From Actinomycetes bacterium (lineage in GTDB: Bacteria > Actinomycetota > Thermoleophilia > Gaiellales > Gaiellaceae), in NCBI GenBank assembly GCA_031371615.1, contig JANMJY010000063.1:1-54705 (forward strand): a stretch of 54,705 nucleotides of DNA, in the 5' to 3' direction. The position numbers and the translations under genes were made by a program. Below are positions 1-54,705 of the stretch, piece after piece; positions within the stretch are counted from its first letter, which is position 1; each line of letters starts with the position of its first letter. A model generated the notes under the pieces. That model did no database searches. It worked only from the letters and a program-made list of their open reading frames with translations, and was not told the DNA's origin.

Positions 1-311
1 GGCAGGGAATCGCGGCGGCATTGCTCGAGGAGGCCGAGCAACGGGCGCGCGGCCGCGGGCTCGTCCGGCTCGAGGTGTGGACCCGCGACGACGCGCACGT
101 CCAGCGCTGGTACGAGTCGCACGGATTCACGCTGATCGACGGCTATCTGCACGTCTATCTCGAGCGCGACGACCTGCGCGGGCTCGACGGACAGCTCGGA
201 GAGCTCAGGCTGATCAAGGCTTTCGCGCACTACACGGGTGACCGTCCCGATGGGATCCGCCAGCGGTACGGGCGCGTCCACGAGGACGTGCTCTACGAGA
301 AGCACCTGTGA
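1..311 (+). CDS. GNAT-family N-acetyltransferase, C-terminal fragment (5' end outside window)
   Basis: The frame of ORF 21..311 stays open to the window edge. The sequence (RGRGLVRLEVWTRDD...WYESHGF) resembles the C-terminal acetyl-CoA-binding part of GNAT enzymes. GC3 is high. Confidence 0.55.
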   Translation, partial: QGIAAALLEEAEQRARGRGLVRLEVWTRDDAHVQRWYESHGFTLIDGYLHVYLERDDLRGLDGQLGELRLIKAFAHYTGDRPDGIRQRYGRVHEDVLYEKHL

Positions 312-1447
312 CCACGGTCGACTGGATCGCGGTGGCGGTGATCGCGGTCGCGGCGCTGAACGGGCTCCGGCGCGGGCTCGTCGGCGGCATCTTCTCGCTC
401 GCGGGGATCGCCGCCGGGGCGTACTTCGGCGCCAAGCTCGCGCCGCAGTTCTTGTCGGGAAGCGAGTCGCCGTACACGCCGCTCGTCGCGCTCGGAGGGG
501 CGGTCGTGGTGGGCGCGTTCCTCCAGAGCGCCGCGTCGGTCGCCGCGAACGCGATCCGCCGGAGCCTCTTCGTGGTGCCGCCGCTCCGCGTGCTCGACTC
601 CCTGGGCGGGCTCGCGCTCGGTGCCGTGGCCGGCGCGGCGATCGTCTGGGTCGCGGGCGCGGTGGCGCTGAACGTGCCGGGTCAGACGCAGCTGCGCGAG
701 GAGGCTCAGCGCTCGCGCATCCTTCGTGCGATCAACGAGCGCGTGCCGCCGTCGCGCCTGCTCGACGCGATCGCGCGCGTCGACCCGTTCGCCGCCATCC
801 GAGGGCCGCAGGCCAGGGTCGCGCCGCCCGACCCCGCGCTGCTCCGGAGCGCGGGCGTCGAAGCGGCGCGCCCGAGCATCCTCCGCGTCATCGGCACGGC
901 CTGTGGCCTCGGGATCGAGGGCTCCGGGTGGATCGCCGCCCCGAGCCTCCTCGTCACGAACGCCCACGTGGTCGCCGGAATGAAGGACGCGCGCGTCGAC
1001 CGCGGGGATGGGAAGTTCCGCGATGCGACCGTGGTCGCCTTCGACTCGCACGACGACGTCGCCGTGCTACGGGTGCAGGGCCTCGGCGCGCCGCCGCTCG
1101 AACTCGTCGATCCGGTCGAGGGCCAGGCGGTGGCGATCCTCGGCTACCCCGAGAACGGCCCCTTCACCGCGACCCCCGGCCGGATCGGGCAGACCGGCGT
1201 CGTGCTGACCGACGACGCGTACGGCCGCGGTCCGGTCAGCAGGCGGGTGACGACGCTTCGCGGGGCCGTCCGGCACGGCAACTCCGGCGGGCCGGCGGTC
1301 GACGGCCGGGGGCGAGTGCAGGGAACGATCTTCGCGGCGCGGATTGACTCGGCCTCCGGCTACGCTGTGCCGAGCTCGATCGTTCGCGAGACCCTCGCTG
1401 ACGCCGGCGCTCGCGAGGTCTCGTCCGGCCCCTGCGTCGCCGGCTAG
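308..1447 (+). CDS. CvpA-family membrane domain fused to a trypsin-like serine protease (MarP-like)
   Basis: Hydrophobic N-terminal segments (VDWIAVAVIAVAALNG, GIFSLAGIAAGAYFGA, LGGLALGAVAGAAIVWVAGAVAL). Protease triad motifs are TNAHVV, DDVAVL and GNSGGP. The GTG start overlaps the GNAT stop (GTGA). Confidence 0.8.
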   Translation: MTTVDWIAVAVIAVAALNGLRRGLVGGIFSLAGIAAGAYFGAKLAPQFLSGSESPYTPLVALGGAVVVGAFLQSAASVAANAIRRSLFVVPPLRVLDSLGGLALGAVAGAAIVWVAGAVALNVPGQTQLREEAQRSRILRAINERVPPSRLLDAIARVDPFAAIRGPQARVAPPDPALLRSAGVEAARPSILRVIGTACGLGIEGSGWIAAPSLLVTNAHVVAGMKDARVDRGDGKFRDATVVAFDSHDDVAVLRVQGLGAPPLELVDPVEGQAVAILGYPENGPFTATPGRIGQTGVVLTDDAYGRGPVSRRVTTLRGAVRHGNSGGPAVDGRGRVQGTIFAARIDSASGYAVPSSIVRETLADAGAREVSSGPCVAG

Positions 1448-3249
1448 AGCACGTCGAGGATTCCGAGCGGCTGCCGGAACGGAGCGACCAGGTAGACACC
1501 AGCGGCCTTCTCCCGCGACTCCTCGATTAGCTCGCGAGCCAGCTGTCGGCCCGCGTCGGCCGCGTCCGTGCCTGCGGCGCGCAGCCGCTCCTGCACCGGG
1601 TCGGGGATGACGATCCCGGGAACCTCGTTGTGGATCCGCACGGCGAGCTGGTGGCTCGGCATCGGCCAGACGCCGACGAGCAGCGGGATGGGCGACTTGC
1701 CGCCGTAGTGGGCGAGGAACGAGTCCAGGTAGGTGAGGTCGAAGAGCACCTGCGTCATTCCGAACTGCGCCCCCGCCTCCAGTTTGCGCTCGAAGCGCTC
1801 GAGCTCGAGATCCATGTCGTCGGCGGATGGGTTGACGGCGACGCCGACGAAGAACGAGGTCGGGGCGTCGATCCCGCGCCCGTGGTAGTCCTCGCCGCGG
1901 TTCAGCCCGGAGACGAGGCGGGTCAGGCCGATCGCGTCGACCTCGTAAACGCCGCGCGCGCCCGGGTAGTCGCCCTCCTCGGGCGGGTCGCCGGTGACGG
2001 CGAGGATGTTGTGTAGCCCCTCCGCGTGCGCCCCGAGCAGGAGCGACTCGAGGCCCGCGATCGACATGTCGCGGGTCGTCAGGTGCGGGATCGTCTCGAT
2101 CCCCGCCTCGCGCTCGATCGCGACCGACGCCATCACCCCGCTCATCCTGGCCCGGGCGCGCGGGTTGTCGTTGACATCGACGAAATGGGCTTTCCCCGAC
2201 TCTCGCAGCGTGCGCCCGGCTTCGATCAGCGCGCTGTTGTTGCCGCCGAGCGGGGGATCGAGCTGGACGGACACGACGAACTCTTCCTCCCGGAGCATCT
2301 GTGCAAGCCTCGTCTCCTCGGCGACTGTCCCGATCGCGTCGGTGAGCGTGCGCTCGCGGACGAGGAGCGGCGCGGCCGGCGCCCGCGCCTCGTCGATCGC
2401 GGTGCGGATCGCCGTGATCTGAGCAGGCGTCGTGCCGCAGCAGCCGCCGATGATCCCGGCGCCGAGCCGGCGCGCCTGCGCCGCGAACTCGGCGAAGTAG
2501 TCCGGGGTCGCGTGGGGGAAGACGACGCGCGAGCCGACCAGGCTCGCGAGCCCGACGTTCGGGAGCGCGGCGAGTACGAGCCCGTCCCGCTGCATCGCGG
2601 CGAGCGCGTTCAGTGCGGCGGCGGGCCCGGCGCTGTGGTTCGCACCCGCCGCCGCCACGCCGAGCCCGGCGAGGCGGTCGGCGGCCTCCTGGGCGGAGAC
2701 GCCGCCGAGCGTCTGTCCGTCCGCGCCGAAGGTCATCAGCGCCACGACGGGGAGCGACGAGACCGAGCGGACTGCTGCGATCGCGGCGACGAGCTCGTCC
2801 AGGTCGAAGAACGTCTCCAGCATCAGCAGGTCGACGCCGCGTCCTTCGAGCACCTGTGCCTGCTCGGCGAAGAGTGTGCTCTGGTCGGCGTCGAAGCGCT
2901 CGAACTCACCGAGCGGCCCGATCGAGCCGGCGATGAAGACGTCGGCGCCCGAGACCTCGCGCGCCTCACGGGCCAACCGCACCGCCGTCGAGTTGATCCG
3001 CTCGAATTCGTCCTCGAGGAAGTGGGTGGCGAGCTTGCGCCGGTTGGCGCCGAAGGTGTTCGTCTCGATCAGCTCGGCTCCGGCGCGGATGAAGCTCGCG
3101 TGGAACGCGACCACGCTCTCCGGCGCGCGCAGGTTTGCCTCCTCCGGGCAGCGGAGGCGGGGGACAGCGCCCGAGAGCAGCGTGCCCATGCCGCCGTCGG
3201 CGACGATCGGCGGCCCCGTGCTCAGGCGTTCCTCGAAGCGGCTGGCCAT
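1444..3249 (-). CDS. Bifunctional homocysteine S-methyltransferase / 5,10-methylenetetrahydrofolate reductase (YitJ-like)
   Basis: 601 aa. The N-terminus is a Hcy-binding S-methyltransferase domain (IVADGGMGTLL, GGCCGTTP zinc site). The C-terminal half is MTHFR-like (SVQLDPP..., LTTRD, LAVTGDPP). Confidence 0.85.
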   Translation of the reverse strand: MASRFEERLSTGPPIVADGGMGTLLSGAVPRLRCPEEANLRAPESVVAFHASFIRAGAELIETNTFGANRRKLATHFLEDEFERINSTAVRLAREAREVSGADVFIAGSIGPLGEFERFDADQSTLFAEQAQVLEGRGVDLLMLETFFDLDELVAAIAAVRSVSSLPVVALMTFGADGQTLGGVSAQEAADRLAGLGVAAAGANHSAGPAAALNALAAMQRDGLVLAALPNVGLASLVGSRVVFPHATPDYFAEFAAQARRLGAGIIGGCCGTTPAQITAIRTAIDEARAPAAPLLVRERTLTDAIGTVAEETRLAQMLREEEFVVSVQLDPPLGGNNSALIEAGRTLRESGKAHFVDVNDNPRARARMSGVMASVAIEREAGIETIPHLTTRDMSIAGLESLLLGAHAEGLHNILAVTGDPPEEGDYPGARGVYEVDAIGLTRLVSGLNRGEDYHGRGIDAPTSFFVGVAVNPSADDMDLELERFERKLEAGAQFGMTQVLFDLTYLDSFLAHYGGKSPIPLLVGVWPMPSHQLAVRIHNEVPGIVIPDPVQERLRAAGTDAADAGRQLARELIEESREKAAGVYLVAPFRQPLGILDVL

Positions 3250-3426
3250 TTCGGCAGAGTAGTGAAGCGCCGTCGGTCAACCCCGCATGAGGGACGAGTC
3301 AACCGCTGAAGGGTGATAGCCGGGGTGCGGGTCGCCCCGATACTGAGGACATCAACCGAGCGCACCTATGTGGTGGGTGCGGCACGGAAGTTGCAGACCG
3401 GTTCCCAGCAACGTCGGGAGCCATCC

Positions 3427-3504
3427 AGGAAGGGCCCCGGGCGGCGGGGCCCTTCCTCATTCTTGGCGCGCCAAGACCCCTGAACGCGGCCGCTTCGCGG
3501 CCGC
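3427..3504. repeat. Three tandem GC-rich palindromic hairpins in a non-coding spacer
   Basis: Hairpin 1: aggaagggcccc-N7-ggggcccttcct (3427-3457, 12-bp arms). Hairpin 2: perfect 16-bp palindrome tcttggcgcgccaaga (3461-3476). Hairpin 3: gcggccgc-ttc-gcggccgc (3486-3504). Confidence 0.6.
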
Positions 3505-3607
3505 AAGAGCAATCGAGGGTAAAGCTGTGCGGTGCTGTTGCCGATACAGGGAACGGCTCGCCTGGTCGGGGACTGACGGCAATCTTTCCTGCGGCGCGGA
3601 AGAGCAC

Positions 3608-3637
3608 AAAAGCGGTGGCGCAAGCTGCCGCTTTTTT
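3608..3637. terminator. Bidirectional rho-independent terminator downstream of the SDR gene
   Basis: aaaa-agcggtgg-cgcaag-ctgccgct-tttttt. An 8-bp stem (two G-U pairs) is flanked by an A-run and a T-run. On the minus strand it follows the SDR stop (3643) with UUUU; on the plus strand it has six U. Confidence 0.6.
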
Positions 3638-3642
3638 GGTTC

Positions 3643-4419
3643 TCAATCGCTGTGGAGGACGCGGCCTTCCATGCCGCCGGCGACCGTGATCACCTGGCCG
3701 GTGACATGGCCGGACAGCTCGTCCGAGGCGAGGACGACCACCTGCCTGGCGACGTCCTCGGGCTGGGCGATCTTGCGGAGCGCCATCGTGCGGGAGATCA
3801 GCCGCACAGCCTCCGGGTCGACGTGGCCGCGTGTCATCGCCGACTCCGTCCAGCCTGGTGCGACCGCATTCACGCGCGCACTCGGGGCGACGCGGACGAC
3901 TTCGTTCTTCAGGCTCAGGAGCAGACCGCCGAGCAGTGCGGACTTGGCGGCCGCGTAGTCCGCGTGGCCGGCCTCGCCGACGATCCCGGCGGTCGAGCCG
4001 ACGAGGACGAGCGAGCCGTGGCCGTTCCGTTCGACCTCGCGCAGGAAGCCGCGCGCGGTCAGGAAGACGGAGGTCAGATTCTGGCGCATCGTCAGCTCCC
4101 ATCGCTCGAGTGAGAGCTCCCAGACGGGCACGTCCTCCGACGGCCAGACGCCCGCCACCGCGGCGCAGACGTCGATCGAGCCGAGCGCCGAGCGCGCCTC
4201 CTCGAAGAGCCGGTCGACCTCGTGCTCGTCCGTCAGGTCGGCCTGCAGCACGGGGGCTCCGCCGAGCTCAGCCGCGACCTCACGCGCCCGCTCCTCGCCG
4301 CGGTGGTAGTGGACGGCGACCCGCGCTCCCTCGGCCGCGAACGCCCGCGCGGAGGCTGCGCCGATGCCGCCCGATGCGCCGGTGACGAGCACGCCCTTGC
4401 CTGAGAGCCCGGTCTCCAC
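3643..4419 (-). CDS. SDR-family oxidoreductase (3-oxoacyl-ACP reductase-like)
   Basis: TGASGGIG Rossmann motif, catalytic YAAAK, 258 aa, GTG start. Confidence 0.9.
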   Translation of the reverse strand: METGLSGKGVLVTGASGGIGAASARAFAAEGARVAVHYHRGEERAREVAAELGGAPVLQADLTDEHEVDRLFEEARSALGSIDVCAAVAGVWPSEDVPVWELSLERWELTMRQNLTSVFLTARGFLREVERNGHGSLVLVGSTAGIVGEAGHADYAAAKSALLGGLLLSLKNEVVRVAPSARVNAVAPGWTESAMTRGHVDPEAVRLISRTMALRKIAQPEDVARQVVVLASDELSGHVTGQVITVAGGMEGRVLHSD

Positions 4420-4438
4420 GAGCGCTTAACCTACTGGT

Positions 4439-5251
4439 ATGCGCGTCCACATCATCAGCGACATGGAAGGCGTGTCCGGGATCGTCAAGTTCGAGCAGAC
4501 CTCGGGCGGCGATCCGATGTACGAGGAGGGCCGCAAGCTCTACACCGAGGAGATCAATGCGGCGGTGCGCGGCGCGAAGGCCGGGGGCGCCACGGAGATC
4601 GTGGTCATGGACTGCCACGGCGCCGGCGGCGGCTGGACGTTCAACTCGCTCGTCCCGGAGCTCCTGCACCCGGACTGCGAGTGGGTCGTGCAGGAGGAAT
4701 GGACCGGCTACACGGAATTCCTCGAGCAGGGCTGCGACGCGGCGCTCTTCGTCGGCATGCACGCGATGGCCGGCACGCAGCTCGGGAACATGAACCACAC
4801 CGTCTCGGGCCGCGACTACCAGTCCCTCTGGTTCAACGGCGTCGAGGTCGGCGAGACCGGGATCAACGCAGCCCTTTGCGGGACTTGGGGCTGCCCGGTT
4901 CTGCTGGTCACCGGGGACGAGGCCTCCTGCGACGAGGGGCGGGCCTTGCTCGGCGACGGCCTGACGACGGTCGCCGTGAAGAAGGGCCTCGGCGCGGCGT
5001 CGGCGCGGCAGATCCCGCCGGTTCGCGCGAGGCAGCTGATCGAGGACGGTGCGCGCGCGGCTCTGGCCGACCTGAAAGCGGTGCCGCCCTACGACCCCGG
5101 CAGCCCGTGCGAGATCAAGGTCGAGTTCAAGCGCACCCAGCCGGCCGACCGGCTGCGCTTCCACCCCGGAGTGGAGAGGATCGACGGACGCACGATCGTC
5201 GCTCGGGCCGACACGTGGTGGGATGCGTGGAAGCTCTTCTTCTTCGCCTGA
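4439..5251 (+). CDS. M55-family D-aminopeptidase (DppA-like)
   Basis: The N-terminus MRVHIISDMEGVSG and the length (270 aa) are typical of DppA/M55 peptidases. Confidence 0.8.
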   Translation: MRVHIISDMEGVSGIVKFEQTSGGDPMYEEGRKLYTEEINAAVRGAKAGGATEIVVMDCHGAGGGWTFNSLVPELLHPDCEWVVQEEWTGYTEFLEQGCDAALFVGMHAMAGTQLGNMNHTVSGRDYQSLWFNGVEVGETGINAALCGTWGCPVLLVTGDEASCDEGRALLGDGLTTVAVKKGLGAASARQIPPVRARQLIEDGARAALADLKAVPPYDPGSPCEIKVEFKRTQPADRLRFHPGVERIDGRTIVARADTWWDAWKLFFFA

Positions 5252-5288
5252 GCGGCCTCGACGACCGCGGACTCCTCGCAGCCGAGCG

Positions 5289-6074
5289 TCAGAAGAGCTC
5301 GATCGTCGCGCTGCGGCGCGCGTCGCGCTCGAAGAGGCGGAGGAGTGCCAGCCCCGCGACGAGGTAGGCGACGCCGATCGCGAGCTCGGTCACGAGCAGG
5401 TCCGCGACGCTGGCGAACGAGGCGCCGGCGACGACATCGCGTGCCGCCTCGACCGCGTGGGTGACAGGAAGCCCTTGAGCCGCCGTGCTCATCCAGCCCG
5501 GCAGATCGTCGAGTGGGACGTTGACGCCGCAGAAGACGAGCAGAACCGCGAAGACGAGGTTCGAGAAGACCGCCATCTCCCGCACGCGCAGCCCGACGGC
5601 CGCGTGCGCGACCCCGAGCGCGGTGCACGAGAAGGCGGTCGCCACCATGGCGATCGCGACGGTCGGCAGCGCGCGGGCGGGAAGCTCGACGTCGAGCAGC
5701 AGGACGCCGAACGTGAAGCTCACCCCCGAGACGACGAGGCCGATCGCCATCACCGGCAGGCTGCGGCCGAGGAACAGCGCGACCCGGCTGGCCGGCGAGG
5801 CGAGCAGAGGCGCCAGCGTCTGGCTCTTCCGCTCGCCGTTGATCGCGTGGCTGATCGCGAAGAGCCCCGGCAGCGCGGCGAGCTGAATCGAGTTGCCGAT
5901 GACGTAGAACGTGTCCGACTCGAGCCCGGCTGCCCGGCCGAGGTAGGCGAAGAAGAGCACCTGGAAGATCGGCGGCACGATCAGCGTCGGCACGAAGATC
6001 GCCGGATGGAGCCACCCGAAGAGCCCGCGGAAGCTGATCAGACCGCCGACGAGGGCGACGCGCGCCGCGCTCAC
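5289..6074 (-). CDS. ABC-2 type exporter permease
   Basis: 261 aa polytopic membrane protein, last gene of the ATPase-permease-permease operon. Confidence 0.8.
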   Translation of the reverse strand: MSAARVALVGGLISFRGLFGWLHPAIFVPTLIVPPIFQVLFFAYLGRAAGLESDTFYVIGNSIQLAALPGLFAISHAINGERKSQTLAPLLASPASRVALFLGRSLPVMAIGLVVSGVSFTFGVLLLDVELPARALPTVAIAMVATAFSCTALGVAHAAVGLRVREMAVFSNLVFAVLLVFCGVNVPLDDLPGWMSTAAQGLPVTHAVEAARDVVAGASFASVADLLVTELAIGVAYLVAGLALLRLFERDARRSATIELF

Positions 6075-6084
6075 GTCACAGCCT

Positions 6085-6861
6085 TCATGTCAAAGACAAC
6101 GTCGCGTGCCGGCGCGCCGACTGGAGGAACTGTCCGAGCAGCACGGCGCCGATCACGGTGTAGGCAACGCTCAGGACGAGGCACATGGCGATGTCGAAGA
6201 GCGGCGTGCCGTCACCGAAGGCCGCTCCGCTGAGCGCCCGCATCCCCCACGTCGGCGCGAGCAGCCAGGACACGGGCTCCGCCCAGCCGGGCAGGAGCGC
6301 GACGGGGATCAGCAGCCCGGTGACGAGCCAGACGGGGTACTCGAACATGTTCCCGACCGCCCAGCCGGCCCGGAAGCGCACGACGACGGACGCCATCACG
6401 AAGCCGAGCAGGCCGATCGAGACGATCGTCGGCGGGATCGAGAGCGCGAAGATCACCGGTTGCTCGAGGTGGAGCGGGATGCCGAAGAGGAAGCGGCCCC
6501 AGAGCAGCGTCGACACGAGCGCGTAGATCCCGATCGTCGAGGTGGCGATCGTGATCGGGAGGAGGACGGCCCAGAAGGGTGTCGGGGCCGCGACGAGCAG
6601 CTCCAGCACTCCGGCCCAGCGCTGCCGCTGGATCGCATCGGCCGCGCCGACGGTCGTGATCGACCAGATGCCCATCACCGTCGCTCCGAGCGAGGCCAGG
6701 AGGAGAGCCTCCGGCTCGCTGCCGGCGCGAAACATGAAGTAGGCGAGCGTCGCGTAGACGAGCGGCCAGATCGTGGTCGCCATCACGTCGAAGGCGTTCC
6801 GGGAGAGATGCTTGACGTGGATCACAAGGCCCAGAAGCACGACTCGCGCGATGCGCGTCAC
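6085..6861 (-). CDS. ABC-2 type exporter permease
   Basis: 258 aa polytopic membrane protein. The GTG start overlaps the ATPase stop (GTGA at 6858-6861). Confidence 0.8.
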   Translation of the reverse strand: MTRIARVVLLGLVIHVKHLSRNAFDVMATTIWPLVYATLAYFMFRAGSEPEALLLASLGATVMGIWSITTVGAADAIQRQRWAGVLELLVAAPTPFWAVLLPITIATSTIGIYALVSTLLWGRFLFGIPLHLEQPVIFALSIPPTIVSIGLLGFVMASVVVRFRAGWAVGNMFEYPVWLVTGLLIPVALLPGWAEPVSWLLAPTWGMRALSGAAFGDGTPLFDIAMCLVLSVAYTVIGAVLLGQFLQSARRHATLSLT

Positions 6862-7856
6862 GCGGCGGTCACGAGCTGAACGTACGCGTCCTCGAGCGTG
6901 GGCTCGCGCGACGAGACGCGGCCGACGCTCGTCCCGTTCAGCTGCGAGAGGATCGCGTGCGTCAGTTCGAGTCCCGGTGCCGTCTGCACGATCAGGAGCT
7001 GCTTCTGCTCGTGCTCCTCGACGACGGCGGCGCGGACGCCTTCGAGCGCGAGTACCCGCTCGACGGAGAGCTGGTCGATCCCGAAGACCTCGACCTCGAC
7101 GACGCTGCCGGCGTCCACTCCCGCCTTGAGCTCCTGCGGCGTTCCCTGCGCGACGATCTCCCCCTTCGCGATCACGGCGATCCGGTCGCAGAGCGAGTCG
7201 GCCTCGAACATGTAGTGCGTCGTCAGGAGCACGGTCTTGCCGGCCTCGGTCAGTGAGGCGATCAACGCGCGCAGCTCGCGGGCACCGACGGGGTCGACGC
7301 CGAAGGTCGGTTCGTCGAGGAAGAGCACCGGCGGGTCGTGCAGGAGGCCGCGCGCGATGTGCAGCCGCTGCCGCATCCCGCGGCTGTATCCCTCGACCCG
7401 CTCGTGCTCGCGACCCTTCAGCCCGACGAGGTCGAGCAGCTCGTCGATGCGGGCGCGCTGGCGGCGGTGGTCGACGGCGTAGAGCTCGGCGAAGTAGCGG
7501 AGGTTGTCGAGCGCCGACAGCCGCTCGTAGAGCCCCCGCTCGCCGCCGAAGACGTAGCCGATCCGCTCGCGCACCCAGCGCGCGTCCTTGACGACGTCGT
7601 GCCCGAGCACGCTCGCGCTGCCCGACGTCGGGATCAGCAGCGTGATCAGCATCTTGATCGTCGTCGTCTTGCCGGCGCCGTTTGGGCCGATCAGGCCAAA
7701 GAGCTCGCCCTCGCGGATCGCGAAGCTCACTCCCTTGACGGCTTCCACCTCGTGCGTCCGCCGCCTGATGGCGCCGGTAGTGACCCGATAGGTGCGGTGG
7801 AGGTCGACCGCCTCGACGACATTCACGGGCCCGAGTCTACGAGACTCCCACGACAT
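6858..7856 (-). CDS. ABC transporter ATP-binding protein (DrrA-like)
   Basis: Walker A GPNGAGKTT, signature YSRGMRQRL, Walker B VLFLDEPT. The track ORF runs to 8039, but the ATPase fold begins just after the ATG at 7856 (MSWESRRLGPVNVVEAVDL). Confidence 0.85.
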   Translation of the reverse strand: MSWESRRLGPVNVVEAVDLHRTYRVTTGAIRRRTHEVEAVKGVSFAIREGELFGLIGPNGAGKTTTIKMLITLLIPTSGSASVLGHDVVKDARWVRERIGYVFGGERGLYERLSALDNLRYFAELYAVDHRRQRARIDELLDLVGLKGREHERVEGYSRGMRQRLHIARGLLHDPPVLFLDEPTFGVDPVGARELRALIASLTEAGKTVLLTTHYMFEADSLCDRIAVIAKGEIVAQGTPQELKAGVDAGSVVEVEVFGIDQLSVERVLALEGVRAAVVEEHEQKQLLIVQTAPGLELTHAILSQLNGTSVGRVSSREPTLEDAYVQLVTAA

Positions 7857-7884
7857 TAGGCAGGCTGAGACCGGCGTTGTTGAC

Positions 7885-8652
7885 ATGACAGCGGCCAGAA
7901 GGTTCGATTCCGCCATGCCGCACAACTTCGTCGTCGCCGAGGACAACGTCGAAGGACGTCGGGCCGACGGCGACACCGCCGTCGAGAAGGTCGTCATGGG
8001 CCAGCACACCGGCTCGCGGCTGCTGGAGCAGCGCGTCACCCGCTACGGGCCGGGCCGGTCGCTGCCGCGGGGGGAGGCCGACCGGGACGAGCTCCTGTAC
8101 GTCATCTCGGGCTCGGGAACGCTCGAGCTCGACGGCGAGCCCTACGACCTCGAGCCGGACAGCGGGGTCTATGTCCGCGCGGGGGAGACGTACGTCGTCG
8201 ACGCGGCCGGGCCCGGCGAGCTGATGGTCGTCTCGACGACCGTGCCGGTCGAGCAGGCCTATCGGCCGCCGCGCGAGGTGGTCGTCCGCTTCGCCGACCG
8301 CCCGGAGCTGCGCGCCGACGCGAAGCGCACCTTCCGCTACCTCGTCAACCAGGATGCGGGCTGCATGGACGCGACCCAGTTCGTCGGGATCGTCGAGCCG
8401 TGCCGGGCGCCCGACCACAGTCACACCTACGATGAGGTCGGCTACATCGTCGAGGGGAGAGGGTTCGCGCACATCGGCGGCGAATCGATACCCCTCGGCC
8501 CCGGATCGTGCTTCCACCTGCCACCCGAGCAAATCCATTGCATCGAGAACACCGGGCCCGGCGTCATGCGCATCCTCGGCGTGTTCCATCCCTCGGGCGA
8601 TCCTGCTTCACGGGCATACGAGGACAACTCGCAACTCATTCCAGCGTCTTAG
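7885..8652 (+). CDS. Bicupin-domain protein
   Basis: Two cupin barrels (DELLYVISGSGTLELDGEPY; HSHTYDEVGYIVEGRGFAHIGG...FHLPPEQIHCIEN). An alternative ATG at 7915 fits a TTGACA (7879-7884) promoter with a leaderless start. Confidence 0.7.
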   Translation: MTAARRFDSAMPHNFVVAEDNVEGRRADGDTAVEKVVMGQHTGSRLLEQRVTRYGPGRSLPRGEADRDELLYVISGSGTLELDGEPYDLEPDSGVYVRAGETYVVDAAGPGELMVVSTTVPVEQAYRPPREVVVRFADRPELRADAKRTFRYLVNQDAGCMDATQFVGIVEPCRAPDHSHTYDEVGYIVEGRGFAHIGGESIPLGPGSCFHLPPEQIHCIENTGPGVMRILGVFHPSGDPASRAYEDNSQLIPAS

Positions 8653-8681
8653 CACTGTGCAACTCAACAGGAGGGCAACGA

Positions 8682-9830
8682 ATGCACGGGAGTAAGAGGA
8701 AGGGAGCAGCCGCGTTTGCGGTGCTCACCATTGCGTCGCTGGCGATCGTCGCCTCGGCGTTCGCGCGGGCCGACGTGGCCCCAAACGCCGTGGCGGCTCC
8801 GAACGCGAGCTGCACGGGCGCCAAGATCGGCTTCATGGGCCCGATCACGGGTGACGCCGCGTTTATCGGCAAGGAGCAGCTCGGCTTCTCCAAGTACGCG
8901 ATCCGCAAGCTCGCCGGCGGGAAGATCAAGATTGCCGAGGGCGATACCCAGCTCGATCCGGCTCAGGCCTCGACGGTCGGGACGAAGTTCCATGCGGATG
9001 CGAGCATCCTCGCGGTCGTCGGCCCTGCCGGCAGCCAGGAGGTTCTCGCGGTCGCTCCGATCTTCAAGAAGGCGGAACGACTGCCGTTCATCTCCGGATC
9101 CGCGACGAAGACGTCGCTGACCGCCGGTTCGATCCCGAACTTCTTCCGGGTCGTTCCGAACGACAGCATCCAGGCGCCGACGACGGCGAAGTACATCCGC
9201 CAGGTCCTGAAGGCGAAGTCCGTCTTCATCGTCGACGACCAGACGGCGTACTCGAAGCCGCTGGCAAACGGCGTGCAGGCGAACCTGAAGGCCGGCGGCG
9301 TCAAGGTGGCGCGGAACTCGGTCAACCAGAAGGTGACCGACTTCTCGTCGCTCGTGTCCAAGATCGGCGACGACGTCACCGTCGTGTACCTGCCGTGGCA
9401 GATCGCAGCCAACGCGCAGATCTTCGGCCAGCAGATGAAGGAACAGGGCAAGAAGGCCGTCATCTTCGGGTCGGACGGCGTCGACTCCGGCGACTTCCAC
9501 ATCGCGGGCTCGTATATCTCGGCGTTCGCGCCGGACATCCGGGCGATCAAGGGCAACGCGGCGTTCATCAAGGGCTACGGCGCGAAGTTCGTGTCGAACT
9601 TCGGCCCGCCGATGTATGTGGCCACCCAGGCCGCGATCGCTGCGATCACCAAGGCGTGTGCGGACGGCGACGCCACCCGCGCCGAGGTGCAGAAGAACCT
9701 GAAGGCGACGTACATCCCGAAGTCGATTCTGGGAGGCAACTTCCAGTTCACGGCCAAGGGCGACGTCAAGGGCGCGAAGTTCTACATCTTCAAGCTCGGC
9801 GCCGGCGGCAAGAAAACGCTCGTCGGTTAA
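8682..9830 (+). CDS. Branched-chain amino-acid ABC transporter substrate-binding protein
   Basis: SD AGGAGG (8669-8674) lies 7 nt before the ATG. There is an N-terminal signal/anchor (AAAFAVLTIASLAIVASAFA). Type-I periplasmic binding fold, followed by livHMGF. Confidence 0.85.
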   Translation: MHGSKRKGAAAFAVLTIASLAIVASAFARADVAPNAVAAPNASCTGAKIGFMGPITGDAAFIGKEQLGFSKYAIRKLAGGKIKIAEGDTQLDPAQASTVGTKFHADASILAVVGPAGSQEVLAVAPIFKKAERLPFISGSATKTSLTAGSIPNFFRVVPNDSIQAPTTAKYIRQVLKAKSVFIVDDQTAYSKPLANGVQANLKAGGVKVARNSVNQKVTDFSSLVSKIGDDVTVVYLPWQIAANAQIFGQQMKEQGKKAVIFGSDGVDSGDFHIAGSYISAFAPDIRAIKGNAAFIKGYGAKFVSNFGPPMYVATQAAIAAITKACADGDATRAEVQKNLKATYIPKSILGGNFQFTAKGDVKGAKFYIFKLGAGGKKTLVG

Positions 9831-9847
9831 GACGCTTCACTCGTCAG

Positions 9848-9888
9848 CCGTGCGGTCCGCCCTCGGGGTGGGCCGCACGGTATTTTTT
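9848..9888 (+). terminator. Intra-operon hairpin/attenuating terminator after the binding-protein gene
   Basis: ccgtgcggtc-cgccctcggggtg-ggccgcacgg followed by tattttttg. Confidence 0.65.
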
Positions 9889-9905
9889 GTGGGAAGGTCT
9901 CAGCC

Positions 9906-10829
9906 GTGGACTGGAACTTCTTCGTGCAGCAACTCGTCAACGGGGTGACGCTCGGCAGCGTCTACGCCCTGATCGCGCTCGGCTACACGATGGTCTATGG
10001 GATCCTCAAGCTGCTCAACTTCGCCCACGGCGAGGTCTACATGATGGGTGCGTTCGCGGGCTACGGGGTCCTGACGCTCTTCGGCGGCGCGCTCTCGATC
10101 TCGATCAACGTCGTCCTCCTGATCGCCCTGATGCTCGGCGCCGCGATGCTCGGCTCCGGCCTCCTCGGCGTCGTGATCGAGCGCTTCGCCTACCGGCCGC
10201 TGAGGAACGCGCCGCGAATCGCGCCGCTGATCTCCGCGCTCGGTGTCTCCTTCTTCCTGCAGTCGACGGCGCTCCTGCTCTTCGGGGCCGACTTCCGCAG
10301 CTACGAGACGTACGAGTACATCGACCTCGCGACCGGCATCCACTGGGGGCCGCTGAACATCTCCGTCGTCCGTATCGCCGTGATCCTGACTTCGGTCTTC
10401 CTGATGGTCGCCCTGATGCTGCTCGTCAACAGGACGCGGCTCGGGAAGGCGATGCGCGCCACCGCCTTCGATCGCGAGGCCGCAGCGATGCAGGGGATCG
10501 ACGTCGACCGGGTCATCGTCGCGACCTTCTTCATCGGCTCTGCGCTTGCGGGCGCGGCCGGCGTGATGGTCGGGCTCGTCTTCTACAAGGTCTACCACCT
10601 GATGGGCTTCCTGGCCGGGCTGAAGGGCTTCACCGCCGCGGTCGTCGGCGGGATCGGCTCGATCGGGGGCGCGATGCTCGGCGGCCTCCTGATCGGCCTC
10701 GCCGAGGCCTTCATCACCGGCTACGTGTCCTCGACGTTCGTGGACGTCTTCGTCTTCTCGATCCTGATCGCGCTCCTGCTCGTGCGGCCGAGCGGGCTGC
10801 TCGGCAGGCCGGACATCCAGAAGGTATGA
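9906..10829 (+). CDS. livH: Branched-chain amino-acid ABC transporter permease
   Basis: N-terminus FVQQLVNGVTLGSVYALIALGYTMVYG is typical of LivH. 307 aa, GTG start. Confidence 0.9.
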   Translation: MDWNFFVQQLVNGVTLGSVYALIALGYTMVYGILKLLNFAHGEVYMMGAFAGYGVLTLFGGALSISINVVLLIALMLGAAMLGSGLLGVVIERFAYRPLRNAPRIAPLISALGVSFFLQSTALLLFGADFRSYETYEYIDLATGIHWGPLNISVVRIAVILTSVFLMVALMLLVNRTRLGKAMRATAFDREAAAMQGIDVDRVIVATFFIGSALAGAAGVMVGLVFYKVYHLMGFLAGLKGFTAAVVGGIGSIGGAMLGGLLIGLAEAFITGYVSSTFVDVFVFSILIALLLVRPSGLLGRPDIQKV

Positions 10830-12283
10830 GCGAAGTCCAGGGAACTCCCGAGGGCCCGAAGATCGGCGTCGACGAGTGGGTCGAGCGCGCCGAGGAGCGG
10901 ACGGGGCTGCGGAGTGGCTGGACGGCGCCGATCGTCGCGCTCGTCGAGCGGATCCCGCCTGTCGGCCTCCTGGCTCTCGCGGTCGGCGCGACCGCGCTCG
11001 TCCCGTTTCTCTCGAGCTCGGACTACGTCGTCCGCGTCGCCGTCAACACCGTCCTCTTTGCTCTGCTCGCGGTCGGGCTGAACGTCGTCGTCGGGTGGGC
11101 GGGTCTGCTCGACCTCGGCTTCGTCGCCTTCTACGGCTTCGGCGCCTATCTCTACGCGATCCTCTCCTCGGACCAGTTCGGCGTCCACTGGCCGACCTTC
11201 TTGACGCTCCCCGTGGTCGTCGTCTCGTCGATCCTGCTCGGGCTCCTGCTCGGGCTTCCCTCGCGGCGGCTGCTCGGCGACTACCTGGCGATCGTGACGC
11301 TCTTCTTCGCGCAGATCTTCGTCGTGCTGGCCACGAACGCCGACCGGATCACCCTCCCCTGGAACGACGGGCCGACCGACATCACCGGCGGCCCGAACGG
11401 GATCACGAGCATCGATCCGATCAGCATCCTCGGCTACGACTTCGGCACGACGCGAAGCTACCTCTGGCTCTCGCTGGGTGTCTTCACGGTCGTCGTGATC
11501 GCGCTCCAGCTGGTGAACCACTCGCGTACCGGGCGAGCCTGGCGCGCCCTGCGCGAGGATCCGCTTGCAGCCGAGGCGATGAGCATGCCGGTCAACCGGC
11601 TGAAGCTGCTCGGGTTCATGTTCGGGGCCGCCACGGCAGGGCTGACCGGGACGCTCTTCGCCGCCGTTCAGCTGGGCGTCTTTCCGGGCAACTTCGAGGT
11701 GCCGCTGCTGATCACCATCTACGCGATGGTCATCCTCGGCGGCGCGGGCAGCATCCCCGGCGTCGTTATCGGCGCAGTCGCGATCAACGTCTCGCTGGAG
11801 CTGCTGCGCGACCCGGCACAGGCCCGCCTGCTCTTCTACCTGGCGATCGGCCTCGGGCTGCTGGCGCTGTTGCGGCCCTGGCAGAAGCTCGTCGCCGTCC
11901 CCGTGGCCACGGTGGTCTTCGGCATCGTCGCCTACCAGCTCGCGGAGTGGTTGCGGCCGGCGTGGGTCTCGGGCTCGATCGGCGGGGGCCGCGGCTCGAG
12001 CCTGCTCGACGGCTGGGTGATTCATCCCGTCAACTCGACGCATCTCGGCAACGCCGGCTTCGTGCTCCTGATCGCCGCGGTGATCGTGCTATCGGAGCTG
12101 CGCGGCGTCTGGCGCACCATCCTGCTGGCGCCGACGCTCTACCTGGCCGCGTTCGTCTGGGAGAACCGGCTCGTCGCGGAGCCGAGCGTGACTCGGATCC
12201 TGCTGCTCGGTGCGCTCCTGATCGTGCTGATGACCTGGCGTCCGCAGGGCTTGCTCGGGACCGCGCGCGTGGAGATCGTGTGA
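10826..12283 (+). CDS. livM: Branched-chain amino-acid ABC transporter permease
   Basis: ATGA overlap with livH. LNVVVGWAGLLDLGFVAFYGFGAY is a LivM-type core. The track ORF 9395..12283 is an upstream read-through in the same frame. Confidence 0.9.
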   Translation: MSEVQGTPEGPKIGVDEWVERAEERTGLRSGWTAPIVALVERIPPVGLLALAVGATALVPFLSSSDYVVRVAVNTVLFALLAVGLNVVVGWAGLLDLGFVAFYGFGAYLYAILSSDQFGVHWPTFLTLPVVVVSSILLGLLLGLPSRRLLGDYLAIVTLFFAQIFVVLATNADRITLPWNDGPTDITGGPNGITSIDPISILGYDFGTTRSYLWLSLGVFTVVVIALQLVNHSRTGRAWRALREDPLAAEAMSMPVNRLKLLGFMFGAATAGLTGTLFAAVQLGVFPGNFEVPLLITIYAMVILGGAGSIPGVVIGAVAINVSLELLRDPAQARLLFYLAIGLGLLALLRPWQKLVAVPVATVVFGIVAYQLAEWLRPAWVSGSIGGGRGSSLLDGWVIHPVNSTHLGNAGFVLLIAAVIVLSELRGVWRTILLAPTLYLAAFVWENRLVAEPSVTRILLLGALLIVLMTWRPQGLLGTARVEIV

Positions 12284-13068
12284 CCAAGCTCCTCGAGCTC
12301 AAGGGGATCACCAAGGCGTTCGGCGGCCTGCAGGTGATCGACGGCCTCGACCTGCACGTCGACGAGGGCGAGATCGTCAGCGTGATCGGGCCGAACGGCG
12401 CCGGCAAGACGACGCTCTTCAATCTGATCACCGGCGTGTACGAGCCGGACGCCGGAGCGATCCTGCTCGACGGACGCTCGCTCGTCGGCCTGCCGCCGCA
12501 CCAGATCACGCGGCTCGGGGTCGCTCGCACGTTCCAGACGCTGCGGCTGTTTCTGAACATGACGGTGAAGGAGAACGTGATGGCTGCGGCGTACGGCAGG
12601 ACGCGAGCCGGGGTCGTCCGGTCGATCCTGCGGACGCCGGGCATGCGCCGCGAGGAGCGCGAGATCCACGCGCTCGCCGAAGAGAAACTCGCCTTCTTCG
12701 GCCAGCGGCTGATGGGCTACCGCTGGGACCAGCCCGCGTACTCCCTCTCGTACGCGAACAGGCGCAGGCTGGAGATCGCGCGGGCGACCGCGACCGGCGC
12801 CCGGCTCCTCCTGCTCGACGAGCCCGCCGCCGGGATGAACCCGAAGGAGACGCACGAGATCACCGAGTTGATTGCGAAGCTCCGCACCGACGGCGGCTAC
12901 ACGATCCTCGTGATCGAGCACGACATGCACGTCGTCGAGGGGATCTCGGACCGGGTGGTGGCGCTCGACCACGGCATCAAGATCGCGGAGGGAACCTTCG
13001 GCGACGTCGCAACCGACTCGCGCGTCGTCGAGGCCTATCTCGGCACCAAGGCGGCAGCGACAAAGTGA
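12280..13068 (+). CDS. livG: Branched-chain amino-acid ABC transporter ATP-binding protein
   Basis: GTGA overlap with livM. Walker A GPNGAGKTT, LSYANRRRLEIARA, Walker B LLLLDEPAAG. Confidence 0.9.
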   Translation: MTKLLELKGITKAFGGLQVIDGLDLHVDEGEIVSVIGPNGAGKTTLFNLITGVYEPDAGAILLDGRSLVGLPPHQITRLGVARTFQTLRLFLNMTVKENVMAAAYGRTRAGVVRSILRTPGMRREEREIHALAEEKLAFFGQRLMGYRWDQPAYSLSYANRRRLEIARATATGARLLLLDEPAAGMNPKETHEITELIAKLRTDGGYTILVIEHDMHVVEGISDRVVALDHGIKIAEGTFGDVATDSRVVEAYLGTKAAATK

Positions 13069-13775
13069 GTGCCCTGCTCGAGTTGAAGGCCGTCGACACC
13101 TACTACGGGCCGATTCACATCCTTCAGGGCGTCGACCTCGAGGTCGGCGACGGAGAGCTCGTCTGCCTGCACGGCGGCAACGCGTCGGGGAAGTCGACGA
13201 CGCTGAAGACGATCCTCGGCATCGTCTCGCCGCGCAACGGGTCGGTCAGCTTCGCCGGCGAGGAGATCACTCGCCGTCCGACCGCGCACCGGATTGCCCG
13301 CGGTCTCGCGATCGTGCCGGAGAACCGGCGCGTCTTCGCGCCGATGACCGTGCTCGAGAACCTGGAGATGGGCGCCTACCTGCGGCCGAAGGCCGACCTG
13401 AAGGAGGAGTTCGAGCGCGTCTACGACCTCTTTCCCCTGCTCTACGAGCGGCGCAAGCAGCTCGCGGGGACGATGTCCGGCGGCGAGCAGCAGATGCTCG
13501 CGATGGGCCGGGCGCTGATGTCGAAGCCGAAGCTGCTGTTGATGGACGAGCCCTCGATGGGGCTCGCGCCGATCCTCGTCGAGCGCAGCTTCGAGATCAT
13601 CAAGCAGGTGCACGAGTCCGGCGTCGCGATGCTCGTCGTCGAGCAGAATGCCAACGTCTCCCTCTCGATCGCCGACCGCGGCTACGTGCTCTCCACCGGC
13701 CGCGTCGTGCTCGAAGGCAAGGCGGCCGACCTGCTCCAGAACGAGGACCTCCGCAAGGCCTACCTTGGTCGGTAG
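13065..13775 (+). CDS. livF: Branched-chain amino-acid ABC transporter ATP-binding protein
   Basis: GTGA overlap with livG. GNASGKST, MSGGEQQML, LLLMDEPS. Confidence 0.9.
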   Translation: MSALLELKAVDTYYGPIHILQGVDLEVGDGELVCLHGGNASGKSTTLKTILGIVSPRNGSVSFAGEEITRRPTAHRIARGLAIVPENRRVFAPMTVLENLEMGAYLRPKADLKEEFERVYDLFPLLYERRKQLAGTMSGGEQQMLAMGRALMSKPKLLLMDEPSMGLAPILVERSFEIIKQVHESGVAMLVVEQNANVSLSIADRGYVLSTGRVVLEGKAADLLQNEDLRKAYLGR

Positions 13776-14871
13776 CGCGATTCGGGACCGGTTCCCGGTC
13801 TTCCGCGACAAGGTCTACGTCAACTCCTGCTCCCAGGGTGCGCTGTCGGACGTGGTGCGCGCCGCCTACGAGGAGTACCTCGACGGCTGGGACGCGAACG
13901 GGGCCGAGTGGGAGCATTGGGTCGAGCGCTCCGAGGCGGCGCGGGCCGCGTTCGCGGGGCTGCTCGGGGCCGCGCCCGACGACGTCGCGATCCAGACGTC
14001 GGTCTCGGCGGCGGTGAGCGGTCTCGTCAGCGCGCTGCAGTTCAGGGGCGAGCGCAACCGGATCGTCATCTCCGAGAACGAGTTCCCGACGATCGGGCAG
14101 ATCGCCCACGCGCAGGAGCTCCGCGGCGCGGAGGTCGTCCAGGTCGAGCCGGAGCCCGAGGCGTACGCGTCGGCGATCGACGAGCGAACCGCGCTCGTCG
14201 CCTCGACTCTCGTCTCCTACCGGACGGGGGCGGTGCATGACGTGGAGGCGATCTACGGGCTCGCGCGCGAGCACGGCGCGCTGATGCTCGTCGATGGCTA
14301 TCAGGGGATCGGCGCGATTCCGGTCGACGCGGCGAGGGCGGGCGACGTCGTCGTCGGCGGCACCGTCAAGTACCTGCTCGCCTCGGCGGGGCTTGCGTTC
14401 ATGGCGCTGCGACCCGGGCTCGTCGAGGAGTTGGTGCCCGTGCAGACGGGCTGGTTCGCGGACGAGAACGTCTTCGACATGCAGATCGAGCGCTACCGGC
14501 CGCACCGAAGCGCGCGTCGCTTCGACGCGGGCACGCCCCCGGTGCCGAACATCTACGCGGGCGTCGCGGGTGTTGGGCTGATCGCCGAGGCGGGCGTGCC
14601 CACGATCCAGGCCCACGTGCGCGGCCTTGTCGAGCGGCTCCTCGCCGGGCTCGACGAGCTCGGTGGCCAGGTCGCGGCCGCACCGCACGGCCCGCTCGTC
14701 TGCATCCGCTCCACCGACGCGCCCGCGCTCGTGGCCGCACTCGGCGGGGACGACATCGTCGCGTCCGAGCGCGACTCCAACCTGCGCGTCTCGCTCCACC
14801 TCTACAACACCGACGAGGACGTCGACGCCGTCCTTGCGGCGCTGGCACGCCACCGCGCGCTGCTCGCTTAG
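13765..14871 (+). CDS. Class-V aminotransferase-fold PLP-dependent enzyme
   Basis: FPVFRDKVYVNSCSQGAL start region; PLP-lysine region GGTVKYLLAS. The start is assigned to TTG 13765 (overlaps the livF end) and is uncertain. Confidence 0.7.
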   Translation: MVGSAIRDRFPVFRDKVYVNSCSQGALSDVVRAAYEEYLDGWDANGAEWEHWVERSEAARAAFAGLLGAAPDDVAIQTSVSAAVSGLVSALQFRGERNRIVISENEFPTIGQIAHAQELRGAEVVQVEPEPEAYASAIDERTALVASTLVSYRTGAVHDVEAIYGLAREHGALMLVDGYQGIGAIPVDAARAGDVVVGGTVKYLLASAGLAFMALRPGLVEELVPVQTGWFADENVFDMQIERYRPHRSARRFDAGTPPVPNIYAGVAGVGLIAEAGVPTIQAHVRGLVERLLAGLDELGGQVAAAPHGPLVCIRSTDAPALVAALGGDDIVASERDSNLRVSLHLYNTDEDVDAVLAALARHRALLA

Positions 14872-15461
14872 CTCTCCGCCGCCGGATCGTCGAAGGGGAG
14901 CACGTCGGACGACCAGTCGCGCCGCTTCCAGTCCGGCACCGGCGGCTCCTTGCCTGGCTTCGGCACGAAGCGGGAGCGCTCGACGAGCGCCAGCCGGTGG
15001 ATGTAGCGCGGGCAGTTCGGGAAGACCTCGGTCGCCCGGACGCGGACGACGCACTGGGCGCCGACGTACTCAGCAAGCAAAGGATCCGCTTCGTCGATCG
15101 AGGCGACGCCATTCAGGCGCAGGCGTGTCTGGCCGTCGAAGTCGATGAAGAGCAGGCCGACGTGGGGGTTCGCGACGACGTTGCCGAGCGAGAGGAACAT
15201 GCCGTTCCCGTTGTAGCTCGGGAAAGCGAGCGTCTGTTCGTCGAGGACGCGCACGAAGCCCGGGTCACCGCCCTTGTAGGAGCACTGGGGCATGCCGTCC
15301 GCATCCGCAGTAGCAAGGAAGAACATGTCGCGCGCCTCGATGAACGCGCGGTCCTCCTTGTCGATCGCAGCGTGGACGAGCCGCTCCTCGATGCGGTCGG
15401 CGAGACGGCGCGCGTCGAAGCGGTCCTGGAAGCTCCGGCTGCCGTCGTGATAGAAGCTCAC
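14868..15461 (-). CDS. Pyridoxamine 5'-phosphate oxidase-family (split-barrel flavin-binding) protein
   Basis: From GTG 15461 the sequence reads VSFYHDGSRSFQDRFDARRLADRIEERL...FFLATADADGMPQCSYKGG, characteristic of this family. The remainder of track ORF 14868..15968 is upstream read-through. Confidence 0.75.
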   Translation of the reverse strand: MSFYHDGSRSFQDRFDARRLADRIEERLVHAAIDKEDRAFIEARDMFFLATADADGMPQCSYKGGDPGFVRVLDEQTLAFPSYNGNGMFLSLGNVVANPHVGLLFIDFDGQTRLRLNGVASIDEADPLLAEYVGAQCVVRVRATEVFPNCPRYIHRLALVERSRFVPKPGKEPPVPDWKRRDWSSDVLPFDDPAAES

Positions 15462-15470
15462 GCCGAGATC

Positions 15471-16022
15471 ATGCGCCCGAACGGACCGGAAATCCACGTC
15501 GTCGCGCTCGGCGACTCGATCACGGCCGGCTCGCCGTGGGACGACGACCCCGCGATCGGCTGGCCGGCCGCTGCGGCGGAGGCAGACCCGCGCCTGCGGT
15601 TTACGGTGCGCGCGGCGTACGGGAAGCGGACGGACGAGATCGCGGCGTGGCTCGATGAGGCGGCGTCCGGCGCCGAGGCGCTCGTCGTGCAGGGCGGCAT
15701 CAACGACATCGCGCAGGGACGGCCGGTCGGCGACGCGGCGGCGAATCTCCGCGAGCTGATCCGCCGGGGGCAGGAGCTCGGACTGCGCGTCGCCGTCGCC
15801 GACGTCCTGCCGTGGAACAACGGCTGGCCCGCCGCGGAGGCTGCGATCCGCGAATTGAACGCGTTGATCGCGGGGATGGGCGTGCCGGTGCTGCCCTTCC
15901 ACGAGACCCTGGAGGACGCGGAGCGGCCGGGTCGGATGCGCGAGGAGTGGACGATCGAGGGCGATCATCCAGCCATCGAGGGCTACCGGCGGCTGGGCGA
16001 GCTAGCCTTCCGCCTTCCATGA
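15471..16022 (+). CDS. SGNH/GDSL-family hydrolase
   Basis: MRPNGPEIHVVALGDSITAG (block I Ser), GGINDI (block III), GDHP near the C-terminus. Confidence 0.75.
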   Translation: MRPNGPEIHVVALGDSITAGSPWDDDPAIGWPAAAAEADPRLRFTVRAAYGKRTDEIAAWLDEAASGAEALVVQGGINDIAQGRPVGDAAANLRELIRRGQELGLRVAVADVLPWNNGWPAAEAAIRELNALIAGMGVPVLPFHETLEDAERPGRMREEWTIEGDHPAIEGYRRLGELAFRLP

Positions 16023-16873
16023 CTCTCGAATATGGCGCCCGCTCGATGACCCAGCCGCTCCGGCGCGTGCTCGTGCGCCCGCCCCAGGCGGCCGATGCCG
16101 CACGCTGGCGCGAGTATGGGTGGCGCGCCGAGCCCGACCTCGCCGCCGCCGTCGCCGAGCACGAGGCCCTGCGTGAGATCCTCGCGGGTGCGGGCGCCGA
16201 GGTGATCGTGTCGGAGGGTGAGAGAGGGAACCCGGACGCGATCTACGCTTACGACCCGGTCCTCGTCGGCGAGCGCGGCGCCTTGCTGCTCCGTCCGGGC
16301 AAGGACGAGCGGCTGGGCGAGCCGGCTGCGCTGGAAGACGATCTCGCCGGGGCGGGTATCCCGATCGCCGGCCGCATCGAGGCGCCCGGCACGATCGACG
16401 GCGGCGACACGCTCTGGCTCGATCGCGACACCCTGCTCGTCGGCCGCGGCTACCGCACGAACGCCGCCGGCGTGGAGCAGTTGGCAGCCGCCTTCCCGGA
16501 CGCCGAGGTGCTTTCCTACGACCTACCGCACTGGAACGGCCGCGCGGAAGTGATGCATCTGATGAGCCTGATCTCGCCACTGGACGACGACCTCGCGCTC
16601 GTCTATCCGCGCCTTGCGCCCGTTCGCCTGATCGAGCTCCTGCACGAGCGCGGGATCGAGCTCGTCGAGGTACCGGACGAGGAGTTCGAGACGATGGGAC
16701 CGAACGTGCTCGCCCTCGGCCCGCGTCACGCGCTCGCGCTCGAGGGGAACGACGAGACCCGCCGCCGCATGGAGGCCGCAGGTGTCGAGGTGCTCACCTA
16801 CCGCGGCGACGAGATCTCGCGGAAAGGGGACGGCGGCCCGACCTGCTTGACGCGGCCGCTGCTGCGCAGATGA
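16019..16873 (+). CDS. Dimethylarginine dimethylaminohydrolase / amidinotransferase-family protein
   Basis: ATGA overlap with the SGNH gene. DGGDTLWL, HLMSLISPL, and a C-terminal catalytic Cys in GDGGPTCLTRPL. Confidence 0.8.
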   Translation: MTLEYGARSMTQPLRRVLVRPPQAADAARWREYGWRAEPDLAAAVAEHEALREILAGAGAEVIVSEGERGNPDAIYAYDPVLVGERGALLLRPGKDERLGEPAALEDDLAGAGIPIAGRIEAPGTIDGGDTLWLDRDTLLVGRGYRTNAAGVEQLAAAFPDAEVLSYDLPHWNGRAEVMHLMSLISPLDDDLALVYPRLAPVRLIELLHERGIELVEVPDEEFETMGPNVLALGPRHALALEGNDETRRRMEAAGVEVLTYRGDEISRKGDGGPTCLTRPLLRR

Positions 16874-17490
16874 ACGTGTTCGAGCTGATCGACGCCGGCG
16901 ACGCTACAGCGCTCCGTGACGAGCTCGATCTCGACCCCGACGTGGCAGGGCGCCGGAACGCCGATGGCCTCTCGCCGGTCCTCTACGCGCTCTACAACGG
17001 CAAGAGCGACCTCGTTCAGCCTTTGCTCGACGCGAACCCCCCGCTCGACCTCTTCGACTCCGCCGCTGTCGGCCGCACACGCGGGCTCGAGGAGTTGCTT
17101 GACGCGGAGCTCGCGACCTCCTGGTCCCCGGACGGCTTCACCGCGCTGCACCTCGCCTCGTTCTTCGGCCAGGAGGAGGCGGCGAAGATCCTGCTCGAAC
17201 GCGGTGCCGAGGTCAATCTCGTCGCGCGCAACCCGAGCATCCACGTCACCCCGCTGCACAGCGCGGCCGCCGGCTCGCACTCCGAGATCGTCAAGCTCCT
17301 GCTCGAGCACGGCGCCGATCCGAACGCCGCCCAGGACGGCGGGTTCACGCCGCTCCACTCGGCCGCGCAGAACGACGACCGCGAGAGCGTCGAGGCGCTG
17401 CTGGAAGCGGGGGCGGATCCGTCGCGTGCGAACGACGAGGGCAAGACGCCGGCCGAACTCGCCGGCGACGAGACCCGCGACCTCTTCTAG
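16870..17490 (+). CDS. Ankyrin-repeat protein
   Basis: Repeated G-(F)T-(A/P)LH-xAA-xxG-xxEivklLLehGAdpn units (about 4-5 repeats). ATGA overlap with the preceding gene. Confidence 0.85.
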   Translation: MNVFELIDAGDATALRDELDLDPDVAGRRNADGLSPVLYALYNGKSDLVQPLLDANPPLDLFDSAAVGRTRGLEELLDAELATSWSPDGFTALHLASFFGQEEAAKILLERGAEVNLVARNPSIHVTPLHSAAAGSHSEIVKLLLEHGADPNAAQDGGFTPLHSAAQNDDRESVEALLEAGADPSRANDEGKTPAELAGDETRDLF

Positions 17491-18551
17491 CCGGTCTCGT
17501 CCAGGCTCAGCTGACGGTAGTCCGAGAGGCCAGAGAGGCCGACGCCGACGAGCCGCAACGCGCCCGGCCGGTCACGCAGGCCGCGGTCGAGCAGCGAGCA
17601 CGCCAGCTCGCCGATCCGGGCGGGATCGTCGATGCCGACGTCGAGGCTCGTCGAGCGGCTGCGGATCGAGAAGTCGCCGTACCGCAGCTTCGCCGTCACC
17701 GTCCGTGCAGCGAGGCCTTCCCGTTGCAGGTGTTGACCGAGCCGCTCGGCCATGCGCCGCAACTCGGCATGCAGGAGCTCGCGGTCGGCCAGGTCGCGCT
17801 CGAAGGTCTCCTCGACCGAGACCGAGATCCGCTCACTCGACGTCTCGAGACGTCGGGCGTCGATCCCGAGCGCGCGGTCGCGGAGCATCCGGCCGACCTG
17901 GCCCGGGACGAGCGCTCCCAGCTCGAGATCCGAGAGCGCCGCGAGGCCACCGATCGTGGTCACTCCGGCGGCAGCCAGGCGTTGCTCCGCGCGCGGCCCG
18001 ACTCCCGGCAGGGCCCGGACGGCGAAGGGCGCCAGGAACGCGGCCTCGGTTCCGGCCGGCACGACCGTGATCCCGCCGGGCTTGCGCCGGTCCGACGCCA
18101 CCTTCGCGACCACCTTCGTCGGCGCCACCCCGAGCGAGCACGAGAGGCTCGTCGACGCGCGCACCGACGTCTGTACCGCCCCGGCAACTGCACGAGCACG
18201 GGAGTAGTCGGAAGCGGTGCCCGTCAGGTCGAGATACCCCTCGTCGAGCCCGGTTCGCTCGACGAGCGGCACGACCTCGCGCACCGTGGCCCACACCGCC
18301 TGCGAGTACTCGCGATAGAGCGAATGGCGGGGCCGTACGAAGACCGCCTCGGGACAGCGCCGCAACGCCTCGGCGCAGCTCATCGCCGAGTGAATGCCGA
18401 ACGCCCGCGCGACGTAATTGGCGGTCGAGACGACCCCGCGCCCCTTCGGGTCGCCGCCGACGACGAGCGGCTTGCGCCGCAGCTCGGGCTGCTCGAGCTC
18501 CTCGACGGCGGCGAAGAACGCGTCCAGGTCGAGGTGAGCGAGAATGGCCAC
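17487..18551 (-). CDS. dinB: DNA polymerase IV (Y-family translesion polymerase)
   Basis: From GTG 18551: VAILAHLDLDAFFAAVEELEQPELRRKPLVVGG, GLDEGYLDLTG, 354 aa. The rest of track ORF 17487..19070 is read-through. Confidence 0.9.
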   Translation of the reverse strand: MAILAHLDLDAFFAAVEELEQPELRRKPLVVGGDPKGRGVVSTANYVARAFGIHSAMSCAEALRRCPEAVFVRPRHSLYREYSQAVWATVREVVPLVERTGLDEGYLDLTGTASDYSRARAVAGAVQTSVRASTSLSCSLGVAPTKVVAKVASDRRKPGGITVVPAGTEAAFLAPFAVRALPGVGPRAEQRLAAAGVTTIGGLAALSDLELGALVPGQVGRMLRDRALGIDARRLETSSERISVSVEETFERDLADRELLHAELRRMAERLGQHLQREGLAARTVTAKLRYGDFSIRSRSTSLDVGIDDPARIGELACSLLDRGLRDRPGALRLVGVGLSGLSDYRQLSLDETG

Positions 18552-18560
18552 GATGCAAGC

Positions 18561-19649
18561 ATGATCGACGCTCCGGCTCTCCTGCCGCCGGCGATCTTCG
18601 CGCCCGCGCCCCGCGAGGTCTCGTTCGGCCACGTCACCGGCCGGGCGCCGCTCGGAACGAAGCGGATCATCGTTCAGGTGGGCAAGTCCGTCGTCGCCGA
18701 CAAGCCCTTGCGGGGTAGGTCCTTCTCCCTCGACGTCTCGATGGGCGTGGGAGTGACCCGGGTTCGCGTGACCGCCGTCGACGGCCGCGACCGACGCTCC
18801 TCCCGCGTTGTGGAGCCTGTCTACGCGCTGCCTCCGGTGTCCAAGCCGCGCGAGCGCTCCCCGACGCTCGATCCGGTGCTCGCCCGCAGTGTCAGGACGC
18901 TGGTGCAGCGCCATGGCGGCACCACCGGCGTCTACGTCCAGGATCTGCGCACCGGCAAGGGCGCAGCCTGGAACGCCCGAGCGCGCTTCCCCGCCGCCTC
19001 GACGCTGAAGCTCGCGATCGCGGTCACCGTTCTGCGCTCGCTGGACGGCAAGCCCGAGGAGGGAACCCACGTCGCCGAGCGGCTCGCCCAGATGCTCGTC
19101 GTCTCCGACAACGCGGCCGCCAACGACCTCGAGGTCTGGCTCGCCGGCTCGACGTCAGCGGGCTCGGAGCGCGTGAACGAGACGCTGCGCGCTCTCGGCC
19201 TGCGCGATTCGCTCATGTACGGGGGCTATGAGACACCGCGCACTCCGTCGGCCGTGACGCCGATCCCGATCCGGGTCGACCGCCAGCCGAGCTTCGGCGT
19301 CGGCAAGTACACGACTGCGTGGGACCTCGCGCGGCTCGCCCGAGCGGTCTACCTCGCCGCTGCAGGCAAGGGACCGCTGCTTCGGCTGGGCGTCACCCCC
19401 TCGGAGGCCCGGTATCTGCTCTGGCTGCTCACTCAGGTCACCGATCGCGGGAAGCTCGACCGCTTCCTCGGGCCGTCGCCGGTGGTGATGCACAAGGCGG
19501 GGTGGTTCGAGGGCGTCCGGCACGACAATGGTGTCGTCGCGTACTGGGCCGGCGTCTACGTTGCGACCGTGCTGACCTGGCAGACCGCCGCTGCCGACGA
19601 GTTCGCGGGACAGATCTCGTTCGCCGCGCTGCGGCGCTTCGGGGGCTAG
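18561..19649 (+). CDS. Class-A beta-lactamase-like serine hydrolase with N-terminal extension
   Basis: S-x-x-K (FPAASTLK), SDN (VVSDNAAAN), KAG (MHKAGW) in canonical order. First ATG after the dinB start. Confidence 0.7.
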   Translation: MIDAPALLPPAIFAPAPREVSFGHVTGRAPLGTKRIIVQVGKSVVADKPLRGRSFSLDVSMGVGVTRVRVTAVDGRDRRSSRVVEPVYALPPVSKPRERSPTLDPVLARSVRTLVQRHGGTTGVYVQDLRTGKGAAWNARARFPAASTLKLAIAVTVLRSLDGKPEEGTHVAERLAQMLVVSDNAAANDLEVWLAGSTSAGSERVNETLRALGLRDSLMYGGYETPRTPSAVTPIPIRVDRQPSFGVGKYTTAWDLARLARAVYLAAAGKGPLLRLGVTPSEARYLLWLLTQVTDRGKLDRFLGPSPVVMHKAGWFEGVRHDNGVVAYWAGVYVATVLTWQTAAADEFAGQISFAALRRFGG

Positions 19650-22552
19650 TCGGTCGAGCCGGCGCGGACGTCTGCCGCGTCCAGAGCCCCGAGCGCCCAG
19701 AGCCGTTCGAGTGCGTCGACGGCCTCGGGGGCGAACTGCAGGCCGCGCTCGCGCTTGCACTCCGCGAGAGCATCGGAGGCGCTGAGCGCGTCGCCGTAGA
19801 CGCGGCTCGACGTCATCGAGTCCCACGCCTCGGCGAGAGCCAGGAGCCGGCCACCGGCTGGGATCGCCTCGCCGGCGACGCCGTTCGGATAGCCCGCTCC
19901 GTCCCAGCGCTCGTGGTGGTGTCGGATCCAGCCGAGCTGCTCCTCGTCGAGTGCCTTGACCGCGATCTCGGCGCCCGTGTCCGGATGGTTGCGGATCTGC
20001 TCGAGTTCGGCGGCGGAGAGCTTGCCGGGCTTGCCGAGCACGGCCTCGCCGATGCCGAGCTTGCCGACGTCGTGCAGCATCGCGGCCTGGCCGAGCCGGA
20101 TCGCAAGGTCGGCGTTCCAGCCGCAGGAGAGTGCGAGCTTCTCGGAGAGTCGGGAGACGCGCTCGGAGTGTCCTTCGGTGCCGGGATCCTCTGCGTCGAG
20201 CTCGCGCGCGAGGGCGCGGAGACGGCTGAGGCCACGATCGTCGTCGACCTCGAGCTCTCCGTCGTCGCCGTCGAGCTCGGCGCTGTACCGGAACGTGGCG
20301 TCGCCGCCGGAGCCCTTCGCGTGGACGAGTGCGATCTCGGCCAGGGCGAGCAGCTCGTCCGCTCCGCCAACGTCCTCGAAGTCGCAGACTCCTGTCGAAG
20401 CGGTGATGTAGCCGACCCCGTCGATCGGAGCGGCAGCCAGCGCGCGTCGCGCCCGCTCGGCTGCGATCCAGCCGTTCAGGCCCTCGGTCTCAGGAAGGAT
20501 CCAGCCGAAGTGATCGGCTGACAGCCGCGAGACGAACTCGCCGTTGCGGACAGTCGCTGCGAGCCGGCGGCCGACCTCCGCCAGCACCCGGTCGCCAGCG
20601 AGGCGTCCGTGCTCGGCGTTGATCCGCTTGAAGTCGTCGATGTTGACGAGGACGAGTGAGAGCGAGCGCTCGTGGCGCTGCGCCCGCCGTGCCTCCGAGC
20701 GCAGCTGCTCGTGGAAGGCGCGGTGATCGGGGAGGTTCGTCAACTGGTCGCGCGTCGCCAGGGCGGCCAGCTGGGCGCTCGCGTCGGCGAACGCGACGGC
20801 GGGCTGCGCTGCGAGAGCGAGCTCGAGCAGCCGGACGGGATCGCCGCCCTCGGCGATCAGTGCGCCCCAGAGCCGGGCGCCGACGCGGATCGGTGCGGTC
20901 CCGGGAGCAGCCTGGCCAGTGCGGAAGACCTGCGCGGCGGGTTCGTCCCCTTCGAGCGGGACCGTCGTGCCGGGTACGAGCCCCGTCAAGCCAGGCGGCT
21001 CCGAGGCGCCGACGATCGTGCCGAAGCCGCCCGTCTCGAACCGGACGACCGCCGCCGCGTCGACGCCGAGATCGATCGCGATCTCCTCGGCGACGATCGA
21101 GAACAGCTCCACGGGGTCGGGCTCGAGCGCCACGGCATCCTGGATGCGCTGCTCGGCGGTGCGGGCGGTCAGCGCGGCCGGGCCGCGGAGGACAGTGACG
21201 ATGCCGGCGACGAACCCGAGCTCGTCGCGCCGGGCGAGCCGGCGGCCTTCGAGCACGACGTAGCTTCCGTCCTTGCGCACGTAGCGCTGGGGGCCGTTCG
21301 CGGGCGAGAGCAGGTCGTCGGGGTGCAGGAGCGAGTAGATCTCGATTCCGACGAGCTCATCGGCGGTATAGCCGAGCAGCTCTTCGGCTGCGATCGAGCA
21401 CGACTTGATCAGGCCGTCGCGGTCGATCTCCAGGACGAGCGCGTCGCTGGCGTCGGCGACGAGCCTGCGGGTGCGCTGCTCCTCGTCGATCGTGGACTCG
21501 GCGCGTGCGAGTGCGTGAGCGGAGCTCGTCCGCTCTCGCGTCAAGGTGGTCTCGAGCGCTGCGTGGGAGGTCGCACGCCGGCGCAGCCGCATCGACGCGA
21601 CGCTGAGCAGGAGCATCAACGCCAGGCCGGCGAATGCGGTCACGATCGGTGCGAGCGGGGAGGCGGCGGCGGGGGCGAGCGAGACGCGCCAGGTCCGGCC
21701 GCCCAGTTCGGCGTGCGCGATCGCGGCGCCGGTGGGGCCTTCCGCGAGCACGGTCGGTCCGTCGGAGACGCGGACGTCGAGCCCCTTCGGAAGGCCGGTC
21801 ATGGCGGTACGGATCAGCTCGCTCGTGACGACGGCGCCGGCGACCAGACCCGTGAGGGCGCTGCGCCGCTGGGCGGCCGTCCGGAGCGGCAGGCCTTTCG
21901 CGAAGACCGGGACGAAGGCGTAGACGCCGATGCGGCCGTCGCCGGGCAGGCGGATCGGAGCCGAGAGCCGGGGCTGGCCGGTCGCACGGGCGCTCCGGAG
22001 CGCCTCGACGAGTGAGGGGTCGGAGCCGAGGTCGAGCACGTCGAGGGACCTGGCGGCCGGCACCTGACGCACCAGCGGATAGGTGAACGGCTTGCCGGCG
22101 GGGGCCTCGATGCGGATCTGCTCGGTGTGCTCGACCTGGCCACGCTGCGCAGCGGCGACGAGCGGGACCCAGCCGACTGCCGCGATCTCGGGGCGGGCCA
22201 GCGGCACACGCGCAAAGGTCGAGAAGGCGGCCGGGCCGACAGACGACGTGGCGTCGTAGGCCGCGCGCACTCCCTGCAGGGCGAGGACGGCCGCTCCGGC
22301 ACGCTGTTCCAGCGCCGCTGCGGTGCCGCGGGTGCGCTCACGCGCCTGGTCGCGAACGTCGTCCTTGGCGGCGCGCCAGAGCGTCAGTGAGAGGCCCACG
22401 GTCGCGAGCGCGCAGAGGACCAGGGCGAGCGGAAGTCGAAGGCGTGCCGGCATCTGGCCGGTGTTCGGCTTGTGCAGCGTGAACTTGAGGGCATCGAACC
22501 TGGCTCTTGGGCCGCGGAGCGGCCCCTTCAGGGATCTTTGCGCGATGGGCAT
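19646..22552 (-). CDS. Membrane sensor: CHASE - PAS - GAF - degenerate GGDEF - HD-GYP (likely c-di-GMP phosphodiesterase)
   Basis: TM (LPLALVLCALATVGLSLTLW), a CHASE-like periplasmic region and a second TM. PAS (GLIKSCSIAAEELLGYTADEL) and GAF regions follow. The GGDEF fold carries SADHF instead of GGDEF. HD-GYP is intact (MLHDVGK, HHERWDGAGYP). Alternative start at 22453. Confidence 0.85.
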   Translation of the reverse strand: MPIAQRSLKGPLRGPRARFDALKFTLHKPNTGQMPARLRLPLALVLCALATVGLSLTLWRAAKDDVRDQARERTRGTAAALEQRAGAAVLALQGVRAAYDATSSVGPAAFSTFARVPLARPEIAAVGWVPLVAAAQRGQVEHTEQIRIEAPAGKPFTYPLVRQVPAARSLDVLDLGSDPSLVEALRSARATGQPRLSAPIRLPGDGRIGVYAFVPVFAKGLPLRTAAQRRSALTGLVAGAVVTSELIRTAMTGLPKGLDVRVSDGPTVLAEGPTGAAIAHAELGGRTWRVSLAPAAASPLAPIVTAFAGLALMLLLSVASMRLRRRATSHAALETTLTRERTSSAHALARAESTIDEEQRTRRLVADASDALVLEIDRDGLIKSCSIAAEELLGYTADELVGIEIYSLLHPDDLLSPANGPQRYVRKDGSYVVLEGRRLARRDELGFVAGIVTVLRGPAALTARTAEQRIQDAVALEPDPVELFSIVAEEIAIDLGVDAAAVVRFETGGFGTIVGASEPPGLTGLVPGTTVPLEGDEPAAQVFRTGQAAPGTAPIRVGARLWGALIAEGGDPVRLLELALAAQPAVAFADASAQLAALATRDQLTNLPDHRAFHEQLRSEARRAQRHERSLSLVLVNIDDFKRINAEHGRLAGDRVLAEVGRRLAATVRNGEFVSRLSADHFGWILPETEGLNGWIAAERARRALAAAPIDGVGYITASTGVCDFEDVGGADELLALAEIALVHAKGSGGDATFRYSAELDGDDGELEVDDDRGLSRLRALARELDAEDPGTEGHSERVSRLSEKLALSCGWNADLAIRLGQAAMLHDVGKLGIGEAVLGKPGKLSAAELEQIRNHPDTGAEIAVKALDEEQLGWIRHHHERWDGAGYPNGVAGEAIPAGGRLLALAEAWDSMTSSRVYGDALSASDALAECKRERGLQFAPEAVDALERLWALGALDAADVRAGSTD

Positions 22553-22583
22553 CCGCTCCGCGGATGCCCATCTTGCGCGCCAA

Positions 22584-23174
22584 CTAGTACGGGTTTGGGA
22601 CGGAAACCCAGAGCACGCGGAGCGGCTTGGTCGCCGAGGCGTTGCGCCACGTGTGCGGCTTCGAGAGCGGGTAGGTGAGCGCGTCGCCCTGCTCGAGGAC
22701 GTGCGTCTCCTCGGCGACCTGAATCTCGAGCGCGCCCTCGAGCACGTAGACGAACTCCATCTCGCCCGGAAGCGAGTTGAGCTCGTCCCCGGCGCCCGCC
22801 CCGGGTGCGACCTCCGACTCGATCGCCTGGAAGCGCTCCTCGTCGCGCGAGGACAGCAGGTGGCTCTCGGTCGAGAACGCGGTGTTCACCGGCACGCGTT
22901 CCTGGTGGCGGACGAGCGCCGGCGCGGGCTCGCGCTCGAAGATGTGGCTCAGGCGCACGCCGAGCGCGTCGCAGATGCGGGCGATCGACGAGAGCGAGGG
23001 GGCGGTGCGGTCACGTTCGAGTTGGCTGATGAAGCCCTTCGTCAGGCTCGTGGCCGCTGCCAGCTGCTCGATCGTCAGGCCGCGCTCGCGCCGGAGCGAG
23101 CGCACGCGTGCGCCCACTTTCGGCGTGTCGTTTCGCGCAGCAAGCGGCGTTGCCCTCGGCACGAGGCCGATCAT
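22584..23174 (-). CDS. XRE-family HTH transcriptional regulator with C-terminal cupin domain
   Basis: This is the last 196 codons of track ORF 22584..25478. HTH is LRRERGLTIEQLAAATSLTKGFISQLERD; cupin is EMEFVYVLEGALEI...GDALTYP. ATG at 23174. Confidence 0.85.
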   Translation of the reverse strand: MIGLVPRATPLAARNDTPKVGARVRSLRRERGLTIEQLAAATSLTKGFISQLERDRTAPSLSSIARICDALGVRLSHIFEREPAPALVRHQERVPVNTAFSTESHLLSSRDEERFQAIESEVAPGAGAGDELNSLPGEMEFVYVLEGALEIQVAEETHVLEQGDALTYPLSKPHTWRNASATKPLRVLWVSVPNPY

Positions 23175-23270
23175 ACGCAGGTTTAGTGGAACGGCAACTG
23201 CCACGGGCGGGAATAGAGGTATCCTTTTTGTAGTTAATGCTTGTATGAAACCGCCCGAAGGAGTGATCTG

Positions 23271-25539
<2,269 letters not shown>

Positions 25540-25550
<11 letters not shown>

Positions 25551-25854
25551 GAGCTGCAAGCCCGTTCCCGAGGAGGTCCGCCTGGCGGCGGGCCTCCTCG
25601 AACGCCGCTGGGTGGTCTCGGTCCTGTGGGCGTCCTACGAGGGCGCCGTCCGCTTCAACGAGTTCAAGCAGGCGGTCGGAGCGATCCCGCCGCGGACGCT
25701 GGCGCAGCGGCTCGTCGAGCTGGAGGAGGCGGGCATGCTCGAGCGGAGGGTGATCGACGCGCGGCCCCCGCGCGTGGAGTACCGCCTGACCGACGAAGGG
25801 CGGCGGCTCAAGCTCGTCGTCGACGCGGTCGCGAACTTCGCCGCTCCGCGGTAG
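25540..25854 (+). CDS. HxlR-family transcriptional regulator
   Basis: RWVVSVLWASYEGAVRFNEFKQAVGAIPPRTLAQRLVELEEAGMLERR...PPRVEYRLTDEGRRL. Overlaps the lon end by 11 nt. Confidence 0.8.
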
Positions 25855-25860
25855 GCGAGC

Positions 25861-26217
25861 TCAGTGGGGAGCGACGCGGCTCGTCGCTTCGTCCCAGCTG
25901 CGTACCACCGGCAGTAAAGAGGCGAGGCCGGTGAGCTCGAAGAGCCGGTGCACCTCGGGCGCAGTGTCGTCCGGGAGCAGCAGCAGCAACGGGCGCTCGA
26001 GCTTCTCGGACTCGGCGAGCCCTTCGAGCAGGACGCCGACGATGGTCGAGTCGATGAACGTCGCCTGGCTGAGATCGACCACCAGCGGCGCCTCGGCGCC
26101 GAGCGCGTTGGCGAGATCGGACCGGACGCGCGGCGCGACGAACGCGTCCGATTCGCCGGTCAGCGTGATCACGGTGAAGCCGGAGTCGGGAGCCGTCACC
26201 TCTTCACCATTGCGCAT
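25861..26217 (-). CDS. STAS-domain protein (anti-sigma-factor antagonist-like)
   Basis: 118 aa. VVDLSQATFIDSTIVGVLL matches the SpoIIAA/RsbV phospho-Ser loop region. Confidence 0.8.
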   Translation of the reverse strand: MRNGEEVTAPDSGFTVITLTGESDAFVAPRVRSDLANALGAEAPLVVDLSQATFIDSTIVGVLLEGLAESEKLERPLLLLLPDDTAPEVHRLFELTGLASLLPVVRSWDEATSRVAPH

Positions 26218-26275
26218 TTTCCTGATTTGAAACCGGAAAGCCTCGGCGCCCGCTCACTCGATCGGCTCGACGCCG

Positions 26276-27388
<1,113 letters not shown>

Positions 27389-27395
27389 GGCTGTC

Positions 27396-29000
27396 TCAGA
27401 AGTTGGACGAGATGCTCCGGTAGACGGCCTTGATGTCCTCCGGGCTGCCCGTGAAGAACAATCCGCCCGAGGCGGACGCGATCTGCTCGAGCGCCTGCGC
27501 GTCTGCGCGGCCCCGGTACGTGACGGTGAAGATCCGGACGCTCGCGCCCTCGGTGGGCGGCAGCGCCTTGATCTCGCGGAGCAGCTGAGTGCGCCCGACG
27601 TCCGTGCCGGCGCCGTCGGAGAGCACGACGACGGCGTTGATGCGGTCACGGTCGTCGCGCGTGCGCAGGTCGTCGAGCGCACGTGAGACCGCCCCGTAGA
27701 CCGGCAGGTCGCCGTTTGCGAAGAGATCGTCGACCGCCCCGGTCACGGCCGGCCCGCTCTTGCTCAGCACGCCCAGTGGGACGTTCGTCGTGACCGTGTC
27801 GCCGGACGAGATGAGTGCGACTCGGTCGCGCTGCGAGAGCTCGCGCAGGAACGAGAGCAACCCCTGCTTGGCGGCGTCGAGGCGCCCGTCCTCCGCCATC
27901 GAGTTCGACGTGTCCACGACGAGGACGATGTTCGCGGGCGGGCGGTCTTCGTGCCAGGCTTCGCGGATCGCGGCGAGCACCTCCGGCGCCGGCGGCTCGA
28001 GCTCCGCGAAGACCTTCGGGCGGCGGACCCGGAAGCCGCTCTCGGCCGCGCGCTTGGCGGTGATCCTCGGGACGAGCCAGCTGCGGAAGGCCTTCGCAGC
28101 AGCGCGAGCGTCTGGGCTCAGCCAGGGGGCGTCGAGCGCGATCAGCGGATAGTCGGCGACGAAGGTCCCGTCGGCCGGGTCGATCTCCGCGAGCTGCTTC
28201 GCCGCCGGCTTCCCCTTGTTGAACTTGTGCAGGTTCGTCTCCTGCACGTACGCCGCGTGGGCATAGGGCTGACCGTAACGGCCCATCTTCTCGAGCAGCC
28301 TGTCTGCGGTCTCGCCGTAGTGCACGATCGACCGTTCGATCGTCCGGACGGCGTCCCGGGCCCCGGGACGGCGGACGTCTGCGAGGGTCAGGCCCGACCG
28401 CTTCCCAGTGACGGCGTAGTAATCGGAGGCGACGGCCGAGAGCCCTGAGGTCGAGTAGCCCGGGTTCGTGTGCCCGAGCTTGAACGAGCCGTACTCTGGG
28501 TGCCCGTAGTCCGCCCAGCTGCGCCTCGAGGTGGCCAGGTCGAGGATGTCGCTCCAGCCGATCTTCTTCTCCGGCCAGCCGAGCGCCAGGGCAAACGACT
28601 TCCACATCGCGATCACTTGAGGCGAAAACACGAGCGGCGGATTCTCGGCGGGCACCCAATCGGCGGAGACGTTGTGGTCGAGCAGCCTGCCCCATAGGGA
28701 GGAGGCGGGCGTCCAGAGCGCAGCTCGTTCGCGGCCGGCGGCGAGCGCCTCTTCGGCTGCGCCGGACGTGAGCGCGTCGCCGTTGATCCACACCTCGCGA
28801 CCACCGCGGCGGTGGCTCTCGCGGTTGAAACGGTCGATCAGCGGGACGAGCAGCTCCTCGGCGTCGGTCGAGTAGAGGTAGCGCAGCACGAGCTCCGGTT
28901 CTTCCGTCTGAGCCTCGGGATCCCCTCGTCCAGCCGCGGCGACGAGAACTGCCACGGCTGCGGCGGCGATGACGATCGCCCGTGCGATCCGCGGCGTCAC
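27396..29000 (-). CDS. Substrate-binding-domain and vWA-domain protein (secreted/anchored)
   Basis: N-terminal anchor (AIVIAAAAVAVLVAAAG) and a solute-binding-like region. The C-terminal vWA has MIDAS VVDTSNSM. GTGA overlap with the upstream LuxR gene. Confidence 0.85.
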   Translation of the reverse strand: MTPRIARAIVIAAAAVAVLVAAAGRGDPEAQTEEPELVLRYLYSTDAEELLVPLIDRFNRESHRRGGREVWINGDALTSGAAEEALAAGRERAALWTPASSLWGRLLDHNVSADWVPAENPPLVFSPQVIAMWKSFALALGWPEKKIGWSDILDLATSRRSWADYGHPEYGSFKLGHTNPGYSTSGLSAVASDYYAVTGKRSGLTLADVRRPGARDAVRTIERSIVHYGETADRLLEKMGRYGQPYAHAAYVQETNLHKFNKGKPAAKQLAEIDPADGTFVADYPLIALDAPWLSPDARAAAKAFRSWLVPRITAKRAAESGFRVRRPKVFAELEPPAPEVLAAIREAWHEDRPPANIVLVVDTSNSMAEDGRLDAAKQGLLSFLRELSQRDRVALISSGDTVTTNVPLGVLSKSGPAVTGAVDDLFANGDLPVYGAVSRALDDLRTRDDRDRINAVVVLSDGAGTDVGRTQLLREIKALPPTEGASVRIFTVTYRGRADAQALEQIASASGGLFFTGSPEDIKAVYRSISSNF

Positions 29001-31633
29001 GAAGCTTCGAGCAGCTCCTGCTCGGCGAGGCGGTGCTGGAGTTGCCGCCCGGACGCGATCCCGAGCTTGCGGTAGACCTTGCCAAGGTGGTACTCGATCG
29101 TCTTCGGGCTCAGGTAGAGCTTTGCGGCGACCTCCTTCTGGCTCGCACCCGCGGCGACCAAGCGCGCGATCTGAAGCTCCTGCGGGGTCAACTCGTCCAT
29201 CGTGCTCGGCTCACGCCTGCGGGCGGTCTCGCCACTTGCGCGGAGCTCCTGTCGCGCTCGCTCGCTCCACGGTTCGGCGTCGAGCTGCTCGAAGATGGCG
29301 AGGGCAGCTCTCAGCTCGTCGCGGGCTTCGCGGCGTGAGCCCTCGCGGCGGAGGTGCTCGCCGAGGTTGAGCCGCACGCGCGCGAGCAGGAACGGCCGTT
29401 CCGCGAATTGCTCGCTTGCCTCGGCGAATCCGGTGCCATCGAGGAGCGCGCCGGCCCACGTCGCGTCCCCGCCGCGTAGCTGCGCCGCCGCGACTCTAGC
29501 CTCCTCCCGCCGGCCGGCACGCAGGTAGGCCTCCGCCAGGTCGAGGTGGGGAGCGGGCAGGCCTCGCACCAGGATCGACGGCGCCGGATCGGCGGCCGCC
29601 GCCTCGAGCTGTGCGATCGCAGTGTCGGTCTCACCGCCTCCCAGCGCGGCGAGCCCCAGGATGCGCGCTGCCATCGCGCCGTCGCCCGGTTCCGCGGTCG
29701 CGCGGCCGCGAAGAGCATCGATCAAGGCGCTCCCAGCGACGGCGGCGGTCCGCTCACGCCCCTGGCCGATCTCGTCGGCCAGGCGGGCCGCCTCGAAGAA
29801 GTTGAGCGATGCATCCGTCCAGCGGCCGGCCTCGAAGTCCAGCCAGGCTCTCAGGAGCAGTGCCCTCGGGAGCACGACGACGGCGTGTGCGCGCGCCGCC
29901 GCGGTCAGCTCGCCGAGGAGCTCGCGGAAGAGTGCGTCTTCGCCGGAGCCGACGTGAGCGAGCGTCTCGACCGCGGCGAGGATCAGCTCCGGGTCGTGCC
30001 GGAGCTCCCGGTTCGCGGCGAGCATTGCCCTCGCGCGAGCGAGACGCTCGTGAGCCTCCGCCGCTTCGCCGGCTTCGAGCAGCGTGCGCGCGAGCACGAG
30101 GCTCGCGAGCAGGTCCGCCGCATCGTCGCGTCCCGTTGTCAGCAAGGCCGCCCGCCGGGCCAGCCCCAGGCCTGAGCCGGTCAAGGCCTCCGCGGCCGTC
30201 GCGAGCATTGCGCCCGCCCGGCCCGCGTCGAGCGGCTCGACGCGGTCGGCCTCGGCCACGAGCCGGTCGATCACCTCGGCGTCGGCGTGCAGGCGGAGCT
30301 CGATCCGGCACTGGAGGTGGGCGGCGTCGGCGCGGAGTACGTCATCCGCTCCGGCTGAAGCCGCATCGTCGAGCAGGCGCAGCGCGCGGTCGCCCTGCCC
30401 GGCCAGCCAGGCGGAGTGGGCGGCACGGTAGAGCCGCTGCGCCCGAGGTTCGTTCTCGGGCGTCAGCCGGGCGGCGTGCTCGAACATCGCCGCAGCCGCC
30501 ACGTGACCGCGGCGGCCGCTCGCCGCCGTGGCCGCGGCCTCGAGCCGGCCGGCGACCTCCTCGTTCGGCTCCACGCTCGCCGCTGCCGAGTGCCAGGCCC
30601 GCCGCTCGGCGTACTTGCCATCGTCCGCGAAGCCGTCCGCGAGCGCTTGATGCGCTGCCCGCCGCTCGGCCGCTGTCGCTTGCTGGTAGACCGCCGACCT
30701 GACCAGCGGGTGCTTGAAGGTGACCTGGCCGTCCTCGATCGCGAGCAGGCCGGCATCTTCGCACTCCTCGAAGGCCGCGGTACTCGTGCCGCCGGTCCGG
30801 GTGATCACCCGCATCGCCCTCGTGTCGGCGGTGGCCGCGAGCACGAGCGCGCGCCGCGCCTGCTCCGAGAGGCTGCGCGCCTGCGCTGCGAAGACGGCCT
30901 CCAGGCTCTCGCCGACAGGCACCGGGTGCGGCAACGGCTCCGCGCCCTGCAGTTGCTCGCCGCTCAGGCGGCGTGGCAGCCCGAGCATCGCGAGCGGGTT
31001 GCCGCCGGTCGCGGCGACGAGCTCCTCGGCGACCTCCAGCGAGACGCGCACGTTCGCATCGTGATCCAGCAGCACGACGGCGGCCTGCGCGTCGAGGCCT
31101 GCGAGCTCGAGCTCCGGAATCCCGCTCGTGGGGAAGCCCCGGCCGCGGGCTGCGAAGAGCATGACGACGCCCTCCGCCTCGAGCCGCCGCGCCGCGAACG
31201 CGAGCGCGCCGGCCGACGCCTCGTCGAGCCAGTGCGCGTCGTCGATCACGCAGAGGAGCGGGCCGTCATCTCTCGCAGCGGCGAGGAGGCTCAGCGTTGC
31301 GGCGCCGATGTAGAGCCTGCCCGCACCCTGTGCTTCGGCGAGCGCAAGCGCGCCGCGGAGCGCATCCGCTTGCACCGGCGGCAGCTCCGGCAGCCGGTCG
31401 AGCAGGGGGCGCACGAGCTCGTGCAGACCCGAGTAGGCGAACTCCGACTCGGTCTCGACGCCGAGTGCTCGTGCAACCCGGGCGGCGCCGGCCCGCACGA
31501 CGGCGTACTCGAGCAGTGTGCTCTTGCCGATCCCGGCGTCGCCGCGGATCACGAGCGCGCCGCTGCGGCCGGCCCGTGCTTCCTCGAGCATCAGATCGAT
31601 CCGAGCGCACTCACTCTCACGGCCGATGAGCAC
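28997..31633 (-). CDS. Large ATP-binding LuxR-family (LAL/STAND-type) transcriptional regulator
   Basis: 878 aa. LIGRESE...GDAGIGKST Walker A, a long helical-repeat middle, and a C-terminal LuxR HTH (LTPQELQIARLVAAGASQKEVAAKLYLSPKTIEYHLGKVYRKLGI). Confidence 0.85.
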   Translation of the reverse strand: MLIGRESECARIDLMLEEARAGRSGALVIRGDAGIGKSTLLEYAVVRAGAARVARALGVETESEFAYSGLHELVRPLLDRLPELPPVQADALRGALALAEAQGAGRLYIGAATLSLLAAARDDGPLLCVIDDAHWLDEASAGALAFAARRLEAEGVVMLFAARGRGFPTSGIPELELAGLDAQAAVVLLDHDANVRVSLEVAEELVAATGGNPLAMLGLPRRLSGEQLQGAEPLPHPVPVGESLEAVFAAQARSLSEQARRALVLAATADTRAMRVITRTGGTSTAAFEECEDAGLLAIEDGQVTFKHPLVRSAVYQQATAAERRAAHQALADGFADDGKYAERRAWHSAAASVEPNEEVAGRLEAAATAASGRRGHVAAAAMFEHAARLTPENEPRAQRLYRAAHSAWLAGQGDRALRLLDDAASAGADDVLRADAAHLQCRIELRLHADAEVIDRLVAEADRVEPLDAGRAGAMLATAAEALTGSGLGLARRAALLTTGRDDAADLLASLVLARTLLEAGEAAEAHERLARARAMLAANRELRHDPELILAAVETLAHVGSGEDALFRELLGELTAAARAHAVVVLPRALLLRAWLDFEAGRWTDASLNFFEAARLADEIGQGRERTAAVAGSALIDALRGRATAEPGDGAMAARILGLAALGGGETDTAIAQLEAAAADPAPSILVRGLPAPHLDLAEAYLRAGRREEARVAAAQLRGGDATWAGALLDGTGFAEASEQFAERPFLLARVRLNLGEHLRREGSRREARDELRAALAIFEQLDAEPWSERARQELRASGETARRREPSTMDELTPQELQIARLVAAGASQKEVAAKLYLSPKTIEYHLGKVYRKLGIASGRQLQHRLAEQELLEAS

Positions 31634-31748
31634 CCGCCGATCATAGAACGCGACGTTTGTAACCAGGAATTCGGCTAGGGAGATCCCGGACGCGATCGCG
31701 CTACCTCTTTCCTACGCTCGCTTCAAAGCCACAGAGAAAGGTGACGAG

Positions 31749-33293
31749 ATGTCGAGCTTCTCCCTGACCGAAACGTGGAAGACGGTGGCTCCCATAGCGG
31801 TGCGACCGACGATCCGGCGGACGAAGATCGTCTGCACGCTGGGGCCGGCGACGACCGACCCCGAGACGATCTTCGAGCTGGCGGCGACGGGCATGGATGT
31901 CGCCCGTCTGAACTTCTCGCATGGCTCACACGACGAGCATCTCGATCGTCTCGCGGCGGTGCGGATCGCGCAGGACCGCCTCCGGCGGCCGATCGCCGTC
32001 CTCGCGGACCTCTGCGGCCCGAAGCTCCGCGTCACGGGGCTGCACGAGCCGATGCAGGTTGCGGCGGGCGACGCGCTCGTCCTGACCGCGTCGGAGCGCG
32101 CGCAGCCCGGTGAGCTCGGCGTCAGCTTCCCGGCACTGCTCGTCCAGGTCGTCGCTCCGGGCGACGAGGTGCTGATCGACGACGGACGCATCCGGACTCG
32201 CGCCGAGGGAAGCGACGGCACCAGGCTTCTCTGCCGCGTCGAGGTCGGCGGGACGATCGGGCCGTCGAAGGGAGTCAACCTGCCGTCGTCGTCGCTGCCG
32301 ATCCCGGCGCTGACGGAGAAGGACCGGGTCGATCTGCGGTTCGCGCTCGCCGCCGGCGCCGACTACGTGGCGCTCTCCTTCGTCCGGACGGCCGAGGATG
32401 TCGCGGAGCTGCGACACCTGATCGCCGCCGCCGGCTCCTCGGCGCGGATCATCGCGAAGATCGAGAAGGCCGAGGCGATCGTCAATCTCGACGCGATCAT
32501 CGAGGCAGCGGACGCGGTCATGGTCGCGCGGGGCGACCTCGGCGTCGAGATCGGCGTCTCGCAGGTGCCGCTCGTCCAGAAGCGGATCATCGAGCGCGCC
32601 CGCGCCGCCGGCCGAGCGGTGATCACCGCGACGCAGATGCTCGAGTCGATGATCCACGAGCCGGAGCCGACGCGCGCGGAGGTGTCGGACGTTGCGAACG
32701 CGATCCTCGACGGCACGTCCGCGGTCATGCTCTCGGCCGAGACCGCCGCGGGTGACTTCCCGCTGCGAGCGGTGGCGCAGATGGACGCGATCGCGCGGTC
32801 GGTGGAGCCGTCGCTCGCCTACGAGCGGCGCGTCAGGACCGGCGCGGACGTCGCAGAGATCCTGACCCACGGCGCGTGTGACCTCGCCGACGACGTCGGC
32901 GCACCGGTGATCGCGGTCTCGACCGAGACGGGGGCGACCGCACGGCTCGTCTCGCGCTTCCGGCCGCAGGGACCGATCGTGGCCACGTCGACGAGTCCCG
33001 GCGTCCTCCAGCAACTCGCGCTCGAGTGGGCGGTCGTGCCGCTCCTCGTCGACGAGCCGGCCTCGATCGCGGCCGGCTGGGCGAACATCATCGGCAAGGT
33101 GCTCGAGCACGGGCTCGCGCAGCCCGGCGACACGATCGTGCTCACGGGCCGCGCCGACGTTCCCCTCGGGGGCTCGACGAACCACGTCTTCCTCCACCGC
33201 GTCGACGAGCCCGAGGCGCAGCAGAATCGGGTTCAGCGCCACGGACGCCGGATCCGGGAGCGGGCGGTTCGCGAGGCGGTCGCGGGTGGGTGA
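31749..33293 (+). CDS. pyk: Pyruvate kinase
   Basis: RRTKIVCTLGPAT, ARLNFSHG, MVARGDLGVEI, ITATQMLESM. Confidence 0.9.
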   Translation: MSSFSLTETWKTVAPIAVRPTIRRTKIVCTLGPATTDPETIFELAATGMDVARLNFSHGSHDEHLDRLAAVRIAQDRLRRPIAVLADLCGPKLRVTGLHEPMQVAAGDALVLTASERAQPGELGVSFPALLVQVVAPGDEVLIDDGRIRTRAEGSDGTRLLCRVEVGGTIGPSKGVNLPSSSLPIPALTEKDRVDLRFALAAGADYVALSFVRTAEDVAELRHLIAAAGSSARIIAKIEKAEAIVNLDAIIEAADAVMVARGDLGVEIGVSQVPLVQKRIIERARAAGRAVITATQMLESMIHEPEPTRAEVSDVANAILDGTSAVMLSAETAAGDFPLRAVAQMDAIARSVEPSLAYERRVRTGADVAEILTHGACDLADDVGAPVIAVSTETGATARLVSRFRPQGPIVATSTSPGVLQQLALEWAVVPLLVDEPASIAAGWANIIGKVLEHGLAQPGDTIVLTGRADVPLGGSTNHVFLHRVDEPEAQQNRVQRHGRRIRERAVREAVAGG

Positions 33294-34461
33294 GCACGCC
33301 CACGAGCTCCTCCGGCGCTTCGGCAGCCCGCTCTACGTCTACGACCTCGGGGAGATCGAGCAGCGCTACTTCCGGTTCGTGCAGGCGTTCCCGTACCGGC
33401 CGCTGGAGTGCCACTTCGCGCTCGTCTGCAACAAGAACCCGGTCATCGTCCGGCGGCTCCACGAGCTCGGGGCGGGGGTGCACGCCAACACCCCCGGTGA
33501 TGCCTTCGCGGCGCTCGCCGCGGGCGTGCCGGCGAAGGACGTCGTCTACAGCGGGACGAACCTGACGTGCGCCGACCTCGACTACCTGCTCGGACGCGGA
33601 GTCGCGCTCAACGTCGACTCGCTCGACCAGCTGCGGGAGGTGGTGCGCCGTGGCTGCGGAAGCGTCGGGCTCCGGTACCTGATCGACGACCCGGCGAAGC
33701 GGAACCGGATCGGGGTCTCGCCCGGCGAGCTCAGCGAGGCGCTTCGAATCGCGGAGCTCGCCGGCGTCCGGGTCGCCGGGCTGCACATGTATGCCGGGAC
33801 GAACAATCTTCGGCCGGCGCGCTTCCTCGGCTGCGTCGACCGGTTGCTCGCGGCGGCCGAGACGCTCCCCGACCTCGAGTACGTGAACCTCGGCGGCGGC
33901 TACGGGATCGGATACCGCGAAGGAGAGCCCGATCTCGACGTCGATGCGATCGGGCGGGAAGTGGCGCGTCGGCTGCAGTCACTCTCGGGGCGGCGGGGGC
34001 GCGCGATCAGGCTGGTCGTGGAGCCCGGACGCGTGCTCGTCGCTTCTGCGGGGTCGCTCCTGATGACGGTCGTCTCGGTGAAGCATCGCGGCGCCCGGCG
34101 CTTCGTCGGCGTCGACACCACCGTCGGGAACATCGTCGTCCCGAGCGTCTACCACGGCTACCACCGGATCGAGGTGGTCACGGCGCGCGGCCACCCACTA
34201 GCGCTGACCACCGACGTCTGCGGGAACACCACCCACTCGGGCGACTTCATCGCCCGCGACGTCCGCCTGCCGCCCGTCGAGCCGGGCGATGTGCTGGCCC
34301 TGCGCGACGTGGGCGCCTACGCGTACGCGATGTCGAGCCACTTCCTCAACCGTCCCCGCCCGGCCGAGGTGGTGCTGGACGGAGGCGAGGCGATTCTGAC
34401 GACGAGACGAGAGACGCTCGACGACCTCATGTCGCTCTACGAGCCCGGAGTACTGGCGTGA
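33286..34461 (+). CDS. Divergent Orn/DAP/Arg-decarboxylase-fold PLP enzyme (diaminopimelate-decarboxylase-like)
   Basis: GSPLYVYD, the PLP-Lys region (LVCNKN), NLGGGYGIGY, VVEPGRVLVA, and a C...SGD active-site region with an insertion (CGNTTHSGD). GTG start overlaps the pyk end by 8 nt. Confidence 0.8.
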   Translation: MGEHAHELLRRFGSPLYVYDLGEIEQRYFRFVQAFPYRPLECHFALVCNKNPVIVRRLHELGAGVHANTPGDAFAALAAGVPAKDVVYSGTNLTCADLDYLLGRGVALNVDSLDQLREVVRRGCGSVGLRYLIDDPAKRNRIGVSPGELSEALRIAELAGVRVAGLHMYAGTNNLRPARFLGCVDRLLAAAETLPDLEYVNLGGGYGIGYREGEPDLDVDAIGREVARRLQSLSGRRGRAIRLVVEPGRVLVASAGSLLMTVVSVKHRGARRFVGVDTTVGNIVVPSVYHGYHRIEVVTARGHPLALTTDVCGNTTHSGDFIARDVRLPPVEPGDVLALRDVGAYAYAMSSHFLNRPRPAEVVLDGGEAILTTRRETLDDLMSLYEPGVLA

Positions 34462-35390
34462 AGTGCATCCACTGCGGGACCGACTCGGACCACAACGCAC
34501 GGCAAGCGGGCGGCGCCTGCCGCGAGTGCGGCCGGCGGTTCGCCTTCGAGCCGAAGCGCGACCGGGGCATTACCGATCCCACGTTCAAGCTGGCGATCGA
34601 GGCGGTGTCGGACGGTGGGCGCCTCGCGTGGGGCGACGACCACCTCTACTACGAGGTCTGTCGCCGCGTGCGCCGCCGCCGGCACGTGCACCGGCTGCTG
34701 CGACGTCCGATGGTCAGCCTCGACCGGCCGAATTTCGAGCTTCTGCTCGGCCGGTGGATCGACGCACACGGGCCGATCGTCGGTCGGCTCGAGCGGAAGG
34801 TGTTCGCAGAGATCGCGCCTGACGCCGCCGCACCCCGCGTCGAGGCGTACGGCTTCGAGCAGCTCGTCGTCTGCGACGACGACGCGATTGCGGACGTGCT
34901 GCTCGTCAACGACTTCCACGCCGAGCTCAAGTGCCCGGTGCTGTCGTACAGCGGTTACCCCTCACACGTCTACGAACCGCTGATTCGGCTCCTCCGCGAG
35001 CGCCCGCCGGCGACGGTGGTAGTGATCCACAACGCCGATCTGGACGGGTGCAGGCTCGCACGCTCGATCGCCGAGGATCCGCGCTGGTTCGCGGGCGTCG
35101 AGCTGCCGAAGGTGGTCGACGCCGGGCTGCGTCCCGGAGACGCGAAGCGCTTCCGTGGACTATTCCAGGTGGCCGCCTCCGGCTTCGACGCCACGTCGCC
35201 CGGGGTCTCGCCCCAGGAAGCGAAGTGGCTCGGCACCTACCGCCTCGAGCTGGCGGCCGCACGTCCACGCGTGCTGATGGGCGTGCTGGGGAACGTGCTT
35301 CGCGGCGAGACCGAGGCTGGAAGCACCGACGGCGGCGGGCTGTTGTGGGCGGGCGACGCGTGGGCCGACGGTGACGACGAGGTCGGCTGA
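34458..35390 (+). CDS. Hypothetical protein with N-terminal CxxC...CxxC zinc ribbon
   Basis: GTGA overlap with the preceding gene. 310 aa with very high GC3 throughout. CIHCG...CRECG. I recognise no family. Confidence 0.7.
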   Translation: MKCIHCGTDSDHNARQAGGACRECGRRFAFEPKRDRGITDPTFKLAIEAVSDGGRLAWGDDHLYYEVCRRVRRRRHVHRLLRRPMVSLDRPNFELLLGRWIDAHGPIVGRLERKVFAEIAPDAAAPRVEAYGFEQLVVCDDDAIADVLLVNDFHAELKCPVLSYSGYPSHVYEPLIRLLRERPPATVVVIHNADLDGCRLARSIAEDPRWFAGVELPKVVDAGLRPGDAKRFRGLFQVAASGFDATSPGVSPQEAKWLGTYRLELAAARPRVLMGVLGNVLRGETEAGSTDGGGLLWAGDAWADGDDEVG

Positions 35391-37098
35391 CGCCGCGGCG
35401 CGGGCCGCCGAGCCTGCGCACGGCGAACGGGCGCAGATCGGCGGCGTCGTGGGCGCCGGGGTGGACGCGGTCACATTGGCGCGCTTCGCCCGGGCGCTCG
35501 GCCCGGGGCGGCGGCTGCTGGCCGGGCCGCAACGGTGCTTCGTCGGCGACTGGGACGCATGCCGTCTCTACGGCGCCACGGTCGGCGCGCCCGAGCTGGA
35601 GCAGCTTGCGCGACGGGGACGGCTCGGCGAGGTCGAAGGCGCGTTCGCGCTGGCGTGGCTGGACGGCAACGGCCTCCACCTCGCCCGCGACCCGGTCGGA
35701 GAGCGCGGCGCGTACTACGCTCACGTCGCGGGAGGGGTCGCGTTCGCCTCGACGCTCCGGCCTCTGCTCGAGGCGGGCATCGTCCCGCGGGCGCTGAACG
35801 CCGCCGCCCTCCCGGCGTACCTCTCGTTCGGCTATCTCCCGGGCCGCGAGACCCTTGTCGAGGGCGTGTCCGAACTGCTGCCCGGCCAGCACCTGGTCTT
35901 CCACGGCGATGGTGTCCGCGAGGAGCGGCTCTGGAGCCTGCCGGCCGAGGACGAGCAGCCGGAAGGCGAGGAGGTCTACCGGCTTCGCTTGCGCGCCCGC
36001 CTGGAAGCGGCGGTTGGCTGCCGCCTGCCCGCCTCCGGCCCGGTCGCGGCGACGCTGTCTGGCGGGATCGACTCGAGTGTCGTCGCGGCGCTGGCGAGCC
36101 GAATCCACAACGGCTCCGTCTCGACCTTCTCGCTCTCGTTTGGGCGCGGGATCCCGAACGAGCTCGAGTTCGCGGCGGCCGTTGCGGCGCATTGCGGCAC
36201 CGAACACCACGTCGTCGAGCTCTTGCCACGGGAGGTGATGGAGCGGTTCGACGCGACGATGGCCGCGCTCAGTACGCCGATCGGCGAGCCGCTCACAGTC
36301 GCGAACTCGCTCCTCTTCGAGGCAGCGTCGGAGCGAGCCTCGGTCGTGCTCAACGGCGAAGGCGGCGACCCCTGCTTCGGCGGTCCGAAGAACGTCCCGA
36401 TGATCCTCAGCGCACTCTACGGCGGGCATCTGGAGCGGAGCTACCTCGTCGCCCACCGCAAGTGCTTCACGGAGCTCGAGCGGATGCTCGACCCGGACGT
36501 GATCGCCGCCGCCGGCCTGGAGGCGTTGGTGAGCCCGCACCTGTCGGATCCGCGCTGGTCCACGCTCGTGAACCGGCTGATGGCCATGAACGTCACCTTC
36601 AAGGGCGGACACCACATCCTCCCGAAGGTCGATCAGCTCAGCCGGCCGTACGCAGTTCTGCCGCGTTCGCCGCTCTTCGACCGCGGCGTCGTCGACGCGG
36701 CTCTGCGGATGCCGGCCGACCTGAAGCTGCGGGGCACGGTCGAGAAGTACATCCTCAAGCGCGCGGTCGAGGATCTACTACCGGCCGAGATCGTGACGCG
36801 CCGGAAGAGCGGCATGCGCGTGCCCGTCGAGCTGTGGCTGCAGGGGAGGTTCGACCGCTTCGCACGCGAGCGGCTGCTCGACGGCCTCGCCCCGTACGGG
36901 ATCATCCAGCGCTCGTACCTCGAGGAGCTGGCCCGCCCCGACAAGCAGCTGCCGCCGCGGCGGCGCGGCGTGAAGATCTGGCTGCTCTTGTCTCTGGAGG
37001 CGTGGCTGCGAACCGTCTTAGCGCCGCGGCCGGAACAGCGCGCCGAAGAAACAGACGACCAGGATCAGAGTCGTGAAGAACGCGGCGCTCTCCATTAG
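35371..37098 (+). CDS. Asparagine-synthetase-family adenylating amidotransferase homologue lacking the N-terminal Cys nucleophile
   Basis: SGGIDSS PP-loop, and FALAWLDG...LHLARDPVGERGAYY (remnant of the Ntn domain). There is no MC(G) start. Start uncertain (GTG 35371 or GTG 35449). Confidence 0.8.
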   Translation: MTTRSADAAARAAEPAHGERAQIGGVVGAGVDAVTLARFARALGPGRRLLAGPQRCFVGDWDACRLYGATVGAPELEQLARRGRLGEVEGAFALAWLDGNGLHLARDPVGERGAYYAHVAGGVAFASTLRPLLEAGIVPRALNAAALPAYLSFGYLPGRETLVEGVSELLPGQHLVFHGDGVREERLWSLPAEDEQPEGEEVYRLRLRARLEAAVGCRLPASGPVAATLSGGIDSSVVAALASRIHNGSVSTFSLSFGRGIPNELEFAAAVAAHCGTEHHVVELLPREVMERFDATMAALSTPIGEPLTVANSLLFEAASERASVVLNGEGGDPCFGGPKNVPMILSALYGGHLERSYLVAHRKCFTELERMLDPDVIAAAGLEALVSPHLSDPRWSTLVNRLMAMNVTFKGGHHILPKVDQLSRPYAVLPRSPLFDRGVVDAALRMPADLKLRGTVEKYILKRAVEDLLPAEIVTRRKSGMRVPVELWLQGRFDRFARERLLDGLAPYGIIQRSYLEELARPDKQLPPRRRGVKIWLLLSLEAWLRTVLAPRPEQRAEETDDQDQSREERGALH

Positions 37099-37224
37099 AG
37101 CCTCGACACTCGATCCCTGTGGCAGCAGAACGGCGGCGACGGTCAGGCCGCCGAGAGCCAGCGTGGGGAGGAAGCAGGCCTCGACGACGGGCTTGTCGTA
37201 CACCTTCCAGAACCGGACGGTCAT
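37018..37224 (-). CDS. Small (68 aa) two-TM membrane protein
   Basis: GC3 by eye is about 85%, clearly higher than the opposing AsnB-like tail frame. Two hydrophobic helices. Lies 47 nt downstream of the lyxose-isomerase gene on the same strand. Confidence 0.45.
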   Translation of the reverse strand: MTVRFWKVYDKPVVEACFLPTLALGGLTVAAVLLPQGSSVEALMESAAFFTTLILVVCFFGALFRPRR

Positions 37225-37271
37225 GCCTCGAAGAGTGGCCGGTTGGCCGGCCCGTCGCGTCGGGGAAACGC

Positions 37272-38371
<1,100 letters not shown>

Positions 38372-38392
38372 AGAGGGTTCCGGGGAGGAAGC

Positions 38393-38947
38393 CTATGCGT
38401 CTCGTCCCGCGCGGCGCGCGAGCTCCTCCTCGACCAGGCGAGGGTCGAGCCCGCGCGCGGCGAGCAGCGCGTAGCTGTGGAACCAGAGGTCTGCGAGCTC
38501 CTCGACGAGCCGCTGATCCGATTCCCCCGCGCCCGCGAGGGCGGCCTCGAGCCCTTCCTCGCCGACCTTCCTTGCCGCGAGTGCCGGATCGTCGAGCAGC
38601 GTGACCACGTACGAGCCCTCCGGCCGTTCCAGCCCGCGCTCGGCGATCACGCGCCACAGCCAAGGCGCGAAGCACGACTCCGCTCCCGTGTGGCAGACCG
38701 GGCCCGCCGGCTGTACCCGCAGGAGGATCGCGTCGCCGTCGCAGTCGTCGCGGATCTCCTCGACCGCGAGCGTGTTGCCGGAGGTCTCGCCCTTGCGCCA
38801 GTACGTCCCGCGCGAACGGCTCCAGAACCAGGCCTCGCCGCTCGCCCGCGTGCGGCGGAGCGCCTCCTCGTCCGTCCAGGCGAGCATCAGCACGCGGTTC
38901 GTGCCGGCGTCCTGCACGATCGCCGCCGTCAGATCCGGACGTCCCAT
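38393..38947 (-). CDS. hisI: Bifunctional phosphoribosyl-AMP cyclohydrolase / phosphoribosyl-ATP pyrophosphatase
   Basis: SD AAGGAGG precedes ATG 38947. WFWSRSRGTYWRKGETSGN, DCDGDAILL, CHTG (HisI), then ELADLWFH (HisE). Overlaps the hisF end by 19 nt. Confidence 0.9.
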   Translation of the reverse strand: MGRPDLTAAIVQDAGTNRVLMLAWTDEEALRRTRASGEAWFWSRSRGTYWRKGETSGNTLAVEEIRDDCDGDAILLRVQPAGPVCHTGAESCFAPWLWRVIAERGLERPEGSYVVTLLDDPALAARKVGEEGLEAALAGAGESDQRLVEELADLWFHSYALLAARGLDPRLVEEELARRAGRDA

Positions 38948-39669
38948 CCCGCCTCCTTGAGCTCCGCTTTCAGTTCCTGGACGCGTTCGGGCCGCTCGTG
39001 CACGATCGAGGCGACGAGCGCGGCTTCGGCGCCGGCCGCAAACGCTTGTGCCAGGTGACGCGCCTCGCCTGCGCCACCCGAGGCGATCACCGGGACGCCG
39101 ACCGCCTCCGCGATCGCCGCCGTCAGCTCCAGGTCGTAGCCCGTCCTCGTCCCGTCGGAGTCGATCGACGTCACGAGCAGCTCGCCCGCCCCGCGCGCGA
39201 CCGCCTCGCCGGCCCAGGCCACGGCGTCGGCGTCCCTCTCGGTGCGGCCGCCGTGGGTGACGACCCGGCCGCCACGAGCGTCGATCGCACACACCACCGC
39301 CTGCGAGCCGAACTCCGCGGCCAGCTCCGTCAGGAGCGCCGGGTCGTCGAACGCGGCGCGATTGACGGCGACCTTGTCGGCACCGGCGCGGAGCAACGCG
39401 CGGGCGTCCTCGAGGCCCGAGATCCCCCCGCCGACCGTGAACGGGATCGTCAGTCGCTCGGCGGCCCGCTCGACAAGCTCCAGCGTCGGGCTGCGGCCGT
39501 CCACCGTGGCGGTGATGTCGAGGAAGACGAGCTCGTCGGCCCCGACGTCGGAGTAGCGCCGGGCGAGCTCGACCGGATCGCCGACGTCGCGCAGCGTTTC
39601 GAAGCGGACGCCCTTGACGACGCGGCCGCCCGTGACGTCGAGACAGGGGATCAGGCGCTTCTTGACCAT
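38929..39669 (-). CDS. hisF: Imidazole glycerol phosphate synthase cyclase subunit
   Basis: KRLIPCLDV..GRVVKG, GADELVFLDI, FTVGGGI, ASGGAG. Confidence 0.95.
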   Translation of the reverse strand: MVKKRLIPCLDVTGGRVVKGVRFETLRDVGDPVELARRYSDVGADELVFLDITATVDGRSPTLELVERAAERLTIPFTVGGGISGLEDARALLRAGADKVAVNRAAFDDPALLTELAAEFGSQAVVCAIDARGGRVVTHGGRTERDADAVAWAGEAVARGAGELLVTSIDSDGTRTGYDLELTAAIAEAVGVPVIASGGAGEARHLAQAFAAGAEAALVASIVHERPERVQELKAELKEAGWDVRI

Positions 39670-40247
39670 GCCAGGACGTTCTCGAGCAGGCGCGCCCCCG
39701 CCGCGCTGCTTCGCTCCGGATGGAACTGGACGCCGGCGAGCGCGCCGTTTTCGATTGCGGCGACGATCGGGCCGCCGTGATCGACCCGCGCGACGACGAG
39801 CTCCTCGTCATCGGGCTGGACGGCATAGCTGTGGGCGAAGTACACGTCGGCGCCGTCGAGACCGTCGAGGATACGCGAGGGCTGCGTGCACGCGAGCTCG
39901 TTCCAGCCCATGTGCGGCACGGTGGGAGCGTCCACCCTGCGAACCCCGCCGCCGAGCAGCCCCAGCCCTTCGCCGCCCTCCTCGCTCTCCCCGAAGAGGA
40001 GCTGGAGCCCGACGCAGATGCCGAGGACTGGCAGGCCGCTCGACACGCGTTCGCGCAGCACGCCGGCGAGCGGCTCCAGCCCTGCGGCGGCGCTCGCCAG
40101 GTGGCCGACGCCTGCGACGACAGCGAGTGGCGCCGCGGCGACCTCCGCCGGATCCTTCGTCACGATCGGCTCCGCGCCCGCGCGAGTGAACGCCGAGCAG
40201 ACGCTGCGCAGGTTGCCGGCGCCGTAGTCGGCGAGCACGACCCTCAC
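39651..40247 (-). CDS. hisH: Imidazole glycerol phosphate synthase glutamine amidotransferase subunit
   Basis: From GTG 40247 (GTGA overlap with hisB): VRVVLADYGAGNLRSV, GICVGLQLL (Cys nucleophile), GVQFHPERS. Confidence 0.9.
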   Translation of the reverse strand: MRVVLADYGAGNLRSVCSAFTRAGAEPIVTKDPAEVAAAPLAVVAGVGHLASAAAGLEPLAGVLRERVSSGLPVLGICVGLQLLFGESEEGGEGLGLLGGGVRRVDAPTVPHMGWNELACTQPSRILDGLDGADVYFAHSYAVQPDDEELVVARVDHGGPIVAAIENGALAGVQFHPERSSAAGARLLENVLAWSRSA

Positions 40248-41812
40248 GCCAGTCCCTTCGTCGACTGGACGCCGCCGGCAGCCGGGGCGCACGCCTCGCG
40301 GAGCGCCCGGCCGAGCGCCTTGAACGCCGCTTCGGCGACGTGGTGGTCGTCCGAGCCGGCCGCGGAGACGTGCACCGTGCAGCCGGCCTGCATCGCGAAG
40401 CGCTCGAGCGCGTGCGGAAGCAGCGACAGGGCGAGCCCGCCGACTCGTTCGCCGGTGAAGGCCAGCGAGACCTCCGCGTGCGGACGTCGGACGAGATCGA
40501 CGGTGGCCGTCGCGCTCGCCTCGTCCATCGGCACCGTCGCCGTCCCGTAGCGGGCGATCCCCTGCCGCTCGCCGAGCGCCTCCGCGAGCGCGTCGCCGAG
40601 CGCGGCGAGGACGTCCTCCACGGTGTGATGCTCGTCGACGTCGAGGTCGCCGCCGGCGAGCAGCTCGAGGTCGACGCCGGCGTGGAACGCCCAGAGCGTG
40701 AGCAGGTGGTCGAGGAAGCCGATGCCCGTGGCGCAGCGCACGAGGCCGGCGCCGTCGAGGTCGAGCGACAAGCTCAGCGCCGTTTCGGTGCTCGTCCGGG
40801 TGACGTACGCGGTACGGCCTGGCGACGGGGTGCTTGCCGCCCCGAGCGCAGCGAGGATGACATCGTTCTCCCGCGGCCGCCGCAGCGTGATCCGGATACC
40901 GCCGCTGACCTCACGCACGACGAGCCCCTGCCCCTCGAGCATCGCTCCGAGCGGCTTCTCGGAGCGGAGGAAGACGAAGTTGCCGTGGCTCTCGGGGCAG
41001 TCGTGGCCGGCCGCGACGAGCGCGGCCCGAACGCGCTCTCGCTCGGCGAGCGTGTGGTTGACGTCGACCCGCGGCTCGCGCAGCGCTGCGGCGCCGATCC
41101 GTGCGGCCGGCCCACTCAGGCTCGCCGGCGGCCGCCGCAGCTCGAGCTCGGCCGCCACCTCCGGCGAGGCGACCGCCCAGCCGACGCGTAGCGCCGCGAA
41201 GCCGAACGCCTTCGAGAGCGTCCGCAAGACGATCAGGTTCGGCTGCTCGGCGATCAGCGGCACGCAGGTCGCGCCGGCGTATTCGTAGTAGGCCTCGTCG
41301 ACGACGACCGCCGCGTCGGGGTTGGCGCGCGCGAGCATGGCGATCTCGGCCGGGTCGCGCAACGCCCCGGTCGGGTTGTTCGGGTTGCAGACCCAGATCA
41401 GGTCGGCGTTTTCGACCGAGCCCGTCGTCGACGCTCCCTCGAGCTCGGTCGCGATCCGGTAGAGGCCGTAAGTGGGCTCCTCGATCGCTGCCGCCGAGCC
41501 CGGCCCGAGGAACGTGCGTGCACAGAGCAGGATCAGCTCGTCGGCGCCGGCCCCGACCACCACATGCTCCGACGAGACGCCGCAGTAGCCGGCGGCGGCC
41601 TCGCGCAGCTCCATGTACGTGCCGTCCGGATACTCCTGCAGGCGGGCGAAGCTCTCCGCCAACGGCACCTGGGGGACGCCCGGAGTGGGGGGCGTGTTCT
41701 GGTCGTAGCGGAGGATCTGCTCCGGCCGAAGACCGTGTCGCGCGGCCACCTCCGCCGACGAGGGCGACCAGGCGTAGGCGCGGAAGCCATCTGGCAGCGG
41801 CTGGGCTCTCAT
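40244..41812 (-). CDS. hisC/hisB: Fused histidinol-phosphate aminotransferase (N-terminal) / imidazoleglycerol-phosphate dehydratase (C-terminal)
   Basis: One open frame of 522 codons. HisC part: NPNNPTG, LSKAFG. HisB part: RTSTETALSLSLDLDG, DEHHTVEDV, DDHHVAEAAFKALG. There is no stop and no ATG/GTG/TTG at the junction. ATGA overlap with hisD. Confidence 0.85.
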   Translation of the reverse strand: MRAQPLPDGFRAYAWSPSSAEVAARHGLRPEQILRYDQNTPPTPGVPQVPLAESFARLQEYPDGTYMELREAAAGYCGVSSEHVVVGAGADELILLCARTFLGPGSAAAIEEPTYGLYRIATELEGASTTGSVENADLIWVCNPNNPTGALRDPAEIAMLARANPDAAVVVDEAYYEYAGATCVPLIAEQPNLIVLRTLSKAFGFAALRVGWAVASPEVAAELELRRPPASLSGPAARIGAAALREPRVDVNHTLAERERVRAALVAAGHDCPESHGNFVFLRSEKPLGAMLEGQGLVVREVSGGIRITLRRPRENDVILAALGAASTPSPGRTAYVTRTSTETALSLSLDLDGAGLVRCATGIGFLDHLLTLWAFHAGVDLELLAGGDLDVDEHHTVEDVLAALGDALAEALGERQGIARYGTATVPMDEASATATVDLVRRPHAEVSLAFTGERVGGLALSLLPHALERFAMQAGCTVHVSAAGSDDHHVAEAAFKALGRALREACAPAAGGVQSTKGLA

Positions 41813-42945
41813 GCCAGCTCCAGCGCGGCTGCGTGCAGCGGCAGCCCCTCGAGGCGGGCCAGCGGCAGGCCGATCGCGCGGGCCCGTGAGAGGTCGCCGC
41901 CGCGAACGACCTGGACGGGCTTGAGGAATGTCTCCAGACCGACCCCTCCGGAGCCGCGCGCCAGCCCTCCGGTGGGCAGGATGTGCGTCGCGCCGGCGGC
42001 GTAGTCGCCGACGACGGCGGACGTGCGCACGAAGACCGTGCCCGCGTTCCGGATCCGCGCGACGACCGGCTCCGGATCCTCCACCCAGAGCTCCAGATGC
42101 TCCGGCGCGTAGTCCTCGGAGAGCGCCACCGCCTCGTCGAGCGAGGACACGTCGCGGATCGAGACGTTCCCGGTGCCGGCGACGAGCTCGCGGACCGCGG
42201 CCGAGAGACCGGGATCGACGCTGAGCAGCATCGCTTCGCTGTCCGGGCCGTGCTCGGCCTGCGCCAGCAGGTCGGCGGCGCAGCGGGCTGGATCGGCCGA
42301 GGTGTCTGCGATCAGGACGACCTCGCTCGGCCCCGCGGGCAGGTCGATCCCGACCCGGCTCGAGACGAGCAGCTTCGCCGCGGTCACCCAGCGGTTGCCG
42401 GGGCCGACGATCTTGTCGACCGGCGCGATCGTCTCCGTGCCGTACGCGAGCGCGGCCACGGCCTGGGCGCCGCCGACCGCGTAGACCTCGTCGATGCCGA
42501 GCGCATGGGCCGCGGCCAGCGTCGCCTCGGACACCTTCGGCGTCACGACCGCGATCCGTTCGACGCCGGCTACCTGCGCTGGAACGGCTGCCATGACGAG
42601 CGAGGACGGATAGGCGGCCCGGCCGCCGGGGACGTAGACGCCGACCGAGGAGAGTGGGAGCCAGCGCCGCTCTGCATGGACGCCCGTGACCGCCTCGAGC
42701 GCGACGTCCGGCGGTCGCTGCGGCTGGCAGAAGGCGGCGACCGCGTCCGCCAGCGCTCGTATGGCAGCCAGCTCGTCCGGCTCCAGACGCGCCGTGCGAA
42801 GCCGTTCGGCCTGCACCCGCAGCTCCGGCCGCTCGCCGTCGAGGCGCTCCGTCCAGTCGAGCAGCGCAGCGTCGCCGCGCTCCCTGACGTCCGCCACGAT
42901 CTCGGCGACCCGCGGCAGCACGTCTTCGAGGGCCGCTCCCCTCAC
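41809..42945 (-). CDS. hisD: Histidinol dehydrogenase
   Basis: [29 protein letters not shown] overlap with hisG. Confidence 0.9.
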
Positions 42946-43832
42946 GCGACGAGCCGCTCCACCCGCAGCACGAGGATCGACGAGGCACCCGCGGCCTTGA
43001 GCGGAGCCAGCAGGTTCCAGATGTCGTCGGCGTCGACCGCGGCGTGCACCGCGATCTGGCCCGGCTCGGCCAGGTCGATCACCGACGGCGCACCGAGGCC
43101 GGGGAGCAGGTTCCGGATCGCCTCCAACGCCGAGCTCGGCGCGTTCAGCATCAGATAGCGCCGGCGTCGCGCCGCGACGACGCCGGAGACCATGAGCACG
43201 ACACGGTCGACGAGCTCGCGCCGCTCGTCGAGTGCGGCTTCGCTCGCGATCAGCACCGCCTGGGACTCCAGCAGGCTGCCCAGCAGCCGCAGACCGTTCG
43301 CGCTCGCAGTCGATCCGGTCGAGACGAGATCGACGATCGCGTCGGAGAGGCCGAGCCGCGGCGCGGCCTCGACCGATCCGGACACCGGCACGAGCTCGGC
43401 CGTCACGCCGAGCTCCGCCAGGCGGGCTTTCGTCGAGGCCGGGTAGGCGGTCGCGATGCGGAGTCCGTCGAGGTCGCTCAGCCCCGTCTGCGGCGCGTCC
43501 TCCGGCACCGCCGCCTGCAGCGTGCAGCGGGCGAACCCGAGCTCGGCCAGCGTGACGACGTCGACCTCGGCCTCGGCGACGAGGTTGGCGCCGGTGATCC
43601 CCAGGTCGACCACGCCGTCCTGGACGTACTCGGGGACGTCATGCGCTCGGACGAGCAGCAGGTCGACGGGTGCGTTCGAGCACGGGACGAGCAACGCCCG
43701 GTCGGTCGCCTCGAAGCTGAGGCCGGCGTCGGCGCAGAGCCGCAACGCCGGCTCCGCCATCCGTCCCTTGGAGGGCACGGCGAGAGTGAGCCGGCCGTTC
43801 GTACCGGCGCGGACGAACCCGTTCCCGGCCAT
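42942..43832 (-). CDS. hisG: ATP phosphoribosyltransferase (long form)
   Basis: LTLAVPSKGRM, DVPEYVQDGVVDLGITG, DLVSTGST, plus a C-terminal regulatory domain. 296 aa. Confidence 0.9.
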   Translation of the reverse strand: MAGNGFVRAGTNGRLTLAVPSKGRMAEPALRLCADAGLSFEATDRALLVPCSNAPVDLLLVRAHDVPEYVQDGVVDLGITGANLVAEAEVDVVTLAELGFARCTLQAAVPEDAPQTGLSDLDGLRIATAYPASTKARLAELGVTAELVPVSGSVEAAPRLGLSDAIVDLVSTGSTASANGLRLLGSLLESQAVLIASEAALDERRELVDRVVLMVSGVVAARRRRYLMLNAPSSALEAIRNLLPGLGAPSVIDLAEPGQIAVHAAVDADDIWNLLAPLKAAGASSILVLRVERLVA

Positions 43833-44150
43833 CTAACGGCGCTTTCGCTTCGGCGAGGTTCGGTCGAGCGCGAGCCGGTAACCACCGGTTCCGTGCCTGA
43901 GCCACTGGGCCACTCGGGTCACCGTGGCGGTGCTCGTCGGAACGCGCTCGGCGATCTCGACGTACGGAACGTGCTGCTCGAGCAGCTTCGCGGTCTGCCA
44001 CCGGTGCGTGAGCGCCTCCAGCTCCGGAAGCGTGCAGAGATCGCGCAGGAACCGGCGGGCCTCGTCGCGTGTGCGCACGGTCAGAACGGCGTCGGCAAGG
44101 TCGTCCAGGCCGGGGATCTGCTCCACGTCGCGGTTGAGGTCGACTGTCAT
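43833..44150 (-). CDS. TrpR-related YerC/YecD-family DNA-binding protein
   Basis: 105 aa. FLRDLCTLPELEALTHRWQTAKLL...YVEIAERVPTSTATVTRV matches the YerC/YecD (TrpR-fold) pattern. The stop abuts the hisG start. Confidence 0.8.
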   Translation of the reverse strand: MTVDLNRDVEQIPGLDDLADAVLTVRTRDEARRFLRDLCTLPELEALTHRWQTAKLLEQHVPYVEIAERVPTSTATVTRVAQWLRHGTGGYRLALDRTSPKRKRR

Positions 44151-44158
44151 GCCCTCAT

Positions 44159-44172
44159 GCTAGCATGCTAGC
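44159..44172. promoter_or_regulatory. Perfect 14-bp palindrome GCTAGCATGCTAGC (candidate operator) overlapping two back-to-back TAGCAT -10 boxes
   Basis: Read directly from the sequence. The whole divergent spacer (44151-44172) is 22 bp. TAGCAT lies 6 nt before each start codon. Confidence 0.6.
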
Positions 44173-44892
44173 GTGTTAGCGCGCGAGGACTTTACGATCT
44201 ACCCAGCGATCGACGTGCTCGAGGGCCGGGTCGTGCGCCTCTCGGAGGGCCGCCGCGAGGCAGTGACCGTCGAGGGAGGCGACCCTCTCGCCGCGGCGGA
44301 GCGCTTCGCCGCCGAGGGCGCCTCCTGGCTTCACCTCGTCGACCTCGACGGCGCCTTCTCCGGCGATCCGAACCCCGAGCTCGTGTCGCGCATCGCAGCG
44401 GTGGGCCCGCCGGTTCAGGTCGGCGGCGGCTACCGCAGCCTCGACTCGATCGACGCCGCTCTGGCGTCCGGGGCGGCGCGCGTGCTCGTCGGCACCGCTG
44501 CGCTGGACGTCGACTTCCTCTCCGCTGCGACCGCCCGGTTCGGCGAAGGCATCGCAGTGGCGATCGATGCTCGCGACGGCTCGGTGACCGTGCACGGCTG
44601 GACGCGCCCAGCGCCGCTCACGCCTGGGGAGCTCGCGCGCAGTTGCGCCGACGCCGGAGTCCGGAGAGTGCTGGTGACGAGCGCCCAACGGGACGGAACG
44701 CTCTCCGGCCCGGACGTGCCGCTCCTCGAGAGCGTCCTCGAGGCCGGCCTGCCGGTGATCGCTGCGGGCGGGATCGCGACGCTCGACGACCTCAGCGCGC
44801 TTCGCGAGCTCGGCTGCGAGGGCGCCGTCACCGGAAGCGCGATCTGGCTCGGTCGTTTTTCGCTTGGCGAAGCGCTTTATCACGTAAAGTGA
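44173..44892 (+). CDS. hisA: ProFAR isomerase (HisA; PriA-type bifunctionality cannot be judged)
   Basis: IYPAIDVLEGRVVRL, LHLVDLDGA, VQVGGGYRS, IAAGGIA. Confidence 0.9.
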   Translation: MLAREDFTIYPAIDVLEGRVVRLSEGRREAVTVEGGDPLAAAERFAAEGASWLHLVDLDGAFSGDPNPELVSRIAAVGPPVQVGGGYRSLDSIDAALASGAARVLVGTAALDVDFLSAATARFGEGIAVAIDARDGSVTVHGWTRPAPLTPGELARSCADAGVRRVLVTSAQRDGTLSGPDVPLLESVLEAGLPVIAAGGIATLDDLSALRELGCEGAVTGSAIWLGRFSLGEALYHVK

Positions 44893-44899
44893 CGGACCG

Positions 44900-45169
44900 A
44901 TGACGCCTGTCCGGATCCCGCCGATGCTCCGCGACCACGTCGAAGGGCAGCGAGAGCTCGTCGGCGAAGGCGATACGGTCAGGCAGGTGCTCGAGGACGT
45001 GATCGGGCGGTACCCCTCGTTGCGTGCCCATCTGTTCGAGCACGGCGAGCTGACGCCGTTCGTCAACGTCTACGTCGGCCGCGACGACGTGCGCACGCTG
45101 GACGGGTTGGACACACCGGTGAGCGGCAGCACGTTAATCCTGCTGCCGGCGATGGCGGGCGGGGTCTAG
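44900..45169 (+). CDS. MoaD/ThiS-family sulfur-carrier protein (C-terminus ...AMAGG-V)
   Basis: 89 aa beta-grasp pattern (FVNVYVGRDDVRTLDGLDTPVSGSTLILLPAMAGGV), with Gly-Gly followed by one extra residue. Confidence 0.75.
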   Translation: MTPVRIPPMLRDHVEGQRELVGEGDTVRQVLEDVIGRYPSLRAHLFEHGELTPFVNVYVGRDDVRTLDGLDTPVSGSTLILLPAMAGGV

Positions 45170-45214
45170 CTCCACGATTCTTGCGGAAGCCGCAGCGGGC
45201 GACTACGCTTTCTC

Positions 45215-45277
45215 CATCGTGAGCGCGCACAAGCTCCCAGAGATTTGCGAGGGCCTTGTCATCGTGCGCGCACAGCT
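45215..45277. repeat. Imperfect direct repeat CATCGTG(A)GCGCGCAC(A)AGCT x2; second copy contains the palindrome GTGCGCGCAC
   Basis: Copies at 45215-45235 and 45260-45277 differ only by two single-A insertions. Located in the 178-nt spacer upstream of the ThrC-like gene. Confidence 0.45.
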
Positions 45278-45347
45278 GCGCTAGCCGGCCTTCCACACCC
45301 GCCCCGCCGACTAGCACGAATCGCAGAGGCGGGTTGGTGAGCGGCAC

Positions 45348-46532
45348 ATGAACAGTGCCATGCTCAGCTGCCGGATCTGCGAGGCGACCCAGCCGTTGGC
45401 GCCGGTGTCGAGCTGCCCTGCGTGCTCGGGCCCACTCGACGTCCGCTACGTGCGGGACGGGAGCCTCGGCCTGTTCGACGACACCAAGTCGTTCCTGAAC
45501 TACGGAGCACTGCTGCCGCACCGCGAGACCGCGATGCCGAGCCGAACGCCGCTCGTGCCGGCGCCGAGGATCTCGGCCGCGCTCGACATCGACGTCCACC
45601 TCAAGCTGGAGTCCGCCAATCCGACGCACTCCTTCAAGGACCGAATGGCCGCGAGCGCCGTCGCTGCGGCCCAGGGGTTTGGCATCGAGACGCTCTTCTG
45701 CGCGTCGACCGGAAACCTCGGAGCTGCCGTCGCGGCGGGCTGCGCCGCGGCTGGGCTCGAAGGCGTGATTCTCAGCCCGGCCGACGACGACGAGCCGATG
45801 CTTCCTTCCGCGACGTACGGCGCAACCGTCTTCACGGTGCGGGGGACGTTCGAGGACTGTCGCCGCCTGGAGCGGGAGCTCGAGCATCTGTTCCCCTGGG
45901 GCTTCCTCGAAGGGAACCTGCAGCCGTTCGCGGTCGAGGGGATCAAGACGATCGCGTACGAGATCGTGGAGCAGCTCAACTGGGAGACGCCCGACGCGGT
46001 GGTCGGCCCGATCGCGTCCGGCGCGCTCTTCGCGAAGCTCGCGCAGGGCTTCATCGAGCTCGAGGAGCTCGGGCTCGTGGTCGACAAGCCGCCGCGGATG
46101 TACGGCGCCCAGCCGGGAGGCTGCCCACCGGTCGCTGCCGCCTGGGCCGACGAGCGGCCTCCGTCCCGGGTGACGCCCGACACGATCGCGCGTTCACTGG
46201 CTGTCGGCGATCCGAGCTACGGCGAGCTCGCGATCGGCGCCGCCCGCATGTCCGGCGGCTCGATCGGCACAGTCGCGGAGGAGCTGATCGAGTCGAACAC
46301 CGAGCTCCTGGCCGAGAACTCGGGAGTTCTCGCCGATTCAGCCGGCGGCGTTGCCTTCGGCGCGCTCGTCGAGCTCGTGCGCACCGGGGTGATCGCTTCC
46401 GGCGAGCGCGTGGTGCTGGTCGTCACGGGCAGCGGCATGAAGCCGCGAAGCGCCGACTCGAGCCATCCCGCCCGGCAGATCGAAGCCGACGCCGACGACT
46501 TCCTGGCCGCCCTCGGCGTCGGCCGCGACTAG
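45348..46532 (+). CDS. Threonine-synthase-family PLP enzyme with N-terminal zinc ribbon (candidate sulfur-carrier-dependent homocysteine/cysteine-type synthase)
   Basis: CRIC...CPAC ribbon, PLP-Lys motif NPTHSFKDR, CASTGNLGAA, 394 aa. Adjacent to the MoaD-like gene. Confidence 0.8.
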   Translation: MNSAMLSCRICEATQPLAPVSSCPACSGPLDVRYVRDGSLGLFDDTKSFLNYGALLPHRETAMPSRTPLVPAPRISAALDIDVHLKLESANPTHSFKDRMAASAVAAAQGFGIETLFCASTGNLGAAVAAGCAAAGLEGVILSPADDDEPMLPSATYGATVFTVRGTFEDCRRLERELEHLFPWGFLEGNLQPFAVEGIKTIAYEIVEQLNWETPDAVVGPIASGALFAKLAQGFIELEELGLVVDKPPRMYGAQPGGCPPVAAAWADERPPSRVTPDTIARSLAVGDPSYGELAIGAARMSGGSIGTVAEELIESNTELLAENSGVLADSAGGVAFGALVELVRTGVIASGERVVLVVTGSGMKPRSADSSHPARQIEADADDFLAALGVGRD

Positions 46533-46918
46533 CGAGTTCTGGAAGAACGGGCTGCGCCGCGCGCGGCACCCGGAACGAGCCAGTTGGTGCCGAACTTCCG
46601 CATCTCCCGGATGATCGGCAGCAGTGCGCGCCCCTTCTCGGTCAGCTGGTACTCGACCCGCGGGGGAGACTCGGGATAGCTGTGCCTCGCGACGACCCCG
46701 GCCTGCTCGAGCGTCCGCAGACGATCTGCCAGCGTGCGCGTGCTCATCCCCTCGCAGACGCGTTCGAGCTCCCGGAAACGGCGAGTGCCGCCGCCGAGCT
46801 CGTGAATGAGCAGTGGCGTCCATTTCGCAGCGACGATCTCGCCGGTGGACGAGACCGCGCTGCGCGCAAGGTCGACGTCCTCGAGCTGCTGAGTCTTCAT
46901 CCCGTCGTTAGCCTCCAT
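46529..46918 (-). CDS. HxlR-family transcriptional regulator
   Basis: KWTPLLIHELGGGTRRFRELERVCEGMSTRTLADRLRTLEQAGVVARHSYPESPPRVEYQLTEKGRAL. Confidence 0.8.
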   Translation of the reverse strand: MEANDGMKTQQLEDVDLARSAVSSTGEIVAAKWTPLLIHELGGGTRRFRELERVCEGMSTRTLADRLRTLEQAGVVARHSYPESPPRVEYQLTEKGRALLPIIREMRKFGTNWLVPGAARGAARSSRTR

Positions 46919-47061
46919 GTGAGTCGGGCGGGCGGGGATCGCTCGTCCGGGAGCCGCGGTGTAGCTTCGACAGCGACTTTACTCCTCGCCAACGTTACCG
47001 CAAGTCCAGAGCGGCAAACCTCCCCCGACAGGGCGTTCTGAGCTGTACGGGCTACAGCTAC

Positions 47062-47090
47062 TTGACAAGGTAAAGCGGCGTGATCACACT
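47062..47090 (+). promoter_or_regulatory. Candidate sigma-70-type promoter TTGACA-N17-CACACT
   Basis: TTGACA at 47062-47067, a 17-nt spacer, then CACACT at 47085-47090 (A2 and T6 conserved). The predicted TSS at about 47097 coincides with a GTG. Confidence 0.4.
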
Positions 47091-47096
47091 GTGGAC

Positions 47097-47195
47097 GTGT
47101 TGCCGTCGACCGTACTCCGGAGCCCACGCTGCCTTGGTGGCGCCACTGCATCCCCCTCCGGGTCGATTGGCATTCTCCTGATTCTCCCCCTCTAG
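47097..47195 (+). CDS. Candidate leaderless ilv leader peptide (32 aa, MLPSTVLRSPRCLGGATASPSGSIGILLILPL)
   Basis: GTG at the predicted TSS. Seven of the last nine codons are Ile/Leu, and all three Ile codons are ATT. The stop TAG lies inside the hairpin at 47184-47201. Located upstream of the ilvBNC operon. Confidence 0.45.
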   Translation: MLPSTVLRSPRCLGGATASPSGSIGILLILPL

Positions 47196-47201
47196 GGGGA
47201 G
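47184..47201 (+). promoter_or_regulatory. Inverted repeat CTCCCCCT-ct-AGGGGGAG overlapping the end of the leader ORF
   Basis: 8-nt complementary arms read directly from the sequence. As RNA this gives a 7-bp G-C stem with a 4-nt loop. Confidence 0.5.
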
Positions 47202-47381
47202 CTTGCGACCACGCGCTGCAAGGCGCACACGCCTACATCGGACGCCACAGGTCCGTCCGCGACCAGCGGGCGAGTCAAGGAGGAAGCACGTTTTGAGCTC
47301 TCGCACGATCACAAGCTTCGACACCGCGCATCGAGACAGCGGCAGGTGCAGCCACGGGCTCCTGCAGGAGGTGATGGTGCC

Positions 47382-48293
47382 GTGACCGCGTACTCGGTTG
47401 CATGTCTAGCGGGCGACGGGATCGGGCCTGAGGTGATGGCCCAAGCGAGCCGCGGCCTCCGGGCGGCTGGACGGCTCCACGGCTTCGAGCTCGAGGAGCA
47501 GCACGTCCCCTTCGGCGCCGACGCGACGATGCGTGTCGGGCACCCGTTCCCGCTCGCGACCCGGAACACCGCCCTCGCGGCGGATGCGATTCTCGCCGCG
47601 ACGATCGACCAGACCCTCCTCCAGGAGCTCGAGAGCGAGCTCGACCTGCGGGCTGCGGTCATGCGCGTCCGGTTGCAGGGGGCGTCCGTCACGTTCGTCG
47701 CGCCGGTCAGCTCTGACGCCTGGGAGTGGACGCTCGACCGCGCGATCGCCACCGCGCGCGCGAGCCGCGGGCACCTCACATTCGTCGGCAGCGAAGACGG
47801 CTGGGCGGCGGATGCCTCGGTGGCCGGCCGGGACAATTGCCTCGGCGTCACCCATCTCTCCACGCGCAGCGCGATTCGGGCGCTCGCTTCGACTCCGGAG
47901 GTCTTCGACGTCGTCCTCTCCGCCCAGCCGTTGCTCGTTCCGATGGCCGAGCTCGCGTGGTGCCTCGATCCCCGGCGCCTGCTCGCGTGGGGTCGGCTGG
48001 CAGGGGAGGGACCTGGCATTTTCGGGCCGAGCCACGGCAACGCGGTCGACATCGCCGGCCAGGGGGTCGCGGATCCGAGCTCGATGCTGCTCGCGGCCGC
48101 GCTGATGCTCGGCGAAGGGCTCGGCGAGCGGGGTGCGGCGGCGACGCTCTCCTCGGCGGTCTCGTACGTGCGCGGCAGCGACACCCAGCGCAGGGCCAGT
48201 ACCGTGTCGATGAGCAGCGAGTTGACAGACGCGGTGCTCGCTCGGCTGCCGCAGTCCCACTCCAACGCCGAGTTCTTCACGGAGGCCGTCTAG
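47382..48293 (+). CDS. Isopropylmalate/isocitrate-dehydrogenase-family protein, shortened and apparently catalytically degenerate
   Basis: SD AGGAGG (47366-47371) lies 10 nt before GTG 47382. VACLAGDGIGPEV and GPSHGNAVDIAGQGVADPSSMLLAAALML match LeuB, but the central catalytic motifs are not recognisable. 303 aa. Confidence 0.75.
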   Translation: MTAYSVACLAGDGIGPEVMAQASRGLRAAGRLHGFELEEQHVPFGADATMRVGHPFPLATRNTALAADAILAATIDQTLLQELESELDLRAAVMRVRLQGASVTFVAPVSSDAWEWTLDRAIATARASRGHLTFVGSEDGWAADASVAGRDNCLGVTHLSTRSAIRALASTPEVFDVVLSAQPLLVPMAELAWCLDPRRLLAWGRLAGEGPGIFGPSHGNAVDIAGQGVADPSSMLLAAALMLGEGLGERGAAATLSSAVSYVRGSDTQRRASTVSMSSELTDAVLARLPQSHSNAEFFTEAV

Positions 48294-50033
48294 ATGCGCA
48301 TGAATGGAGCCGATGCCCTACTCCGATCGCTCGAAGCGGAAGGCGTCGACACGGTCTTCGGCATCCCGGGCGGCGCGATCCTGCCGACCTACGACGCGCT
48401 CGCGCGCGGCACCACGATCCGCCACGTCCTCGCCCGCCACGAGCAGGGCGCCGGCCACATGGCGCAGGGCTTCTCTCGGGCATCCGGCCGCGTCGGAGTT
48501 GCCTTCGCCACCTCCGGACCGGGGGCGACGAACCTCGTGACGCCGATCGCCGACGCGTGGATGGACTCGACCCCGCTGGTCTGCGTGACGGGTCAGGTGC
48601 GGACGAGCCTGATCGGCACCGACGCCTTCCAGGAGTGCGACATCACCGGGATCACGATCCCGATCGTCAAGCACTCGTGGCTCGTCCAGGACGTGGACGA
48701 GTTGCCGCACGCGATCAAGGCCGCCTTCCACGTCGCCAGCACGGGGCGCTGCGGGCCGGTGCTCGTCGACATCCCGCGCGACATCCAGGAGGCGGAGATC
48801 GACTTCGCCTACCCGGATGAGGTCGACCTGCCGGGTTGGCGGCCGGCCGCGAGCGTCAACGCGAAGCAGGTGCGAACGGCGGCGCAGGCGATTGCCGCCG
48901 CCCAGCGGCCGGTGCTCTACGTCGGCGGCGGAGCGCTGAACGCAGATGCGTGCGAGGAGCTGCGTCACCTGGCCGAGCTGTGGCAGCTCCCGGTCGTGAC
49001 GACGCTGATGGCGAAGAGCTCGTTCCCCGAGACGCACGAGCTGCACTTCGGCTGGCCGGGCATGCACGGCGCCAAGTGGTCGAACTGGGCGATGAACAAG
49101 TGCGACGTGCTCGTGGCGGTCGGCGCGCGCTTCGACGACCGCGTCACGGGCAAGCTCTCCGCGTTCGCGCCGGGCGCGTCGGTCGTCCATCTCGACGTCG
49201 ACGCCGCCGAGATCGGGAAGCTCCGGCACGCCGACATCCCGGTCGTTGGGCCGCTGAAGCAGATCCTCACCGAGCTCGCGAAGGCTTTCGACGCGCTGAA
49301 GGCAGAGGGTGTCGGCTCGCAGACCCGCCCCTGGCTCGCCCAGCTCGCCGCCTGGCGCGAGGAGTTCCCGCTCCGCTACGGGGACGATGGCGACCTGCTC
49401 AAGCCGCAGCGCGTGCTCGAGTCCCTGCAGTCGCTGACCGCCGGCCGCGACGACATGATCTGGACGACCGGCGTCGGGCAGCACCAGATGTGGGCGATGC
49501 AGTACCTGCTCTGCGACCGCCCGCGGAGCTTCATCACGTCGGGCGGGCTCGGCACGATGGGTTACGGGGTCCCCGCCGCGGTCGGCGCGAAGGCCGCGCG
49601 CCCGGACGCGACCGTCGTCTGCGTCGACGGAGACGGCTGCTTCCAGATGACCTGCCAGGAGCTCGCGACCTCGGTTACGGAGGACCTGCCGATCGTCGTC
49701 GTGATCGTGAACAACGGCTACCTGGGCATGGTCCGCCAGTGGCAGGACATGTTCTTCGAGGAGCGGTTCTCGCAAGTCCGCCTCGACGAGGGGTCGCCGG
49801 ACTACGTGAAGCTGGCGGAGGCGTACGGAGCCGTCGGACTGCGCGTCGACACCGAGGACGAGCTCGCGCCGGCGCTCACGGAGGCAATCGGCTGCGGCCG
49901 CACGGCGGTCGTCGACTGCCGCGTCGATCCGGCCGAGCACTGCTTCCCGATGATCCCGGCGGGTGCAGCCGCGCTCGACCTCGTCGAGTACGGCGAGCAC
50001 TCCGTCGCCGGCGGGGCGGTGCCGGTCCCGTGA
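48294..50033 (+). CDS. ilvB: Acetolactate synthase large subunit
   Basis: GADALLRSLEAEGVDTVFGIPGG, TSGPGATNL, GGLGTMGYGVPAAVGA, DGDGCFQM. Confidence 0.95.
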   Translation: MRMNGADALLRSLEAEGVDTVFGIPGGAILPTYDALARGTTIRHVLARHEQGAGHMAQGFSRASGRVGVAFATSGPGATNLVTPIADAWMDSTPLVCVTGQVRTSLIGTDAFQECDITGITIPIVKHSWLVQDVDELPHAIKAAFHVASTGRCGPVLVDIPRDIQEAEIDFAYPDEVDLPGWRPAASVNAKQVRTAAQAIAAAQRPVLYVGGGALNADACEELRHLAELWQLPVVTTLMAKSSFPETHELHFGWPGMHGAKWSNWAMNKCDVLVAVGARFDDRVTGKLSAFAPGASVVHLDVDAAEIGKLRHADIPVVGPLKQILTELAKAFDALKAEGVGSQTRPWLAQLAAWREEFPLRYGDDGDLLKPQRVLESLQSLTAGRDDMIWTTGVGQHQMWAMQYLLCDRPRSFITSGGLGTMGYGVPAAVGAKAARPDATVVCVDGDGCFQMTCQELATSVTEDLPIVVVIVNNGYLGMVRQWQDMFFEERFSQVRLDEGSPDYVKLAEAYGAVGLRVDTEDELAPALTEAIGCGRTAVVDCRVDPAEHCFPMIPAGAAALDLVEYGEHSVAGGAVPVP

Positions 50034-50542
50034 TCCACACGGTGTCGGTGCTCGTCGAGGACAGGCCGGGAGCGCTGATGCGCATCTCGAGCATGTTCGC
50101 GCGGCGCGGCTACAACATCGAGAGCCTGGCCGTCGGGCCGACCGAGCGCCAGAACGTCTCGCGAATCGTGCTCCGCGTCGACTGCGAGCAGCACTCGCTG
50201 GAGCAGATCGAGAAGCAGATGCACAAGCTCGTGAACGTCCTGCGCGTGAGCGAGCTCGAGCCCGGTCAGGCGGTCGAACGCGAGCTTGCGCTGATCACGG
50301 TCGCCGCCGCGCCGTCCGCGCGTGCGGAGCTCCTGTCGCTGGCGGAGGTGCTCGGCGTGCGTGTGGCCGACGTCGGCCCGAACGCGATCGTGTTCGAGGT
50401 CGTCGGCGCGCCGGAGCAGATCGATACGTTCGAGGAGCTCGTCCGTCCGCACGGGATCAAGGAGCTTGCACGTACGGGCAGAATCGGCCTGACGCGCGCC
50501 TCGGTCGGGCGTTCGGAATTTAAGCAACTCGCCCATAACTAG
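50030..50542 (+). CDS. ilvN: Acetolactate synthase small (regulatory) subunit
   Basis: GTGA overlap with ilv[38 protein letters not shown] domain. Confidence 0.9.
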
Positions 50543-50558
50543 CGAAAGGGAGCCGACA

Positions 50559-51552
<994 letters not shown>

Positions 51553-51563
<11 letters not shown>

Positions 51564-52839
51564 CGTCCCGGTCGCCCTGCTGGGATACGGGACGGTCGGC
51601 TGCGCAGTAGCGCGGCTCCTCGCCGACAGCGCAGACGACATCGAGCGCGCGACCGGGCACCGGCTCCGGCTCGTGCGCGCGCTCGTTCGGGACGCCGGGA
51701 AGGAGCGTGAGTTCCAGCCGGACGACGGTGTGCTGACGACGGACTTCGCCGCGATCCGCGACGACCCGTCGATCGGGGTCGTGGCCGAGGTGATGGGCGG
51801 CCTCGAGCCGACCGGCGACCATGTCCTGGAGTTGCTGTGCGCGGGGAAGCCGGTCGTGACCGCCAACAAGCAGCTGCTCGCGCGTCGCAGCACCGAGCTC
51901 TTCGCGGCAGCGGCCGAAGCGGGTGTGCAGCTCCGCTTCGAGGCGTCGGTCTGCGCCGCGATCCCGGTGATCAAGGTGCTGCGCGAGTCCCTCGTCGTCA
52001 CGAACGTCCATCGCGTGCTCGGGATCGTCAACGGAACGACGAACTTCATCCTCACGCGCATGGAGGGCGGCGCGGGCTACGAGGAGGCGCTCGCCGAGGC
52101 GCAACGGCTCGGTTACGCGGAAGCGGATCCCACGGAAGACGTCTCCGGAGCCGACGCTGCGGCGAAGATGGCGATCCTCGCGAGCGTCGCGTTCGGCTCG
52201 CGGGTCGAGCTCGGCGACGTCTCCTACGAAGGCATCGAGCGGATCCGGCCGGAGCACGTGGAGGCCGCGCGGTCGCTCGACGCCGTCGTACGGCTCGTCG
52301 GCACGGCAACGCTTGTCGACGGGGCAGTCGACGTCCGCGTCGGTCCCGCGCTTGTCGGCCGTCACCACCCGCTCGCGTCGGTCGAGGGCCCGTTCAACGC
52401 GGTGATGCTGCATGGGGACGCGATCCGCGAGATCATGCTCGAAGGCCCTGGCGCCGGCGGACTCGAGACGGCGTCGGCGGTCGTGGCGGACATGGTGAGC
52501 GTGCTCGGGACAACAGGAACCGGCTTCCTTCAGGGCGACGCCTGCTGGCGCTCGCTGCCGACGCTGCCCCCTGGCGAGCTGCCGGCGCCGTTCTACGTCA
52601 GGATCGCTGTCGACGACCGGCCCGGCGTGCTCGCGCACATCGCGGAGCGGTTCGCCGAGGAGGGAGTCTCGATCGCGCAGCTGTCGCAGCAGGTGCAGAA
52701 CGGCAGCGCAGCGCTCGACGTCGTCACGCACACAGCGCCGTCCGGGCGGGTTGCGGCTGCGCTCGACGCGATCGCGGCACTTCCCGAGGTGCACGCCCGC
52801 CCCGAGGCGCTTCGTGTCGTCACCGAGCGCGGCGTCTGA
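51553..52839 (+). CDS. hom: Homoserine dehydrogenase
   Basis: [41 protein letters not shown], and a C-terminal ACT domain. Overlaps ilvC by 11 nt. Confidence 0.9.
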
Positions 52840-52840
52840 G

Positions 52841-53692
52841 ATGAGCGTCAGCCTCGGCGTGGGGTCGACCCCGCTTCTTGCGGTGCCGCGCCTGTCCGAA
52901 CGACTCGGAGTCGAGCTCTGGGTCAAGTGGGAGGGCTCGAACCCGACCGGATCGTTCAAGGACCGCGGCATGGCGGTCGCCGTCTCCCGCGCGCTCGAGC
53001 GTGGTGCACCCGGCGTCGTCTGCGCGTCGACCGGGAACACGGCTGCGTCGGCGGCCGCCTACGCAGCTCGCGCGGGACTGCGCGTCGTTGTCGTGACGGT
53101 CCACGGGAGCGTCGCGCGCGGGAAGGTGATGCAGGCTCGCGCGGTGGGCGTCGAGCTCCGCGAGATCGACGGCACGTTCAACGACGCGCACCTCGAGGCG
53201 AGGCGGCTCGCCGAGACGGAAGGGCTCGTCAACGTGAACTCGATCAATCCCGACCGCATCGAAGGCCAGTCCTCTGCGGCGCGTGAGGTTGTCGAGCAGC
53301 TGGGCGGCCTCCCGGACGTGCTCGCGCTGCCCTACGGCGGCGGCGGCAACACTGTCAGCTACGCGAAGGGATTCGGCGAGACGCTGCCGCGCTTCATCCT
53401 GGGCGAGGCGGCCCAGCGGCGCGAGACGTTCGCGACCGCGATCCGCATAGCCGAGCCCGTGCACCAGACCGAGGTCGACGACGTGCTCGAGCGCTCCGGG
53501 GGGCAGATCGTCGCGCTATCGGAGCAGCAGCTCGAGGGGGCCTGGCGCTCGCTCGCGCGCGAGGAGGGCATCTTCTGCGAGCCCGCCAGCGCCGCCGGCA
53601 TCGCCGCGGTCGAAGCCGTCGGGCTGTGCGACGTGCGGGTCGTCTGCGTCGTCACGGGCCACGGCCTGAAGGACCCCGACGCGGTCGGATGA
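52841..53692 (+). CDS. thrC: Threonine synthase (short form, 283 aa)
   Basis: STPLL...WVKWEGSNPTGSFKDRGM, CASTGNTAASAAAYAA, NSINPDRIEGQ, TGHGLKDP. Confidence 0.85.
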   Translation: MSVSLGVGSTPLLAVPRLSERLGVELWVKWEGSNPTGSFKDRGMAVAVSRALERGAPGVVCASTGNTAASAAAYAARAGLRVVVVTVHGSVARGKVMQARAVGVELREIDGTFNDAHLEARRLAETEGLVNVNSINPDRIEGQSSAAREVVEQLGGLPDVLALPYGGGGNTVSYAKGFGETLPRFILGEAAQRRETFATAIRIAEPVHQTEVDDVLERSGGQIVALSEQQLEGAWRSLAREEGIFCEPASAAGIAAVEAVGLCDVRVVCVVTGHGLKDPDAVG

Positions 53693-54504
53693 CCGTCCGC
53701 GTTCGCGCTCCGGCCACGACCGCCAACCTCGGCCCCGGCTTCGACTGCGCGGGCGCCGCGCTCGAGCTCTGGAACGAGCTCGAGGTCTCCCCGAGCGACG
53801 GCCCCGTCGATCGCGGCCATCTGGGCGTGCGCGCATTCGAGCTCCTCACCCCGGCGGACGGCTGGAGCTTCGCCTTCACGGACAACATCCCGCAGGCCCG
53901 CGGGCTCGGCTCCAGCGCCTCCGTGATCGCGCTCGGGCTCGTCGCCGCTGCGATCGTGGGAAAGCTGGAGCCCACGGCCGACGAGCTGCTCGCGCTCGGG
54001 GTCGAGCTGGAAGGGCACGGCGACAATCTCGCCGCCGCGCTCGTCGGTGGCGTGTGCCTGACGTGGGGGACGCGGATCGCCCGGATCGCCGACACGACGC
54101 CCGCCACGCCGGTCGCGGTCATCCCGGCTGCACGCGGCCTGACCGCGGAGTCGCGAGCCGCGCTGCCAAAGACCGTGCCGCACGTCGACGCCGCCTTTTC
54201 CGCCGGGCGGGCGGCGCTGCTCGGCGCCGCGATCGCGAGCCGGTCGGCCGATCTCTTCGAGGCGGCGCTCGCAGACCGCCTGCACGAGCCGTATCGGGCA
54301 GAGTCCTCGCCGCTTCTTGGAGTGATTCGCGACACCCTTCCTGCAGCTGCGCTCGGCGCGACCCTCTCCGGCGCCGGACCGACGGTGATCGTCTGGGCGC
54401 GCCTCGGCCAGGAGTCCGCGTGTGTGCACGAGCTTCGATCCCGCTTCCCGAACGAGCACGTCCTCCCATTGACGATCTCCCAGACAGGAGCCGGCCCGAC
54501 ATGA
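53689..54504 (+). CDS. thrB: Homoserine kinase
   Basis: ATGA overlap with thrC. VRAPATTANLGPGFD, and the GHMP motif PQARGLGSSAS. Confidence 0.9.
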   Translation: MTVRVRAPATTANLGPGFDCAGAALELWNELEVSPSDGPVDRGHLGVRAFELLTPADGWSFAFTDNIPQARGLGSSASVIALGLVAAAIVGKLEPTADELLALGVELEGHGDNLAAALVGGVCLTWGTRIARIADTTPATPVAVIPAARGLTAESRAALPKTVPHVDAAFSAGRAALLGAAIASRSADLFEAALADRLHEPYRAESSPLLGVIRDTLPAAALGATLSGAGPTVIVWARLGQESACVHELRSRFPNEHVLPLTISQTGAGPT

Positions 54505-54705
54505 GCGAGAACCCGTACGACCGTCCCTCCGATCCGGCCAAGCGCCACAGCGCGGCCCTGACCGACGGGGCCGACCGCGCGCCGGCGCGCGCGATGCTGA
54601 AGGGCACCGGCTTCACCGACGAGGACCTCGCACGGCCGCTGGTCGGCGTCGCGACGAGCTGGATCGAGACGATGCCGTGCAACCTCAACCAGCGCGCGCT
54701 CGCCC
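54501..54705 (+). CDS. ilvD: Dihydroxy-acid dehydratase, N-terminal fragment (3' end outside window)
   Basis: ATGA overlap with thrB. The frame is open to the window end. RAPARAMLKGTGFTDEDLARPLVGVATSWIETMPCNLN is the IlvD N-terminal pattern. It is absent from the ORF track because no stop codon is reached. Confidence 0.85.
   Translation, partial: MSENPYDRPSDPAKRHSAALTDGADRAPARAMLKGTGFTDEDLARPLVGVATSWIETMPCNLNQRALA

Follow-up and report, generated by a model that had tools for sequence, protein, structure and literature searches.

A widespread, uncharacterised bacterial cassette of AsnB-like ligases around a Zn-ribbon/Toprim protein

Which function do three overlapping genes behind a pyruvate kinase gene serve, if two of them resemble lysA and asnB and the gene between them encodes a protein without any Pfam or NCBIfam match? 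We studied this question for a locus in a window of 54,705 nucleotides (the whole stretch of DNA that was analysed). The original prediction regarded the trio as uncharacterised rather than as housekeeping lysA and asnB. This is what we observed: the window contains an accessory cassette that is widespread yet uncharacterised, in a form specific to the lineage; we found no earlier description of the cassette. Its constant core is the middle gene, here called unk, rather than the decarboxylase-like gene dec.

Gene content of the locus

The genes and motifs discussed below are as follows.

26276..27388, minus strand: Hanks-type Ser/Thr kinase, last gene of the LAL-vWA-kinase operon (Pkinase, 154 bits)
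27396..29000, minus strand: vWA-domain protein, kept in the island (VWA, 57 bits)
28997..31633, minus strand: large ATP-binding LuxR-type (STAND/LAL) regulator, divergent from pyk2 (AAA_16 and GerE matches)
31749..33293, plus strand: pyk2, second pyruvate kinase paralogue (TIGR01064, 502 bits, above cut-off)
33286..34461, plus strand: dec, Orn/DAP/Arg decarboxylase fold (fold-type III) without PLP lysine (PF02784 and PF00278 matches)
33424..33426, plus strand: Val47 codon of dec, at the position of the PLP Schiff-base Lys (HMMER alignment to LysA 2p3e)
34458..35390, plus strand: unk, 310 aa, with Zn ribbon, helical region, Topo VI-A/Spo11-type Toprim domain and acidic tail
34464..34529, plus strand: four-Cys Zn ribbon of unk (C3, C6, C21, C24)
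34791..35345, plus strand: Topo VI-A-type Toprim domain of unk, residues 112-296
35371..37098, plus strand: asn2, AsnB-like ligase 2, Cys-less, with degenerate glutaminase domain (Asn_synthase, 219 bits)
35376..35387, plus strand: C-terminal D-E-V-G of unk, the lineage form of [DE]x[FV]G-COOH
36058..36078, plus strand: PP-loop SGGIDSS of asn2 (ATP pyrophosphatase motif)

The four genes pyk2, dec, unk and asn2 are all coding. Their frames show the expected high third-position GC in a plot of GC by codon position, and the start codons agree with the N-termini of the homologues (..ELLxRYGSPLYVYD for dec, MKCIxCG for unk and the ..RIGG block for asn2). The head-to-tail overlaps described in the original prediction are present: 8 nt between pyk2 and dec (GTG start at 33286, TGA stop at 33291-33293), the 4-nt GTGA between dec and unk (34458-34461) and 20 nt between unk and asn2 (35371-35390). 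Start/stop overlaps are frequent in high-GC actinobacteria and thus mean little on their own; it is the conserved synteny, rather than the overlaps, that lifts the cassette above chance.

Within the genus the cassette belongs to a seven-gene accessory island, consisting of the cassette, pyk2 and the STAND-LuxR/vWA/kinase operon, which we found in 5 of 41 genomes. The distribution is patchy at the level of the phylum as well (3 of 301 genomes). Orthologues of the STAND/LAL regulator with at least 80% identity are confined to the five cassette-bearing genomes, and the kinase, whose GTG start (27388) lies 7 nt past the vWA stop, is conserved beside the cassette in genomes G004, G019, G020 and G057. 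The trio had been described as fused onto pyk. We had to revise this view, as pyk2 is a second paralogue found only alongside the cassette: copies with at least 84% identity occur in cassette-bearing genomes only, a pyk of ∼52% identity is present in every genome of the genus, and the further pyk of the source genome lies on contig C132. The genus version would form one translationally coupled operon with a dedicated second pyruvate kinase at its head, and the co-inherited STAND-LuxR/vWA/Ser-Thr-kinase operon is probably its controller.

Occurrence across bacterial phyla

We scanned for unk with one genome per species and obtained 80 loci from Myxococcota, Planctomycetota, Acidobacteriota, Proteobacteria, Cyanobacteriota, Armatimonadota and other phyla. 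AsnB-like genes flanked unk on both sides in 68 of the 80 loci, or in 57 of 62 if only loci with sufficient flank are counted. The usual cassette has two AsnB-like genes, of which the source lineage keeps one, the Cys-less asn2 (∼50% identity to its counterpart downstream of unk in other phyla). A dec-like gene was encountered in 35 loci and a cupin gene in 23, never both together: dec is optional and the cupin takes its place in other lineages. Many loci consist of the two ligases and unk alone, without any other conserved enzyme. The reverse search from dec recovered the same cassette; across 32 metagenome loci with at least 2.5 kb on each side, an AsnB-like gene was present in 30, unk in 29 and both in 27. 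Taken together, the two scans strongly support the identity of the cassette, and the trio recurs far outside the source genome, contrary to what would have refuted the original prediction.

Several variants were observed. In cyanobacterial and related loci unk occurs in 2-4 tandem copies (at least five of these loci have two), each of which keeps its tail, whereas the ligases remain single; in Gloeothece PCC 7822 the cassette is located on a plasmid. In subgroup C (loci L137, L139, L142, L146, L155 and L170; dec 46-51% identical) the partner is a Toprim-only protein without Zn ribbon and acidic tail, and the loci still carry an AsnB-like gene and dec. Frequent neighbours are the single-pass membrane proteins c8 (27 of 80 loci) and c20 and, in 10 of 80 loci, a TrkA-type K+ channel. 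Among the neighbours we detected no conserved releasing protease or exporter, no conserved glycosyltransferase, flippase or Mur-type gene and no ATPase, SMC or methylase partner. None of the cassette components matched a PADLOC model. No fusion of unk with a ligase was found, which is weak evidence.

Sequence features of the cassette proteins

The product of dec has the fold of fold-type III PLP enzymes, of which both domains score above the Pfam gathering threshold (PF02784, 88.7 bits; PF00278, 68.6 bits), and its best PDB sequence matches are LysA structures. Its identity to other cassette-linked copies is 55-66% for the main group across phyla and 38-43% for a cyanobacterial/Blastocatellia group. 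We rejected dec as a LysA: it reaches 270.6 bits with the lysA model TIGR01048 (cut-off 297.9), and the Schiff-base Lys and the residues recognising DAP are replaced. Compared to LysA (TIGR01048; 2p3e, 1knw) the two-domain architecture, the GGG phosphate loop, EPGR and GAY are kept. In contrast, the LysA motif [FY]-[PA]-x-K-[SACV]-N reads F-A-L-V-C-N, with Val47, invariant in 35 family members, at the position of the Schiff-base Lys that the source genome's own LysA retains. Furthermore, the PLP-stacking His is replaced by Tyr, the distal-carboxylate Arg of the R-P motif by Val285 and Cys-Glu of C-E-S-G-D by Thr316-His317 (Thr-His/Tyr in the family), and HANTPGD and CGNTT[HY]SRD are new invariant motifs. 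HANTPGD and VP for RP had already been pointed out in the original prediction. What it took for an insertion in the CES-GD loop is the substitution of Cys-Glu by Thr-His in the HMMER alignment to a solved LysA, and in calling dec a PLP enzyme it overlooked the Schiff-base Lys, which is absent from every family member. By these alignments, neither the lysine that forms the Schiff base with PLP nor the residues that bind DAP survive in the dec family. Without the lysine it is doubtful that a diamino acid is decarboxylated by the canonical PLP mechanism. A separate canonical lysA lies on contig C130 of the genome (388 bits).

The protein encoded by unk has relatives in 946 clusters. That it was a Zn-ribbon protein of unknown type proved correct but incomplete: C3, C6 and C24 are invariant and C21 is nearly so across 40 diverse homologues, but the protein is also the universal core of the cassette, with a Topo VI-A-type Toprim domain and an invariant tail. 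The AF2 model (pLDDT 88.8) was aligned to Topo VI-A with VIA-align (1d3y_B, Z 8.8, rmsd 4.5 over 161 residues; 2zbk_A, Z 8.0) and to MksG (8b7f_B, Z 7.7), Foldseek matched 9o0g_A with probability 1.0, and RecR is also among the fold matches. PF21180 is matched by unk homologues and carried by Atlas neighbours, which include phage-encoded Toprim proteins. In the Toprim core the polar residues D140, N151, H154, H191 and D192 are invariant, which suggests that unk has an activity of its own rather than being a passive carrier. The 5Y-CAP Tyr position (HLYYE) varies (Y/H/W/R/S/F/Q) and the metal triad is altered relative to E...DxD (D140...H-N-A-D here, HDAD in near relatives, HDA[TS] in most). 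Most non-actinobacterial homologues have hydrophobic segments between Zn ribbon and Toprim domain, with a mode of two TM-like segments; the source protein is without a TM segment and without c8, and so are 80 of 81 close relatives.

For asn2 the kept SGGIDSS loop and the missing N-terminal Cys were confirmed. It belongs, by its SGGxDS and GEGxD motifs, to the Asn_synthase superfamily (PF00733). None of 39 orthologues departs from S230, G231, G232, D234, S235 and S236 or from the GEGGD metal/AMP motif, so that adenylation is probably intact. At the N-terminus (...AQIGGVVG) a Gly takes the place of the Cys nucleophile (RPxGRIGG in orthologues); the upstream ligase asn1, where present, starts with MSGICG. 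All NCBIfam scores of asn2 are below the cut-offs. We rejected it as a glutamine-hydrolysing AsnB (TIGR01536, 196.7 bits; cut-off 267.1; no N-terminal Cys) and as a lasso peptide cyclase (NF033535, 112.7 bits; cut-off 525), there being no B-protease, RRE or precursor gene among the conserved neighbours, just as the original prediction saw no lasso-type partners nearby. The best NCBIfam match is the NAGGN amidotransferase AsnO (TIGR03104, 208.7 bits; cut-off 570), an enzyme that amidates the terminal carboxylate of a peptide, and among solved structures the hydroxyamidotransferase 7ylz is its closest relative. Another asparagine synthase gene is present in the source genome (contig C139).

AS-like enzymes are known to convert the C-terminal carboxylate of ribosomal peptides to an amide (TsrC, ScdTA), a nitrile (PesC) or a hydrazide (FzmA) (PMC13060819, PMC13622209). 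A Glu-Tyr dyad near the ATP site was described as conserved in AsnB, AsnO, TsrC, ScdTA and PesC and as necessary for activity (PMC13060819). Both cassette ligases have other residues in place of this dyad (GEGGDQLFGGW and GEGGDPCFGGPKN; AsnB: GEGSDEIFGGY); aligned to AsnB by motif only, the region reads D-Q-L-F-G-G-W in asn1 and D-P-C-F-G-G-P in asn2. The chemistry of the cassette ligases may therefore differ from that of the dyad enzymes.

The C-terminal tail of unk and possible functions of the cassette

[DE]x[FV]G was found at the C-terminus of 79 of 83 genomic unk ORFs and 182 of 237 database homologues, and 217 of the latter have a terminal Gly. The motif follows a variable acidic linker of low pLDDT (Asp/Glu make up 18% of the last 40 residues compared to 10% elsewhere), and linkers of up to ∼300 aa retain the same end. 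The gene overlap does not account for this conservation, since the asn2 of other phyla begins 100-400 nt downstream of unk or is encoded on the opposite strand. The tail is dispensable for the association of the cassette genes, as the tail-less subgroup C retains an AsnB-like gene and dec. Tandem unk copies next to single ligases follow the pattern known for precursor genes in peptide-modification clusters. The support for the tail as the point of action is moderate.

By analogy with TsrC, PesC and FzmA, which act on peptides, we tentatively propose that the ligases modify the tail of unk, a reading that we consider plausible though short of probable. Here unk would be a protein substrate or carrier. 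An AsnB-like ligase would adenylate a carboxylate of the tail, either that of the terminal Gly or that of the conserved Asp/Glu at -4, which would then be joined to nitrogen, with ammonia or an amino compound as the nucleophile; the first ligase with its MSGICG N-terminus, where present, could provide glutamine-derived ammonia. The Toprim/Zn-ribbon body could serve as a recognition platform or as the regulated output. Finally, the group added to the tail would be tailored or bound, still in its tethered state, by dec or elsewhere by the cupin, comparable to BtrK and its carrier-bound glutamate; a tailoring role of dec is weak, because no internal aldimine is possible. Tail modification is favoured also by the loci reduced to two ligases and unk, by the invariant adenylation motifs of asn2 and by its missing glutaminase nucleophile. 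Against it speak the tail-less subgroup C, the replaced Glu-Tyr dyad, the invariant polar residues in the Toprim core, the lack of a conserved releasing protease or exporter and, weakly, the lack of a fusion between unk and a ligase. The complete scheme of a protein-tail ligation system, in which the ligases build on or conjugate the tail and dec or cupin acts on the tethered group, is by itself unlikely. If true, it would represent a new carrier or tagging logic with an activating enzyme of the AsnB type instead of the E1, Pup or ATP-grasp type, and protein-tail ligation would be widespread over bacterial phyla.

Several other explanations have to be weighed against tail modification. The ligases and dec or cupin could make an amide metabolite of the osmolyte, polyamine-amide or beta-lactam type from free amino or dicarboxylic acids, with unk as accessory enzyme, membrane scaffold or regulator and the tail as an enzyme docking motif. 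We judge this somewhat unlikely. AsnB paralogues with a degenerate glutaminase domain usually serve secondary metabolism and 7ylz acts on a small acid; dec or cupin is conserved as highly as an enzyme would be, with the identities of dec given above; tail-less subgroup C retains ligase, Toprim protein and dec; and the K+ channel in 10 of 80 loci together with the match to AsnO, an osmolyte enzyme, hints at osmoadaptation. An acidic tip on a disordered linker, such as the SSB C-terminus, is a known docking device, which the tail resembles. However, many loci contain only two ligases and unk with no further enzyme or exporter, dec is missing both the PLP lysine and the residues for DAP binding, and both the Topo VI-A-like constant partner and the invariant last residues are left unexplained. 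The original prediction, a small pathway acting on a diamino or dicarboxy amino acid or a peptide, is close to this explanation. If the genes were instead redundant lysA and asnB copies that serve to make lysine and asparagine, beside a glycolytic pyk, as their top family matches (lysA, asparagine synthase) might indicate, we would not expect scores below the curated cut-offs for dec and asn2, nor the loss of the PLP lysine, the DAP-binding residues and the glutaminase Cys. With canonical lysA, asparagine synthase and pyk elsewhere in the genome and the cassette in only 5 of the 41 genomes of the genus, the probability of this explanation is close to negligible.

The membrane segments of most non-actinobacterial unk proteins, together with the frequent c8 and c20 neighbours, could point to the cell envelope: unk could place the AsnB-like enzymes at the inner membrane face, where they would amidate carboxylates of a lipid-linked precursor (meso-DAP or D-iGlu of peptidoglycan, or uronic acids of polysaccharides) in the manner of LtsA/AsnB1 or the exosortase-associated amidotransferase, with dec as a DAP-like ligand-binding subunit. 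Sub-threshold matches of dec to TIGR03099 (122 bits; cut-off 478) and of asn to TIGR03108 (193 bits; cut-off 817) agree with it. Yet neither TM segment nor c8 occurs in the source protein and nearly all of its close relatives, the cassette spans phyla of very different envelopes, glycosyltransferase, flippase and Mur-type neighbours are not conserved and dec has other residues where LysA contacts DAP, which makes this explanation very unlikely. Still more improbable is a nucleic-acid conflict or maintenance system with unk as a Toprim nuclease or DNA-binding protein (MksG/JetD- or RecR-like) gated by the ligases. The fold matches to Topo VI-A, MksG and RecR, the phage-encoded Toprim proteins among the Atlas neighbours, the patchy accessory distribution, the plasmid-borne cassette of Gloeothece and the vWA, kinase and STAND neighbours, which are typical of conflict systems, are consistent with it. 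On the other hand, there is no PADLOC match, the Tyr position is not conserved, the triad is altered, most unk homologues are membrane-tethered and an ATPase, SMC or methylase partner is missing.

Comparison with known systems

The peptide-modifying enzymes TsrC, ScdTA, PesC and FzmA share with the cassette a PF00733 synthetase domain with PP-loop, expected to adenylate a carboxylate in an ATP-dependent manner, and a ligase gene adjoining a ribosomal product with a defined C-terminus. The putative substrate differs, being a folded protein of 300-450 aa, often membrane-anchored, instead of a short precursor peptide; moreover, the cassette has no leader protease, RRE or exporter, asn2 has no glutaminase nucleophile and neither cassette ligase has the Glu-Tyr dyad.

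Two systems combine a LysA- or decarboxylase-like protein with an AsnB-like one. In the exosortase-A (PEP-CTERM) pair TIGR03099/TIGR03108, itself uncharacterised, a DAP-decarboxylase-like protein is paired with an AsnB-like one; the cassette lacks exosortase and EPS genes, and the Toprim protein is foreign to the exosortase system. In tabtoxin biosynthesis, a branch from lysine metabolism, the LysA-like TabA co-occurs with the Cys-less, beta-lactam-synthetase-like TblS, a LysA paralogue and an AsnB paralogue as in the cassette, likened by system and not by sequence. No Toprim protein is known to take part in that pathway and the other tabtoxin genes are missing from the cassette.

BtrK, the L-glutamyl-[BtrI carrier protein] decarboxylase (2j66/7ru7), is a fold-III relative of dec (99 bits). 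It differs from the setting of dec in that it retains the PLP lysine, works with an ACP carrying phosphopantetheine and is not known to have an AsnB-like partner. As its substrate is an amino acid attached to a carrier protein, BtrK provides a precedent for tailoring a protein-bound group.

With Topo VI-A/Spo11 and Wadjet MksG/JetD, unk shares a Topo VI-A-type Toprim domain (Z 7.3-8.8), and we take the pattern around beta1, GYP and beta3 to resemble Topo VI-A as well. Unlike these proteins it lacks the conserved catalytic Tyr, has an altered metal triad and carries a Zn ribbon at the N-terminus, the acidic tail at the C-terminus and, in most members, a TM hairpin as additions. Neither a Topo VI-B partner nor JetABC-like neighbours accompany the cassette; AsnB-like ligases adjoin unk instead.

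Gene arrangement in the window

The cassette is encoded on the plus strand by four open reading frames (ORFs) placed head to tail. The operon is headed by a second pyruvate kinase gene (pyk2), and together with a neighbouring operon it constitutes a seven-gene island.

26276-37098: accessory island, comprising the operon of a STAND-LuxR regulator (LAL), a vWA protein and a Ser/Thr kinase, and the operon pyk2-dec-unk-asn2
31749-33293, plus strand: ORF, pyruvate kinase gene (pyk2)
33286-34461, plus strand: ORF, decarboxylase-like gene (dec)
34458-35390, plus strand: ORF, core protein of 310 aa (unk)
35371-37098, plus strand: ORF, AsnB-like gene (asn2)

The original prediction had these genes overlapping, and the sequence agrees at all three junctions: the GTG of dec at 33286 lies 8 nt ahead of the TGA end of pyk2, dec and unk share GTGA at 34458-34461, and the GTG of asn2 at 35371 lies 20 nt ahead of the TGA end of unk. 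The third-position G+C content was 0.85-0.97 precisely in the frames of the four ORFs (the window has a G+C content of ∼70%), and the start codons match N-termini that are conserved in distant homologues. A 68-codon ORF on the minus strand (37018-37224) runs antiparallel over the 3' end of asn2.

The genome is a 2.9-Mb metagenome-assembled genome with a completeness of 91.9%, and close protein matches bear the label Gaiellaceae. On the lysA model dec reached 270.6 bits, which is under the cut-off of 297.9, and asn2 scored under all curated NCBIfam cut-offs. The same genome carries a canonical lysA with 388 bits on contig C130, a better asparagine synthase on C139 and another pyruvate kinase on C132. 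Dec is thus not the sole lysA and a separate asparagine synthase exists, two points that had been singled out for checking, and a housekeeping role for the lysA- and asnB-like genes of the window is excluded for practical purposes.

Distribution and composition of the cassette

We scanned one genome per species with a profile built from 40 diverse unk sequences and obtained 80 loci, distributed over Myxococcota, Planctomycetota, Acidobacteriota, Beta- and Gammaproteobacteria, Cyanobacteriota, Armatimonadota, Chloroflexota and others. Overall, a module of four to five genes is conserved in at least eight phyla. Searches with tblastn, ORF clustering and HMMs identified a constant core in which unk stands between two AsnB-like ligases, ligase 1 (asn1) and ligase 2. 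Both ligases were found in 68 of the 80 loci; among the 62 with sufficient flanking sequence the count is 57. The loci without this arrangement are cyanobacterial and have another gene intervening. The window asn2 is the orthologue of ligase 2 (∼50% identity, compared to ∼34% for ligase 1), and ligase 1 is absent from the window's lineage. Across the 80 loci dec occurred in 35 and a conserved cupin in 23, but never the two together. Also common nearby were c8, a small membrane protein with a single TM pass, in 27 loci, and a TrkA-type K+ channel in 10.

For the reverse test we searched metagenome contigs with the alignment of the dec family and retained the 32 loci with at least 2.5 kb on both sides. 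An AsnB-like gene was present in 30 of them, unk in 29 and both in 27, so the trio does co-occur outside the window's genome, a point on which the original prediction had made itself dependent. Some of the apparent exceptions have a Toprim partner that is too divergent for the threshold and has neither Zn ribbon nor tail. In this subgroup (L137:3135-3932, L146:1692-2486, L139, L142, L155, L170) an AsnB-like gene is followed by a Toprim-only protein, which has no acidic tail and has the end ..P.DP.L.PLT.., and then by dec. This protein, c8 and c20 (a further single-pass membrane protein) could not be assigned to any Pfam or NCBIfam family, nor the cupin to any of NCBIfam. These scans establish a cassette of defined composition and a tight linkage of its ligase, unk and dec genes.

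Cultured carriers are Gloeothece verrucosa PCC 7822, Enhygromyxa salina and Oscillatoria sp. PCC 10802. In G. verrucosa the cassette is located on plasmid Cy782202 (NC_014534.1, 319-326 kb), with the second AsnB-like gene on the other strand, and RefSeq gives its genes only unspecific labels: 'asparagine synthetase B family protein', 'decarboxylase', 'hypothetical protein' and 'asparagine synthase-related protein'. According to its record the plasmid is linear; it encodes a protelomerase, and a PEP-CTERM protein and a TIGR04222 membrane protein are encoded near the cassette.

Accessory island in the genus

We surveyed 41 genomes of the genus, counting the unpublished genome G008 as negative. 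Five genomes (G000, G004, G019, G020 and G063) carry unk, and the same five are those with pyk2 (at least 84% identity) and the LAL orthologue (at least 80%), while another pyk with ∼52% identity is present in every genome of the genus. The order kinase, vWA and LAL in one direction and pyk2, dec, unk and asn2 in the other is kept in all five carriers (loci L016-L019 and L185-L187 represent the island) and also in the more distant metagenomic relatives L103, L106, L107 and L149. A search of 300 additional high-quality genomes from the phylum gave a weak match in two of them and none in the rest. With five carriers in 41 genomes and two weak matches in 300, the island is accessory and patchy. 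In G057, a genome from another family, unk and asn2 stand without dec directly downstream of the kinase as the last genes of the LAL operon, and a pyk2-type gene is divergent.

G020 has two copies of the island (contigs C9 and C17), and in both the pyk, dec, unk and LAL genes are broken across several reading frames, which may reflect assembly errors or decay. In the window a cupin gene and a YdjC-family gene (37275-38371, minus strand) run towards the cassette's end from the opposite side. We rejected this cupin (37275-37760, minus strand) as a cassette-type cupin based on 25% identity, a pairwise E value of 0.004, D-lyxose-isomerase-like matches and its position next to the YdjC gene.

Fold and C-terminal tail of the core protein

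Unk has no Pfam or NCBIfam match of its own; its relatives number 946 at the level of 50% clusters. In the alignment of the 40 diverse members a Zn ribbon with four Cys at the N-terminus is followed by a helical region, a Toprim-like domain and a variable acidic tail. The pattern ..ICDR.., ..GYP.., ..LHDA[TS]xxG.. is one we take to be similar to the Toprim domain of Topo VI-A and Spo11, and several unk homologues matched PF21180, the TOP6A-Spo11 Toprim family. The AlphaFold2 model computed from the alignment (pLDDT 88.8, pTM 0.89) placed Topo VI-A at the top of an all-against-all structural search (1d3y_B, Z 8.8; 2zbk_A, Z 8.0), followed by the Wadjet nuclease MksG (8b7f_B, Z 7.7) and then RecR and Spo11. 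Foldseek and the ESM Atlas concur. The glutamate-receptor ATD matches that Foldseek ranked on top were discarded as generic alpha/beta matches with an rmsd above 16 Å.

The DNA-cleaving hallmarks of Topo VI-A are, however, not retained. The position of the catalytic tyrosine is variable (HLYYE), and instead of the triad E...DxD unk mostly has D...HDA[TS]. Near relatives of the window protein keep HDAD, whereas the window protein itself has HNAD, with Asn in place of the otherwise invariant Asp192. Outside the window's actinobacterial lineage most unk have hydrophobic segments between the helical region and the Toprim domain, with two TM-like segments as the mode; no such segments were found in 80 of 81 close relatives of the window protein. 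Conserved polar residues of the Toprim core hint that unk may have an activity of its own.

The most conspicuous feature lies at the C-terminus, where [DE]x[FV]G was observed in 79 of 83 genomic unk ORFs and in 182 of 237 database homologues; a terminal Gly was observed in 217 of the latter. The usual form is DSFG, with DEVG or DDVG in the window's lineage, and the motif sits on an acidic linker of low model confidence that is ∼20 to ∼300 residues long. Conservation merely through overlap with the start of asn2 can be dismissed, as no such overlap exists in other phyla. In cyanobacterial and related loci (L080, L085, L088, L094, L095, L180, L182) unk occurs in tandem with two to four copies and the ligases remain single; every copy has its own TM segments, and at the two-copy loci the ORF-level copies all end in [DE]SFG. 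A dedicated search, though a weak test, found no fused or longer forms, and long matches in the representative search are tandem duplications or long linkers rather than enzyme fusions. The Topo VI-A-type fold and the invariant tail are established.

Loss of the PLP lysine in the decarboxylase-like protein

We compared dec with solved LysA structures and with the genome's own LysA. In all 35 family members Val replaces the PLP Schiff-base lysine (F-A-x-V-C-N), Tyr the PLP-stacking His, Val the Arg of the R-P motif and Thr-His/Tyr the Cys-Glu pair; a second subgroup has no Lys at all nearby (F-A-S-V-T-N-G-N). New invariant motifs are HANTPGD and CGNTT[HY]SRD, and the phosphate loop, EPGR and GAY are retained. 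Loss of the PLP lysine is thus established. The deviations from LysA that were originally noticed, TPGD (within HANTPGD) and the Val of the R-P motif, are real, but canonical chemistry of a PLP enzyme is doubtful. Main-group sequences from different phyla are still 55-66% identical, which points to a constrained function but not to decarboxylation of DAP by the canonical PLP route. At the otherwise invariant Arg319 the window copy has Gly, and its near relatives have Gly, Ser or Ala. The near relatives with this change likewise have no ligase 1.

The AsnB-like ligases

In asn2 the PP-loop and the GEGGD motif are intact. The glutaminase Cys is missing, just as originally read from the window, and orthologues have RPxGRIGG. 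The N-terminus of asn1 is usually MSGICG, with Ala, Ser, Gly or Trp replacing Cys in several loci; where the Cys is present, removal of a four-residue propeptide would be needed. Among solved relatives the hydroxyamidotransferase 7ylz is closest with 156 bits; AsnB, beta-lactam synthetase and CarA come after it.

Two 2026 preprints describe AS-like enzymes that modify the C-terminal carboxylate of ribosomal peptides, with PesC producing a nitrile via the amide and FzmA a hydrazide (PMC13060819, PMC13622209); TsrC and ScdTA are cited as amidating enzymes (PMC13060819). A Glu-Tyr dyad is reported as conserved in AS-like enzymes (PMC13060819), and AsnB reads GEGSDEIFGGY. Asn1 instead has GEGGDQLFGGW and asn2 GEGGDPCFGGPKN, and these altered dyads mark both as distinct subfamilies. 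Many asn2 N-termini share ..PGP[SP]FG..R.RP.GRIGG (for example L023:9243-9340, L028, L032, L039 and L052), where SFG resembles the DSFG end of unk; it is absent from the window's lineage, whose tail is DEVG. This SFG could be a pseudo-substrate or a coincidence.

Possible role of the cassette

We tentatively propose that unk serves as substrate or carrier, with its C-terminal arm as the site of ligase action, a reading we regard as quite possible but short of probable. A ligase would adenylate the carboxylate on this flexible arm. Several observations speak for it: the minimal cassette contains no more than the ligases and unk; a carboxylate-adenylating enzyme would be well served by an invariant, flexibly tethered Gly-COOH that has a conserved acidic residue at -4; unk is multiplied next to single ligases; and AS-like chemistry on peptide C-termini is a direct precedent. 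Against it stand the tail-less subgroup, the altered ligase pockets, the conserved polar residues of the Toprim core and the lack of a conserved releasing protease or exporter. The main rival is a small-molecule amide pathway with unk as scaffold or regulator. The tail-less subgroup could be accommodated here, the arguments from the tail weigh on the other side, and we consider it rather unlikely.

Amidation of the envelope might be suggested by the TM-like segments of most unk, which are missing from the window's own protein, and appears improbable to us. The likeness to Topo VI-A and MksG could recall a nucleic-acid conflict system; the cleavage hallmarks are lost, PADLOC returned no match for any cassette protein, and we judge this highly improbable.

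We encountered no description of the cassette in the curated libraries (Pfam, NCBIfam), in RefSeq names or in the searched literature. If ligation on the unk tail is indeed what takes place, it would represent a new carrier or tagging logic. The enzymology poses three puzzles: two divergent AsnB-like ligases without a dyad that their peptide-modifying relatives are considered to require, a decarboxylase fold that has lost its cofactor lysine in all members yet is strongly conserved, and a protein derived from topoisomerase VI-A/Spo11 with an invariant C-terminal glycine. All parts of the cassette come from known superfamilies, and our preferred model, modification of the unk tail, is an extension of known chemistry: it may carry the C-terminal reactions of AS-like enzymes, which yield amides, nitriles and hydrazides, over to a folded protein.
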